Assembly: GCA_965113315.1 (NCBI GenBank)
Contig: OZ220364.1
DNA: 64,000 bases
From: Podarcis vaucheri
Lineage: Eukaryota
Strand: one strand, 5' to 3'
This document shows positions 1 through 64,000 of the stretch, piece by piece. The notes under the pieces are model-generated. The model saw only the letters and a list, made by a program, of their open reading frames with translations, made no database searches and was not told the origin of the DNA. Numbering within the stretch: position 1 is the first letter of the stretch; each line of letters starts with the position of its first letter. A program made the position numbers and the translations under genes.

Positions 1-1577
1 CTTCTGAATCAATATATCCCAGCTACCTAGAGCGTTTCTCTTATTTGGTCTGTCAACACTGACTTGTTTTTAGCACTGACCAGGTGATTTTCTCGATAAT
101 GGAAGCTTTTGCCAGTGAGAGCTCACCAGTGCCCCAGACAACTATCTCTTTCCCCAGAGTATGACACAATATGAACCCTACAAACAGTCCACCAAACCTG
201 ATAGTTTGGTAGTTTGGAGCTTGCGAGCTTACACTAGAGGAGTTTACAGAATAAAATTGTTTAACCCAATTGATTGCATTGCAGGTGTAGTTTATGCTTC
301 AAATTCCAGTACTTCTTGTACCCAAGTTGAAAACTAAAGTGTGAATAGGCACTAAGAAGGCAATGTTGTGTAGCTCTCCAGTGAATTGCCAGTGGTTACT
401 GCATTTCTGTTCAATGTGAGTTTATTTTTATTACCGCTTTTTCTATATGAAGTGGGCATCTATGAAATAACTCAACAATGTCAAAGTGCATATTAAGCAC
501 TCAGAACAACAGTATTCTTCTTTTATTCCTTTCATACTTAAAGGCGGAGGAAATCTAGTTAATTTATAGAGAATTTATATACGCCTTAGTGTGCGTCTGT
601 GCACATGAATGCAAAATATGTGCAAAGAACCTTTTGAATCAAGAGGAATTTTTCGTTGGTGATGCACAATGGTGCAATTCAAGATAAAAGAATGAGTCTA
701 CATTTTTGCATTTTGAAACTAGACTGTAGCTGCAGCACATTACACCAAAAGGTTGCCAGATCAAAATTTGAACTAAGAGACATTATTGCAAGAAGGTGCT
801 TGGAGCAAATTCTCTCAAGTGGTGCTGCTTTGGAATTCAGGGCATCCACTATGCTTTTTGTGAGCAGTGCTTTTAAATATAGGTCTAAATTAATAGGATG
901 TTTCCTTAACAACAGATTTCTGTCATCTCCACAAGCTGACGTATATGAAGCAGAGATGCAACATTTATAGGGCAATCCTATACGTGTCTACTCAGAAGTT
1001 CCATAGAACTTACTCACTCTCAGCTAAATGTGTTTATGATTGTGACCTTACTGTGTAATCCTGCATTTGTCTGCTCTCATTGACTGCATTATAGTTTGAT
1101 GTTCTTTGGAAAGAGTTCTCCCAAGGTATGGGAGATTGCTAATGTATATTGTTACGGAAATGAAAGGGGAGGGGGACACATCTTTGAAGTTGTTAAATGT
1201 TACAAATATTATGCCTGAATGTATCCTTTCGACTTGACAGCTCAGGGAAGATACCTAGCTTTATAAATCATATAAAATCAATCCCTTTGCCAATTTCTTC
1301 CATTCCAACGCCATTTTGCCCTTGGAAAAAGGACTCTTTTCCCTGCCACCTCCCGCCATAATCCCTCAAGCGTGAGGACATGTTCACACACCCCACCCAT
1401 GGAAGTGCCCAGGGGTGACAAATGCTGAGCTGTTAGTTTCCAAAAGCCCATCACCCGACTTGCCCCAGGTTATGGATGTGCAAAGGGAGCTCTATTGTCC
1501 TTTGATGGTGGGTACTTGAGAGGTGCCTGGACATGTTTTGCCTATGCTAATCTTGTACCAAGGACTTGTCTGGACAT

Positions 1578-1789
1578 AATAAAAAAATTCCTTCCAGTAG
1601 CACCTTAAAGACCAACTAAGTTAGTTCTTGGTATGAACTTTCGTGTGCATGCACACTTCTTCAGATACACTTTCGTGTGCATGCACACGAAAGCTCATAC
1701 CAAGAACTAACTTAGTTGGTCTTTAAGGTGCTAATGGAAGGAATTTTTTTATTTTGACTATGGCAGACCAACACGGCTACCTATCTGTA
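1578..1789 (+). mobile_element. Truncated Penelope-like element (Neptune-like), inverted pLTR fragments plus 3' tail
   Basis: ~79-bp inverted arms (1578-1656 / 1675-1753, 2 mismatches), tail ...CAGACCAACACGGCTACC, 14-bp TSD ACTTGTCTGGACAT at 1564-1577 and 1790-1803. Confidence 0.85.
1631..1668 (-). ncRNA. Minimal type I hammerhead ribozyme motif
   Basis: Minus strand GTAT-CTGAAGA-A-GTGTGCATGCACAC-GAAA-GTTC-ATAC: core boxes, stem II and 4-bp stem I. Confidence 0.7.
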
Positions 1790-2419
1790 ACTTGTCTGGA
1801 CATGTTTGCCAAGGTTGAACTAGTGTAACCCCGGTCTACCCCTTCCATTTTGTGGCAAGTCAGTGATGTAAAGATGATGTATCAATGATGCTGTATGAAC
1901 TGTATTCTGGGATATTGTGGGAAGTTTTAAAAGTCAATGTCGCCCCTGCTCTGGGTTCCTTACTCCTGTGGGGACCTGTTGCGCAACAATAAATATCATG
2001 GTCTACTGACCCCTGTATTGCTGCTCCAGCCAAACTGATGGCGGTTTGGCTGGAATTTCCTTCTTTTACCGACTGCATGGACCTGCGGGGGACTTGTACC
2101 CCAACGAGCTGGGCTGTTGAGTAGTCTCTCACCCCAGAATTTTCCGTATCAATATTAATAAGTGTTATTTGCCACAGATGCATCTCTACTAGGAAGAACT
2201 GCTTCTAAGAAACAGCAAACAGACATTAATTGGGGGTCGTGGAGGGGGTTCCGTCTGGAATGGTGGCTCTGGGCATCCCATTCTGCACATTCATTCAGTG
2301 TGTAGAAGGGGTCATGTGTACCTTCCCAGGTTAGTCGCAGCCTTCGTTGATTAAAAGGTTATATTAATAAAGATGTTTAAAGGATATTTTGCACATGTCC
2401 TGATAATGGACTTCTCACA

Positions 2420-2500
2420 GGAATCTAGTTGGGCACTGAGAACAGGATGGTGGACTAGATAGGCCTTTGGTCTGATCCAGCAGGGCTCTTCTTATGTTCT
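2420..2500 (+). mobile_element. CR1-type 3' end fragment
   Basis: GGACTAGATAGGCCTTTGGTCTGATCCAGCAGGGCTCTTCTTATGTTCT terminus. Confidence 0.7.
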
Positions 2501-3344
2501 AAAGCTGATTTGACAGAAGTGGATGTAGAACAGAGGCAGAAGGACTTGTTCAGGAATGTTCAACATCTTCCAAGCAGGCACCACTATCAGAACTTAACAA
2601 AGCATAGAGCAGACAAGAACAAGGTTATAAGCACCTTGATTGGAGAGCCTTGGTAAAAATCACCCACTCTGATTGGAAACGAGACCTGTCAGTCACACAA
2701 CAGCTATTCTTGCCCCTCTCACCCCATCTTGGTGTTTTCCTTATATGGCAAGCCATTTTCGCAGACACGCTGCCTGCAGCCATTTTGAAACGTCTCACAT
2801 CCCCACTTTGTTTCTGTGTACTTTGGAGGAATCCCATGTTGGCTCCTGATTTGGAATTTGTCCAAATCTTTTGCATACCCCTGACTGGCTGGTATGCAGT
2901 ATGGGTGCAGCCTGAAGCCCACTGGCAAAGCTTTAATTGATTTCAAGGAATCGCTGCTGCTCTTTTCTCATTCTTGGAGATAAGACATTTGCACATATAA
3001 AGCATGCTTTCAGGATAGCTTCATCATCAGCTCAACAGGCAGTGGTGAATGTGGCAGATTAAAGTCCACCGTTGCTCACTACAACTGTTGGTTACTGGCC
3101 AGATAGCTGAATTAAAGTCTCATCCAGATAGGAATCTGGTTTAGTGCAGTTATTATACGTGGCAGTCATTCTTATGGACTGTGCCACCTGTGATGATCAC
3201 TGGTCCGTCATTGGGCCCACCAGGGATTACCATGGCAATTGCTCCTTTGTGGTTTGTGGCCGTTTGATTAGTTCGCAAGTCCACAGCTCAGTGTTGTAGG
3301 GACAGCTAACAGGTCAGCAGATATATCCTGAAAGGGGGTGACTG

Positions 3345-3640
3345 GATGAGAATAGAACGGCATAGTCAGTCAAGGACATATAAGTTGATAAAGATATACA
3401 CGGTATGGAGAAAGCAAATTGTGATAATCTTCTCTCGTCTTCCTCTTAATACTAGAACCGGGAGTCACCCAACAAAATTGTTGGGCAGCAGGTTCAGGAC
3501 TGACCCAAATAAAGCTTTTCTTCAAACAAAGCACCATTCATTTATGGAATTTGCTACAAGATGTGCTGATAGTCCTGGGTTAGATAGCTTTGAAAGGAAA
3601 TTTGGAAAACTGAATGGAGGACAAATCTATCCAAAGCTGC
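3345..3640 (+). mobile_element. CR1 LINE 3' remnant, partially duplicated at ~3925-4090
   Basis: Translates to NTRTGSHPTKLLGSRFRTD, resembling the CR1 ORF2 C-terminus; second diverged copy of the same segment nearby. Confidence 0.75.
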
Positions 3641-4237
3641 AGGGAAAGTGTGGCCCACCCATGTAGTGTGTAGGGGTGGGGCTTCTGGGAGTAGTCCAAA
3701 AACACCTGGAGGACCAGAGGCTCCCCACCCCTACTCAGGTGATTGTCTGGTGTTACAGTATTTGTAGAGGTGCCAAGGGAAGGAGTCATAACTAACCCGG
3801 TATCATTTATTTATTTATATTGTGTAAACGTTGTATATTTATCTTATTTCACTCAATAATATTATGTGCACAAGATGGCTTATTAAATCATTTGTCTAAA
3901 ACAAATGATGAGGAAACTTTGGCCATCCAGATTTTGTCAGCAGCAGATTCAGGACAGACCCAAATATTTATTCAAACAAAGCATGGTTCATTTATGGAAT
4001 TTGCTTCAGGGTGTGCTGATGGCCCTGGATTACATGGCTTTAGGAGGAGATTAGGAAAACTGAAAGGAGGACAAGTCTGTCAGAAGCTGTAGGCCAGGGA
4101 CAGGGAGACTGTGGACCTCCCACCATTCCTGATAGTTGTCGATGCTGTCTAGGACTGATAGTATCTGGATTCCAGTAATATCTGAACAGCCACAGGTTCC
4201 CCACCCCGATCTAAAACTATTGTGTACAGAATGGTAA

Positions 4238-4261
4238 ACACACACACACACACACACACAC
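4238..4261. repeat. (CA)n microsatellite
   Basis: About 12 units. Confidence 0.9.
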
Positions 4262-4768
4262 CCCTCTTAAAATATCAATGCAGTCTACTGAAATATTATC
4301 ATGTCTATGAAGCAGGAATTGAAGCATAGAAGACAAAAATCTACTGCCTGAAGACCTGGCCAAATAGAACAAGTTATAATAAGGTAAGCCTTAAGGAACT
4401 TCCAAGTGGTCAACAGGGAGAGTACTACACAGTCCTCACAGAAGTCTGTATTCTGTATTTTGGGTGCCACTGTTAGGAAGGCCCTTCCCTCTAGTTAACT
4501 GTAGAAGCCTACCTCTCATAACTTAAGGGAGGCACCTGGAACACTTCTTCCCCACTTGAGGATTTTATTGTTATGTTCAGAGGCAGTAAGGTTAATCTCC
4601 TCCTCCCTGGTGAGATAAAGATGTATCCCAACTGAACACCAAACTTGTTCACATGGCCTAAGACCCTGCATTGCCTTTCCACTTTTCACAATAAGCTAGG
4701 TCATAGGCAGCAAGGGATAGGCCTTTTACAACTATAGCCCTAAAGCTATGGAATGACATATCACAGTA

Positions 4769-4999
4769 CAGTGGTACCTCGGGTTACAGACGCTTCAGGT
4801 TACAGACGCTGCTAACCCAGAAATAGTACCTCAGGTTAAGAACTTTGCTTCAGGATGAGAACAGAAATCACGCAATGGCAGTGCGGCGGCAGCGGGAGGC
4901 CCCATTAGCTAAAGTGGTACCTCAGGATAAGAACAGTTTCAGGTTAAGAACGGACCTTCAGAATGAATTACCGTAAGTTCTTAACCCAAGGTACCACTG
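4769..4999. mobile_element. Tc1/mariner (Tigger-like) MITE
   Basis: TIRs CAGTGGTACCTCGGGTTA / TAACCCAAGGTACCACTG with TA TSD. Confidence 0.9.
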
Positions 5000-6543
5000 T
5001 ATCGTTTGTGCTGTGAACATCTCAGCTGGTGTTTCTTCTTCTTTTCTTTTTAAAGGAAGTGGAAAAACCACTACAGTTGTCAAAGGCAGGCTGGGTTGGG
5101 CCTGTGTGTCTCTCTCCAGTTCAGGTTTGATGATATGTGAAGCATTTACTGGATTTGCTGATTTCTGCTATTGTTGTCGGTATTTTGTATTTAAGATAAG
5201 CAACCACAAGCACCTCCTAGAAGCAGGAATAAATAAATAAAAAGGCACATTCTGAAAATGAAGTGAGAAAGAGCAGGGACCAGCTTTCACCAGTGCAACC
5301 GATTCCGCATTCCCATCATGTTTTCAAAAAGGGACGCCTGTCATTTGAGTGCCGTCACGTCTTAAAATGCCATTTTACAAAATATAAGGTACTTAATACT
5401 TCGTACAGCAGCAGCCATGGTCTCCCACGCAAGCAGCTGCCTTTGCAGGAGACGAGGGGACCGCAGCTGACCCGCCTCTTACGAAATCCTCCTTCCGCAT
5501 ATGCAATTCTTCCTTCCACTTCAGAGTCCTGTGATTAGTTTTATAACCTGGAGGGGAGATATAACTGGTGTGACCTTGGTAGTCATGGAAAATACAGGGA
5601 AAATTAGGAAAAGCAGGGCATAAGCTTGGTGAAAAGAATTAATGGAGGCCTGGCACCTTTGTTCCAAAAAGCCATTTCTCACCAGGCAGGTACATCTTTG
5701 AACCGCAGGTGCTGCAGACGTAGCAAAAATGCTCTCAAGCCTTTTGTTAAGCAACCCAGCAGGCGCCTAGAGGAAGACTTGATTTTTAAAAAAGGGAACA
5801 ACAACAACAACAACCACGGATGGAACATTCAGTTAATAAACATGCACACAACACAAAAACAAATGCCTAACTCCAGAACAGCAGAGTTTATTCTAGTTTT
5901 CATGGAAACCCATCTCCATAAAAGGATTTCTGGGAATAAATTAGCACTGACATTTTAACGCTGCCACACTGCTGGATGGCTCTAGGACAGGATATGACTC
6001 CTTCTGTTCTAATTGGTCGGCAGAGTGCCTTTTTCAAAGGCGGCATCCTGCATTTCTCCTCACTTAAGGCAAGGCAATAGGGGGTATTTATTAACAACCT
6101 GTCTTCTCCGCAAAGAGGGAAATTCAATGCAACCATTTACTGCAACAGTAAACAGCCCTTCTTCAGATGCATGGAAAGACATGTACAGATAGACCTGAGT
6201 TTAGCTCCACTGATTCCAGTGTGACAGACATAACTAGTGCCCACAGGATCATGGCATTTGCTGATTTAGATTTCTTGTAATGTTAGGGCAACAGCCCACG
6301 GGCACAAATCACTTTGCAAAAGCAATTCTACTTTAGCCTAACAAAGCAGTTAAGAAAGCATGTATTATTTTAAAGGTGAAAGCATAACGGGCACTTCCAG
6401 ATGGCTCTGTCTGCAATTCATACCTATGGAGATTCATATAGAATAAGGAAATCAGGTAGTCGGTTTATATGGAAGGAAGACCATTAGTCCATCCAGCTCC
6501 ATGCTACCTATACTGACTTAGTGGCTCTCTAAGATTCTAGAGA

Positions 6544-6895
6544 GGGACGTGGGTGGCGCTGTGGGTTAAACCAAAGAGTCTAGGACTCGCCGATCAGAAG
6601 GCCGGCGGTTCAAATCCCCGCGACAGGGTGAGCTCCCGTTGCTGGGTCCCTGCTCCTGCCAACCTAGCAGTTCGAAAGCACGTCAAAGTGCAAGTAGATA
6701 AATAGGTACCGCTCCGGCGGGAAGGTAAACGGTGTTTCCGTGCGCTGCTCTGGTTAGCCAGAAGCGGCTTAGTCATGCTGGCCACATGACCCGGAAGCTG
6801 TATGCCGGCTGCCTCGGCCAATAAAGTGAGATGAGCGCCACAACCCCAGAGTTGGCCACGACTGGACCTAATGGTCAGGGGTCCCTTTACCTTTA
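6544..6895 (+). mobile_element. Sauria SINE (POM/lacertid type), full length
   Basis: tRNA-derived head with A box (TGGCGCTGTGG) and B box (GGTTCAAATCC), typical core CCAACCTAGCAGTTCGAAAGCAC, CCTTTACCTTTA tail. Confidence 0.92.
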
Positions 6896-9127
6896 AGGTT
6901 CCAGAAAAGAATCTTTCTGTACCCTACCTTGGACCAATCTGGACTGTAAGTCCTGGAAGACCTGCTGCCTGCCTCGCAGGCCTTTTCCCACCTGGCTTGG
7001 GAGGGCAGGGCCCTGACTGACTCCAGCTGCAAAAGCTGAGGCTACCGAGGAAGTCAGAGACCACCTTGGCTGTCTCTTAGTGCAGACCCAGGTCATCGAG
7101 CCTGAGCTTCCACAGCTGCAGCCTGCCATGAGCCATCATGGGCAGGACTGGCAGCAACAGCACTAGATATATTCTGTGCTTATGTGATATTTTATTCTAA
7201 TTTATTCTAATTATGCTGGTTTAAATGTGCACTTTATTGGAGCTCCAGTAGTAATGTTTTATTTCCTTTTGAAATTTTTTTTTTGCTAAATTTGCTGTGT
7301 TAAATGTGCATTCTGTAGTTGACCTCCTTTGTAATGTTTTATTTTGATATCTTTAAGATAAAATTTTTAGTTTCCTGTGAAGTATGTTGCTTTGAATGCA
7401 TACTTTATACAGGTATTTGACTTTCTTCAGCAATGTTTTATTCTGGATTGTTTTATTTGATGTTTTAATGTCGGTTGTAAACCACTTTGAGGTTTTTTTT
7501 CTTGAAAATATAAAGTGGTATAGAGATGAAATAATAATAATTTAATAATAGTATCTGGGTGTTGATCTTGGGACGTTTTACGCACAAAATGTATGCTGCT
7601 GTAGATGTCATTGTAGTAAAGGCAATTTATTAAATTCTATATGGATAGCCATAAATTACAGCACAAAACAACAACTACTGTAATATACCATAATTTTTCA
7701 TAAGTCAGAGCCCATTTCATCAAATGGACGTCCTTCCATTCCAGATTTGTATGTGTGTTTGTAGGATGGCAGGCAGGGAGGGAGGGGCTATTATTTCAAA
7801 GTGAAGCTAGAAGGCGTAACTATGCAAGAGTTAACTGTGTCACATTGCTCTGCAAAGCCCTGTTTGCCAAGCTGAATTCAATGCATACCCACAATTCAAT
7901 GCATTGCCACAATTTGTTCCCTCAGGCGAAAGCCCTTGTCCTTAAAAAATCTAAGTTCATTAACACATTAGGCAAGCTTCCAAGTGGTCCATATTTTTAT
8001 GATAACCTATAAATAACTGCATTTGGAAATTAACAAAAACTATTCAGAACACAGCTGTAGGTGACTTTTCTATACTTACCCTTGAAAACATTAAGTTCTT
8101 CGAGTGAATCAATTGAAATTTCCAAGGTGTAACAAAACACTCTTTTGAGGGGGGAGGCTTAAATTTGGGGAGAATTGGTGGCCTTCTCCCACCATGCAGC
8201 TGCCCTGACCTAGGATAACTTTTCGAAGAACATTCCTATGGTGCAAAAACCTCAGTCAGCTGGAAGCCTTTTCATACAGACCACTTTGTTGTAACTGGGG
8301 GTAGCTCAACACCTAAACCGACTCCATAGGAATGTAATCCCTGCAACAAACTCTGTTTTTGCCTTGTGTGGCTAGATTCCACCAAGATAAGTGTTTGCTA
8401 CATTCCACACACACCCTTTTGCTTAGTGAATATTTGAGAGGTACAGACTCCCCACACTACCCCAAATAAATCCTACCTTTTATTTACTTACATTTCACAT
8501 TCTGACCAAAAACAGAAATCTAGGTGACTGATTTAATAAGGGGCAACAAAGGCAGTGTTTTCTATTGTGATTCTGGATCACGCTCTCAAGGTGGCTCTGC
8601 CTAGTCCCATTTTTATCTGCCTTTCGGCAGAAAGTGAAAACTTTTATTTCAATGGGCTCTTTATACTGACATGCTTTAAGACATATTTGCTTTTTATCTT
8701 GCTGCTCATAGTATTTGACTTGTTTTTACTGCTGTTTTCAACAGAATCCAGTCAGCTGCTTACTTTGATAATCTTTTAGAAGAGCAGGGTCCATGCGATT
8801 GGAAATCCATAATGGTATCAACAAAGTGAGCACAACTATCAAAACCGATCACATAGGAAAGGAGCTGCTTTGGCTCACTCAATGGGCTCGATCTACTCTA
8901 GAGGAATATTTCCCAGTGGATGAGCTGCTGGACCAGACCAAAAGCCTGTCTAGCCCAGTTCCCTGTGGGAGCGACATCAGCTGATTGACAGGTGGACATT
9001 GTTTCAGGAAAATGGCCTTGTGAACCCAACTGGACCCCTTGGCAGGTGAAAATAGGCACGCAGACCAGAGGCTCTCCACTCCTGGCCTAGAACTTCATCT
9101 CTTATCTTCACTATTTGACTCTCCTCA

Positions 9128-9470
9128 TTAATCAAGTGGGCATCCTCTTGGCCCTAGTGGTACCTTTCTTGACATGTGGTATACCATCTAGCTGAGCTTC
9201 TAATATTGTGGTTTTAAGCAACCCCCAAGTGTTTTGCAGATGTGGCCTTTGTGGCTTTCCCTTTCAACTTCCTTTTTACCAATTCCCTCATTTTTGGTGA
9301 AGTTTCTTCTTTTGAAGTCAAATGTGACCGTGTTGGGATTCTGTGCAGGGTTTGGAATGGTCCATTTACATATATATTGAATTTTATAGCACTATGGTCT
9401 TTGTTCCCAGTCACTTCAACAACCCTTACATCTCATACCAGGTCCTAGGCACCAACTTAAAATCAAGTCT
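9128..9470 (-). mobile_element. CR1 ORF2 internal fragment (end of endonuclease / linker)
   Basis: DLILS...GNKDHSAIKFNI...KMRELVKRKLKGK...LKTTILEAQLDGIPHVKKG, with frameshifts. Confidence 0.75.
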
Positions 9471-10334
9471 CTTGCAGCAAAAACAATGCACCTGCTGCCT
9501 GAAGAAACTGCTTCACTCTGCTTAATAGTAGGTCCGGCCCTGGGACCACTCAACATATTTATACCTTTCAGGGAAACTCAGGCCCCTTTTCCACATATGC
9601 CCAGTGATGTAGGAGGTGCTTCCCCATGGTGTAATCTGAAATTGCTGGGAAATGTGTGTCAATGCTCCAGCCTTACAGGTGGAAACAACCTGATGGGCAA
9701 ATTGTAAAGCAAGCACAACCCAGTAGGAATTACTCCTAAGCTACTTTGGTGGTATTTAAGGATGCAAATATTAATGGGACATGGTTCAATTGGAAGAAGC
9801 ACTTTAGTGTTCTCGGCCTTACTGATTTGGACCACTGTGCTCATGAACAGGAATTTTTAGAATGGGAGCCCTACAATGTAAGTCAACACTCATATTATCA
9901 TCCTGAAGGACTCCGCTGTATGAGTCTGTTTAACAAAACAAGGACTACCAGTACCCAATCTTGTGTCATACAAGATTGATTATTACTATTATTATTACTT
10001 TACTCAGTTCCAGGTACTGTTTATTATGCACTCTTGATTCCAAAACATCTTTGTTTCCTCTTATGCACTTTGTTTCCTCTTATGCCCCAAAGTAGTCTGA
10101 TTGTTTTTTTTACATCTACATGTTGAATTCAATGAAACAAGAGAACTAAATCAAAATTAAGGGGTGTGTGTGTGTAAGATCTGTGCCTTTTCAACGCAGC
10201 AAAATTCCTGCATGCCGTGATGCCTTTTCAGTGCAATCATACCTTCCTCTTGCAGGGCTGCAGCCATCTCCAAGGCCAGAGCAAAGGGTTAAGAGATCTT
10301 AAGGACCATCCATCTATCTATTGCATTTACGGTA

Positions 10335-10525
10335 TATTTCACCCTTTTCTCAAGCTCAAGGTGGTCACATGGTTCTTCCCCCTCCTTATTTCACAACAAC
10401 TCTGTGAGGTAGGTTAGGCTGAGAGGCAGTGACTGGCTCAGGGTCACCCAGTGAGCTTGATGGTCAAGTGGGGATTTCAGCCTTGGTCTCTCGACTCCTA
10501 GTCCAACATCCTAACCATTACATCA
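10335..10525 (-). mobile_element. MIR/CORE-like SINE remnant
   Basis: CACAACAACTCTGTGAGGTAGGTTAGGCTGAGAG...GTCACCCAGTGAGCTT core. Confidence 0.7.
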
Positions 10526-11649
10526 GAGCACATGCAGGACACGAGGGCAATAACTCTCTCACACTAATATTCCTCAGCTGCTGGTATTCAGACACAGGAT
10601 CTCTGATCCTGGAGTTAGCATACACCTAGAGGTTTTAGTGATTAAGTGGTATGTAAATTCTATAAAATAAGAATCATTCTATCTTTCCGACCATATCCAT
10701 CACCTAAACAGAGATGATTTCTGATTTGTCTGATTACATGGTTTATTTATTTTTGATGGTTGTGCAGTGCCCAGATTATTGTGGGGGGCAGGAGAGAATG
10801 AAGCTAATACCATTGACAAGATCCAATCCCTGGTTCACTCCTGCTTTAGCCAATTTATCACTCTCATTCACAGACACGACCTTCTAAAAACAGTAGTTAA
10901 GGCAGCTGACATACGGTAAATGTTAAGGTACACACACACACAAGGTAAATGTGGAAAATATGAAAAGGGACCATCCCTTTGTAAAGAGCTGAAGTAGAGT
11001 TTTTCAAGCAAAGGCCTGCAATCTTTTATTATTGTAATCTCTGGAGAAGTGCATCTACTCCTCAGCATTCTGTGATCTATCAGAAAATTCAGCTTTCTGT
11101 TTGACTTTGTGTTTATTGTGGTAAGTTTGCACTTTCATTTTTCTGAAGAAGGCTGCTTCCCTATTTTTGTGTTCCACATTTGCATCTGTGGCAGACTGCA
11201 TCTCTCTGTCCTTCCCATTTTGTCACACTCACATACTGGCAAAGTCTTCTAAGTAAAGGTACATGGCACTGATGCCCCCCCCCCCCTTTATTGGCCTGAT
11301 CTCAACAAAATTACCAGATGTCCCTTACATCACTGAGTGAGGATGAAAGGGATCTGATATAGAGGGGTGATCTCAAACAATGATTCATTTGAACTGATGT
11401 GTCAAGTCCATGCCTGCACACCCTCTTCCCTGGAAGCTGTCATCCCAGATGTGTGTAGTTACGTGATGCATCTAGCAAAGCTTCTGCCTGTTGGTGGGGA
11501 TGCGGCCTCTGAAGGATATTTTCCCATCTTTAGTGGGAATGCTCTTGGGTTTCATTACTCTGGTCTCAAGTCTGTCATGAAACATCTGAAATAATTATAT
11601 CACCTGTTCAGGCTTCCTCACAACTGTCATTATTGAAGTCTTGATAACA

Positions 11650-11880
11650 GGAAAGTGTATTGCTCTGAAGAACTTTTGACATGGATGCTAGCTGCTGCTA
11701 GGATTCTAATAAGCCAGCAATGGAAAACTTTGAAAAACTGACATTTATCTTTGTGGTATAAAAACTTATGAACTTTGATTATTGGAGGGAAAAAGAATTC
11801 ATAAATTTCAGGTCTCCAGAGGGATAGAGGACCCAGAATGCTTCAGTGTTATCTGGTAGGATTTTATTTCTTATGCTTCC
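11650..11880 (+). mobile_element. L1-clade ORF2 C-terminal remnant
   Basis: Encodes MLAAARILISQQWK, resembling the L1/Tx1 AARxxIAxxWK motif. Confidence 0.55.
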
Positions 11881-12079
11881 AACAATCATCCATGCCAGCT
11901 CAAGAAAGCATAAGTGACTTATTTGTAAGACCTTAAAATAGATTTATTATTTGTGATTTCTCTGTCCTCTAATGCACAAGTTTCAATCCCACAATAATCC
12001 TGTGAGGTAAAATAAGTGAAGAGTGTGACTTGCCCACCAAGGTCTTAGAACAGCTAAAAAGGAACTAGCATGCAAGAAA

Positions 12080-12325
12080 CATAATTAGAGAACTGTTGGA
12101 TCAGATCAAAGGCCCATCTAGTGCTTTCCTGTTCTCATAGCGGCCAACCCTGTGCCCATAGGATGCCAGCTAGGGCATGCGCACAACTGCACTCTCCCCA
12201 CTTGCGCAACTGGTCTTTAGAGGCCTCCAACACGGGTGAAACATAGCCGTCCTGGCGAGTTGTTGATAGCCTTATCCTCCAGTTATTTGTCTAAACCACC
12301 CAAGTTGGTGGCCATCCAGTTTCCT
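12080..12325 (-). mobile_element. CR1 3' end remnant
   Basis: GGATCAGATCAAAGGCCCATCTAGT...GATAGCCTTATCCTCCA (reverse of the CR1 terminus). Confidence 0.6.
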
Positions 12326-12635
12326 TCAACTACACCACACCTCAGCTCACTACTATTGGGCATACACTTTAGATCACTGTTCTTAACATGGGGGGTGGGG
12401 TAGGAGTCACATGCTCCTTTGAGAATCAGATGAAAGCTATAGATCCTCTCCCCAGAAAAAAATGCACTTAAAACACACACACATTTTGCATACAATTCGT
12501 TTTATTGCATTGGAATTATCTGTGGAATGCTCTCCCTAGAGAAACTCGCCTGGAGCCATCATTATATGTACCAGTATTTAGGTGCCAGGCAAAAACATTC
12601 TTTATCCAGGCCTTTGGCCATTAAACAATCTATGG

Positions 12636-12817
12636 CAGTGGTTCCCAACTGGTGGTCCGCAGACCCCAAGAGGTCCACGTAACCCACCCAGGGGATCCAT
12701 GGCACCATTCAAATAACAAAACTACTACCTTAGAGATAACATTTTCAAAAGTATGGGGCCCATGGCTTGGCTTTTAAAAATCAGGGTCTGCAGTACTTAG
12801 CTAATTGGGAATCACTG
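12636..12817. mobile_element. hAT MITE nested in an L2-like 3' remnant (~12519-12987)
   Basis: TIRs CAGTGGTTCCCAA / TTGGGAATCACTG, 8-bp TSD (A/G)TCTATGG; host ends ...CCGCCCTGGGATC...GGGCGGTATATAA(TAA)n. Confidence 0.8.
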
Positions 12818-13809
12818 GTCTATGGCAATTTAAATATGTGTGTGTGGGAATGTTATTAAGATTCCTCTCCCCCCGTTATTGTTTTATTGTCTTTTATTAT
12901 TATGCAATGCAAATTCTGTTTTTAATGTTGTACACCGCCCTGGGATCTTCGGATAAAGGGCGGTATATAATTTTAATAATAATAATTGGAGCGGGTTCAC
13001 TGAAGCCCACTCAGATCCACAGCCCGCACATTTCGGTGCTTCAAGCCTACACCCCCCCACCGAAGCAAGGAAGGCGGCGAACACGTGTTTGAGAGCGGGC
13101 GCGCGCCCGGCTCAGCCAATGGGGGAGCTGCATTGGGGCGCCCGCTCCGAGCTGAGGCGACCGACGCCCGGCGGCAAACCGGGATTTCGCGACCGTTTGC
13201 GAAATGGCGCCCTCTTCTTCTTCTGTTTACCCCGCTCCCCTTTCTCTCTAACCTGGGATTGGGAAGTTTGGGGGGGGGGGAGGCAGAAACCCTCGCGTTG
13301 TAGAGCTTGGGGAGTCGAAATTATAGCGTTGGTGCGCCTCCTCACAGCCTGAGGAGGGGGAAGGAGGAAGCCCCCTCCTGCAGCGCCCTCTCAACGGCAG
13401 TCTCGACGGTTAATCTGCCCCCCCCCCATTTTCCTGTCGAGCGCGCGCGCGCGCGCCGTTTCTCCTTTTCTCTCACCCGCCGGGGGGGGGTGCGGGTGGA
13501 TAGGGGGGGGAATAGGAGTAGGGGGGAAATAAAGGCGCGACTTTCCGGCCTCCTTGGCACACGCCCGGAGCTGCTGGGTCTCTTTCCCGGCCAGGCAGCT
13601 GCTCCCACCTCCTCCTCCCCCCCGCGCCTGTGGCGGCCCTTCCCCGCCTCGCGCAGCCCTCCGGGCCGCCTGCCAGCCGAGCCGAGCCTCCTCCCTCTCC
13701 CCGCCCGTCCCCCTCCCCGTGTGTGTGTGTCGAAAGGGACTGACGGAAAGATGGCCCCTCCTTCCCGCTCCCTCTCCCCGCCTCCCCCGCCAAAGACGAG
13801 GCCGAGCTG

Positions 13810-13820
13810 GTGTTTTTCCA
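13810..13820 (-). promoter_or_regulatory. TonE/ORE (NFAT5/TonEBP site)
   Basis: Minus strand TGGAAAAACAC matches TGGAAANNYNY, ~75 nt upstream of the TATA box. The mammalian TauT promoter is known to have a proximal TonE at about -110. Confidence 0.75.
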
Positions 13821-13891
13821 CTCAGCAGGATGGGTGATGCTCGGCGCTCGCTCATTAGACAACAGACACGAGAGGTCAGGAAGAAAGCGCT

Positions 13892-13897
13892 TATAAA
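13892..13897 (+). promoter_or_regulatory. TATA box
   Basis: gcgctTATAAAtta embedded in GC-rich sequence; Inr-like TTAGTCC at 13924-13930. Confidence 0.75.
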
Positions 13898-13919
13898 TTA
13901 CCGTTTCCTCCCTCGCAGC

Positions 13920-14022
13920 CCTGTTAGTCCGCCTTGGCACTCTCCCCGGGACACACGGGACAGACCCACGGGCAGCTAAGGCGCTGGACAGATACCTGGT
14001 CAGAGGGGTGCCGCTGCTACAG
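13920..14022 (+). other. SLC6A6: Candidate non-coding first exon of SLC6A6
   Basis: Starts ~30 nt after TATA; possible donor CAG|gtaccc at 14023 (alternative CTG|gtcaga at 13999); 3' boundary uncertain. Confidence 0.45.
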
Positions 14023-17000
14023 GTACCCGAGGCTCTTTTCCGAGGGATTTTTGATATAGATATATATTATTACATATATATTGGGAGAGCAAAGGCACAC
14101 AGGGAAGGACCTGAGCCCATCCTTCGCGGCTCTGCTTTCTCTCTGTCGGTGGCTCCCTTTTCTTCCTTTCTTCCTCGCTCTCCTTCCCTCTCTTTTCCGC
14201 TCTCCCTCGTAGCGCTTAGGAACAAAGGGAGTCGGCATATGGATCGCCTCTTGTCATTTACTGGAAAACGGGGAGCTACTCTGAAGAAAAGAAACGCTTC
14301 TTCCTCTTTCTAAGGGGCATCCCTCAGCCAAGGTGGGAAGCAAGAAATCCTGGCATCAGGGGGTGGGGGATTTTTTTGGCCAGGTTTCACCGTAGGCTGA
14401 GAAGCCCACCCACCTACCTTCCCTTATCCGACCCCCACCCCTTTCCCCCTTCCTTAGAGATTTGTATTTGTCCTTTGCTATTTACTTTTAGGATGCATTG
14501 CTTCTGTGCTTTTTTTTTGAGAGCGAGCGAGTGAGCGAGCGCATGGCGGTTTTCCTTTTGTCTGGTGCCCCCCCCATTAAAACGTGCATGCATGTGCACC
14601 TTTCTGGTTTGGCTGTATGGGGTCTCTCAGCAGTTACCTCTCTTCGCCGCCGCCGCCCTCCGACACCTTGTGTTAACTTTTAAATAACAGATAGCAGCTA
14701 AATGGAATTGTCTGCTGGTGCGGCTAACGCTTTCCTCCTAGTTTTAGTGCGTTTTCTGCCTTTGTATGTGTGGTGAGCATGTGCTTGGCCCTCCTCACTC
14801 CCTTCCACTTCTGTGCAGTGTGCGATTAAATTATATTTAAGCAGCGCTGTTCTCTGCATCACAGCTACTAAAAATCTACCAGAAAAGGCAAGCGTTAGCA
14901 TTGCTACACGATTGGTGTTAGTACATCTTTAACTGGACTGCAGTTGCCCTCTTGTGCACTCGTTCATTCATTTTTTGGGGGTTTGGAGTGGTGAAAGGAA
15001 AGGGATTGTGATACTCTTAGAAAGTTTGCTGGCAAGAACCGAATCTCCAGCACACTTCAGTGTCAATAAAGTGATTCTGGATTTCCACCGCTGTTCCTGG
15101 GATCAGAAGGCAGCACTAAGGTGATGAATATTCATCTGTGTGTGTGATCGTTTAACAAAAGGGAAGGATACAGACTTTTGAGGCAGCACCATCTAAATTT
15201 CCATATAAGAGCATGAGGAGGAAGGCACTTTGCATACGTGTAAGGATCAGCAGATGGCCAATTGAGGATATGCTTCTCTTTTTATACTGTTTTGTTTAGA
15301 GGAGAACAAAGTGTTCGTTACCTATACAACCTGTGTTTTACCAAGGTGAATGCCTGAACTAGACATTCTTATTACTGCTGCTGCCTAATGCTGAATGCTT
15401 TTGGGAGAAAAGACCATTATCTTTCATACAGACCTTATTTCTAAGTATGCATTCTTTAAGCTTACTGTCTTTAGTGTTCTAAAAATAAGTAATATATACT
15501 GCGAAATGAAGAGCCAGGTGTGATGGTGAAGAAACAGAGCTGCCTGTTTTGAAATCTTGAACGTCCTTGTAGCTCTTCCCAATGTGGATATAGAGCTTTG
15601 CTTATTCTTTTTTAAACATTCATAGTGACTAATTTTTAACCGTATCAGGAAAGGCATTAAGAAAGTGTGCCAAGAAAAGTCAGTTGTGCTTAATGGGCTC
15701 TTTTGGTATCCACTGTACTTTCTTGTTCCTCTGTGTTAAAGACTGTCTTAAGGGTTGGGCTGAAAGAACCAAATAGGTTTGTCATGTTAACAGGCTATGT
15801 AATTTGGAGTTGCTGCTGGCTAAGATTTTGAAATCTCTTATTTTTTAAAAGGATATTTTGTTTTTAGTGAATGAGCTTATTAAAAACGTGGGGTTATTCA
15901 TACACAGTGTTTGAGGGGAGGGAAATATAGCCCAGTCTAGGCCAGACCTCTGTGTCCTTGGCAAATGATTTTGTATGTCTAGATTTATATTTGAATAAAC
16001 AAATAATCTCTCTAGCACCATTTGACTTTGGAATGTGGTGGGAATATTTTCCTGGAAGACATTGCTTGGAAACTGATCTTTTACAGTAGGGATGGATTTT
16101 ACTTTGTACCGGAGATGAGCTAGTCATCTACTGTAATAACAATGTCATTTACTTAAGGCTTCAAATGCTGAAGGTGAACGTACTGTTCAGAGGGGGAAAT
16201 TATATGTTTGCTGTGGTGGTCTGTTTCTCTCTGTTTTCAATTTTACCTCTTTCTCCTTTAATCTTCCCAATATTGATCTCTCTTCTTTTTTAAATCTGTC
16301 ACTCCCTTTTGCTTTTCACCCTCTGCCCTCCAGTCACCTTCTACCCTCCCCCCAAGGTCTTTCATTTTCCTTTCCCACTTTCCTCTGCACTAATCTCTTT
16401 ATAGCACTGGCACCCAAGAATGACATAACCTTTGGCAGCCTGCAAAAGCAAGTGTGGCAAATAACATCCCATCCTGTAGGGGGCGGTATGTGAGATTGGA
16501 CCAGCAAAGACATTGTTACAGAATGGTAATGGGTGGGGGGAATAGGTTGTTGCTTTCCCCCCTGGGCTATATCATGGATGGGCTCCAGTATGCAAACTTA
16601 GACAGAATTATCTTCAGAAATCTCTTAATTGCATTGGATAGAACTGTGTAATTCCAGGATGAGGCCTATAGAATATTAGAGAATTAGTAAGTGAACAAAT
16701 GGCCGGAAGTCTTGGTCTTTGAGCTGATCATAAAATGAGCAGCTTTGGTTAAAGAGATATAAGCAGGAGATTTTGGTATAAAGCTGAAGCAACTCTCCGA
16801 AGGCTAATTTAAAGTGGAGTAACTGAGTGCAATGTGATGATATCATTTAGGTATTGTTTTTTTGCCATGATGGAATAAAATATCATTAGAATTTCTTCTG
16901 TTCCTCTTTTCTTATGGGAAGGGGAGAATGGACTGAGACATAAGAGTCTGATAACTGATTAATGGGGGAAATGAAGAAATGCCTGATGAGAATACTAAAA

Positions 17001-17732
17001 ATAGGTGAATGAGGTATAGACCTGTCAGAATCTTGTTGCTTCATTAGGGCTTGGGTGAACTATAAGCCTCTCTTTCAGGGTTATTTCAGTAAAGGTTTTC
17101 CAGTCTCACAGTGACTTCTCAAATATGGCCCACAGGGTACTGAGGGCAAAACTACGCATGACTTTGGAGCTGTGTGATTGGAACTTTTGATGTTCTATTT
17201 TCTAATGTAATGTAATTGAAGTGAGGCTGCCAATTAGATTGGTCAAGCAGCACTTGGGAAGTCTATTCACCCCTTTTCCTACTGCACCATACTTCAGTCA
17301 AAAGCACACATCCTATGCTGTTGTTTGCTCTGTGGTGGGAAATAAGGGCATTATAAAATGTAGTATTGTGAGTGATGTGGTTTTGTGCTTTGTTTTTTGG
17401 TGCAGTTTTTAGTTTGATCATTTGTTTTAATTATTGGGTTATTGTTATTTTAATGTTTTGCATTTCTGTTTGTGAAAGCCGGTTTGAGCACCTCCTTTTG
17501 TGGAGGGGGAAAGTGGGATATATATAGCCTTCATTCTGCCTCCCAAGATTTTTTGAGGGATTTAAAACTGCTGTATCTAGAAAAGTGTAACTAGAAGCCT
17601 TTTGTTGAATAGAGCCTACGTGTTAAGAATGTCAGGATAGGCATTCATGCTCATAAGTGGGTGGCCAAATTGTGGCTTGGTTGCACCTAGTGTCAGAGTT
17701 TGTGGCATTTCTGGACAATAGCCAGAGAGCTA

Positions 17733-17860
17733 TTGTTGTTGTTTAGTCATGTTCGACTCTTTGTGACCCCATGGATCAGAGCACGCTGGGCACTCCTGTC
17801 TTCCACTGCCTCCCGCAGTTTGGTCAAACTCATGTTAGTAGCTTCGAGAACACTGTCCAA
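17733..17860 (-). mobile_element. BovB 3' terminal fragment
   Basis: Reverse complement of the last ~135 nt of the 63.3-63.8 kb copy, (TTG)n tail, imperfect TSD AGAGA(G/A)CTATT. Confidence 0.9.
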
Positions 17861-20800
17861 TAGAGAACTATTAGGTTTGACTATTGAAAGGAGCCAAAAT
17901 CACCCCAAATCCTGGAAGTAGCCTATGTCTTGAAAGGTATGCTAGTGTTGCACTGTCTCACACTTTGTGCTTGACTTGTGGTGCTTTTACCTTAAAGGTT
18001 GCCTGTCAGTGTTCTAATTGATCATTACACTTGGGAATGGGAAGGATTTCCCCCACTTCCAGGCTGGTGAACATGGTGGGAGGGAAGTGATTTCCTTCCC
18101 TTGGAATACATGGATTGGATTACTTGTCTGAGCAGCATCATGTTGTGAAAATGTTCTGTACTTGCTTGAAGGCATCATCACTGTTATGTTTGCTGCTTCT
18201 CTGTGCATGTGACACATCTTTTACAAAGTGAGGCCCAATTAAGACACAGCAGTAGGGGTGCTGTTGAAATGTATCTGTGGAATTGGGGCTCCACACAGCT
18301 GTTTTAATGTCTACAATCAGCTCCCCACATGTATCAGTGGGATTGTGTGGCCATCCCTCAAGTCAGCAACAAACCTTTCTAATATCTGTATCTAAATTCT
18401 ATTTGTCATATCCAACAGAATAAAAAATACATTTTTGTTTTCAGTGTGGTAGTGTAATTGACTCTGTGAAGTAATTGATCTTCAAGAAAATAATGATGTG
18501 GCATAGACAGACATCATATTGCTATTATGCCCTGGGGAGGAAAGAGGTTATGAAATATCCTGTGATACAGATCTGAGTTTAATCTCGTATATAATTTACT
18601 AAACCATAAATTCAGGACATCTCAATAGGACAAGACACTTTTCCAGTACACAATGCTGAAAGTGGCTGGCGTTGTTTTGGTAAATGTTTGTAAATTAATG
18701 TGAAAAGAAACTGTTCTATGGAAATGGTTCAAGATGCTGCTAGTCTTTGATATCGTCTGATGATCACATGACTTAAGTGCTGAAGTAGTGAGATAAGATA
18801 CTGTGCTTGACACAAATGGTGAAATGGTGGTGGAATGGTAGAGGGGATGTGGAGCATCTGGATGTTCAGATCTCAATATTTCAGAATCCTGTTGCATATG
18901 GGAAGAATGGTAGGAGAGAAAGGAAGTAACCTTGTTGTTCTTGCTCTTGAAAGAATGTTATATGTTGTTTATTATATAGCATGTGATAACCCAAAACAAG
19001 CCTACACTAGTACTTATCTTCCCCATATAGAATGCCCCTCTTGCTACCCTGCTACCATAGAAAAGGCACACACACAAATATATAAAGAGAGAAAGGACAG
19101 AAGAAGGAGAGGAGGGAATATGAATGCAAGTTAAGTTGTGGGAGAAGACAATAGGAGTCAAAAGGACCACTAAAGTATTTTTTAATCAATAAACTCAAAG
19201 TAGTTACAGGATTGTGAAAACAAGATCATGTAAAGCCATCTGCATCCTGCAAATGTCACGTGTAGTATGATGATAAGTATATATGCACTAACGTTTCTGA
19301 AAACAAGCTTGGTTCTCCCCACTCCCCTTCCTTCCTTTGAACCATTTCAGTGGAGGTGGCAAGGGGTGGGGATTGGGAAGGCAAGAGATTTGGGGAGCGG
19401 GACTAGTGTCCTGAGAAGGAGTCCCTCCTTCTGCTCAAACCTCCTCCTGAACAACTTCTCTTCAGAAAACTGAGCGGGGGAAGGCTAGAGACTGTGCTTG
19501 GGGAACTTGTGATCTTGAGCTGGGAGACAGCGCCACCTAAATGCCCTATTCCCCTAGTAACTAGGCAGGAGAGCAGGAAGTATCCCTGCTTAAGGGGGAG
19601 GAACAGTTCTTTTGTGGTATCAGCAGCCTGCCCTCAACTCAGATTTCTTTGCACACCTAAGGAACAGAGGAGAGAAGCCTGAGACAATGGCTGCTGATGT
19701 CACAAGGGCATTCTTTCCCCGCTACCCTCCCACCTGTAGCTAACATTGGAACAGGGACAGGCTGCCCAGAGGAAGGTGAAGTAGGCAGAGACATGAGGTA
19801 AGGATAAAGGCGAGGCAGTGGGCAGAGGTAAAAGCTCCAGCTCCCTAGTGACTGAGGAGGAAAGGCCGAAGAAAGGAGCTAGAAATCCAACACGGCTTGA
19901 CCCACTCATTTAGCTTCATTGTTTCATATTTTTGTCTAACATTTATCTACTTAGCCTGCCTCTGTTTCTTTCTATACGGTCTTTTTGTTCCCATTGTTGT
20001 AAGTCTCATCAACCAATGAACAAGCATCCTCAGCATTTATAACAGTTTTTAGATGGGGGGGAAATGAAAGCTGACTATAGGGTGGGGGCCGTGAAAGCCT
20101 TGCTAGCAAGGCAAAGCTACACAAAAGTGCCATGGCAGCAGGATGCTCCAGCTCTGCTAACCAGCTTCCTTTCCACCAGATATGTAAGTATTCCTCAGTT
20201 AAGCAGGGCTTAAAGGCCAGAAGCAAATATCTACTACTACTGCACTGCTCTTATTAATAATATTTATTGGTTGCTTTGCTCATAGAAGTAACTCAAAGGA
20301 CAATTAGGTCTGTCTGCAGTACAAAATACTTTATATGTAGCAGTAGTAATAATCACGATTATATACTTCTGGGCACCCCCTCCTGGTGCATTTCAGTTTT
20401 GTCCCATTATTTTCTACTTTTGCCTTCAAGCTCAAACATGATTCTAGCAGGGATTGATTATTTTTTTCCTCGTGGCAAGTTAAAGCCTGTTCATATATAG
20501 TTTAGGGCAGCCTTCTCTGTATACTTCTTCCCTGTCTCTGCATCCTTACAAAATTAACTTTGCTTTGCTAGTGCAGCTGTGAATGTGAGCTTGCTTTGTA
20601 GATGCAGCTTGCCTCAAGACTTTTGCTTCATAGAAGCACTGCATGTGTGCCCTGTCCCTAACAATACTCTTAACGTTTCAAGCAGAGGCTGTTGTCTAAT
20701 CCCAGATAAAAGCACTTTCTGCTGTTAAGGTCTGCTTTACAAATAATCACTTTTCAAAAATATATACACCAGTGCCAAGGTCTCCAACTCATATGTGTAT

Positions 20801-23237
20801 GGTGTGAAACTTTCATTTGCCATTGTGTAAGATGTGCAACTGTCCCAGTACTCATAAGAGACAATGCACAGGTATGCCAGTCTCTTCAATGGGCTGGGAG
20901 CCTTATTGAACTTACTGGAGCTTGTTTAAATCATGTTAAGTCGATTTGTTTTAAATTACAGTGGTACTTATAAATGTCAAATATTTAAAAATGATTTCTT
21001 GAGGGGAATGAAATGTCTGAAAAACAGTGCCATCTATTCTCATTCAAGATGTGTCCTGTACTGTATCTCTGAATAAACTGGGGTTTGAATATTAATTATA
21101 TTTTATCATTGACTTGTGACTTTCCTTTTAAGAGCAAGTTGGCTTGTTCAACCAGAGAAAGTAATAATACTGTTTTTTTCAATGCTGAATTGATTCTTTT
21201 AAATTATTATTTATATCATTATTATTTTTAATTTTATTGTTATTACTAATGCAACTACTTTTAGTTTTAACAATATCATCATCACCACCCCACCACCATT
21301 ATCATTTTATTTAATTATTGTTAATTCAGAAAATTATTCCAGATGCTGCAGAGGTTCAAGTTCTAAGAGCTTGCAGTAGCTTAGACTTAAATATATTTTC
21401 CACCTAAGGCAAGTTATAGAAAGATAAAAATAACACCAAGAGCTACAATGTTTCAAGGTCCACAGAATGAGAAGCCCAGCTCTGTGGCTTTGTGATATAC
21501 ATTTGTGTTCAAATTGTTCTGATTTTTTTCAGTTTTATACACACTGCCAAGTTTAATAGACCTGTTAAACTGTTGAAACTGAATGTAGAATAACTGCACA
21601 TTCCCACATATATCCCCTTGCCTAGCAGAAACAAAGTGTATTTTTAATGGACAAGTAGCTTCTAGCGCCCTGTATGAATTACTTTAGCTTTAGCCTGGCA
21701 TGCACAACAAATTTTATAGTAGTTAACTCCAGTTGCAGCTGGAGGAATTTGTTTTCTACATTAGGACTGCCTTTAGACTTAATGAAACCCAGCTTTATAG
21801 CTGCTCAGCCTATATCCAAGCCACGCTTAAGTACACAATAGTTTGACTATAGCATTGAAACTACACTGCAGCCTGATGTTGTGTATACTCCAAACATTTA
21901 AAGCAAATTCTCCTCTACCCCCAAATAATCCTGGTAATCCTGAAGGTATTTGTTAAGGATGTCAAGAATTGTGCTCTGTGAAGGGTAAACTACAATTCCC
22001 AGGATTCTTTGGACAGATGTGCTTTAAATGTTTGGTGTGCACTTGCAGAAGTGACTCAATACACCACATCCTGCCGTGGTAAGTACAGAAGAGGTGTTTA
22101 GCTATTTTAATAGAATACACCTAGGCAGCTTATTTTCAGTTAGAGACTGTCAGGACACGAAATACACTTTGTTACTATCTCTACTTCTTCCCCATCTCTT
22201 GCAGAACTGCACAAATTCCTTAGCACAGATTATTTTAACTCTTGCTTATAGATAAGACTTCAGGCTGCTCCCAGAATGTGGGCATTAGAAGAACAATGTA
22301 GTAGAGGCCTGTCAAAACTGCAGACTTGGGGAGAAATTTGATGCCTTGGTACTCTTCAGTTTCCAATCCCATTCTCTCTGCCTTCCAGTCCACCCTCTCA
22401 TACTTGAGCCAGCTCCCTGCCCTATGCCAGCAGAATCCGCTATAGGACCCAGAGAGGGTATTTGCTTTGCAGGATCTAACTAGGTACCGGTAGTTGAGAA
22501 CCGTTACAGAGTTCTGCTGATCCCTGTACCTATTTGCAGACTAGGTCTCTGGCAAGAAGAGATCCAGAAACAGTTGCTGTGCCCCAAAGCCAGAAATAGC
22601 GTTCAGTGGTAACGCTGAAGCAGAAGGTATGAGGCTCAGACCCCGGCATCTCTAGATTAAAAAGGACCAGGTAGAATGTTGTGAGAAATACTTCTTCCCG
22701 AGACTTTGAAGAGCCACTGCAAGTCAAGAGTGCATAATACTGGGCTAACTGGACAAACTTACCTGGTGTAAGGCAGCTTCTTATGTTCCTAAGCTGTTTT
22801 TCAGCTTTTCATTTTTCAAGACTAAAAGATCAGAGTCCCTACTGTAGGCCACAGAGGACCTTTCGGTGCTAGAAAATGGCTGTAAACAATGGAGATCCTA
22901 GACAGTGATGCACAAACAAATCCCAGGGAAAGTGATAAGCCTCCCTGTCTTGCTGCAGGAACTTAATTTTTCTGGATCTTAAGTGTGACTTTTGAGACAG
23001 TTTGCCAGAATTTCATTTTTTTAAAACTGGCACATTGTATGAAAGATTAAAGCGGAAAATTAGGGAGGAACAGTTGCCTGGTAGTGCAGACTCTGTTGTT
23101 ATCTGGAGTTCTTAAACACACATGTTGCATTCATATCTGGCAGGATTATGTCCATATTTTCCCCTCCATTAGCATCTTATTTTTTGTTTTGTTTTGTTTT
23201 TGTTTATTTTATTTTATTTTTTCTTTTTCTGAAACAG

Positions 23238-23271
23238 GAAGAGAAAATCCATTCTGGAGAGACTTCTTCAT
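23238..23271 (+). other. Candidate 34-nt 5'UTR micro-exon
   Basis: Long T-rich tract ending gaaacag| and donor CAT|gtaagt. Confidence 0.3.
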
Positions 23272-25774
23272 GTAAGTGTTATTAATGCTCATTAATGAAA
23301 ATAGCGAAATATTAGCAGTGCAGCTCAGATGTTCCAGAATTCCAGATGTTCACCATCTGCTCATAGGACAGTAAAACTGCTTGCAGAAAATAAGCTACTG
23401 TCATGTAGTGATAAATACTCAGCATTATTATTATTATTTATTATTATTATTATTATTGGGTGGGAACTACATAAGAATTGGGGCTGCTGGACATGGATGT
23501 CTGCTCCCTCTAGCAGAGCCTTTTCTTACTCCTGTGTAAAGTTAAGGTGATCTGTGATCAGAACATGTGCACAGATCATCCCATTCTGGATCAGTGTTTT
23601 GTTTTGCATATATTCTTACCAACTTTGTGAAGTGGGGTTCCTATTGTTTCAAATTTACAAAATAGTGGTTGAGAGAGCAAGTGATTTGGGCCAAACTAGA
23701 AATGCTGCTGTTAGTAGTAGTAGTTATTGTCGTTGTTGTAGTATTAGTAGCCAACAAACTCTGACTTGAATTTACAGTTTGACAAAAGTGCTGGGTTTCA
23801 TGTGAACAAGTAGGTAACTGCTATTGCCCTCATTTTAGAAATAGAAGTTGATGAAGAGTAATCAGCACTGCAATCACAGGTACACTTACTAGAGAGTAAG
23901 TCCTTTCTCTCTCTTTGAACTACATGGGACTTACTTCAGAGTAAATATGCTTAGGATTGCACTGTAAGAGATTTCTCCAAGGCCATAGATCAAATCAGTG
24001 TACGAGCTCAGTATAAATTTTTCTGCTGCCATTCCTGTGCTGAAATACACTTTGTTTTTCTTGGATTATATAACATAATCCAAGTTAGTATTTGCAAAGT
24101 TGGCGTGTGCATATGTGCGTGTGGCCTCAGTATGTAGATATTGTAAGCTTTTTCTACGATTTCTTGGCATTACTTGTTGACAGCCATGAATATAAGTATA
24201 TATAGACAATTACCAGTCCCCTTCCCCTTCAAAGAACAGCAACAGGATGCAGTCAGTCTGCTGATCTATGTATCACAGGGCAGTTTGAGGTCTGGCAAAC
24301 CATTTATTTACATGAAACAGTGACTCACCCTGGATGAATGAGCAAGAGTCTTAACCACTAGGTTGTGCTAGAGAGCCAGTCCCAGCAGCCATCAATGTTG
24401 TTTTTTTTAGTTGCATTATGCAACTCCTTTTACTAAATGTTCCCTTCCTCTGCATGAGCATCATTCTCAGACCAAATGGAGCAGCAGGTTGCAGTAAAAC
24501 AGTTGTATATTCTGCTCATGGACTGGGCTTACTTGCAAATTCTGGCTGGTTACTTACAAAGATGTTGTCTAAGCCCATAAGTTTGGGTACACCCACTAAG
24601 ACTTTACACCCATGCACACATACCCTTCTAAATAGTAATAACCATGCCGTATCTCAAACTGCTTATGAGTTTCCCTTCAGTTTAACCATGCATTGAGAGG
24701 GCTGCTGTTTGCGAAACACAGGACTAAAGAACTCCTTGGACACATTATACTAGCTGCACAGTTCTTTTGAAAATTTGTCTCTGTGTTCAAAAACATAATT
24801 AAATTTGTAAATTTAATAAAGGTAAGGATTCACTTAGGTTTAAGTTTTTTGTTTTTGTTTTGATGGAGCAGAATCTGCTTTGGAGAGGAAAATTATTGCA
24901 TTCCTTTGTAGTATGGAGTCTGTTTTATATGACATTCTCTGTGCACACTGTCCGTAACTCAGTGGCAAACTCAGGAATGTTAGCCCTGGGTAAAGGTCTA
25001 ATAAAACAATAGGTTTTTGTTTTTTTAAGTAAGTATTTAGCTATAGTGCTGCCCTATATTTGCATAACAATGGGTTCATGTAGCTAAAAGCTATGGTAAC
25101 AAATGTTCTTATGGGGCTGAAGTTCTAGTTGAGCTAGAATAAAAAGCAGCTTGTGCAGCACACTCTCCATAGGTAATCATTTCTGTGCTGAGTACCTCCA
25201 TTTGTAGAGGCAAATTTGATTGAAAACATCTTTTGCCTTCAAGCCATGGCCTTGTTTTGCATGATAAACTAGCAGTGCATTCAGATTTAAGGGAACATTG
25301 CAAAATATTGTGATGAGGAAAATGGAAGAATTTCCTCCTTTCTGCCTTAATTCTCAACAGATGTGGGTATAGGTTTGGAAGATTTCCCTCCTTGCCTCCT
25401 CCTCTTGGGATGTATGAGATGCCTGCCAGCCACATCATAGGCTAGTCTTTGCCAACTTAGTACCCCCCAGCAGTGAGAGGAGTTGTAGGTGAACATCTGA
25501 CCATTGGTGATTCTTGCCGGAGCTGAGGGGATTTGGAGTGCCAACACCATCTGGAGGACACGAGCTTGGGGAAGGCTGCCAAAGGCAGGCCATCCCAGGC
25601 CATGGTTAGCCAATTAGAGAAATGGACGATAGAACCCCATTTTGTGTGTTTTTCCTACTACAGTACAGCGGCACACAGTCCATTTGCACATTTCATCCTC
25701 TGCAATACAACATGCAAAGGTCCCAACAGATGCCATTTAATAAGATGTTTCTCCATGGGAGCAGTGTTTAAAGT

Positions 25775-25822
25775 GCTCACTGTCATTATTGCCACCTCGC
25801 TCACTGTCATTATTGCCACCTC
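25775..25822. repeat. Perfect 24-bp tandem duplication
   Basis: GCTCACTGTCATTATTGCCACCTC x2. Confidence 0.9.
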
Positions 25823-27613
25823 TTGATCCAGCATCTTCTGTGCCTGTTAAGCCTGATAGCAGTAATATTAATGGCAGCTGAGTGCAGGGACTTTGGTGAG
25901 TGGTTAGGGGTAAAATGGTGCTGTCCAGAGAAAATTAAAGTTTACTTGTAGGAATGGGAGAACTGGGATCTACTAACTTCTTGGAGGAAACTCCCAGCTT
26001 AGACAGGCAAACCCATGAAATGAGCATAACATAGAGTCCCCTTGGCTTCATTGGATGTCATAATTGGCCAGCTCAGTAAGGTGCAGGGCCTCTCTGGATG
26101 GTTAGCATGATAGAGACAGTTTCTAAACTATTAAACCATCACTGTTCCTATTTTCAAATGAGGGTTAGCTGCATGTGGATGTGCTGGACAGCAGAACTAG
26201 TGAAGGGAAAGGGTCAGACTGGATGCCTACATACCACTGAGGTATGCAGGGAAATTGTGGGTCTTGTGTTTTTAAATGGCCTACTACACACATGCCTTCC
26301 CAGTAACCCTCAAAAACAGGCTGAAGACAGTGGTTTCACATGCTCATTACCCTCCAGCTACCTTGAAATGTTAGCAACATAGAGCAGCACCCACACATGA
26401 GTTCTTGGCCCCTGGAGTTGGGAGGTAGGCTAAAGGCCAGTCTGGTGTGTATTTTCTGTGCCCATTGCTGGATTGGGAAAAGGAATTGGCTTTGGAGAAT
26501 GCTCTGTTCTGATTAGTACATTCCTTGGGCTCAATTTGCTCTCTGCAAAGGCCATTTAACCAGCAAAATGTAATGCTTCCTCACTGTGTAAAGCTGGGGG
26601 CAGAGGCGGCATTAGCTCCAAACTTTCCCCTCCTTCAAGTTCTTTAAAAAGCAAGGAGGAATGCCATGTTGTGCTTCAGAGGACAAGAGAAAGGAAAAAC
26701 AGGTGTCCATTCTCCAAGCCCAGCTCCTCTACAGCCCTCTGCTTGAGCAGGGCATTTTTCTCCTTTTTCCCCTTGCCCTTTTCCTTCTCACTCTGTGAAT
26801 ATCTTTCACACATCTACATGTAGAAAAGGAATGGGATATAACAACAACAAAAAAGGAGATAAATACACAAACCGCAAAAAGTGCCATGGGTCTTGATTTG
26901 TACACATATGTATCATATGTGTACAAACCTGAGTGTGCATATAATATATAACAGTGTGCCCCTTTATTACCTGCTTAGACATGTGTCAGTAAAGTGAAAC
27001 TGGAAGTCTTGATGCTTCCTTTTCTGCATATCCAGATAACCTGTGAAGACTCTTCTTCATATACATCTTTCTATACGTTTATTTTTGCTCATAATCTCTA
27101 TAGTGTTTCTGGCTTAGTGCTTTGGCTTTTTGGACTGCTGCAGCATGAATTTTTAAATGGGAGTTAAATGCTCTCATGAGAGTTAAAACAGGCACATTGT
27201 CAAATACTAGATTTGTTAAAATGTACAGCAATTTTGGAACGGCATCCTCTTCTTAGTTAAGATACTTTTTCCTTTTTTAAACTTGACATTTAACAAAATT
27301 AAATCCTCTGCAGCAGTGTTAATTTTGAGGGAGCAGTGTATAGCCCTTAAGTATAAATACTTCTTAAGGCAGTTGTGCTCAAGTATTTCAGAGATGGTGG
27401 AATGATCTGAGCCTTTTCAGACAGAAATGCATTCTCAGAGATGGTCTTTGTCATGATTTAGGATTGTTTTTTGAAGCAGGTCATTTCTTAGTATGGAAAG
27501 TGGATTGCTCATAGCTATCACCAGTCTCATTTGTAACTGTAATGCTAAGAAGGAACCATCTTACTGTAATCATTTTGCGTCAAATACTACCATCATTCAT
27601 TACTTTCTATCAG

Positions 27614-27679
27614 TGCCTCACCCTATGGAGGAACCAGCACTGCCCATCCGCATTGAGGAGGGGACAGAAGTTCCAACGG
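27614..27679 (+). other. Candidate 5' exon of SLC6A6 containing an in-frame upstream ATG (27625)
   Basis: tactttctatcag|TGCCTC...AACGG|gtgagt; 66 nt, purine-rich; ATG in frame with 41009 if spliced to 40998. Confidence 0.5.
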
Positions 27680-30600
27680 GTGAGTGCAGCTAAGGTGGGA
27701 TGCTTGTGAAATGGGGGGGAGGCATGTTTGTACATGGAGCTTGATGCCTCGTTTGTGTTTATCCATATGTCACTGAGAATTCTAGGAATGTTATCTGCAA
27801 ACATTTACATCATTTTTGTCCCGTCCCCCCCAATGTGCTATGTTGGCAGTTCCAGCCCTCAGATGATCTACAGAAAAGTTGCACCATTTCCAGTCACCCA
27901 CTATGCTTCTGCCACATCCCATCATTACATCCGGACTTTGCAGCTCTCATAATTTTATTGCCAGTCTAAGGGGTGTGGGCATTTATAACTATTCAGCTTG
28001 CAAAGAATGAGGTACACTCCAGAGTATGTGGCCCCATTGATAGGAATGTCTAAGTTGCCCTGGATTGCTCACAATATTTTACAAATATTCCAGTAGATGA
28101 CATAGTTTTCTTCCTTAAATTTTGAATAATTGCTCTTTATTCTGTCTTTTCTGAGAAATTGTCTGTCATAATGAACATATGTAGGGGAACATAGGAAGAT
28201 AATAAAACCGACAAATGCTTAAAGCAGAAAAATGTTACTTACCTGTTACAGAAGGCACACATATAATTCTTCTACTTGAGGGGAGAATAATTCACCCAGA
28301 ATAATTTACTGTTACAGCATTTCAGATTAGATTTATTGGGCAACATACATAATGGAAATTTGCTTGTGCAACAGGACTAACACTTTCTTTTCTCTTTTCC
28401 ACCCTGCAGCCCCCCCACCCCCAAAATTTGCTCCAGAAGATTCCCCCAACACACCAGAGCAGATACTGGGGCCATTTGTGGGGGGAGGCTGCAGGGGAGA
28501 GGAGAGAGGAAGGGAAAGCTTTGTTGTGCAAGCTGACACTCACTGCATTGAATCTCTCCCTTTTGTTTAAAATCTGGGTTCACCTCATTGGAGTCAGATA
28601 AGGATACTATCAAAATGAGGAATGCTTTATTCTGAATTTTGATCGAAAGCACCTTTGACTTCCTTAAAAAGCAGCACAAAATCCATGTTTATTGAAAACT
28701 GCTGTCATCCCCCAATCACTCATGCTTTGTCTTATTTCCCTGTTCTGCAAGCAAACTGGAAAAATATGCATTTAATTTTATTTTTTAAAGTCTCATTTTC
28801 TGTTGTTTTGCTTTTGTAAAGATGTTGCCATAGCAAACTTCATTCACATCTCCATAGCATTATTATTATTATTAGTAGTAGTAGTAGTAGTATGAAATTG
28901 CAAACATTTTCCATTTGGTCATAGTTTCATTTTTCTGCCACAAGGTAAAAGAATAAAAATTCAAAATGCAAATTGCATACTAAAGGTTGAGTGACCATAA
29001 CCATGGATATCCATTAATTTTGTTCAGACTGGTTGCTTTGTACCCTCTTCAAATTAATGTTGTGGTTCTGCATGCTTCTGAAGTGCAAAAAGTGTGTGCG
29101 AGATTAACACAAACTAAATATAAATAATGGTATCAAAAGCATTGTCTGAAATCAGTGGCAACTAATAGAAGAGATAAACAATTTCTTTCTGTCTTTCTTG
29201 CTTTCTTTCACAGTAATTTTCAGTATAGGTTTTTACCACTTCTTGGTAAGAATGTTCAGGGCAAGTAGGCTCCATGTACCATGACAGAGCCGGACAGTTC
29301 TTTTTCTTGATTCAGGAACTGATTCCACATTCACTCAAGTGAAACTCCTAACTGAAGTCAAAATTAAAATCAGTGGCTTTGTTGCTGTTGTTGTCTATAG
29401 GTGAAAGTGTAGGTTAAGTTCTCTGTTTGCAAATTCTGCTTTGCAAAGCATGGTATATAGAAGTGGGCTGCATGTTTCGGTTTCTTAGAGAAATGAAATG
29501 CTTATTTTAATCCTGATCTGATTAGCCAACAGAAGGATTTGCAAAAAGCAACAGCGTAGCATTTTCTTGCATCTGATTGCCAAAGTTTTTGTTGGTAATA
29601 AATATTGTGCTGAAAATAATTTTCTGATTTAAAAATGGATCTTCTATCACACATTCTTCAGGAAAACTGTTAAGAATTACACAGATGGCTAGTGACTTAT
29701 ATGACCCCAAGGTTATATGCAGAAGATTTGAAATTTGGAAATAATTGGTAGACCCATAAGTATAGTAAAATATATTCCTATTACAGAATCATTTTAACTA
29801 TACGAATAAATGTTTCCTAATCTTAAATGCTTATAGACATAAAGGGCACCCCTATGCATGTAGGCCCCATTGACTTCTAATTGGGACTTGCTCCTAGGTA
29901 CATATGCATAGGATTTCAGATAAACAACACATACATAGGTCCTAGGCTCCTCTACAACCAGCTTCCTTACTAATCCAGTGTTTCCATTCAGCTATCCATC
30001 CTTCCTACTCCCTTTTCCCAGGCTTGTGGAGAGTTTATAGTCTTGCTATCCCTTGGTCCCAAAGGATTTCCCTGGCTTCTTCCCATATAAGAAGGATTGA
30101 GAGATGCCAGTTGGCACACTTTCTGACTAGGGAGGGGAAGTTGTAGTGGAGTGTGTGCCTCAGGAAGTAGTGGCAGGTGCTCAGTTGGGGCAGTGGTCAT
30201 ATGTAACAGATGACTACTCCCTCACCACTTTGAGCATATCTGTGCCACAGTCATAAATTGTTCTTGGGCACCATGGCTTTAGCCAAGTGTTATCTTATTG
30301 ATGCTGAGTGTTGGTGATCCCAGAAGTGCTTTTTCTAGGATTTATTTGGATACGGTTTAAGGTCATGCCAGAACCATTTCTAGTGTGCAATGCAATGGTT
30401 TAGTGAGACCGTGCAACTGTGTGGGCTGCTGGAGAAGAGCTCACAGCCACTTTTCTCCTCCAAATTCTTCCTGCCATGCTGAGCAAAGCCAAGGTTTGAG
30501 TTAGTGTGCCATCGAAACTGGGACTTGTGGTTAGGTTCCACTTACCCACAAGTTGTAATCAAGGCTTGTATTTTGTTATAGCTCTTGGTTAGTGAGGATA

Positions 30601-31845
30601 GGATCTTAACCACAGAGTCCTGGTTTGGTTGGCATGATAAACTAAGCCTGCTTGGCATGGTGCAAAAGAACTAGGAAGGAGCAAAGCAGCTGCAAACCCT
30701 TCTCCAGGAATCTGTACTCCTTTGGTCTGGGTAAGTCAAGGTTTGGTTTAACTTGTCATGTGCAACCAGCCAGTCTCTCAGCCACATTCTCACATACCCA
30801 TTAAGTAGCTACTTACTTAAGTCTCTGGAGTAATTAAATTAGTCATGATGCTGTTGCCGCATAAGAAAGGAGGGGGGGTGATGAGACTGGAAATAAGAGG
30901 AGAAAGTGTCTTGAAGCAGTAGCAGGGGCTCACTTAGCATGTCAAAGGGCACCCTATGAATGCTACTTGTTTAAAATCAGGGCAGGAGTAGCCATTTTAA
31001 TGTACCATCTTGCTAAAGGTGCAGTGGAGAATCCAGTGAGTGGGTGAGCTATGGAGAGTGAGAAATCAACGTTGACTCTAGGCAGTGAGTCAGTCTGTTC
31101 TGTACCCACATAAGTGCATAAACAGTAGGCTTCTGTCTTCTTTGCTGCTGTTTCACCATCAGCGTGCATGTGTGTGGCTAGGAAAGTAAGGAAACAACAG
31201 ATGAGAGTTTTTTTGAGGTGTGTGTGTGTGTGTGTTTCTGCTGTTTTGCCACTCAGAAAAGAACAAGTAGTTCAGTGTGAGTTTCCTCACTAGCAGGTTT
31301 ATGTAGCTTAGAGCATTTTCTCTGTAGAAACATCCTGATCCCTTTCTGTTTCACCTTTTGTTCCCAGCATTCTGGTGACTGACCATAGAACTTCATTTCC
31401 TCTTTCAAATATGATAAAATCTAGTTTCTGTTCAGTTGTTTCTTTTCTCTTTTCCCCTAAATGGAAGCCCAACTCTAAATGAAGCAAATTGTAGCAGACT
31501 TCATAAAGAAAGATGTTATCAGACACCTTCAAGATATATCCATTAGCTGTTATTGGTTCTTTTTATCATCCCAGTAGCTCTGATCTGTACTTCCATTTGT
31601 CTGTACCCACAAACCATGACATTTGCCTTGGTGACTGAGTGGCAACTGAAGTAACGTATCCTAGTTGTCATGAATGTGTGAAGCGGCTAGTCCTCAAAGC
31701 TTCGCTTCCTGACTGGTAGCAGCCATCCATAATCTCAGATGGCTTTTCGTCCTTAGCCATGCCACTTGAGATATTTAACACACACACCTAGAAATCCCAG
31801 GGGCAGAATCCATAATCATTTTTATGTGCTTTACCACTGGTATAC

Positions 31846-32005
31846 CTTCATCAGCACAATTGGATGCCTTCATCTGTCCCAGCTGCAACAGAATATGCTT
31901 CTCCCCTATTGGCCTCTGCAGCCACAGCAGGTGCTGTAACTCTAATGCTTTGACTTCATCCCTGAAGACTCACTCCTTCATTATTTCCCGATGGATGCCA
32001 ACCAA
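31846..32005 (+). mobile_element. RTE-clade LINE 3' remnant
   Basis: Encodes FICPSCNRICFSPIGLCSHSRCC, resembling the RTE C-terminal C2H2-like finger (CxxCxRxCxSRIGLxSHxRxC). Confidence 0.65.
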
Positions 32006-33575
32006 CCACTGAGCTGTGGCCCTGTTTCCAGTTTTAGAGCAGATCACATTGTTAGTGATGCAATGAAATCTCTAATAATACACTAGATTTGCTGTGTAAC
32101 TGTACTGTGTAACCTGGGATGGTTGCTCTTAATAGGGGCCAACATGAAGATGTTAACAGTGCCTGCCCACATTGTTTCTGCATCTCTTCCCATTGTGCCA
32201 CACAAAATACATTTCCGTCTGTGATTGTCAGGGCAATGGAATGATTCTGACGTTGCATGCTGTGACATCATTGTCAGGCAAAGTGTGCTCTGGTTGTGGA
32301 TGGGAAAGTGGCCTGAAGAACAAGTCACTGATGCAGATAGTTGATGGTGGCACATAATGAGCTGAAATGAAATAGAAACAGAAGACATTCAGATGTACTC
32401 CAGGCAATATTAAATGTGTGTGAATAGCATTTGTGAGCGCCTGCCTTCTGTGTATCCCAGAATTTTAAATAAGAGGCACTTGTCATTTGAATTGCACCTA
32501 ATACTGTAAGTTTTTCAGGTGCAGTTAGTCGCCTCTGAAATTTTTTCCAGCACCAAACAGTAACATTTTGCACTCTTGCATCTGGAGTGATGATGTAATG
32601 ATCAAAGCAGCAGTTTATCAAGAGAAAGCAGCAGGAAGCTTGTGCTCCTTTCTGGATTATTGTCAATCATTAGCCTTTTAGCTAGCTCACCCCCAGGGGT
32701 GTTAATTGAGATCAGAAGTTGGTTTGTTATGAACAAAAACAACCTTTAACCAGGCCACTTCTCCTTACTGAATTAACAATACTTGCAGCAGGATATAACA
32801 GCTTTCAGTCCTTCATCTGTATTCTGTTGATGCCTGCCACCATTTCTTTCCTGCTCTGTTAGTTTATGGAAGCAGTCCTGATGCCTAAAGAGTGTGGTGT
32901 TGTTTTGACTCTGGAGAGCAATGAAAGGGAAGCCTAGATGTCCTGTTTCTGGGACAGTGTCTGATAGTGAGTGTATTCCAAGCACACCTACTTCAAAGAT
33001 CCATTCCTTTCATAGTATGGAAAACATGTCTTCAAACAGATTTATGTGGTGAATTTTGTCTCCACTTAATATATCCACACTTTCTCAGGAACAATTCTTG
33101 GGATCTCATGATGGTTTAAAAATGTGTACTGCATCTGTGAAGAGCCCAGCTTTTATGTGACATTGGGTTTGTTTGGGTGATCATGACTTGGCGAAGATAT
33201 GAACAAGCTTTTTGCCTGCTTAGGTAGCCCCATAACACCTCCTTTTATTCAAGCTGCAGGTCTCCAATTAGCCCACAATTTCTCATATTAACTGGGAAAC
33301 TATGGTTATCACCCTTGGAACAAGCCAGGATCTTAAACCATGGTTATTAAACTGAGACACAATGTGTCTTTAGGGAATCCCAGGTAATATTACATGCAGA
33401 CAATAATGACAAGATGAATTGACGCATAGCATGGTAGGGCCAATCTGGAGGTGACAGGTGGGCAGCTTTGATACTAAAGAGCCTCAGTTTAACACTGCAA
33501 GCTTTGCACTTTTTGGCTAAATTACAGCCTAAACATGTTTGGCAAGCTAGGATGACTCTGTGCTATCTGCTACAG

Positions 33576-33824
33576 CATGGGTAGGCAAACTAAGGCCCAG
33601 GGGCTGGATCCGGCCCAATCGCCTTCTAAATCCGGCCCGCAGACAGTCCGGGAATCAGCGAGTTTTTACATGAGTAGAATGTGTCCTTTTATTTAAGATG
33701 CATTTCTGGGTTATTTGTGGGGCATAGGAATTCATTCACCCCCCCCCCCCAATATAGTCTGGACCCTCACAAGGTCTGAAGGACAGTGGACCGGCCCCCT
33801 ACTGAAAAAGTTTGCTGACCCCTG
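33576..33824. mobile_element. Non-autonomous hAT element
   Basis: Imperfect TIRs CATGGGTAGGCAAACT / AGTTTGCTGACCCCTG, 8-bp TSD TGCTACAG. Confidence 0.9.
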
Positions 33825-35068
33825 TGCTACAGGAAAGTGCTACTTTAGGCAAGATAGGATGACTGTGCTATTTGCTACAGGAAAGTGCTACTTGCTCGTT
33901 TCTGCCTCTTACTCATTTATGAGCACTGTTCTGTTCCAGCATTATTAGCCAGTCAGATTATGGTGTCTGATCTTACAGTATAAGCCTTCATAGAACATTA
34001 AGCTGAAATGATGAGAACCTAGCTAAATAAAAAGAGTTGTGTCTTGTGCTTGTACTGGTTTAACTAAACCATCACACCTCCGTGAGATGATCACACTGAT
34101 CTCATTACTTCCCCTGCTTATATGTACAAAAGCATAGTGTGTTAATTATACAGATGAAAAGGGCAAGGGGTCTTACCCATGCCTAGATAATTTCAAATAC
34201 TGGTGCAGTGTGCATTGCCATTTTGCTCATTAAGATGTAAGTTCTTTACATTTCCTCACAATTGAAGATTTTTTAATCCTTTCCACTGCTTCTACACATA
34301 CAAAGACATGAGACATTGTGATATAAGCAACTTTCACTCTAGGAGTTTGCAGTTCATAGTACGCTTTGCTTGTACTTTGAAACATCCTCAGTTCATTGCA
34401 GAGCAGCACATAATGAAAAATAAAACAGATAAGCAGAAGGCAGTATAAATGCCATGTGGCAATCTGCTTGGAAGGTGCATTAAGATAAACGAGATAAGTA
34501 AAACTGAAGCATGTTCTTTCAAAATAGCAAAGCCCAGAAGTTTTTGCTGTTCATTATACAGTGGAAAGGAGTGAGTCCTCTAGTAATGTGTGTGCTTAGT
34601 AGTTAATGTTTTGTTTAAAATCTCTGGCTCCCAAAATTACTAGGAGGCAAAAGAAATTGCTGGCAAACCTAGAGACCACCCATCTTGGTTCTAGTGTGTG
34701 TTTTGATCACTGAGGTTTTGGATTACTAAATTATGTGAATGTGCCTTGGGGTCATGCGTGCCTCTCTCCCTGGTGCAGCTGCAAGGAAGCTTGAGCTTTC
34801 ATTTTCAACTATCCTCAGTTCCATTTTTTAGTTGGCCACATTTCAGCGTTATGCCTGAAAGTAGATAAACCGGCTAGTCTTAGCTATGCTTTAACGAGAC
34901 AAGCCCACCAAACCATGGTTTATGAAGCTGTGTTGTTTCACTCAACCAAATACCAATTCCAGTCTTGGTAGGAGTGGATGCCATTGCTTATGTAGCCAAA
35001 ATGGTTCTATCCATTTACAAAAGGAAATAATCAGCAGGCTTGGGGGAACCTCATGGTTTGCAGAAATA

Positions 35069-35310
35069 CAGTGGTACCTCGGGTTACATACGCTTCAGGT
35101 TACATACGCTTCAGGTTACAGACTCCGCTAACCCAGAAATAGTACTTCAGGTTAAGAACTTTGCTTCAGGATGAGAACAGGAATCGCGTGACAGTGGTGT
35201 GGCAGCAGTGGGAGGCCCTATTAGCTAAAGTGGTGTCTTGGGTTAAGAACAGTTTCAGGTTAAGAACGGACCTCCAGAACGAATTAAGTATGTAACCAGA
35301 GGTACCACTG
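35069..35310. mobile_element. Tc1/mariner MITE, same family as 4769-4999
   Basis: Same TIRs and internal sequence, TA TSD, extra GGTTACAnACGCTTCA subterminal unit. Confidence 0.9.
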
Positions 35311-37158
35311 TACACACATTTGATTCTTTAGGGGGAAATAATCTAAGGAGTGGGGAGCCCCACACAGGGTGGGAACCCCTGCCTGATGAGGATTGAGCAT
35401 GCTCATTGGCTGTGGAAAGCTGACTGACGGAAGGATAAATTGAAAATGGGGGTGAGATGGAATACAGTGGCTAGAATCCTGAAGAAGGAGCACTCTATGC
35501 TTCAACATTTTTTGAAGGTCCCACTTATAGTTGAGATTAAGTTTTGGGTTTGGCTGTGATGAATGCTAAACTGCAGCTAATTGAAAACAGAAGTGAACGT
35601 TTCTGATCTCATAGCTGTGCCAGAGGCTGGAGGTGGAAAGGTGGGAAGAAGAGCATGAGCCTGTGGGTGCAATGCAAACCAGAACTGACAGAGGTAATGT
35701 CAGCAGATTTTCCCAGAGTATTTAATGCTCATGACTGATAGTTTAGTGGGACACTGCTAGTTATTGAATGGTTTGCTTAGAGCCTGGAAGCAGAGATGAC
35801 GTCTTATTACTAAGAATAAGGATGTGTTTGGGGAGCCAAAGAGAAACAAAGCCATATCTTACTGATTATGTAATAATCCCTCTTTGTAATGTCATTGAAA
35901 GTTCTGGACAATTGCTCTGAATTTGATGAACAGACTTGGATACTCACCAGTAAAACAACAACAGGATTTGGCCTGGATATCCCCCCCCCCCTCCACCCAG
36001 TTTTTGTTTTTGAAGGAACTTGCCTTTGGCTGCACTCAGACTTGCTTCTATAAATGGTGGCTTTGGCTCTCTTCATTGTTCAGCCATCTTAAGTGTTTTT
36101 GGCCAAGCCCTTGTTTTCTGAAAGGAAAGCAGACATGTGTCTCCTAGAAGCTGGCATGTTCTTTAGAAGTAGAATTGCCCATTTTATTCTCCATGAATTT
36201 GAGTTATATTTAAACATAGAGTTTCTGTCTTTGAATTACTTTGTTTCCTATTAGCTGATATTGAAATAATAGCTCTGGTTTCCAGCATGCAAAATGCCTT
36301 CCAGCTTCATATCAGCTTGTTGATTATTATCTCTTAAAAGGCATTGTAGTTTAATGCAGTGGAATAAAATCACAGGAAATTAAAAACAAATCCTATTAAT
36401 GTTCAGGACAATGCCTTTCATTAAACACACACAGTTTTCTTGGAATTTTCCTCAACTGTGCAGTGCCTTGAACCACCTCCTTTTCATCTTCTCTTGGAAT
36501 TTCCTGTAATTGGCAATAGTCAGGAGACCATGGGTGGGCCATAGGGTTAAGTCTGAGATATGAGCACAATAAAGGGTAGCATTTTAAGAAGTTTGTTTAT
36601 GTCATAATATAGAATTGTGGTACTGCTCAGTGTGATTGTTATGGGGATGATCTGCAAAACAGTTTATGAAAAAAACGGGCCCTCAGATTTTGTCAGTTCA
36701 AAGCAGGAATCTGTTTGAAGACTCCTTAGACACTTTAGTTTAGTTACACCAAGAAGTCACACAACTAGCATGAGTTAATTGCAAGCATTGCTCTATTTGT
36801 GTTGTGATGCCCGAAAGCACTTGATGCTTGTTGAAGTGAACTTATTCTGGCCAGTCTCACCGTATTTTTTCAGTCCAAACAAATGTTCCCTGTTAATTCA
36901 AGAAGTAAGAACATCCAGTCAATCTGGAAAAGCACACTTTTAAAATCAAGGACCTGCTAATTTAACCCAGATTCTTACATTGATTCCCCCCTGCAAATAG
37001 ATTTTATTAAAGCTTAGGTTCTGGCATTCATTTTTGATGTGACAAAGTCATTGCAAGGTTTTTAAATTTCTTACCTCCACAAACTTAAGTGTGGTCCTCC
37101 CAACTAAACCTTCCTCTTCCTTAAAGTCCACTGTATGTTCCAAAAGACTGAAATAGGG

Positions 37159-37338
37159 GAGGGTTGCCATATTTCAAAAAGTAAAAACCAGCACACCCCA
37201 AAATTGTTGACTTAAAAAAACAAAACTCCCCATTTCTTTCCCCCCTTTTTTTACAAAAACACAAAAAACCTCGCAATTTTGTAATTGCCTTTGAAATCCT
37301 GGTAATGTCCAGGAAAATCCAGACGTATGGCAGCCCTA
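37159..37338. mobile_element. hAT (Tip100-like) MITE
   Basis: TIRs AGGGTTGCCATA / TATGGCAGCCCT; TSD degraded. Confidence 0.65.
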
Positions 37339-39254
37339 GAAAAGGGTGGTGGATGATAGATCTCGAATACATTTGGGGCTTTGGAGTAGGCAGAGGTAGG
37401 CAAGATGTTCAGCAGGCAAGATTAAGGTGGACATTCACATACCTGCCCCAAAGAGGAAATTCCTCACTATAAAAGAGGGCACTGATTCACCTATGCTAAT
37501 TTATATGGGTAGACGGAAATTTCAGAATAGTGACAGAGCTCAACCTCAAGAGGAAGGGGATGTCTCATGCCACACACTGAACTCTGATTCAGATGAAAGC
37601 TATTGTAGGACATATATTTCTTCTACTTGTTGCCTCAGTTATACAAAGCCATGACCTATTACTTTCTATAATATCTCTACTTTAAAGTTGTTCAAAAATT
37701 CAAATGTATTGAATAAAGTGAAACTAATCTTTGAAGAGGACCATTGCAAATGAGAGGTTCCAATTTGCTGTTCTCCATATCTACTAGTGTAGCTATAATT
37801 ATACATACTTAATTACTGGTTAAGATTCAGTGTCTAATATGTCAGCCTGCCAGCTCTTATTCTGTAACATCATCGTTCCCATACTAAAGCAACCCTTTGA
37901 AACAAGTTGGCTAGACATGTTAATTGACAATCTGTTACCTGGCATTCAGTGTTGCATATGGTCTGTTTAGGCACACTTGAAAAGATTAGATTAAAATGGC
38001 TCCAATAAACTTTTTCCAGATAATAGCATCATGAAAAGCAAATATATTTCCCCTCCAAACCTTATTAAAAATTTTTTATGAGAGTGTCTTATTGTTGGTT
38101 GTAAGCAAGACCTGAGGCAGTAAGGCAAGTTCCATTGTTTCCCTCCAGATATGGTTTAGCTAATCTGCATGGTTTATGAAAAGGTTTTCATCTGCATGGT
38201 TACATTGATGCATATCAATCTCAGAATCATGTTCCAGTTGCAGATTTCATGCCAAACTAATGCCAACCCTAGTTTCAGGTCATTGCCATGCAAGCTAAAT
38301 CTGTTTACAGATCAGAAAGCAGCAAATTAATTCCAGGTTTTCACTGTGATAATATGAACTAAGTTTTTGTGGTGACACTTGCACAAACAAATAAAAACAT
38401 TGTTGAAGTCTTAAATAAATGAACTGCTTTGCATAAGCCCAATAAAAACTTAAGTGTTTTCACTAATAAAGCACCATGTAAAATACAAACAGATCTGCAG
38501 TGCAGTCCTATGCACATTTACTCGGAAGTAAGTCCTATTGTGTCCAGCATGATCTATTTAGATGGTTTAAGCCCGAGGTATTAATGTCTTCTATCATGAA
38601 TGTTAGGTTTAAGTGTTTACTAGCTATATCTCTTTCTATCAGTGTTATATTTTAAACTTTCTAGATTTAAATCATTGCCCTCATCCAGCAGTCATCTTCT
38701 GCATGTTGGTAGGATTATTTGCATGTGTTGATTCCAATGTAGGATCATCAAGCAAGCTTAAAAAATGATGGAAAGTCCATTATGTGCCTTTCCATTCACA
38801 CAACCCGGTACAGAATAACTCTCCAATTGGAGGAAAAATAAGCCATGTGACACAGATACGAAGACTGGATTAGATTGACTGCCCTTCTAATATATAAGAG
38901 CACAAGTATGCAGAAATGAGGACAACCTAGGCTGCCTATGCGTGCCTGGTCTCTGCAATGAATGGAAGTTTACTTTAGCGCTCCAGTGTAAATGGCATAC
39001 CTCCCACAGCTTCCACATTTGAATCTGATAAAATGTGGCCTGTTTTGAACATGCACTTTGGATGAAATCTTGTGCGTGTTTATCTTCCATTTTTAAAAAT
39101 CTAACATATATAACACAAGTATGTGTGTGTACGCATGTGCCCCTGGATATATATATATATATATATATATTTGCTTTCGTAGATTTTCACGGGTACAGGA
39201 ATGCAGGTTTTGGTGTCTTCGGGTGTCTTCCCGTGTAAGAGTCGGGGTGTCTGT

Positions 39255-39292
39255 GCGACGTTTCGACGAGGTCTCACTCGTCATCTTCAGGC
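39255..39292 (-). ncRNA. Minimal hammerhead ribozyme motif, antisense mirror copy
   Basis: Exact reverse complement of 39346-39383. Confidence 0.6.
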
Positions 39293-39345
39293 TGGTGCTT
39301 TCGGCTTCTTGTTACTGGAACAGTAACAAGAAGCCGAAAGCACCA

Positions 39346-39383
39346 GCCTGAAGATGACGAGTGAGACCTCGTCGAAACGTCGC
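39346..39383 (+). ncRNA. Minimal hammerhead ribozyme motif, sense to the SLC6A6 pre-mRNA
   Basis: GC-CTGAAGA-T-GACGAG(TGAGAC)CTCGTC-GAAA-CGTC^GC; GUC triplet ending at 39381; stem I only 2 bp. Confidence 0.65.
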
Positions 39384-41008
39384 ACAGACACCCCGACTCT
39401 TACACGGGAAGACACCCGAAGACACCAAAACCATATATATATATATATATATGGCATACTTTTTGCAATTTAACAGTTGACAGCAATATTTATAAGCCAG
39501 TGTGACCGTCTAGGGTTCACTTTGCTCTGGAGTTTTCATAAAGCAAGCCTTGTCATTGGCTATTTCATTAACTAAAAAGCCATTGCTATGGCAAAGAACA
39601 TGATTCTATTGCGTATCAGGAGTGAGTCAGTCCTATTTACTTTGAAATCCAAGTGAGATGCTGAGATGGCAGTGAAATGAGGCGGGGGTGTATGCCGAAA
39701 CTGAACTGAACAGAAAGGTTTATTTATGCAGGGGTTTTGTTGTTTAATCAGTACCAAGATATAAAAATAGAAGAAGAAAGAAACTGCTGCTTTAGATCCT
39801 TCCGCTCATTAGGATAAATCACTATGTTTAAAGCGGGGGGCGGGGGATCACTTTTAATAGAAGCTCCATGATAACTCTTCGCAAAGCCTTAATATTTCAG
39901 CCGATGATGATTCTGGGGAGAAATTACAGGCTTGGAATGGACACTGGGTCAGTGCAAAGAAAAAGTAACATGGTGACGTAACAGAGGGCAGATTTTCTAC
40001 AGTGGTCCTCTCTCATTTACTAAGCTGATGTAAACATAAAGTCAGAGTGCGATCTGCTAGTTGCCTAAACAGGAGTTAAGCCTGTTGATAATCTCTTCAC
40101 AACTGTAGGTAAAGAGTACTTCAAAATCTGGGGTTGCACACCAGGAATGGCAAGGACGTTCAAGAGAATGCCCAGTGGCTGGGTGTGTGCTTGGCATCTC
40201 CAATGCAGAATACACTGCTCTTTTCCTCCTTGCTTCTTTCCTTACTTCTTCCCTCCCTCCCTCCCTCCTTAACACCTTCACTATTTCGCCATTCATCCCC
40301 AGGGCACACACTTCTGCCCTCTCCCTAGAAACTCTACCTGTCCTCTTAATTTTTTTATGCACACATTACCTATTCTGCACTCTTATACCTTAATCCACAG
40401 CCACTTTCCAAAGGAGCTTTAGGAAGAAGCCTGACAAGTGTTTGAGCCCCAGTCTGAAAGGTGGCTCTGAGAGGGAAAGGGAACAAAAGCATAGCAGTGT
40501 CAGTTCGCCTGTTTTTACAGGCCTGGCTCAGATGGACTTTTACATCTCTTCTGTGCAAAAAAAGGATCCATTTTATTTCCTGCTGGCCTGAAAAGGTGTC
40601 GCAATACATGGCAATGCTGCTTTTGTTTTTAATGCTCTGAGTAACAAAGATGCTTCCGCCTCTTCTCTAACACAAAGTATCTTACTAACACTGTGATTAG
40701 GATCCAAGGATTGTTTTTCCAGACTGCTCAGGAACCTGGAATGCTAACCTTCTATTGTGAAAAGACCCTTAATAGGTGTCAATGCGAAAGAGGCACAGGT
40801 GTATTTTAAACTCATTTGTGGGGTCAAGACAGGAATAACTGTCAGCTGCATCTTTCCTCTGCATATACTGGCTTGAAAAAGTGGGTGAATTTGAAGGAAA
40901 CTTTTTGTTTGCCAAGGTGATTTGTAAGCACAGGTACCTATTTGTCTTCCAAGTAACGTGGATTATAAAACCTATATTGTATTTTCCTTCCTTTTAGAAA
41001 GCAAAAAC

Positions 41009-41237
41009 ATGGCAACAAAGGAGAAACTGCAGTGTCTAAAAGATTTCCACAAGGACATTCTCAAACCTTCCCCTGGCAAGAGCCCTGGGACACGCCCTGA
41101 GGATGAGGCAGAGGGGAAGCCACCACAGCGTGAAAAGTGGGCCAGCAAGATTGACTTTCTGTTGTCTGTGGCTGGAGGATTTATTGGATTAGGCAATGTT
41201 TGGCGATTTCCGTATCTCTGCTACAAAAATGGCGGAG
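41009..41237 (+). CDS. SLC6A6: SLC6A6 coding exon 1 (codons 1-77); exon starts at 40998 with 11 nt of 5'UTR
   Basis: Acceptor ttttccttccttttag|aaagcaaaaacATGg (strong Kozak), donor GGAG|gtgagt; 229 coding nt, MATKEKLQ...CYKNGG. Confidence 0.98.
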
Positions 41238-41883
41238 GTGAGTATTGCTGTCGCTTCAATAATGGTTTGGGATGTGGATAGCAGCTCCCTTTCATGTGAA
41301 TGGGTATGTGGGAAAGCAGGGCTGCTCTGAAGATGAATGAGATCAAGATTTAAAAACAACCGGAAGTGCTATTGGACTAATAGCTACTTCTCAGCTTTTT
41401 TTTTTATTTATTTTTTTGGCAAAGGGGAAATTTGATTCATATTAACGAAAGCCAGTCACATATTTCCGGTATGCATTTCACTGCATTTAATTTGCTTTTT
41501 AAAAACTCTTACAGCTGTTACATGCAGTACACTTTGTAAACAGCAGGTCATTAAATTCTGAGACATTGTAAAACAAGAAAACAATTGCCTTGAGATTTTA
41601 CCTAATCTTCCAGTATGCAATGAAAGGAAACCATTCTGTTGCACATTTTCTTTCACATTGTTCCCCATTTCTTAATCTGAAAATAACAGGGCATTTGTGT
41701 AACATATTTAAAGTCTGATTATTAATCTTTGCTCTTAAGTGGCAATTTCAGAACATGCTAACAAGGGCATGGGCCAGATTTCAGAGTGATACTTAAATAC
41801 CAGCATCAGCTGCTACTCCATTAAGAAAATAAATCATTGAGTCATAGAATCTTCCTAATCTTCCTTCTGTGTTTTCTCTACAG

Positions 41884-42018
41884 GTGCATTTCTCATACCT
41901 TATTTCATTTTTCTGTTTGGGGGAGGTCTTCCTGTGTTTTTCCTGGAGGTGGCACTAGGACAGTATACCTCCGAAGGAGGAATTACATCCTGGGAAAAGA
42001 TCTGCCCTATCTTCACCG
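41884..42018 (+). CDS. SLC6A6: SLC6A6 coding exon 2
   Basis: ctctacag|GTGCATTT...TTCACCG|gttagt; 135 nt; (G)[44 protein letters not shown](G). Confidence 0.97.
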
Positions 42019-43504
42019 GTTAGTTATCTGCCTAATTCATGTTAAATATATATATATGTACATGCACACATCTAAGTTAGTTCCCAAAATTCTGTGACAT
42101 TCTTCCTTCACCTTGCAGCTATGCAAAGGAAGGGGTGAGTCTATGCAGAGGCATGGCTCCCTGTGACTGGGGTCAGCAGGGCAGGAAACAGGTTTTATCC
42201 TTAACTTTGCTGGTGACTTTGATTTTATTTAATTCCCATCCTTTCCTTTTAGTTTTTTCCCATCCAGCTGAATGGTTGTCACACACCTCTCTGGGGAAAA
42301 GTTAAACAGTACTGGTCTTGGAGACATTTTTGCACTGAGGGCAAAACCTGCTTGCCATACCTGGCAGGAATTCCACAGCAGGATGCAAGGCCCAGCTTGA
42401 GAATGACCTACTGTGCCAGAGTGTCCAGAACAGTGAGGACTTGAAACTGCCTCTGTGGGCAGTTCCCTCTGACATCTCCTCCACATCCACAGTGTTGCCT
42501 TCTGAGGAGGAGGAGATAGACCCTGAAAAAGGGGGCAGTGGAGTGCTAAAAATTTAGTCACAGAAGTACAAAAAGCTTTTTCTCCCACCTCCCCTCCAGC
42601 TCCGAGCTATTGGAGGTGGTCTTGTTTCCTGCCCTCCCTTCCACCTCCAAGTTTAGAACTAGAACGCGGAGCAAATTTTCCCCTGACCTTGTATTGTGTT
42701 TGAAACATAACTTTAGCTTGTTAGGGGTGAATCCTTGTGAGAACAAAATTTTGGTTGGCCTCTGCTAATGCAACTTTTCTATTTAAAAAATATAAGAGCA
42801 GTATTGAAATTGATGTGTTCCTGATAGAAGGTTTAGGATCTACTAATATTTCAATTAGTAGACTTCAGAATACATGAAACTCTCTGGAACAACTTCTCTG
42901 AGATTTCTGATCTTTAATGACTATGAAATGCTTTACTATGGGTATTTGCATCAGGAGAATGTGGAATGGCTCCCATCATCCAAGAAAGCTCAATATTTAA
43001 TAAGGAGCTGGTGTGTTCACAGGCCATTAAGTTGTTCCAGGGCAGTTTGGTGTTTTGTAAGATGATTGCCAGTTTATACCGGTTCTGTGTCTCCCAAAGT
43101 ACTTACTTAGAAGGAAGTTCCATTGAGATCAATAGGACTTCTTGCCAAGTGTATGGGGCCTGGATTGGAATTTATAGCTAAAGGTTTGCCAATTTGCACT
43201 TCATTAGCTGTGTGCATGCCATTTGGAACAGCAAAGGACATGACCTTATCTGCTAGTGACCCTGTGCTTGCAAAGCAAACAGGGCAGTATTTTTTTGTTG
43301 TCAAGCATTGATATGCAAGTTAAACATTTATTTTATAAATAGCAGGCATGATACCTTTGGGGGGGGGGGAAGATAGATGTGTACATATATTACAAAATTC
43401 AGTTTGCTGACCTTCTTTTGACCTTGTTTTATTTTGCACAAACATGTTGTCTTTCCTTCCCAGAATATTGTTACTACTGTTGCTATAACCAATGTTTTAT
43501 GACT

Positions 43505-43595
43505 GTGTGACCCTATGCATTCTTATGTAAGAGTAAGCCTCACTGAATTCAATGGCGTTTATTTCTGAGTAGATATGTATAAAATTGCACTGTAA
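43505..43595. repeat. Old ~85-bp palindromic interspersed repeat; further copies at ~970, 23870, 29850, 38495, 54965, 55140 and 62910
   Basis: Consensus-like GCAATCCTATGCA...AGTAAG.CCCACTGAATTCAATGGGACTTACT...ATAGGATTGCA. Confidence 0.6.
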
Positions 43596-44745
43596 AGTTG
43601 GAGTCCTATTCACACTTTTCCTGGGAACAAGCCTTGCTGTACACAGGCAGAACACAGTGGGACTTAATTTTGAGTATACCTTCCTCTAGTTGTGCTATAC
43701 ATTGTAGTCAGAGGTATAAGTAGAATAATACTGTTTACAACTGCATTGCAGAGAAAGTGCATTTCACTGAATTCTGTTCCATACGTAATGATTGTCACCC
43801 TAAGTTAGGCCAACACTTCCATTGCCCACTGTCTGCATTTGACATTGACTCAGGGAGACTCATAAGCAGATTGGATTGAGAGAACCATCTCCTGTGATTT
43901 AGCTTTGGCTCCTGATACTCAGAAATATGTTTAAAGCTTTCATAGTGGCTTCATAATACAAGCCAGGATTGAAAGAACTACTTCAAACTGTTTCCTTGGG
44001 TGTGCTGTTCCCCAGTGGGATTTTTTTCTTTGAAGAGCAGAACATCTCCCCTCCAATACTTCATCACAAAGTGCTTTTGAAATTCTCCTTTATTTCAAAA
44101 GCATATTGGTATGTAGCATGGAGAAACACAAGGCAATTTTTACCTTGTGCACATGGAATAATTATTCTCTTCCAACAAATACCTGCTTTAAATTGGGACT
44201 CCTTCCTAGTCTGCATTCGTTTTAGATGTTTTCTTGTTTGTATGCTTGCCGCCCTTGGCTCCTTTGGGAGGCGGGGAGGGAAACTACTACTACTATTGCT
44301 AGTAGGTATAGTCCACCAGGACACAAGCCACAGAGCCATAGGTACTGCATCATGTCCTTAGGTTTCCATTTTTATTTAGATAGCCCTTTGGCCCATAACT
44401 TGTAATTTTGTTGAGACAAAATGAGGTTTTAGCTAGTTGTTTTTATTGATGCCTTGTCTGCTTTTCTTTTCTTTGTATTTTATTGTTCTTTTGTTGTATT
44501 GTTTTTAATTACTGTTAGCTGCTTTGAGTACCATTTGGGGGAAATGTAGACTACAAACCTAACAAGAAATGAATTGTGCCTCATTTACATGGCCGTTTCC
44601 TTCTGCTCAAGTGTTGTAGTTTCAGTGGTTTTGTTGATATTAAGAAGGGTGTTCCTAAATATTAACAGTGCAATCATTTGTATGTCTACTGAGAAGAAAG
44701 GCACATTGAATTCAATGAGACTTATTTCCAGGTAAGTGTGCACAA

Positions 44746-44877
44746 CAGCGGTGGGCAACTTGTGGCCCTCCAGATCTTGCTGGACTACATCAGCCCTAAG
44801 CATTGGCCAATTTATGATGGGACTGATGAGAGATGACGTTCAAAAGCATTCAGAGAGCCACAGGTTACCCTTCCATA
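44746..44877. mobile_element. Degraded hAT (URR1-like) MITE
   Basis: CAGCGGTGGGCAACTTGTGGCCCTCCAGAT...GGACTACA...GAGCCACAGGTTACCC. Confidence 0.5.
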
Positions 44878-45224
44878 GTTCATATGTTTGCAGTCCAAAT
44901 GTGATAGCCATTGCTTGCATACCTTTGCAACCTCACAACTGTGTTTTAGGAGGAACTACTACTCCTTACTGAATTCTCTGGAAACATGGGTGCAACTGGT
45001 GAAAGAGGGCCTTGATACCTTATCTGAGTCTTGAAATTATGCATCTCCGCTTAATGTAGTAGATATATGATGTTGAACTGTTGCCTTTGTAACCCTAGAC
45101 ATAGAGATTCCTAAACTAGTGAATATTACATATTCACCTGTAATACCAACAAGCCTTACTTATGTGTGTAATTTCATATGTTCTTTTCTTCTGCTTTCTT
45201 TCTTTCCTTTTTAAAAAAAATCAG

Positions 45225-45459
45225 GAATAGGTTATGCTTCCATAGTGATCGTGTCGCTTTTGAATGTGTATTACATCATCATCCTGGCTTGGGGACTGTA
45301 CTATCTATTCCACTCTTTTACGAGTAAGCTGCCTTGGGCTTTCTGCGACCAAGAGTGGAACACAAAAAACTGCATAGAAGACACTCTCAGGCAGAACAAA
45401 ACCCTCTGGTTGTCACTGAATACCACTAACTTCACTTCTCCTGTGACAGAGTTTTGGGA
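45225..45459 (+). CDS. SLC6A6: SLC6A6 coding exon 3 (TM3, EL2)
   Basis: tcag|GAATAGGT...TGGGA|gtaagc; 235 nt; [23 protein letters not shown]...[10 protein letters not shown]...[10 protein letters not shown]. Confidence 0.97.
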
Positions 45460-47683
45460 GTAAGCAATTTTAATTGTTGCTCTTTGGGGAACTTTACAAA
45501 AGACATAGAACATAGAGTAAAATGGGGACTGACTAAAATTGTAAGGTGAAGTATGGGGTGTTACCTACTTCTGTAGGAGTTTTGGATTATTATTACGAAT
45601 TTTTTATTGTTACGAATTTAAATTATTGTCGTCTTATGATATTTGGGTCATGTTTTAACATCTCTGTTTACTGTTCTGGATTCTGCAAGGAGGAAGGGCA
45701 GAGTATAAGAATAATAAAAGAATGTCAGGTTATAGAGTCACAGAGACAATGCAGACACCTGATATTCCTGTTTTGATTATGATTATGTGATTTAGCCCTA
45801 TTCAAATAAAATTTCAAGTTGACTCTGTGAATGATGGCCTTGATTCACCATGCATTTTATACAGATATTTAACTTAATCATTGCACAAGTAATGTCATCT
45901 ATGTGGGAGGTATTTGTTAACTTATTGCACAGAAAAGCCTTAACAAAGAACTTTGCATTTTACATTAATTTTAAAAAATAACTTTTTATTGGGGCTTTTT
46001 TTTTGCATCTTACATTAATGATAAACGTTCAGTAATCTTATAACTACCATATGTTATATGTATTAACAGATTGAGGTCAGCTGCATTGCCCTGAGCTAGC
46101 TAATAAGTTACATAACTCAGAATAATGTATGTTGCCTTGTAAATATGTAAACCTCTTTATCATGTGTTAATTCACTTAAGTTTGGTACATTCAGAAGACA
46201 ACAGTCCTACTGTGAATTAAATAATCCTTAGGAGCTGTTACAGTGCCTGAATTATGAAGCCTAGTGCTCTTTATCAGGTGGAATGTTTCCTGAAATCTTT
46301 ATCAGTTGTACTTGCTGAACACTAAACTTCTCAGGCATGGTTGACTTTATTGAAATGTTCACCTTTGTATGCTAAGTGACATCTTCCTCTTAGCAGTGCT
46401 GCTGATTGTGCATTGGAGGCCATCATTATATCTTATTTGAGCTAATGGTCTGTGTAAATCTCATGCTTGTTTGAGCAGCAGTCATAGGGGATAAGCAAAT
46501 CTGGCTTCATTTCCAGAGTCTTACCTCTTGGGATTACATCACATGCTTTGATTTCTTAGTTGTGAAGATTTTATTTCATAGTATATGGTTGCAAACATAA
46601 TGAAACAGTAAGAAGCAGGGGGCAATTACCAGTAAACAAGAACTTTGATTGTTCCCAGCTACCAACCCAAAGCTTATAAGTGCTTAGGACTCAGCAGGCT
46701 TGGTTCATGTGAAATCTCAGGAAGCTGATCACATGCTTCAGGCATGCAAATCTAATAAGAGCTGAATAAAACAAAGCAAAATCCGCTTTTGGCTCATGTA
46801 CACTTGATGCTAGCCATAAATCTAGCAAACTGTTTTTGCTCTTTTCCTTCTTATGAGTGAGATCCTTGGGAACAGCTAGTTTATTATCCTCCATTTCTAT
46901 TTTAAACAGTTCTTCATCTTAGCTGAAAGGGGACACGCTTCAGAAGTTACACAACTCCCCTAGTTCTGTGTTTTGTTTACTTATTAAAATGGATGTCTGT
47001 GTGATTATAGTGCTGTGATAGAAGCAGGTTGCTATCCTGTTCCCTTACCCCCCCCTTAACTAAATTTATCTAAAGTAATGATGATTGATTTGTTTACAAT
47101 TTAAGGCAATATATAACAAAGTTGGAGAGGTTTGTGTATTTATACCTTTCCTGCACAACAGAAATTACTAGTTATGAGTAGAAATACTAAGAAGTTGTAA
47201 AGGTGGGTTTGTGGGTTGATTTTTTTATTTTAAAAAATCACTTCTTTTCAGTAGTTTTAGAGTAGCCCCATCAGATTCAAAGAGCATGCGCACGTGTACA
47301 TGGCACCAAACCACGAAGTGACCAGAAAATGTCACAAAAGGGGCAGAATGGAATACTTTACATGGGCCCCGCCGACATGCTCAGGAGTCCAGAATGTAAC
47401 CCCTGTGCAAAGCAAGGATTGCCTGTAGACAAATGGATTCAGTTCCAAGTATTCCAGAGTGAACAGAATAGTTTTAACAAGCTGAGGGATAATTATCACT
47501 CCCAGCTCTTTGGAAGACTACAAATAGAACAACGGGCCTTTCCCATGTGTCCAGTTAATCTGTTTAGGCAACATGGGAAGTAGCATCATTCTGCTTTTAA
47601 AGACTGGTTCTTGTGAAGCAGCTGTTCAGTTTGTTTTATCATAACTTTTGTCTCATTTCTTTCCTTTTTTTTAATCCTTTAAG

Positions 47684-47816
47684 GCACAACGTATTGAGCT
47701 TGTCTTCAGGAATTGATGAGCCTGGTGTTGTCAAGTGGGACCTGGCACTATGTCTCCTCCTTGTCTGGGTGATATGTTTCTTTTGCATTTGGAAAGGTGT
47801 AAAGTCCACTGGGAAA
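47684..47816 (+). CDS. SLC6A6: SLC6A6 coding exon 4
   Basis: cctttaag|GCACAAC...GGGAAA|gtaagt; 133 nt; [44 protein letters not shown]. Confidence 0.97.
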
Positions 47817-48349
47817 GTAAGTGCTCTCAGCCTCTCCCTTTGCAATTATAACTGCCTTGTTTCTTGGAGCGCTGGTATTGGCAACTCCAAAAAAATAAAT
47901 ATAAAAAATGTTCTCTTTGGATCCAAGTTCCTCTCAGTCCCACAGTGCATCTCAAACTGGGGGGAAACTTGAACAAACTTCCAAGCTTGCTCAATCTTCC
48001 CCCCACTTTTTGCTCCATGGTTTCCAATAGAGGGAAAATGAGGTGTTAAAAAGGCCAGATAAATTCAAAACATTACTCTGCCTTAACTTCCGTTCGATAC
48101 CAGCAGAGCATAATCTGCCTTTGAATTCCACCCTCTTTTACACACATACACATTAGGATTATAGCCAAAGTGTTTAAATAGGTTCAGAAATTAGTTTTAT
48201 GCAGTGGTTTTACGCACTCTCCACATCATTTTGGGCTTAAAATGATTGAATTGACTTCTTAGCAAAGGCTAGGTTCCCAATGTTATTTTGAACCTTTCCT
48301 AGAATCATAGAATTGTAGAGTTGGAAGGGACCTTGAGGGTCATCTAGTC

Positions 48350-48671
48350 CAGGGGTCAGCAAACTTTTTCAACAGGGGGCTGGCCCACTGTCCCTCAGAC
48401 CTTGTGGGGGGCCGGACTATATTTTTTTGGGGGGGAAATCACCAAATTCCTATGCCCCACAAATAACCCAGATATACATTTTAATAAAAGCACACATTCT
48501 ACTCATGTAAAAACACCAGGCAGGCACCACGAATAACCCAGGGATGCATTTTAAATAAAAGGACACATTCTACTCATGTAAAAACACACTGATTCCCAGA
48601 CTGTCCATTGGCCAGATTTAGAAGGCTATTGGGCTGCATCTGGCCCCCACGCCTTAGTTTGCCTGGCCATG
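48350..48671. mobile_element. Non-autonomous hAT element, same family as 33576-33824 in the opposite orientation, nested in a CR1 3' fragment
   Basis: 8-bp TSD ATCTAGTC; internal ~65-bp duplication; interrupts AGAATCATAGAATTGTAGAGTTGGAAGGGACC...TCATCTAGTCCAACCCCTGC (48301-48700). Confidence 0.9.
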
Positions 48672-49208
48672 ATCTAGTCCAACCCCTGCAATGCAGGATT
48701 CACAACGTGGCTGAAGCCATACCGAGCCCTGCAAATATGCTAGCAGTTTTATTACTGCACCTCAACATATTCCTTGTTTATCCAAGGATGGAGGATGCAT
48801 TTATTTATTACGTTGTTTCCTCTGTGAACTCTTTGGCTAGACCCACTGAAAACTTGGAAGAAACTCAGAGTGAGTTCAGAAACTCTCATAACATCTGGCT
48901 TCTGCTTTTTAGTTGTTTTTTAGGTCATAGCTGTTGAACATCCTTAGATTTTTTTATTTTTCTTTGAATTGATGAACAGGCCTTTTTGATTTTCCACATT
49001 TGTCACAGTGTACTTCTGGAAGATAATTCCTTGCCCAACGATAATAATTAGATAGCAGTCAGGTCTCCTTTCATTTTAAACATATGTAAAAAGAAAAAAG
49101 TACATAAGTTTGAATGTCCAACCAACCTCTTTTATTTTTTAAAAAATCCAAAAAGCAATTTGCATAGCTCAGTGTTTGTTCTGGCTGAAAATATTTCTCT
49201 TACAATTA

Positions 49209-49761
49209 CCATATTTTTCGCCCCATAGGACGCACCTAGTTTTTTTTTTGGGGGGGGGGGAATAAAGAAAAAAAAATTATTCCCCCCCCCAGCCCCCAGA
49301 ACAGGCAGCTCTCCGCAAGCCTTGGGAGACCGGCGCGACTTCCCGCCAGGCTCCCACGGCTTGCGGATATCTGCCTGAAGCCCAAACCAGGTTGGGGAAC
49401 AGCTGGATGGCGGCGCTCCGCCTCCCCACTGTCCCCGGAGCTTATGGGGCTGGCAGCAGGGAGAAGCACTCTTATCCCCACTGCCAGCCTCCAAACTAGG
49501 TCGGGGAACCGAAACCCAAGGTGCGCTGTGCAGCGAGCCCCGAGCTTCGGTCTGCAGGCTGCTGCCCGCAAGCCTTGCGAGCCCGTGGAAACTCCCGCCG
49601 GGCTTGCAAGGCTTGCAGATAGCTTCCTGAAGCCTGGAGAGCAAGACCCCTCTCGCTCTCCAGGCTTCAGCGAAAGCCTGCATTCGCCCCATAGCACGCA
49701 CACACATTTCCCCTTCATTTTTGGAGGGGAAAAAGTGCGTCCTATAGGGTGAAAAATACGG
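49209..49761. mobile_element. Tc2/pogo-like mariner non-autonomous element with a GC/CpG-rich interior
   Basis: TIRs CCATATTTTTCGCCCCATAGGACGCAC / GTGCGTCCTATAGGGTGAAAAATACGG, TA TSD. Confidence 0.88.
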
Positions 49762-50063
49762 TAATTCACATTGGCAAAATATGCTAGGTTGGCTTAATTT
49801 GAAATAATTTCTCAGAAACAATCTTGGGGTGAAAAAGCTGGTGAGTTTTGTTTCTTTAAGTCACTTTGAGTCACTTGTGGGTAAAAAGTGACTAATGAAT
49901 GTAGTAATAGTAAGAGTTAAAGTTGTTAATTGTGACGAACAAAAAAAACTGCTTACAAATACTTGTTTAATTTAGAAAAGAAGGGGAAATAACAAAGGCA
50001 AGGATTATATTTAAAAGCAAAACAAAATACTTTTGGAAGAAAAATTACACACAGAGAAATGTA

Positions 50064-50232
50064 CCGTATTTTTTGCACCATAACACTCACTTTTTTCCTC
50101 CTAAAAAGTAAGGGGAAATGTCTGTGTGTGTTATGGAGGGAATGCCTACGGGTGGCATGCCTACAGATTTTCCTCCTCTAAAAACTACGTGCGTGTTATG
50201 GTCGGGTGCGTGTTATAGAGCGAAAAATACGG
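50064..50232. mobile_element. Tc2/pogo-like MITE
   Basis: TIRs CCGTATTTTTTGCACCATAACAC / GTGTTATAGAGCGAAAAATACGG, TA TSD. Confidence 0.85.
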
Positions 50233-51521
50233 TAATTTGCCAAAAGAAAAGCAGGGCATGATATGGATGGGTGTTGCATTTAGAGATCAGACTGGCTGCA
50301 GAAATTATTATGGTGCAACAGGCTTTGATATCTGCCTGTTAAATCTCTCGAGGTTCACTTAAAAGGCAGGAAGATGCATCTCAGGAGCTTTTATCTTGCT
50401 AAACCAATTTCACAAAAACAAAGCTATATTAAAGTAGCAGAGCTGTAATTACTGGGTGGCATCATCTGACCCTATTAGCAGAAGAAAGGAACCAAATAAA
50501 TAAATAAACATAAGTTTGAGGCAGATTTCCAGAAGGCACACATGTACTTTGGGACAATCATTCAGAAGTAAGCAAGGGGTACAATTCAGCTAGGGTAATC
50601 TCTTGTGCATACTGATTTTATACATCACCTTCTGTTTATTCAGTTTGTGTTACAAGACATTCTCAGTTGATCATGCCCAGGTTCATCCTTTTTCTGTGCT
50701 GGATACAATAGGAACAAAGTTAGGTGCCTTTGATACAGTAGTTCTGTATTTACAACACTAACTGGCAGCAACTCTCCAGTATTTGAAGTAGGGGTCCCTC
50801 CCAGTCCTACCTGGAAGTGCTGGGGGTTGAATCTGGGACCTTCTGTGGCAAAAAAAATGTTCACCATTGAGCTATGGCGCTTCAGATCATAAGTAAGGAA
50901 CAGCTCTTTATTGGGTGGGTGGTTGTGATCTACATGGGGTGTCACACATCAGTTCCAGTCTTTAGTGAATCTCCTGATGAAGAGTGTTTAATGATATTAT
51001 AAACACATAAGTTCTATTGAGCATACATACTAGGGAAGGAAGGAACACCTCCAGTACTCAAATTTCATTGCTGTATATGTGATTTCTTTATTTTACTACC
51101 ACATTCTTCATTATTGTGGTGAATGCCACCTGTAGACATCTATATAATGAGAATGAAGTGTGTTGCCTTGTCAGCCTCACTAGTGGTCCAACCAGCACAG
51201 CCAATGGTCAGAGATGATGGTAGTTGGAGAGTACCATGTCGATCACGCCTGACATAGCGGTGACTTGGGGGAACTGGAAACAGAAATGTGACCAGTATTA
51301 AAGTCCGCATTAAAGTCCGATAATGTACTTTCTCTGTCATGATGGATATATGCGCATGCAGTTAAGGGGAAGCTGCTGTGATCCACTGAATAATGAAAGC
51401 TGAGAGCAAACAGGAGGATAAGAATTGAAGATTTTTGTAACCTCAAATACCAGGCGTATACAATTAAAATTCTAGCTTTTTATTATCAAAAAGTGATAAC
51501 ATTTATCATTTTTAATACCAG

Positions 51522-51656
51522 GTTGTGTACATAACAGCAACATTCCCATTCATCATGCTTCTTGTACTGTTAATCCGTGGTGTCACTTTACCTGGAGCTT
51601 CAACGGGCATCAAGTTTTATCTTTACCCTGACATCTCTCGGCTAGCAGATCCACAG
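51522..51656 (+). CDS. SLC6A6: SLC6A6 coding exon 5
   Basis: taccag|GTTGTG...CCACAG|gtgggt; 135 nt; [45 protein letters not shown] (not in the ORF track). Confidence 0.97.
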
Positions 51657-52540
51657 GTGGGTTACTAAAAACGGGAAGTGGTGATACTTTTCTTTCTATG
51701 CTCTAAACAAAATGTGAGGAGGGCAGTGGGATGATTGTGCAGTAGATTTTCTTGTAATCTTGAAGCAGTCGAAACCTAATTGAAGATTACCTCCATGGTG
51801 TTATTCCTTTCCACCGTATCTTGTCAAAAAGGTTATTATTGTTAATGTGTTAATGCATTTTCCATGTGTGTATATCTTTTTATATCAGAAGGATTCTGAG
51901 GCTTGTAGACTCTGTCCAAATATAGCATCTCAGCTTTTTTGTTGATATTAGGCTGTGGACAAGGTAAGGGAGATAATTTTTGCTTCAGTCTTTAGCTCTT
52001 AAAGGCAGCAAAATTATGGAGCAGCGAACAGAACGGTAAGGAGCACTTGTGAGTATTTGCAAATGTCCATGTCATATGGACGCCCTTGGGGGAAGGCAGT
52101 TAAGGACAGTGAATAAAATGGGAAATGCTGAATACCTTTCACGTTCTTTGTAGAAACTTGCTTCTATGCAAATGTTTGGAAGATAGCACCCTTAGTAAAG
52201 CGCAGGAGTATAGCACTTTCTTTTCTTTTTTTGCTCCATCTTCAACTGCTTACAAATTATGTGACAGTTTATTTTATGATCTGGTCAGCCACAAGCTCTA
52301 CCCCGTAGCAATGGGGAAATGCAAAACTGTTAAAGTAGGGTGGGGTGGGGGTGGGGAATGCACATAAGACTATGGTAATATTGTGATACGAGCAGTGAAT
52401 GAAAAGCAACTTATGATACAAGCCGGATGAAAATGCCACTTGAGTACAATCCATCTGGAACACCATTTATAGCAGCTATGTGAGAGGTTGCTGCTTCTTT
52501 CCTGTTCTGATTCGTTAAACTCTTCTCTGTTAGCCTAAGC

Positions 52541-52897
52541 CAGGGCTGGGGAACCCCTTTCAGGACAAGGGTCACATTCCCACCTGGGCAGCCTGCTGTG
52601 GGGCAGGGGACACGTGCCAGCGGTGGGAGGGGACAGTTGCAAAAGTGGGTGAAGCAACAAATGCAATTTTTACCTTTGTACAGTGGGACTCATTTCTACA
52701 CACAGCCCTTGCTATCCTCCGTCCAGGAAACCAAGAGGCATTGTCATAGTTCAAAGACATATTCCAACAAAGGGAAAACCCTTAAGGGGGATCTGAAATA
52801 GTGCTGGTGGAGGGTATGGTCTTGAGAGAGTTCTAGGGAGAGAGGGCTGGAGGGCAGTGTTTTGCCCTTAACCGTCTGGTGAGGTTCCCTACCACTG
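52541..52897. mobile_element. Non-autonomous hAT element
   Basis: TIRs CAGGGCTGGGGAACC / GGTTCCCTACCACTG, perfect 8-bp TSD GCCTAAGC. Confidence 0.85.
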
Positions 52898-53343
52898 GCC
52901 TAAGCAGAGTGCACTGGAAGACATAATTGGCCACAGCAAGAAAAACCCTAAGAGGTATTGGGAGGGAGCATAGTGCTATCCACCAAAAAGCCTGGGATCC
53001 GTAAACCACTGAACTGATCTTGAAATGTATCTTGTGTGTATATTAGTCTGCTGGGATCTACAACGGGTGATGCTCAAAACTGGGACTGTATATATGTAAT
53101 GCTCTGTTGTTTTTGTTTAAAAGAACTGATTGCGTTTTTATTCACTTTTGTGCCAAAATGTTGTGATATGGTATTGAACAGTGTAGGTGCATTCAATGGC
53201 TAGCATTTATGAGCGGATTATTTTAAAGAGACGTCTATTGTTGTCACATTGTGGGGGTTGCATAGTCTGTATTAGCTTTAGATAAATGGCCGGTGCTGGT
53301 GCAAAATGCAGCCTTCTAATGGGCCTTTTCATGTTTTCTTTAG

Positions 53344-53447
53344 GTCTGGATAGATGCTGGGACGCAAATCTTCTTCTCCTATGCAATCTGCTTAGGTGCA
53401 ATGACTTCCTTGGGGAGCTACAATAAATACAAATACAACTGCTATAG
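53344..53447 (+). CDS. SLC6A6: SLC6A6 coding exon 6 (TM6), followed by a GC donor
   Basis: ttctttag|GTCTGG...TATAG|gcaagt; 104 nt; [34 protein letters not shown](R). Confidence 0.96.
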
Positions 53448-53555
53448 GCAAGTTTCCTACCAAAGGGGTTTAGTACATGTTAGCTAATTGATGTGTAGGG
53501 AACCATGGGTTCAATTTTTTTCTCCAATTAACTTCCTCCATGACATATGTGTGAC

Positions 53556-53687
53556 NNNNNNNNNNNNNNNNNNNNNNNNNNNNNNNNNNNNNNNNNNNNN
53601 NNNNNNNNNNNNNNNNNNNNNNNNNNNNNNNNNNNNNNNNNNNNNNNNNNNNNNNNNNNNNNNNNNNNNNNNNNNNNNNNNNNNNNN
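53556..53687. other. Assembly gap (132 N), probably containing SLC6A6 coding exon 7
   Basis: Run of N. The expected TM7 exon (RDC..[28 protein letters not shown].DVAES) was not found by eye between 53448 and 56963. Confidence 0.85.
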
Positions 53688-56600
53688 CGATGGTGTCGGT
53701 GGCAGTGATGGTGGGCACTGCCACCCAGTGTGTGAGCAAAGTAATACAAACCAAATCAACCGCCCCTCCCCCCTCCCCCCAAAAGGAGATATTTTGAAAA
53801 GTAAAATTACTCAGCATTTCAGGAGACAAAGGCTTACTTTATTTCAATGGGTGTGACAGTTCGAAACAAATTGAAAACATGCAGAAACATAAAATGGAAT
53901 TGAGTTTAAAAGAAATGCCCAGAACAGAGTCAAAAATATGCAAGATGCAAACAGTTTATAAATATATGAACCTCTGTGGTCGCTCTCCATTTGCTTCAAT
54001 CAAATTCCTAATAGATATGATCGCTGAAAGCTCCATAGACCCACAGCAAGTGACCTCGAGAGATTATAGCTGTGCTAGGGTATGCCTTGAGTTTTATTGC
54101 ACCATGTATATTTTAGTGAAGGGCCATTGTTTTCCATGACAAGGCTGTATAGAAACTAGAAAGAGAGGAGCCCCCCTTTTTGCACCCTTCCTGCCCTCCC
54201 ATCATATTTTACATTCGTGCATAGAGCACTTCCATATACAGGAAACAGTGGATTGATTCCTACACATATTTCCCTGGGATACATGTGCATTAAAAGAACA
54301 ATATGTCCTTATCTCATTTACTTTCAAACAAAGCATGCATACTTTTCTGGACTTGCCTTGTAAAACCTGAGGAAGCACAGCAACTCAAATTAACTATGCC
54401 TTCGAAGCCCAGACGTGCTAGACCAAATGCTCTTTTCATTGTAGTCTATGTGAACTTACTTAAAACGATAGCACTTAGACTGGCTGGCAGCAATTTCTGC
54501 AACTAGCTAGTAAAAAGGGTATTGTAGAACCCCAGAGGTTTCTGCTGGTCATATCCATTATACACATTTTATTTTTCTCTGAGAGTGCAGGTTTGGCGAG
54601 GTTCAAAACAGCTTGAAAAGGCAAGAAATGTGCATTGGCATTGGATGTAAAGCCGTTAAAAGGCTGTGACTACCCTAATATTAATGCACACCTCAGGCAG
54701 CAGACAAAGGTCACCCATTTGGGTGCTGTGGGGAAAACTTGTACTGTGATTTTGCCGTGCCATATTGTCAAACAGATCGTTTTTTCTTCCTATATTGCCA
54801 TTTTAATAGTGGTGAGGAATGCCAGTGAAGACTGGTATATTCCCTCAAATTTTATTTGGCTAGTTCTTCAAGGCAGGCAGGAAAATGAGGGAGCTGGGAA
54901 TGGCTGTTAACATCCCAATGCAGAGCTTAACCATGTTGATTTCAATTAGCTTAAGCTTGCTTAAGGCTGCAATCCTATGCACACATATCTGAGAGCAAAC
55001 CACACTGAACACAGCAGGCTTTATTTCTTCTGAGTAAGCATGTGCTTGTCAGTCTGTTGAAAGATTGTAGCCATCAGATCTAAATGTTTGATGCCTTAGT
55101 CTTACACAGCACTTTTTAAAATGAAAAAGTGGCTAAGGCTGATGTTAACTTAGACCCACTTAGTTCAGTTGGACTTGCTTCCAAGTACATGTGGGTAGGA
55201 GATCAGCCTAAGTAACTTTATGAGCAGATAAGCAACTGCAGAGATGAGCCCAGGAAACCAGTACTTTTTAGCTCTGTATTCATAGAACAGCTTGAGGTGA
55301 GCATAGTCTCCCCCCTTTTTTTCTTTTAAAAAAGCTAAAGTATTTTCAAGGGGAAGTGGAGGAACTGGATTCAGTTCTATTTCCCTTCCTAAATAACTGA
55401 CTGATGCAATTTTTATTTTTTTAAAATAATGTATTCAGTCCCAGCAGTTGGTTCACAAGAGGGAATAATGTGGATAAGACCCATTTGTACATTTTGTTCC
55501 TTACCCAGCAAGAGATGCTTGTCATGAGCATAACCTTAAATATGCATTTGCCCCAATGCCACCAGTTCAGAGATAAGGGGCTGCACTTAATTTCCATCGA
55601 AATCAAGGGCACGTCTAACTTAAATCTCATTTATTTTAGTGAGTCATGCTCAACTAACTTTTCTGAGGTGAAGACCATAGATTCAGGATTGGGGTGCCAA
55701 CATTTTTTCATTTTGCTGTACTGATCTGCCTTTCCATTCAGTTTAATGGCATGGAAAATGGAAGGTAGCAGAGGCATTCAGTGGTGAGTGACAAGGACTA
55801 ATCTGTGGAGAGAATTCTTCTGCTGTACTTTGTAACAGATAAAAGAAGAAAAACAAAGTAGAGCTATAAACTGGAATGCCAGTGTATTTTCTTTAAACAA
55901 AAGCTTGTATGAAAAGTGTTGATGTAATATTTTCAGTCATCTTTAAAACTACCCAAATACGTTAAACATAAACAATAGCGCTTCTTGGCTTTTTCATCCC
56001 TATATGATTCTTTATTGCACCTGAATAAGTGTCACCAATATAAACTGAAAGCTCATCTCATTGTAGTGCATGACTGTCACGTGCCATGGAAATGAGCTTG
56101 GTTTTGGCTTCGAGTGGCTCATCCACAGTGCAAATATGGAATAATCTACCAATGATTATTAACAATACTAGTTGAGGGACATTGGCCTTATTTCAGCCAG
56201 CAGGCTTTCAGAATGAAAAAACAGCAGCTATTGCTTTGTATCTTAAAAGAATACTGCCTACTGATAGCAGCAAATTGATTCATTATAGACATTGTGTAAG
56301 CCATTAACACAATGCAGCTACCAACCTCCGTCCCAGAGGAAGGGACGGAGGATTGATTATTTAGATAGTCGAAGTCAGTTTTTCCACTTCATTTGTTGTG
56401 GTATAGAAATGCTTTTTGTTGGCATTGATAGAACTGTGGAGGGGTATAACAGCTCCAAATCTGGCCTGTGGAGCACAAATCCCAAACCCTTGAAAGATAT
56501 TTTGTTGGTTTTATTTGCCCAAGGAGGGGCTGGGGGTTGCGAAAACAAAGAGAACATGTATGGCATTTCCCCCCTCCTCTGTAAAGGAGCACAGGAACCG

Positions 56601-56963
56601 GTCATCCTATAACTATGTCTCATTTACACCATAAGCCCAGCTGCTCATCTTCTATCTTACTCACTTTCTGCATGATGCGTGTAGAGTTTGACCTATTCTT
56701 GGCATGTTGAGGCAGATGCTGAGACTGAAAGTGGATAAATAATGGCTTTTGAATTTGATAATTGGAGTTCCTGTTCTAGCAATGCATGCTTCTTTGTCAG
56801 ATAAAGGATCCAAGTGAATTCCCTTCTGGAATCTTCAGTTGGGTTTTGGTTTATCTGAATCAAATCAAGCATCTGTTCTGGAGAGGCAGAGGGGGTCTTG
56901 CCTTTGAGAATGAGCTGCTTACTTATTATATCTTCTCCTCTTTCTCTCCCTTTATTCCTTTAG

Positions 56964-57076
56964 GTCCAGGCCTGGCCTTTATTGCGTATCCGAAAGCTGT
57001 GTCCATGATGCCACTCCCAACTTTTTGGGCTATTCTTTTTTTTATTATGCTTCTGTTGCTTGGCCTGGACAGCCAG
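56964..57076 (+). CDS. SLC6A6: SLC6A6 coding exon 8
   Basis: cctttag|GTCCAGGC...AGCCAG|gtgagt; 113 nt; [38 protein letters not shown]. Confidence 0.97.
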
Positions 57077-58514
57077 GTGAGTAACCATAGCAACAAACAC
57101 AGCATCCATACTGTATGATGGAAAATTTAACAATGTAATTGGGTTTGTTGCATTTTCTGCTCTGGGGCAAATGCATCATAAATGTTGCAGAAATGGATTG
57201 CTTCATTCTCTAGCAGAGAAAGGGTAACAGCTGTTAATCAGTGTTAGCCTATGCACTGTTTTGAAGTGTATGAAGTGGCTAATTAAGTTATTCAGGAAGT
57301 TTTCAGCTAAATAAGAAAGGGACAAAGCCATCCTTGGGATGTGGGGTTGAGTACCCTTGCAAGTCCTGCCTTTCATAAGGTCTCTTACAGTTCAGCACCC
57401 TTGAAAACTGAAACCATGGATAAGCTCTCTTTTAAAACAGTTAGACTAAATGTGTAGTACACATTGGTGGTGTTGTTGTTCCTTGAGGAAATGGACGGCT
57501 GCCCCGCCTCCCCAAAGAGACCTATTTATATGACGCAAATAAATCTGTTAATAATTTGTAGGCTATTGCTAGTTGCACAGATGTACCAGGGATTTAGGGG
57601 GTATTTCATTGAGTTGGTTTAAGAATTTAAACTAACAAGGTTCTATTTGTTCCTTGGGAAAGTAGCTTTAACATTAAATAAATCTACTTGACAGGGGCAG
57701 AAAGTTTACTGAATTCAAAACCTCTCATATGAGCAGCGATTAGTGGAGTTTTCCCTCTGGCTGTTACTCACTTGATCTCTTAAATTGGCAAAGCATTCCA
57801 TTTGTTCTAAATGGCTCTTTAGTGCTTAATCTTTGAACTCCAGTGAGTGACTTTTAATCACTTCCAAATTGAATGTTAAAACATGCTTGGTGCTGTGGTT
57901 CTGCAACCAAGTACTTATGTAAATTGAGGGTTGCCTAGTAATTTTAAGTCATTTCTCACTGTGTCGAATAATTAAAACTAATTGGAGCATTTAATGTTTT
58001 GTTTGCTTTTGGAGCGCTGTCAGGCAGGATTTTGGAATGCTAGAATAGCTTAGGAGCAAGCTAGACTATAGTTGTATTGCAACAGAAGAAAAAAAAAACT
58101 TCTGGAAGTGTACTGTATTTTAAGGCCCTGGGTTAAAGAAAGATTTTAATACATTAGCTTGTGAGTTAGCTTTACAGTGCACAGTACTAGTGCAGCTGTT
58201 GCTCGTTAGCAGAAACAAATATGATATGTTATGTGTGTAAAGCAAATTGCTTATATCCCCATGCATAATAAACTGAAAGAAGAAGACAGGGACTTATTTT
58301 TAAATACTCGGGAGGAGGACATTCTAAGTGCAAAACCCCAGCTGGACACCACTCACAGGCTGTAACCTTGACTTGTTGAAAGGTTAAGCAAGTAAATGGA
58401 TTCAGCTTCTCCAGGGAGAGTGCCAGCACTGTTTCCAAGGGATGCCTTTTATGAAAGAATGGAACACATTCATGGCAGTTGTTCAGGGTTCTTTTTTCTT
58501 TCCTTCTCTGCCAG

Positions 58515-58652
58515 TTTGTTGAAGTTGAAGGACAGATCACGTCATTAGTTGATCTGTACCCATCCTTCCTAAGGAAGGGTTACCGACGGGAAATCTTCAT
58601 CGCTATAATATGTTTCGTCAGCTATCTTCTGGGACTATCTATGGTGACTGAA
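58515..58652 (+). CDS. SLC6A6: SLC6A6 coding exon 9
   Basis: ctgccag|TTTGTT...ACTGAA|gtaagt; 138 nt; [46 protein letters not shown]. Confidence 0.97.
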
Positions 58653-59238
58653 GTAAGTGAGACGAGCTGGTGTGGGTTTGCTTGGGTTTTGATTTCATTC
58701 TGTGAAGTCAAATAGTACAGTGCAAGAGGGAAGCAATCACAGTACAATGGCAGAGCACAGGCTTTGCATGTGAAAAGGTGCCAGGTTGATTTCCTGCATC
58801 TCCAGTTAAAATAAAATTGGGAGAGCTTTTCCTTCTGAGAGCTGGTAGCAGTCAGAGCTAACAGTACTGGGCTGGATATACAAATACTTTGGCCTGAGCA
58901 TAGGGGAAATTCCTTGGTACCTAAGAGAGGAGCCTGGCTCTATAAAACGGTTACTCTGTTGCTGTCATTGTTTTTTAAAGCAGAAAGAACAGTTGAGAAC
59001 TGATTTATCCAAATCTTTCATTTCTCTTAAGTTCTCCAGTGGTGTCAATGTAAGGCCATGCCAGTTGTATTATTAGTGCTGCTTTTATCCAGCACTGCAT
59101 TTCCCCCAAGCTTATTCTTATAGAAGAACCTAGATAGCGTGCTCCGTTGTGCTGTAGATCTGGAGTAAACAAAGCTAGATAGATGTGAAACATGTGGGAA
59201 ATGGTGCAGGTTGAAGCCTATCTCATTATATTTGGGGC

Positions 59239-59464
59239 TTCGAAAGCACGTCAAAGTGCAAGGAGATAAATAGGCACTGCTCCGGCGGGAAGGTAAACGG
59301 CGTTTCCGTGTGCTGCTCTGGTTCACCAGAAGTGGCTTAGTCATGCTGGCCACATGACCCAGAAGCCGTACACCGGCTCCCTCGGCCAGTAAAGCGAGAT
59401 GAGCGCCGCAACCCCAGAGTCATCCGCGACTGGGCTTAACTGTCAGGGGTCCCTTTACCTTTAC
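59239..59464 (+). mobile_element. Sauria SINE, 5'-truncated
   Basis: Near-identical to the 3' part of 6544-6895; (ACCTTT)n tail. Confidence 0.9.
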
Positions 59465-59989
59465 AAGAGAGCCTTATAGAAGGTGCTAGAAAATGGAGCA
59501 GAGGAAAATACAGTGCATGAAAGGAAAATATCATGCTAAGAGAAAAGCAGTGTCAGCCCATATATGAGGAAGCTCCTTGGTAAGCATTGCTTCCATATAT
59601 TTTGGTCTTGTTATAGCAATTTCCGTTGAACACCAATTGTTTTCTCCCACCATATTTTTCTTGTGAGAGCCCATCCTAAAATACTATCCTTTAGAAAGGA
59701 AATAGCTCAGTGTTGGAGTAGAATAAGCTAAATGGCTTAATTTTGGTCAATCACAATCTCTTTCAAAAATGCCTTCTATATAAGAAATAAGTGCATGTTC
59801 TGGGGAGGACAACAGCATGTGCTTATAACTCCCCAACAGTTGATTGACAGTTGTATTTGCAATGAGTAATCTTCTCCAGAGTGAGTCATAGATGTGAAGG
59901 ATAGGGATGAAGGTCATCTTGCTTGCCACAGGTTTTCTTTGTGGTTTATTAATAGCACTTGTTTCTTTTTCTCTCTTGCTCTTTTTCAG

Positions 59990-60092
59990 GGTGGCATGTA
60001 TGTGTTTCAACTCTTTGACTACTATGCAGCTAGTGGTGTATGCCTTTTGTGGGTTGCATTCTTTGAATGCATTGCTGTAGCCTGGGTTTATG
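59990..60092 (+). CDS. SLC6A6: SLC6A6 coding exon 10
   Basis: tttttcag|GGTGGC...TATG|gtgagt; 103 nt; [34 protein letters not shown](G). Confidence 0.97.
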
Positions 60093-60321
60093 GTGAGTAA
60101 GTTGTAAATATCTGGCCTGGTATTTTTCCTACAGGAACACCGAAACGTTGCAGGGTCTTGGAAGATTAGGCCGCTGGAGCCCAGGAGTTGGGATTGTGAG
60201 GGAGGCAGAGCTAAAATAGGGGTTGAGCTAAAATAGGGGTCTTAAGTGACAAATATAATTTTTCTTACTTTGCTTCCTGAGATGCAGTCCTTGATAGGGT
60301 GAAAAAAAGGTTGCTATATGA

Positions 60322-60554
60322 CAGGCATGTCCAACAGGTAGATCGTGATCTACTGGAAGATCGTGGGGTGTTCCTCATAGATTTTTGGCCCGTCAGAGAT
60401 ATTATCCTCCCCCCCCAAAAAAAAGCTCAACAACTTTGCCTTTCCCAAGAAAGCTCAACAACTTTTGGCCCATCCAATGACAATGGGTAGATCACTGCCA
60501 GTTTTTTTTATACTGTGAGGAGATCGCAGTCTATTGGGAGTTGGGACGTCCCTG
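60322..60554. mobile_element. Non-autonomous hAT element
   Basis: TIRs CAGGCATGTCCAAC / GTTGGGACGTCCCTG, TSD CTATATG(A/G). Confidence 0.8.
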
Positions 60555-61721
60555 CTATATGGGAACAGAGTTGGTGAATGTGAAGCTAAGAATCACTTTC
60601 CTAATTGAAACAGCATATTGGCTTTCTTAGGAAGTGAGCCTGAGTCCCAGCCTTGAAAAATGAAGTAGTGTCTATAATACACATTACAGTATGAGAGACA
60701 TTGGCTGAATCAAGCTGGATGCAGTGGTTGGTTTGGGGAACTTTCAAAAAGTATCTCCCTTTTCCAAAAGCAAGATTTTCAGGGGGCAGTTGAAAAGGCA
60801 TGGCTGGGCTTATTGAGAGGAAAGTTAATGGGGCTTGGCCACTGTACCAGTGTTACCTTTTGCTATGCTGCTCTGTGACAATGAAAGTGCTGCAGTGCAT
60901 CACAACAGGGAGCATCTGCCCAGATATACTTTGCATGTTCATCTGAGCGCAGATGTTGCCTGTGCTGACACAATTAGAAGTGGTCTGGAACTGCAAAGGG
61001 AAGGCGGTGCAACTTCTGTTGCCTTTGGCACTACATAGCCAACTCTGAATGGGTCTGGTTTGCCATCACTTTTACAATGTGGTGTCTTTTTAGTTGCATC
61101 CCATTGTGAAGGAGAAATCATAAGTTTAAAAAGCTGAAAAAAAATTCCTGGACCAGTAGCAGACTGGGGAAGAATCACTGTTTTAACAGGCACAAAGAAA
61201 GTGTAAGATAGAAGGTGTGGGTTTTTCAGCACTCTTTTCAGGCTTCTTGAAAACACACTTTTTATTTCAAAACTCTGGTGCACATAAGTGTGGGAATCAG
61301 CCCTACTGAGGTCAAAAAAGAACAAATTTCTTTCTGTTCGGTATGATGTTAGTGTTTATGTTAAACATAGCCTGTCTCCCTAGTCCTATCCCTCCCAGCC
61401 TATAAATGGCTGTGGATAATACAATAAAACTATGGTTTGCTGGATTTGCAGCTCATCCCCCTGGAAATCAAGGATATTCATGTTGATATTTTTAGAAACT
61501 TGTTATAATTTCTATTATAATAAAGGTTTGAAATGTATTACTGGTATCTCTGCCCCCCCCCTTGGTACCTGTTTTCTGTGATGGTTTTGTTCTACACTTG
61601 ATTTTGCATTTAATAAAAAAGAATTTTAAAAAAGTGGCATAGCTCCCATTATGAGGTTAGAGCCAAAGCAGGCGTCTCATCCAGGCCAGTAACATTTCCT
61701 TTCCCTTTTGTCGAACTCTAG

Positions 61722-61822
61722 GCGCTGATAATTTTTACGATGCCATTGAAGATATGATTGGTTACAGGCCCGGTCCCTGGATGAAGTGGAGCTGGATTAT
61801 AATCACACCAGTTCTCTGTGTG
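61722..61822 (+). CDS. SLC6A6: SLC6A6 coding exon 11
   Basis: ctctag|GCGCTG...TGTGTG|gtgagt; 101 nt; [34 protein letters not shown] (not in the ORF track). Confidence 0.96.
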
Positions 61823-63346
61823 GTGAGTGCTTGAAACAGCTTGGCTAAAACATGGTTTTGCATTTGTAGTAGACTTTGTTGCTTTATTATTTTACTCCTC
61901 ATCTTCTCCAACAGTAGCTTCATGAATTAAGATACAGAGTTAAAATGTATAATGTGTAAAGGAATTGCTCCCATGTTAAAACATCTCCACTGGCATTCCA
62001 TTTTTTTCCATGGCCACATAAAACTGCTGGACTTTTGCATGTAAAGCCATCAGTTGGGGAACCTAGAAGACCATTTTTCTCCCACGTGAAACTGCATACC
62101 AATTAAGATCTTTTTCAGAGGCCTTCCTGTGGACCACTCTGCTGCAGCTAACAGAAGTGGCTTTTAATGTATTCATAGGGTGCCCAAATGATGAAATTTT
62201 CATCCCACACATCATCACCATCATCATTAATAATAATAATTTCTGTACCGCCCTTCATCTGAGGATCACAGGGTGGAAGGCACCCCCTGCCACTGAAGCT
62301 GCCTGAGCCTCAAGCAACAACAATGAATCCAGAAGCACCCCCAAGCTATGTGCCTGTTTGCCTGGCACTCTATTAATTACCTTTTTTTCTCTAGGCAAAG
62401 TCCATCCTATTGCAAAGGAAGAATAAGGAGTGCACTCCTAAGCACACTCCTGAATCTTCTTTTGCAGCCACTGCTTGAATTCAGAACGTGAAAGCTGAAG
62501 CTGGAGCTGTGAAAAAAGAAGCATGGACGCCCTTAGAGTGTGCTTCTAGTGCCTCTTTTTGCAGTCCCTACTTGAACTTCCAGTCACCTGACTGTACTAC
62601 TCAGCTGTCCAAGTGGCCTGTGGAGGGGTTTTTATCTTACTGGTGGCTGCGTGGAGCTGCATTTTTGCTGCTTTCAGTTTTGTAAGCTGCCTTGAGGGTG
62701 TTTGCAGCAAAAGGCAGGCTATAAATTCTATAAATAAACATGCAGTAAGCAGAACAGTAATCAAGCATTGTTTGAAGGCACTGGAATGTGATGGGCCGTT
62801 GCCATTAGATGGTTCCTCAAGCTATTTCAGTTAAACTTTATATACCTTAGCACACAGGAAGCGTGAGAGAGAAGTGGCTCTATAATACTAGTATTTTGAG
62901 ATGGCTTACTCTGCAGGCTTACCAAGAAGAAAGCCCCACTGAACACAGCAAGATCTGCTTCTGAGTAAACATGAACAAGATTGCACTGCATATTGCACAA
63001 AGCCTAAAAGGTGGAAGCATTCATGTCAAGTGAAAAGAAGTAGGGCAGTGCTATGATGAATACATCAAAGCCTTCTTGTTCTTTTTGGTGTATAGTAGTG
63101 CAGCACAGGAGTAACCAGCACTCCCAGTGGTGTGTCTGTACACGGGGCTTATTTCCCTGTCGCCTCTTTCCCCCACCCCATCATAACACAGCTGCCAGAA
63201 AGCTTGGTGTGCACCCCATCAGCTGCTCCTGGTGTGCAGCATGCTACACTTTTTCACTTTTGGTTGCACAGAATATATATACAACAAAACAACACTTACT
63301 GAATGGGGAAAGGATGCAGAACAAATTTGGCATCCCCTACCCCTGC

Positions 63347-63820
63347 ACCTTGCCAACAAAGGTCCGTATAGTTAAAGCCATGGTTTTCCCAGTAGTGATG
63401 TATGGAAGCGAGAGCTGGACCATAAAGAAGGCTGATCGCCGAAGAATTGATGCTTTTGAATTATGGTGCTGGAGGAGACTCTTGAGAGTCCCATGGACTG
63501 CAAGAAGATCAAACGCATCCATTCCTAAGGAAATTAGCCCTGAGTGCTCACTGGAAGGACAGATCCTGAAGCTGAGGCTCCAATACTTTGGCCACCTCAT
63601 GAGAAGAGAAGACTCCCTGGAAAAGACCCTGATGTTGGGAAAGATTGAGGGCACAAGGAGAAGGGGACGACAGAGGACGAGATGGTTGGACAGTGTTCTC
63701 GAAGCTACAAACATGAGTCTGACCAAACTGCGGGAGGCAGTGGAAGACAGGAGTGCCTGGCGTGCTCTGGTCCATGGGGTCACGAAGAGTCGGACACGAC
63801 TAAACGACTAAACAACAACA
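63347..63820 (+). mobile_element. BovB (RTE-clade LINE) 5'-truncated copy
   Basis: Open C-terminal ORF (KAMVFPVVMYGSESWTIKKADRRRIDAFELWCWRRLLRVPWTARRSN...HGVTKSRTRLND), (CAA)n tail, 8-bp TSD ACCCCTGC at 63339-63346 and 63821-63828. Confidence 0.95.
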
Positions 63821-64000
63821 ACCCCTGCTATTACCAATTATTACCATAATCTCTAGCAGTGTGATTCCAGGGGCAGAGGAAGCGCTAAGGGGGTGTACTT
63901 AATGGAAAGGAAGGAATGAGGTAGATGTTGTTTTCTGAATCTCAAGTTCCAAAAGGGAAGTGGAGAAAGCTTTTAAAATGTCATTTTCTCCCACTCCACA

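Follow-up and report, generated by a model that had tools for sequence, protein, structure and literature searches.

The window, a stretch of 64,000 nucleotides from Podarcis vaucheri, contains the first coding exon of SLC6A6 at positions 40998-41237 on the plus strand. Its start codon is located at 41009, and the translation of 41009-41236 matched the N-terminus of the taurine transporter (SLC6A6) with an E-value of 1e-48. A perfect hairpin lies upstream of this exon, with 1,566 nt (~1.57 kb) between the hairpin and the acceptor of the ATG exon, in agreement with the distance of about 1.6 kb given by an earlier, sequence-only reading of this DNA. Since the ATG is immediately preceded by an acceptor, and since a GC-rich island (13001-14500; GC 0.65 in 13001-14000) is likely to be the SLC6A6 promoter, the arrangement suggests that the hairpin likely sits in an intron, and hence in the pre-mRNA, of SLC6A6.

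The two arms of the hairpin (39206-39317 and 39321-39432) are 112 nt long each, display 100% complementarity and are separated by a spacer of 3 nt. Tracts of (AT)n, corresponding to the target, flank the hairpin at 39147-39170 and at 39433-39452; the last four letters of the left tract are also compatible with the ORF of the parent element. Folding of the hairpin gave a minimum free energy of -244.7 kcal/mol with a z-score of -33.5, a value reached by none of 200 shuffled sequences, and the folded RNA was predicted to form a single long duplex. Comparison with an ORF-intact copy of the element (L051) allowed both arms to be assigned. The left arm, which is sense on the minus strand, consists of 27 nt of 5'UTR and of ORF nt 1-79, where it stops, and is followed on the same strand by a tail (39171-39205) that covers ORF nt 80-114. 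The right arm, on the plus strand, carries no tail and stops 3 nt before the usual inner end of the family. The junction (39318-39323) is composed of a 3-nt loop, which is element sequence of the left copy, and of 3 nt of microhomology common to both copies; it coincides with a natural 3-bp mini-hairpin of the parent element. The arms end 33 and 27 nt upstream of the hammerhead core and overlap by 3 nt. The inverted pLTR with a single tail, as described in the sequence-only reading, was thus recovered, together with the perfect arms, the short loop and the (AT)n surroundings. No further piece of the family was found in the rest of the window. A short dispersed repeat of a different kind (high depth, many loose ends) is present at 38487-38573, and positions 53556-53687 are a run of 132 N.

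The region 39167-39323 (157 nt) is 100% identical to L051, including the whole arm, in which nine of nine CpGs are the same as in that copy. L051 is a partial tandem with a unit of 2,961 bp and an open ORF of 906 amino acids, the ATG of which lies inside the hammerhead core. The ORF displays the motifs DKG at 282, YVDD at 512 and GVY...YIG at 705. In another copy (L031), the ORF matched the reverse transcriptase domain RVT_1 above the cut-off (E 7e-15), while the GIY-YIG domain was detected with an E-value of 1e-3 and 19.6 bits, under the Pfam cut-off of 22.6. A single ORF with a reverse transcriptase followed by a C-terminal GIY-YIG endonuclease is the arrangement of endonuclease-bearing (EN+) Penelope-like elements (PLEs). 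A further mark of these elements is a CCHH motif whose two cysteines are located between GIY and YIG (PMC8557442); here a CxxC is present at 711-714 within the GIY-YIG motif, with H733 and H749 as candidate histidines chosen by eye. The structural marks described for EN+ PLEs, i.e. partial-tandem pLTRs, inverted copies and a one-sided tail of 30-40 bp (PMC8557442, PMC3846280), were found as the partial tandem of L051, the inverted copies and a one-sided tail in 45 of 51 junctions. A CX2-5CxxC finger in the linker between both domains is characteristic for Neptune and Nematis (PMC8557442), and no match to it was found in the 906-aa ORF, as in the Penelope/Poseidon clade. By its motifs, the element can be assigned to the Poseidon type. 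It is virtually certain that the hairpin is a PLE insertion, as had been proposed, and its arms can be read as copies of a young element of this family, covering its 5'UTR and the beginning of its ORF.

Each arm contains a minimal hammerhead core, as already pointed out, at 39257-39290 on the minus strand in the left arm and at 39348-39381 on the plus strand in the right arm. The latter has C3 at 39348 and C17 at 39381, contains the element ATG (39354-39356) and is predicted to be cleaved after 39381; the mirror copy runs from 39290 to 39257. The motif shares with the minimal hammerheads of metazoan PLEs the core, the extra unpaired nucleotide that separates position 9 from position 10.1, the G10.1-C11.1 pair, the palindromic 15.2-16.2 and the lack of helix III (PMC4209133). 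Pairs of such hammerheads on opposite strands and 100-700 bp apart were already known (PMC4209133). Stem I has 2 bp in each arm, instead of the expected 4-5 bp that are found in Schistosoma, and fits only the variant of Drosophila virilis; stem II has 6 bp, in comparison with 7-8 bp, or 6 bp in D. virilis (PMC4209133). The short stem I had been recognised as a weakness, and its pairing probability was indeed 0.01 even within a single arm. Stem II was predicted with a probability of 0.93 in a single arm and of 0 in the hairpin, for both strands and for nascent prefixes, as transcription of either strand begins with the antisense arm. The earlier proposal that the antisense arm is made first in the SLC6A6 direction holds for that strand, but not as a property of that direction, since both strands behave alike. 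The self-silencing of the ribozyme, which had been deduced from this order, is also predicted by the folding models, in which both ribozyme-like motifs are locked within the duplex. A scan with the Rfam covariance models, suggested in the earlier reading, gave no hammerhead family at E <= 10 for the window region or for a single L051 arm. Among microRNA families, the best score was 67 bits for a gathering threshold of 74, and these matches reflect the perfect hairpin only. Single minimal hammerheads were reported to show no cleavage (PMC4209133), and the hammerhead of an Anolis element required its own protein (PMC11167929). From the modelled structures, ribozyme activity at the locus is unlikely. 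The hammerhead is likely a passenger, and an intron transcribed through the insertion would be expected to give a long duplex serving as a substrate of ADAR rather than a ribozyme.

Copies of the family were counted genome-wide by sequence-pattern matching. The 34-nt hammerhead core gave 11,140 exact matches, whereas the same pattern written backwards gave none. With the 17 middle letters left free, 11,519 matches were obtained, so that 97% of the cores are unchanged. Intact CpGs, which had been taken as a sign of youth of this particular locus, are therefore a property of the family. The exact junction of the window was found at 46 places, and a loop-less palindromic junction located a few letters upstream at 189 places, which makes it the commonest junction counted; a single tail was present in 13 of the 15 loci fetched from these. 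The rarity implied by the first description is not compatible with these counts. One contig from a DNA run of a relative, organism F (X14), covers 38400-39134 and 39463-40356 and has 32 letters in place of 328 in the window. The insertion is absent from organism F. This empty site, together with the identity to L051, bears out the suggestion that the insertion is young: it is recent, strongly 5'-truncated and head-to-head. The same-species contigs (X3, X4, X5 and X7) end at the (AT)n and leave the right flank uncovered, and the word share for X3/X4 (0.88 vs 0.99) carries no weight as evidence on polymorphism. Two further data sets of organism F (X15 and X16, guessed to be RNA) cover both flanks, with no splice joint seen. 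Given the number of cores, the recurrence of the junction and the empty site in a relative, the locus is an ordinary one.

In order to describe how such hairpins arise, sister insertions were collected from the clusters behind the first 100 core matches on contig C1 and from 30 of 54 loci chosen by a tail-less end. From 62 head-to-head neighbours, 51 junctions were retained (19 of them selected for one tail-less end), and 11 were dropped because of inserts longer than 60 nt or a tandem duplicate. One tail was present in 45 junctions, two tails in three and none in three; in the unselected subset of C1, 28 of 32 had one tail. The arm ends lie at most 20 nt apart in 34 of the 51 junctions, for a permutation mean of 12, and in 7 of the 20 junctions in which both arms extend past the hot spot, for a mean of 1.0. 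Full arms end at two fixed sites of the element adjoining the (AT)n in 55 of 57 cases. Arms of the same insertion differ from each other at 11 of 9,102 bases, in comparison with 2,448 of 279,586 between insertions. As raw counts, the junctions display microhomology of 1-5 nt in 25 cases and inserts in 20.

The tail is carried by the shorter arm in 21 junctions and by the longer one in 15, with arms of equal length in nine. Of the 46 loci that share the junction of the window, 30 were fetched; among these, 10 carry the tail on the arm with the loop and 16 on the loop-free one, one has no tail, and in three the other arm is cut short. The excess on the shorter or the loop-free arm is not significant against an equal distribution (p 0.41 and 0.33, respectively), so that the argument draws on the occurrence of such tails and not on their excess. 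Five of these 30 loci display a variant on both arms and six on one arm only.

Of 102 arm ends, 27 lie in a zone 30-36 nt upstream of the core and three at 37-60 nt; this pile-up is located about 30 nt below a TATA-like motif. At several loci (G000:C1:3032326, 3032664 and 8228137 [L070, L042], L142 and L144), re-copying of the terminal 9-17 letters of the arm is seen at the junction, in some cases in several rounds with added T runs, which resembles the telomerase-like slipping and re-copying at a template end. Taken together, the pile-up, the TATA-like motif and the repeated re-copying of the last letters suggest that the zone at 30-36 nt is likely the 5' end of the RNA, i.e. the start of transcription.

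Edited and spliced insertions served as barcodes of single molecules. Runs of A>G changes were found in one of 114 stretches scanned, and two aimed edit patterns gave five and four matches, at six loci. The 5' neighbours of the A>G sites follow the order U (32/38), A (16/27), C (9/32) and G (8/53). The order U, A, C, G is the preference of ADAR. Two diverged copies at L031 were initially candidates for old copies, and were rejected as such, their divergence being A>G editing. Twin insertions with edited arms were present at two of the six loci, on C1 (L154, G000:C1:1583833-1586722) and on C38 (L159:3204-5533); L158, L160, L161 and L162 contain shorter edited pieces. The A>G edits are common to both arms at 48 of 48 sites for C38 and at 64 of 69 for C1, in comparison with 94 of 411 between other edited stretches. 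Each arm of the C38 copy contains a whole small hairpin insertion, with the tail on the shorter arm, and the C1 copy has its tail on the longer arm. In both of them, the A>G strand terminates in a sense pLTR. Discordant edited sites, which would indicate two independent passes of reverse transcription, amounted to 2/57 vs 1/251 and were not significant (p 0.09).

A third case is given by L138, in which both arms hold the same 25-nt piece joined at the acceptor of the element, upstream of the hammerhead. Elsewhere, this piece is matched only on C19, by an exon-like end after which a GT donor follows (source exon L146, G000:C19:49182165-49182189; exon-carrying loci L138/L147, G000:C26:38261854-38261906). 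As judged from these joints, the L138 arms represent a host exon end spliced to the acceptor of the element and copied from a spliced sense RNA. The source copy was sought through a rare variant, for which seven matches were found, none of them downstream of the C19 exon. L138 also illustrates that the family is able to capture exons and to be mobilised from transcripts of the host. As edits or a spliced exon are common to both arms and the edited strand has a sense pLTR at its end, these data indicate that one sense RNA templated both arms in the three cases (C38, C1 and L138). The evidence for a single molecule comes from these three insertions, and the copy of the window is not among them. 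Shared edits and variants show one template rather than the route of the double copying, and gene conversion would also lead to sharing. The edited copies suggest that ADAR-edited hairpin RNAs of the family entered the genome as new copies, which supports the ADAR idea at the level of the family.

The hairpin of the window is a recent 5'-truncated head-to-head PLE insertion in (AT)n, for which both nicked strands quite probably served as primers for the reverse transcription of a single sense RNA. The element protein, probably as a dimer, would nick both strands within the (AT)n. One 3'-OH would prime at the tail end (ORF nt ~114) and the second one at an inner site (nt ~82). Both cDNAs would stop at about the same point, which in this case lies close to the probable start of transcription (30-36 nt upstream of the core), and their 3' ends could then anneal by the 3-nt microhomology and be filled in. 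LINE-1 elements are known for twin priming, in which cDNA synthesis on a single RNA is primed by the two target strands and a microhomology-joined inversion is produced. There, the cDNAs copy different parts of the RNA, whereas the two starts proposed here lie about 30 nt apart and would yield copies of one and the same part, so that a complete inverted repeat is formed. The element PAc, a Poseidon of Anolis carolinensis, was shown in vitro to extend both target strands from two adjacent start sites (PMC11167929). From this and from the sister copies, twin priming on one RNA is considered probable.

The resemblance to PAc is one of shared features. In both, the ORF begins where hammerhead stem II starts, the tail lies between the two start sites, the targets are AT-rich and the reverse transcriptase is followed by GIY-YIG; the cleavage site is 26 nt after the start codon in PAc and is predicted at 28 nt here, and the outer end is found at ORF nt 111-118 and 113-114, respectively (PMC11167929). 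By analogy with PAc, the outer end of the tail would be the outer start site of reverse transcription (PMC11167929). The available text on PAc gives no account of inverted copies and leaves the later steps open (PMC11167929).

Extended to the PLE inverted repeats in general, the following account appears on balance probable: one sense RNA would be copied twice by strands priming at two adjacent start sites, so that a single event accounts for the tail on one side, the similar lengths of the arms and the inversion, with edited and spliced copies as barcodes that speak against antisense self-priming, and intronic hairpins such as the present one would be transcribed, edited and moved again. The origin of the tandem and inverted repeats of PLEs is stated as open in one source (PMC8557442), and is answered by hypothesis only in another (PMC3846280). 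The inverted pLTR insertions described there share with the present ones the 5' truncation, the inverted copy adjoining at the 5' end, the one-sided tail of 30-40 bp, the microsatellite targets and the palindromic junctions, but the tail was ascribed to resolution by the endonuclease, and antisense self-priming was given as the source of the inversion where one was proposed (PMC8557442, PMC3846280); the present data point instead to two cDNAs from one sense RNA.

A different route, in which a single target-primed cDNA folds back on microhomology and copies itself, and the endonuclease cuts the fold-back arm and thereby removes one tail, is improbable. The junction on the mini-hairpin of the parent, the proximity of the arm ends and the variants and edits shared by the arms would all fit with it. 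The position of the tail on the longer arm in the window and in the C1 edited copy does so as well; in the window copy it is found on the loop-bearing arm, so that this copy taken alone is compatible with fold-back too. A self-copy cannot gain a tail missing from its template, and the simple form of this route thus leaves some half of the informative cases unexplained, namely the tails on the shorter arm (21/36) and on the loop-free arm (16/26), to which the C38 edited copy is added. Moreover, any loop is missing from the junction with the highest count. This route could be rescued only if the tails of primed arms are excised as well.

Self-priming on an antisense transcript, published as a hypothesis for head-to-head palindromes and for intron retention (PMC3846280), is very unlikely here. 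Palindromic junctions are frequent in the family, and antisense stretches are transcribed, as they are edited. However, in the two edited twin insertions the A>G strand, which must correspond to the RNA, terminates with a pLTR in sense orientation, and L138 was copied from spliced sense RNA. The sense polarity of the template in these insertions argues against the antisense route, the counter-evidence being three cases only, all with chimeric templates.

Both perfect palindromes and (AT)n tracts show instability in DNA. An origin at the DNA level, either by a later inverted duplication of a single insertion or by gene conversion homogenising arms derived from two RNAs, could take advantage of this instability and would account for variants present on both arms (5/30 loci). 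We give it equally little credence, as the arm-specific variants (6/30) show that conversion is incomplete, and host repair would not yield outer ends at two fixed element sites adjoining (AT)n.

A functional ribozyme or regulatory hairpin of SLC6A6 is hardly credible: the core letters are intact and the position is probably intronic, ahead of the ATG exon, but the insertion is missing in organism F, the locus is one of thousands, stem II cannot form in the hairpin while stem I hardly pairs in a single arm, and the published cleavage data cited above (PMC4209133, PMC11167929) do not favour activity. A link of the hairpin to SLC6A6 function is thus unlikely. An assembly artefact by a mirrored read has a negligible probability, even though no same-species contig spanned the site, given the tail on one arm only, the different flanks, their colinearity with the empty site of organism F and the 45 other loci with the same junction, of which six of the 30 fetched carry arm-specific variants.

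The insertion of the window is carried as a passenger in what is probably an intron of SLC6A6, and may serve as a presence/absence marker. The interest lies in the test of the inversion at the level of the family, the locus itself being ordinary: thousands of near-identical young copies are available, and the edited and spliced ones allow the inversion question to be tested from sequence. Perfect hairpins are scattered in large number over the genome and have demonstrably been encountered by ADAR. Rearranged inverted copies of Penelope in Drosophila similarly yield double-stranded RNA and are sources of siRNA (PMC3681739), while the trace observed here consists of A>G hyper-editing that became fixed when new copies entered the genome. 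In the literature consulted, no report was found of twin priming or a one-RNA origin for PLE inversions, nor of genomic copies of hyper-edited retrotransposon RNA; subscription papers (e.g. the PLE papers of 2004-2006) and supplements may hold one.

Two minor observations were made among the sister insertions. At G000:C1:13590507 (L057), a foreign stretch of about 100 nt, GC-rich and UTR-like, is located between the arms. At L031, L055, L070 and L053, new copies often landed in the (AT)n flank of older ones, giving clusters that reach five arms or more.
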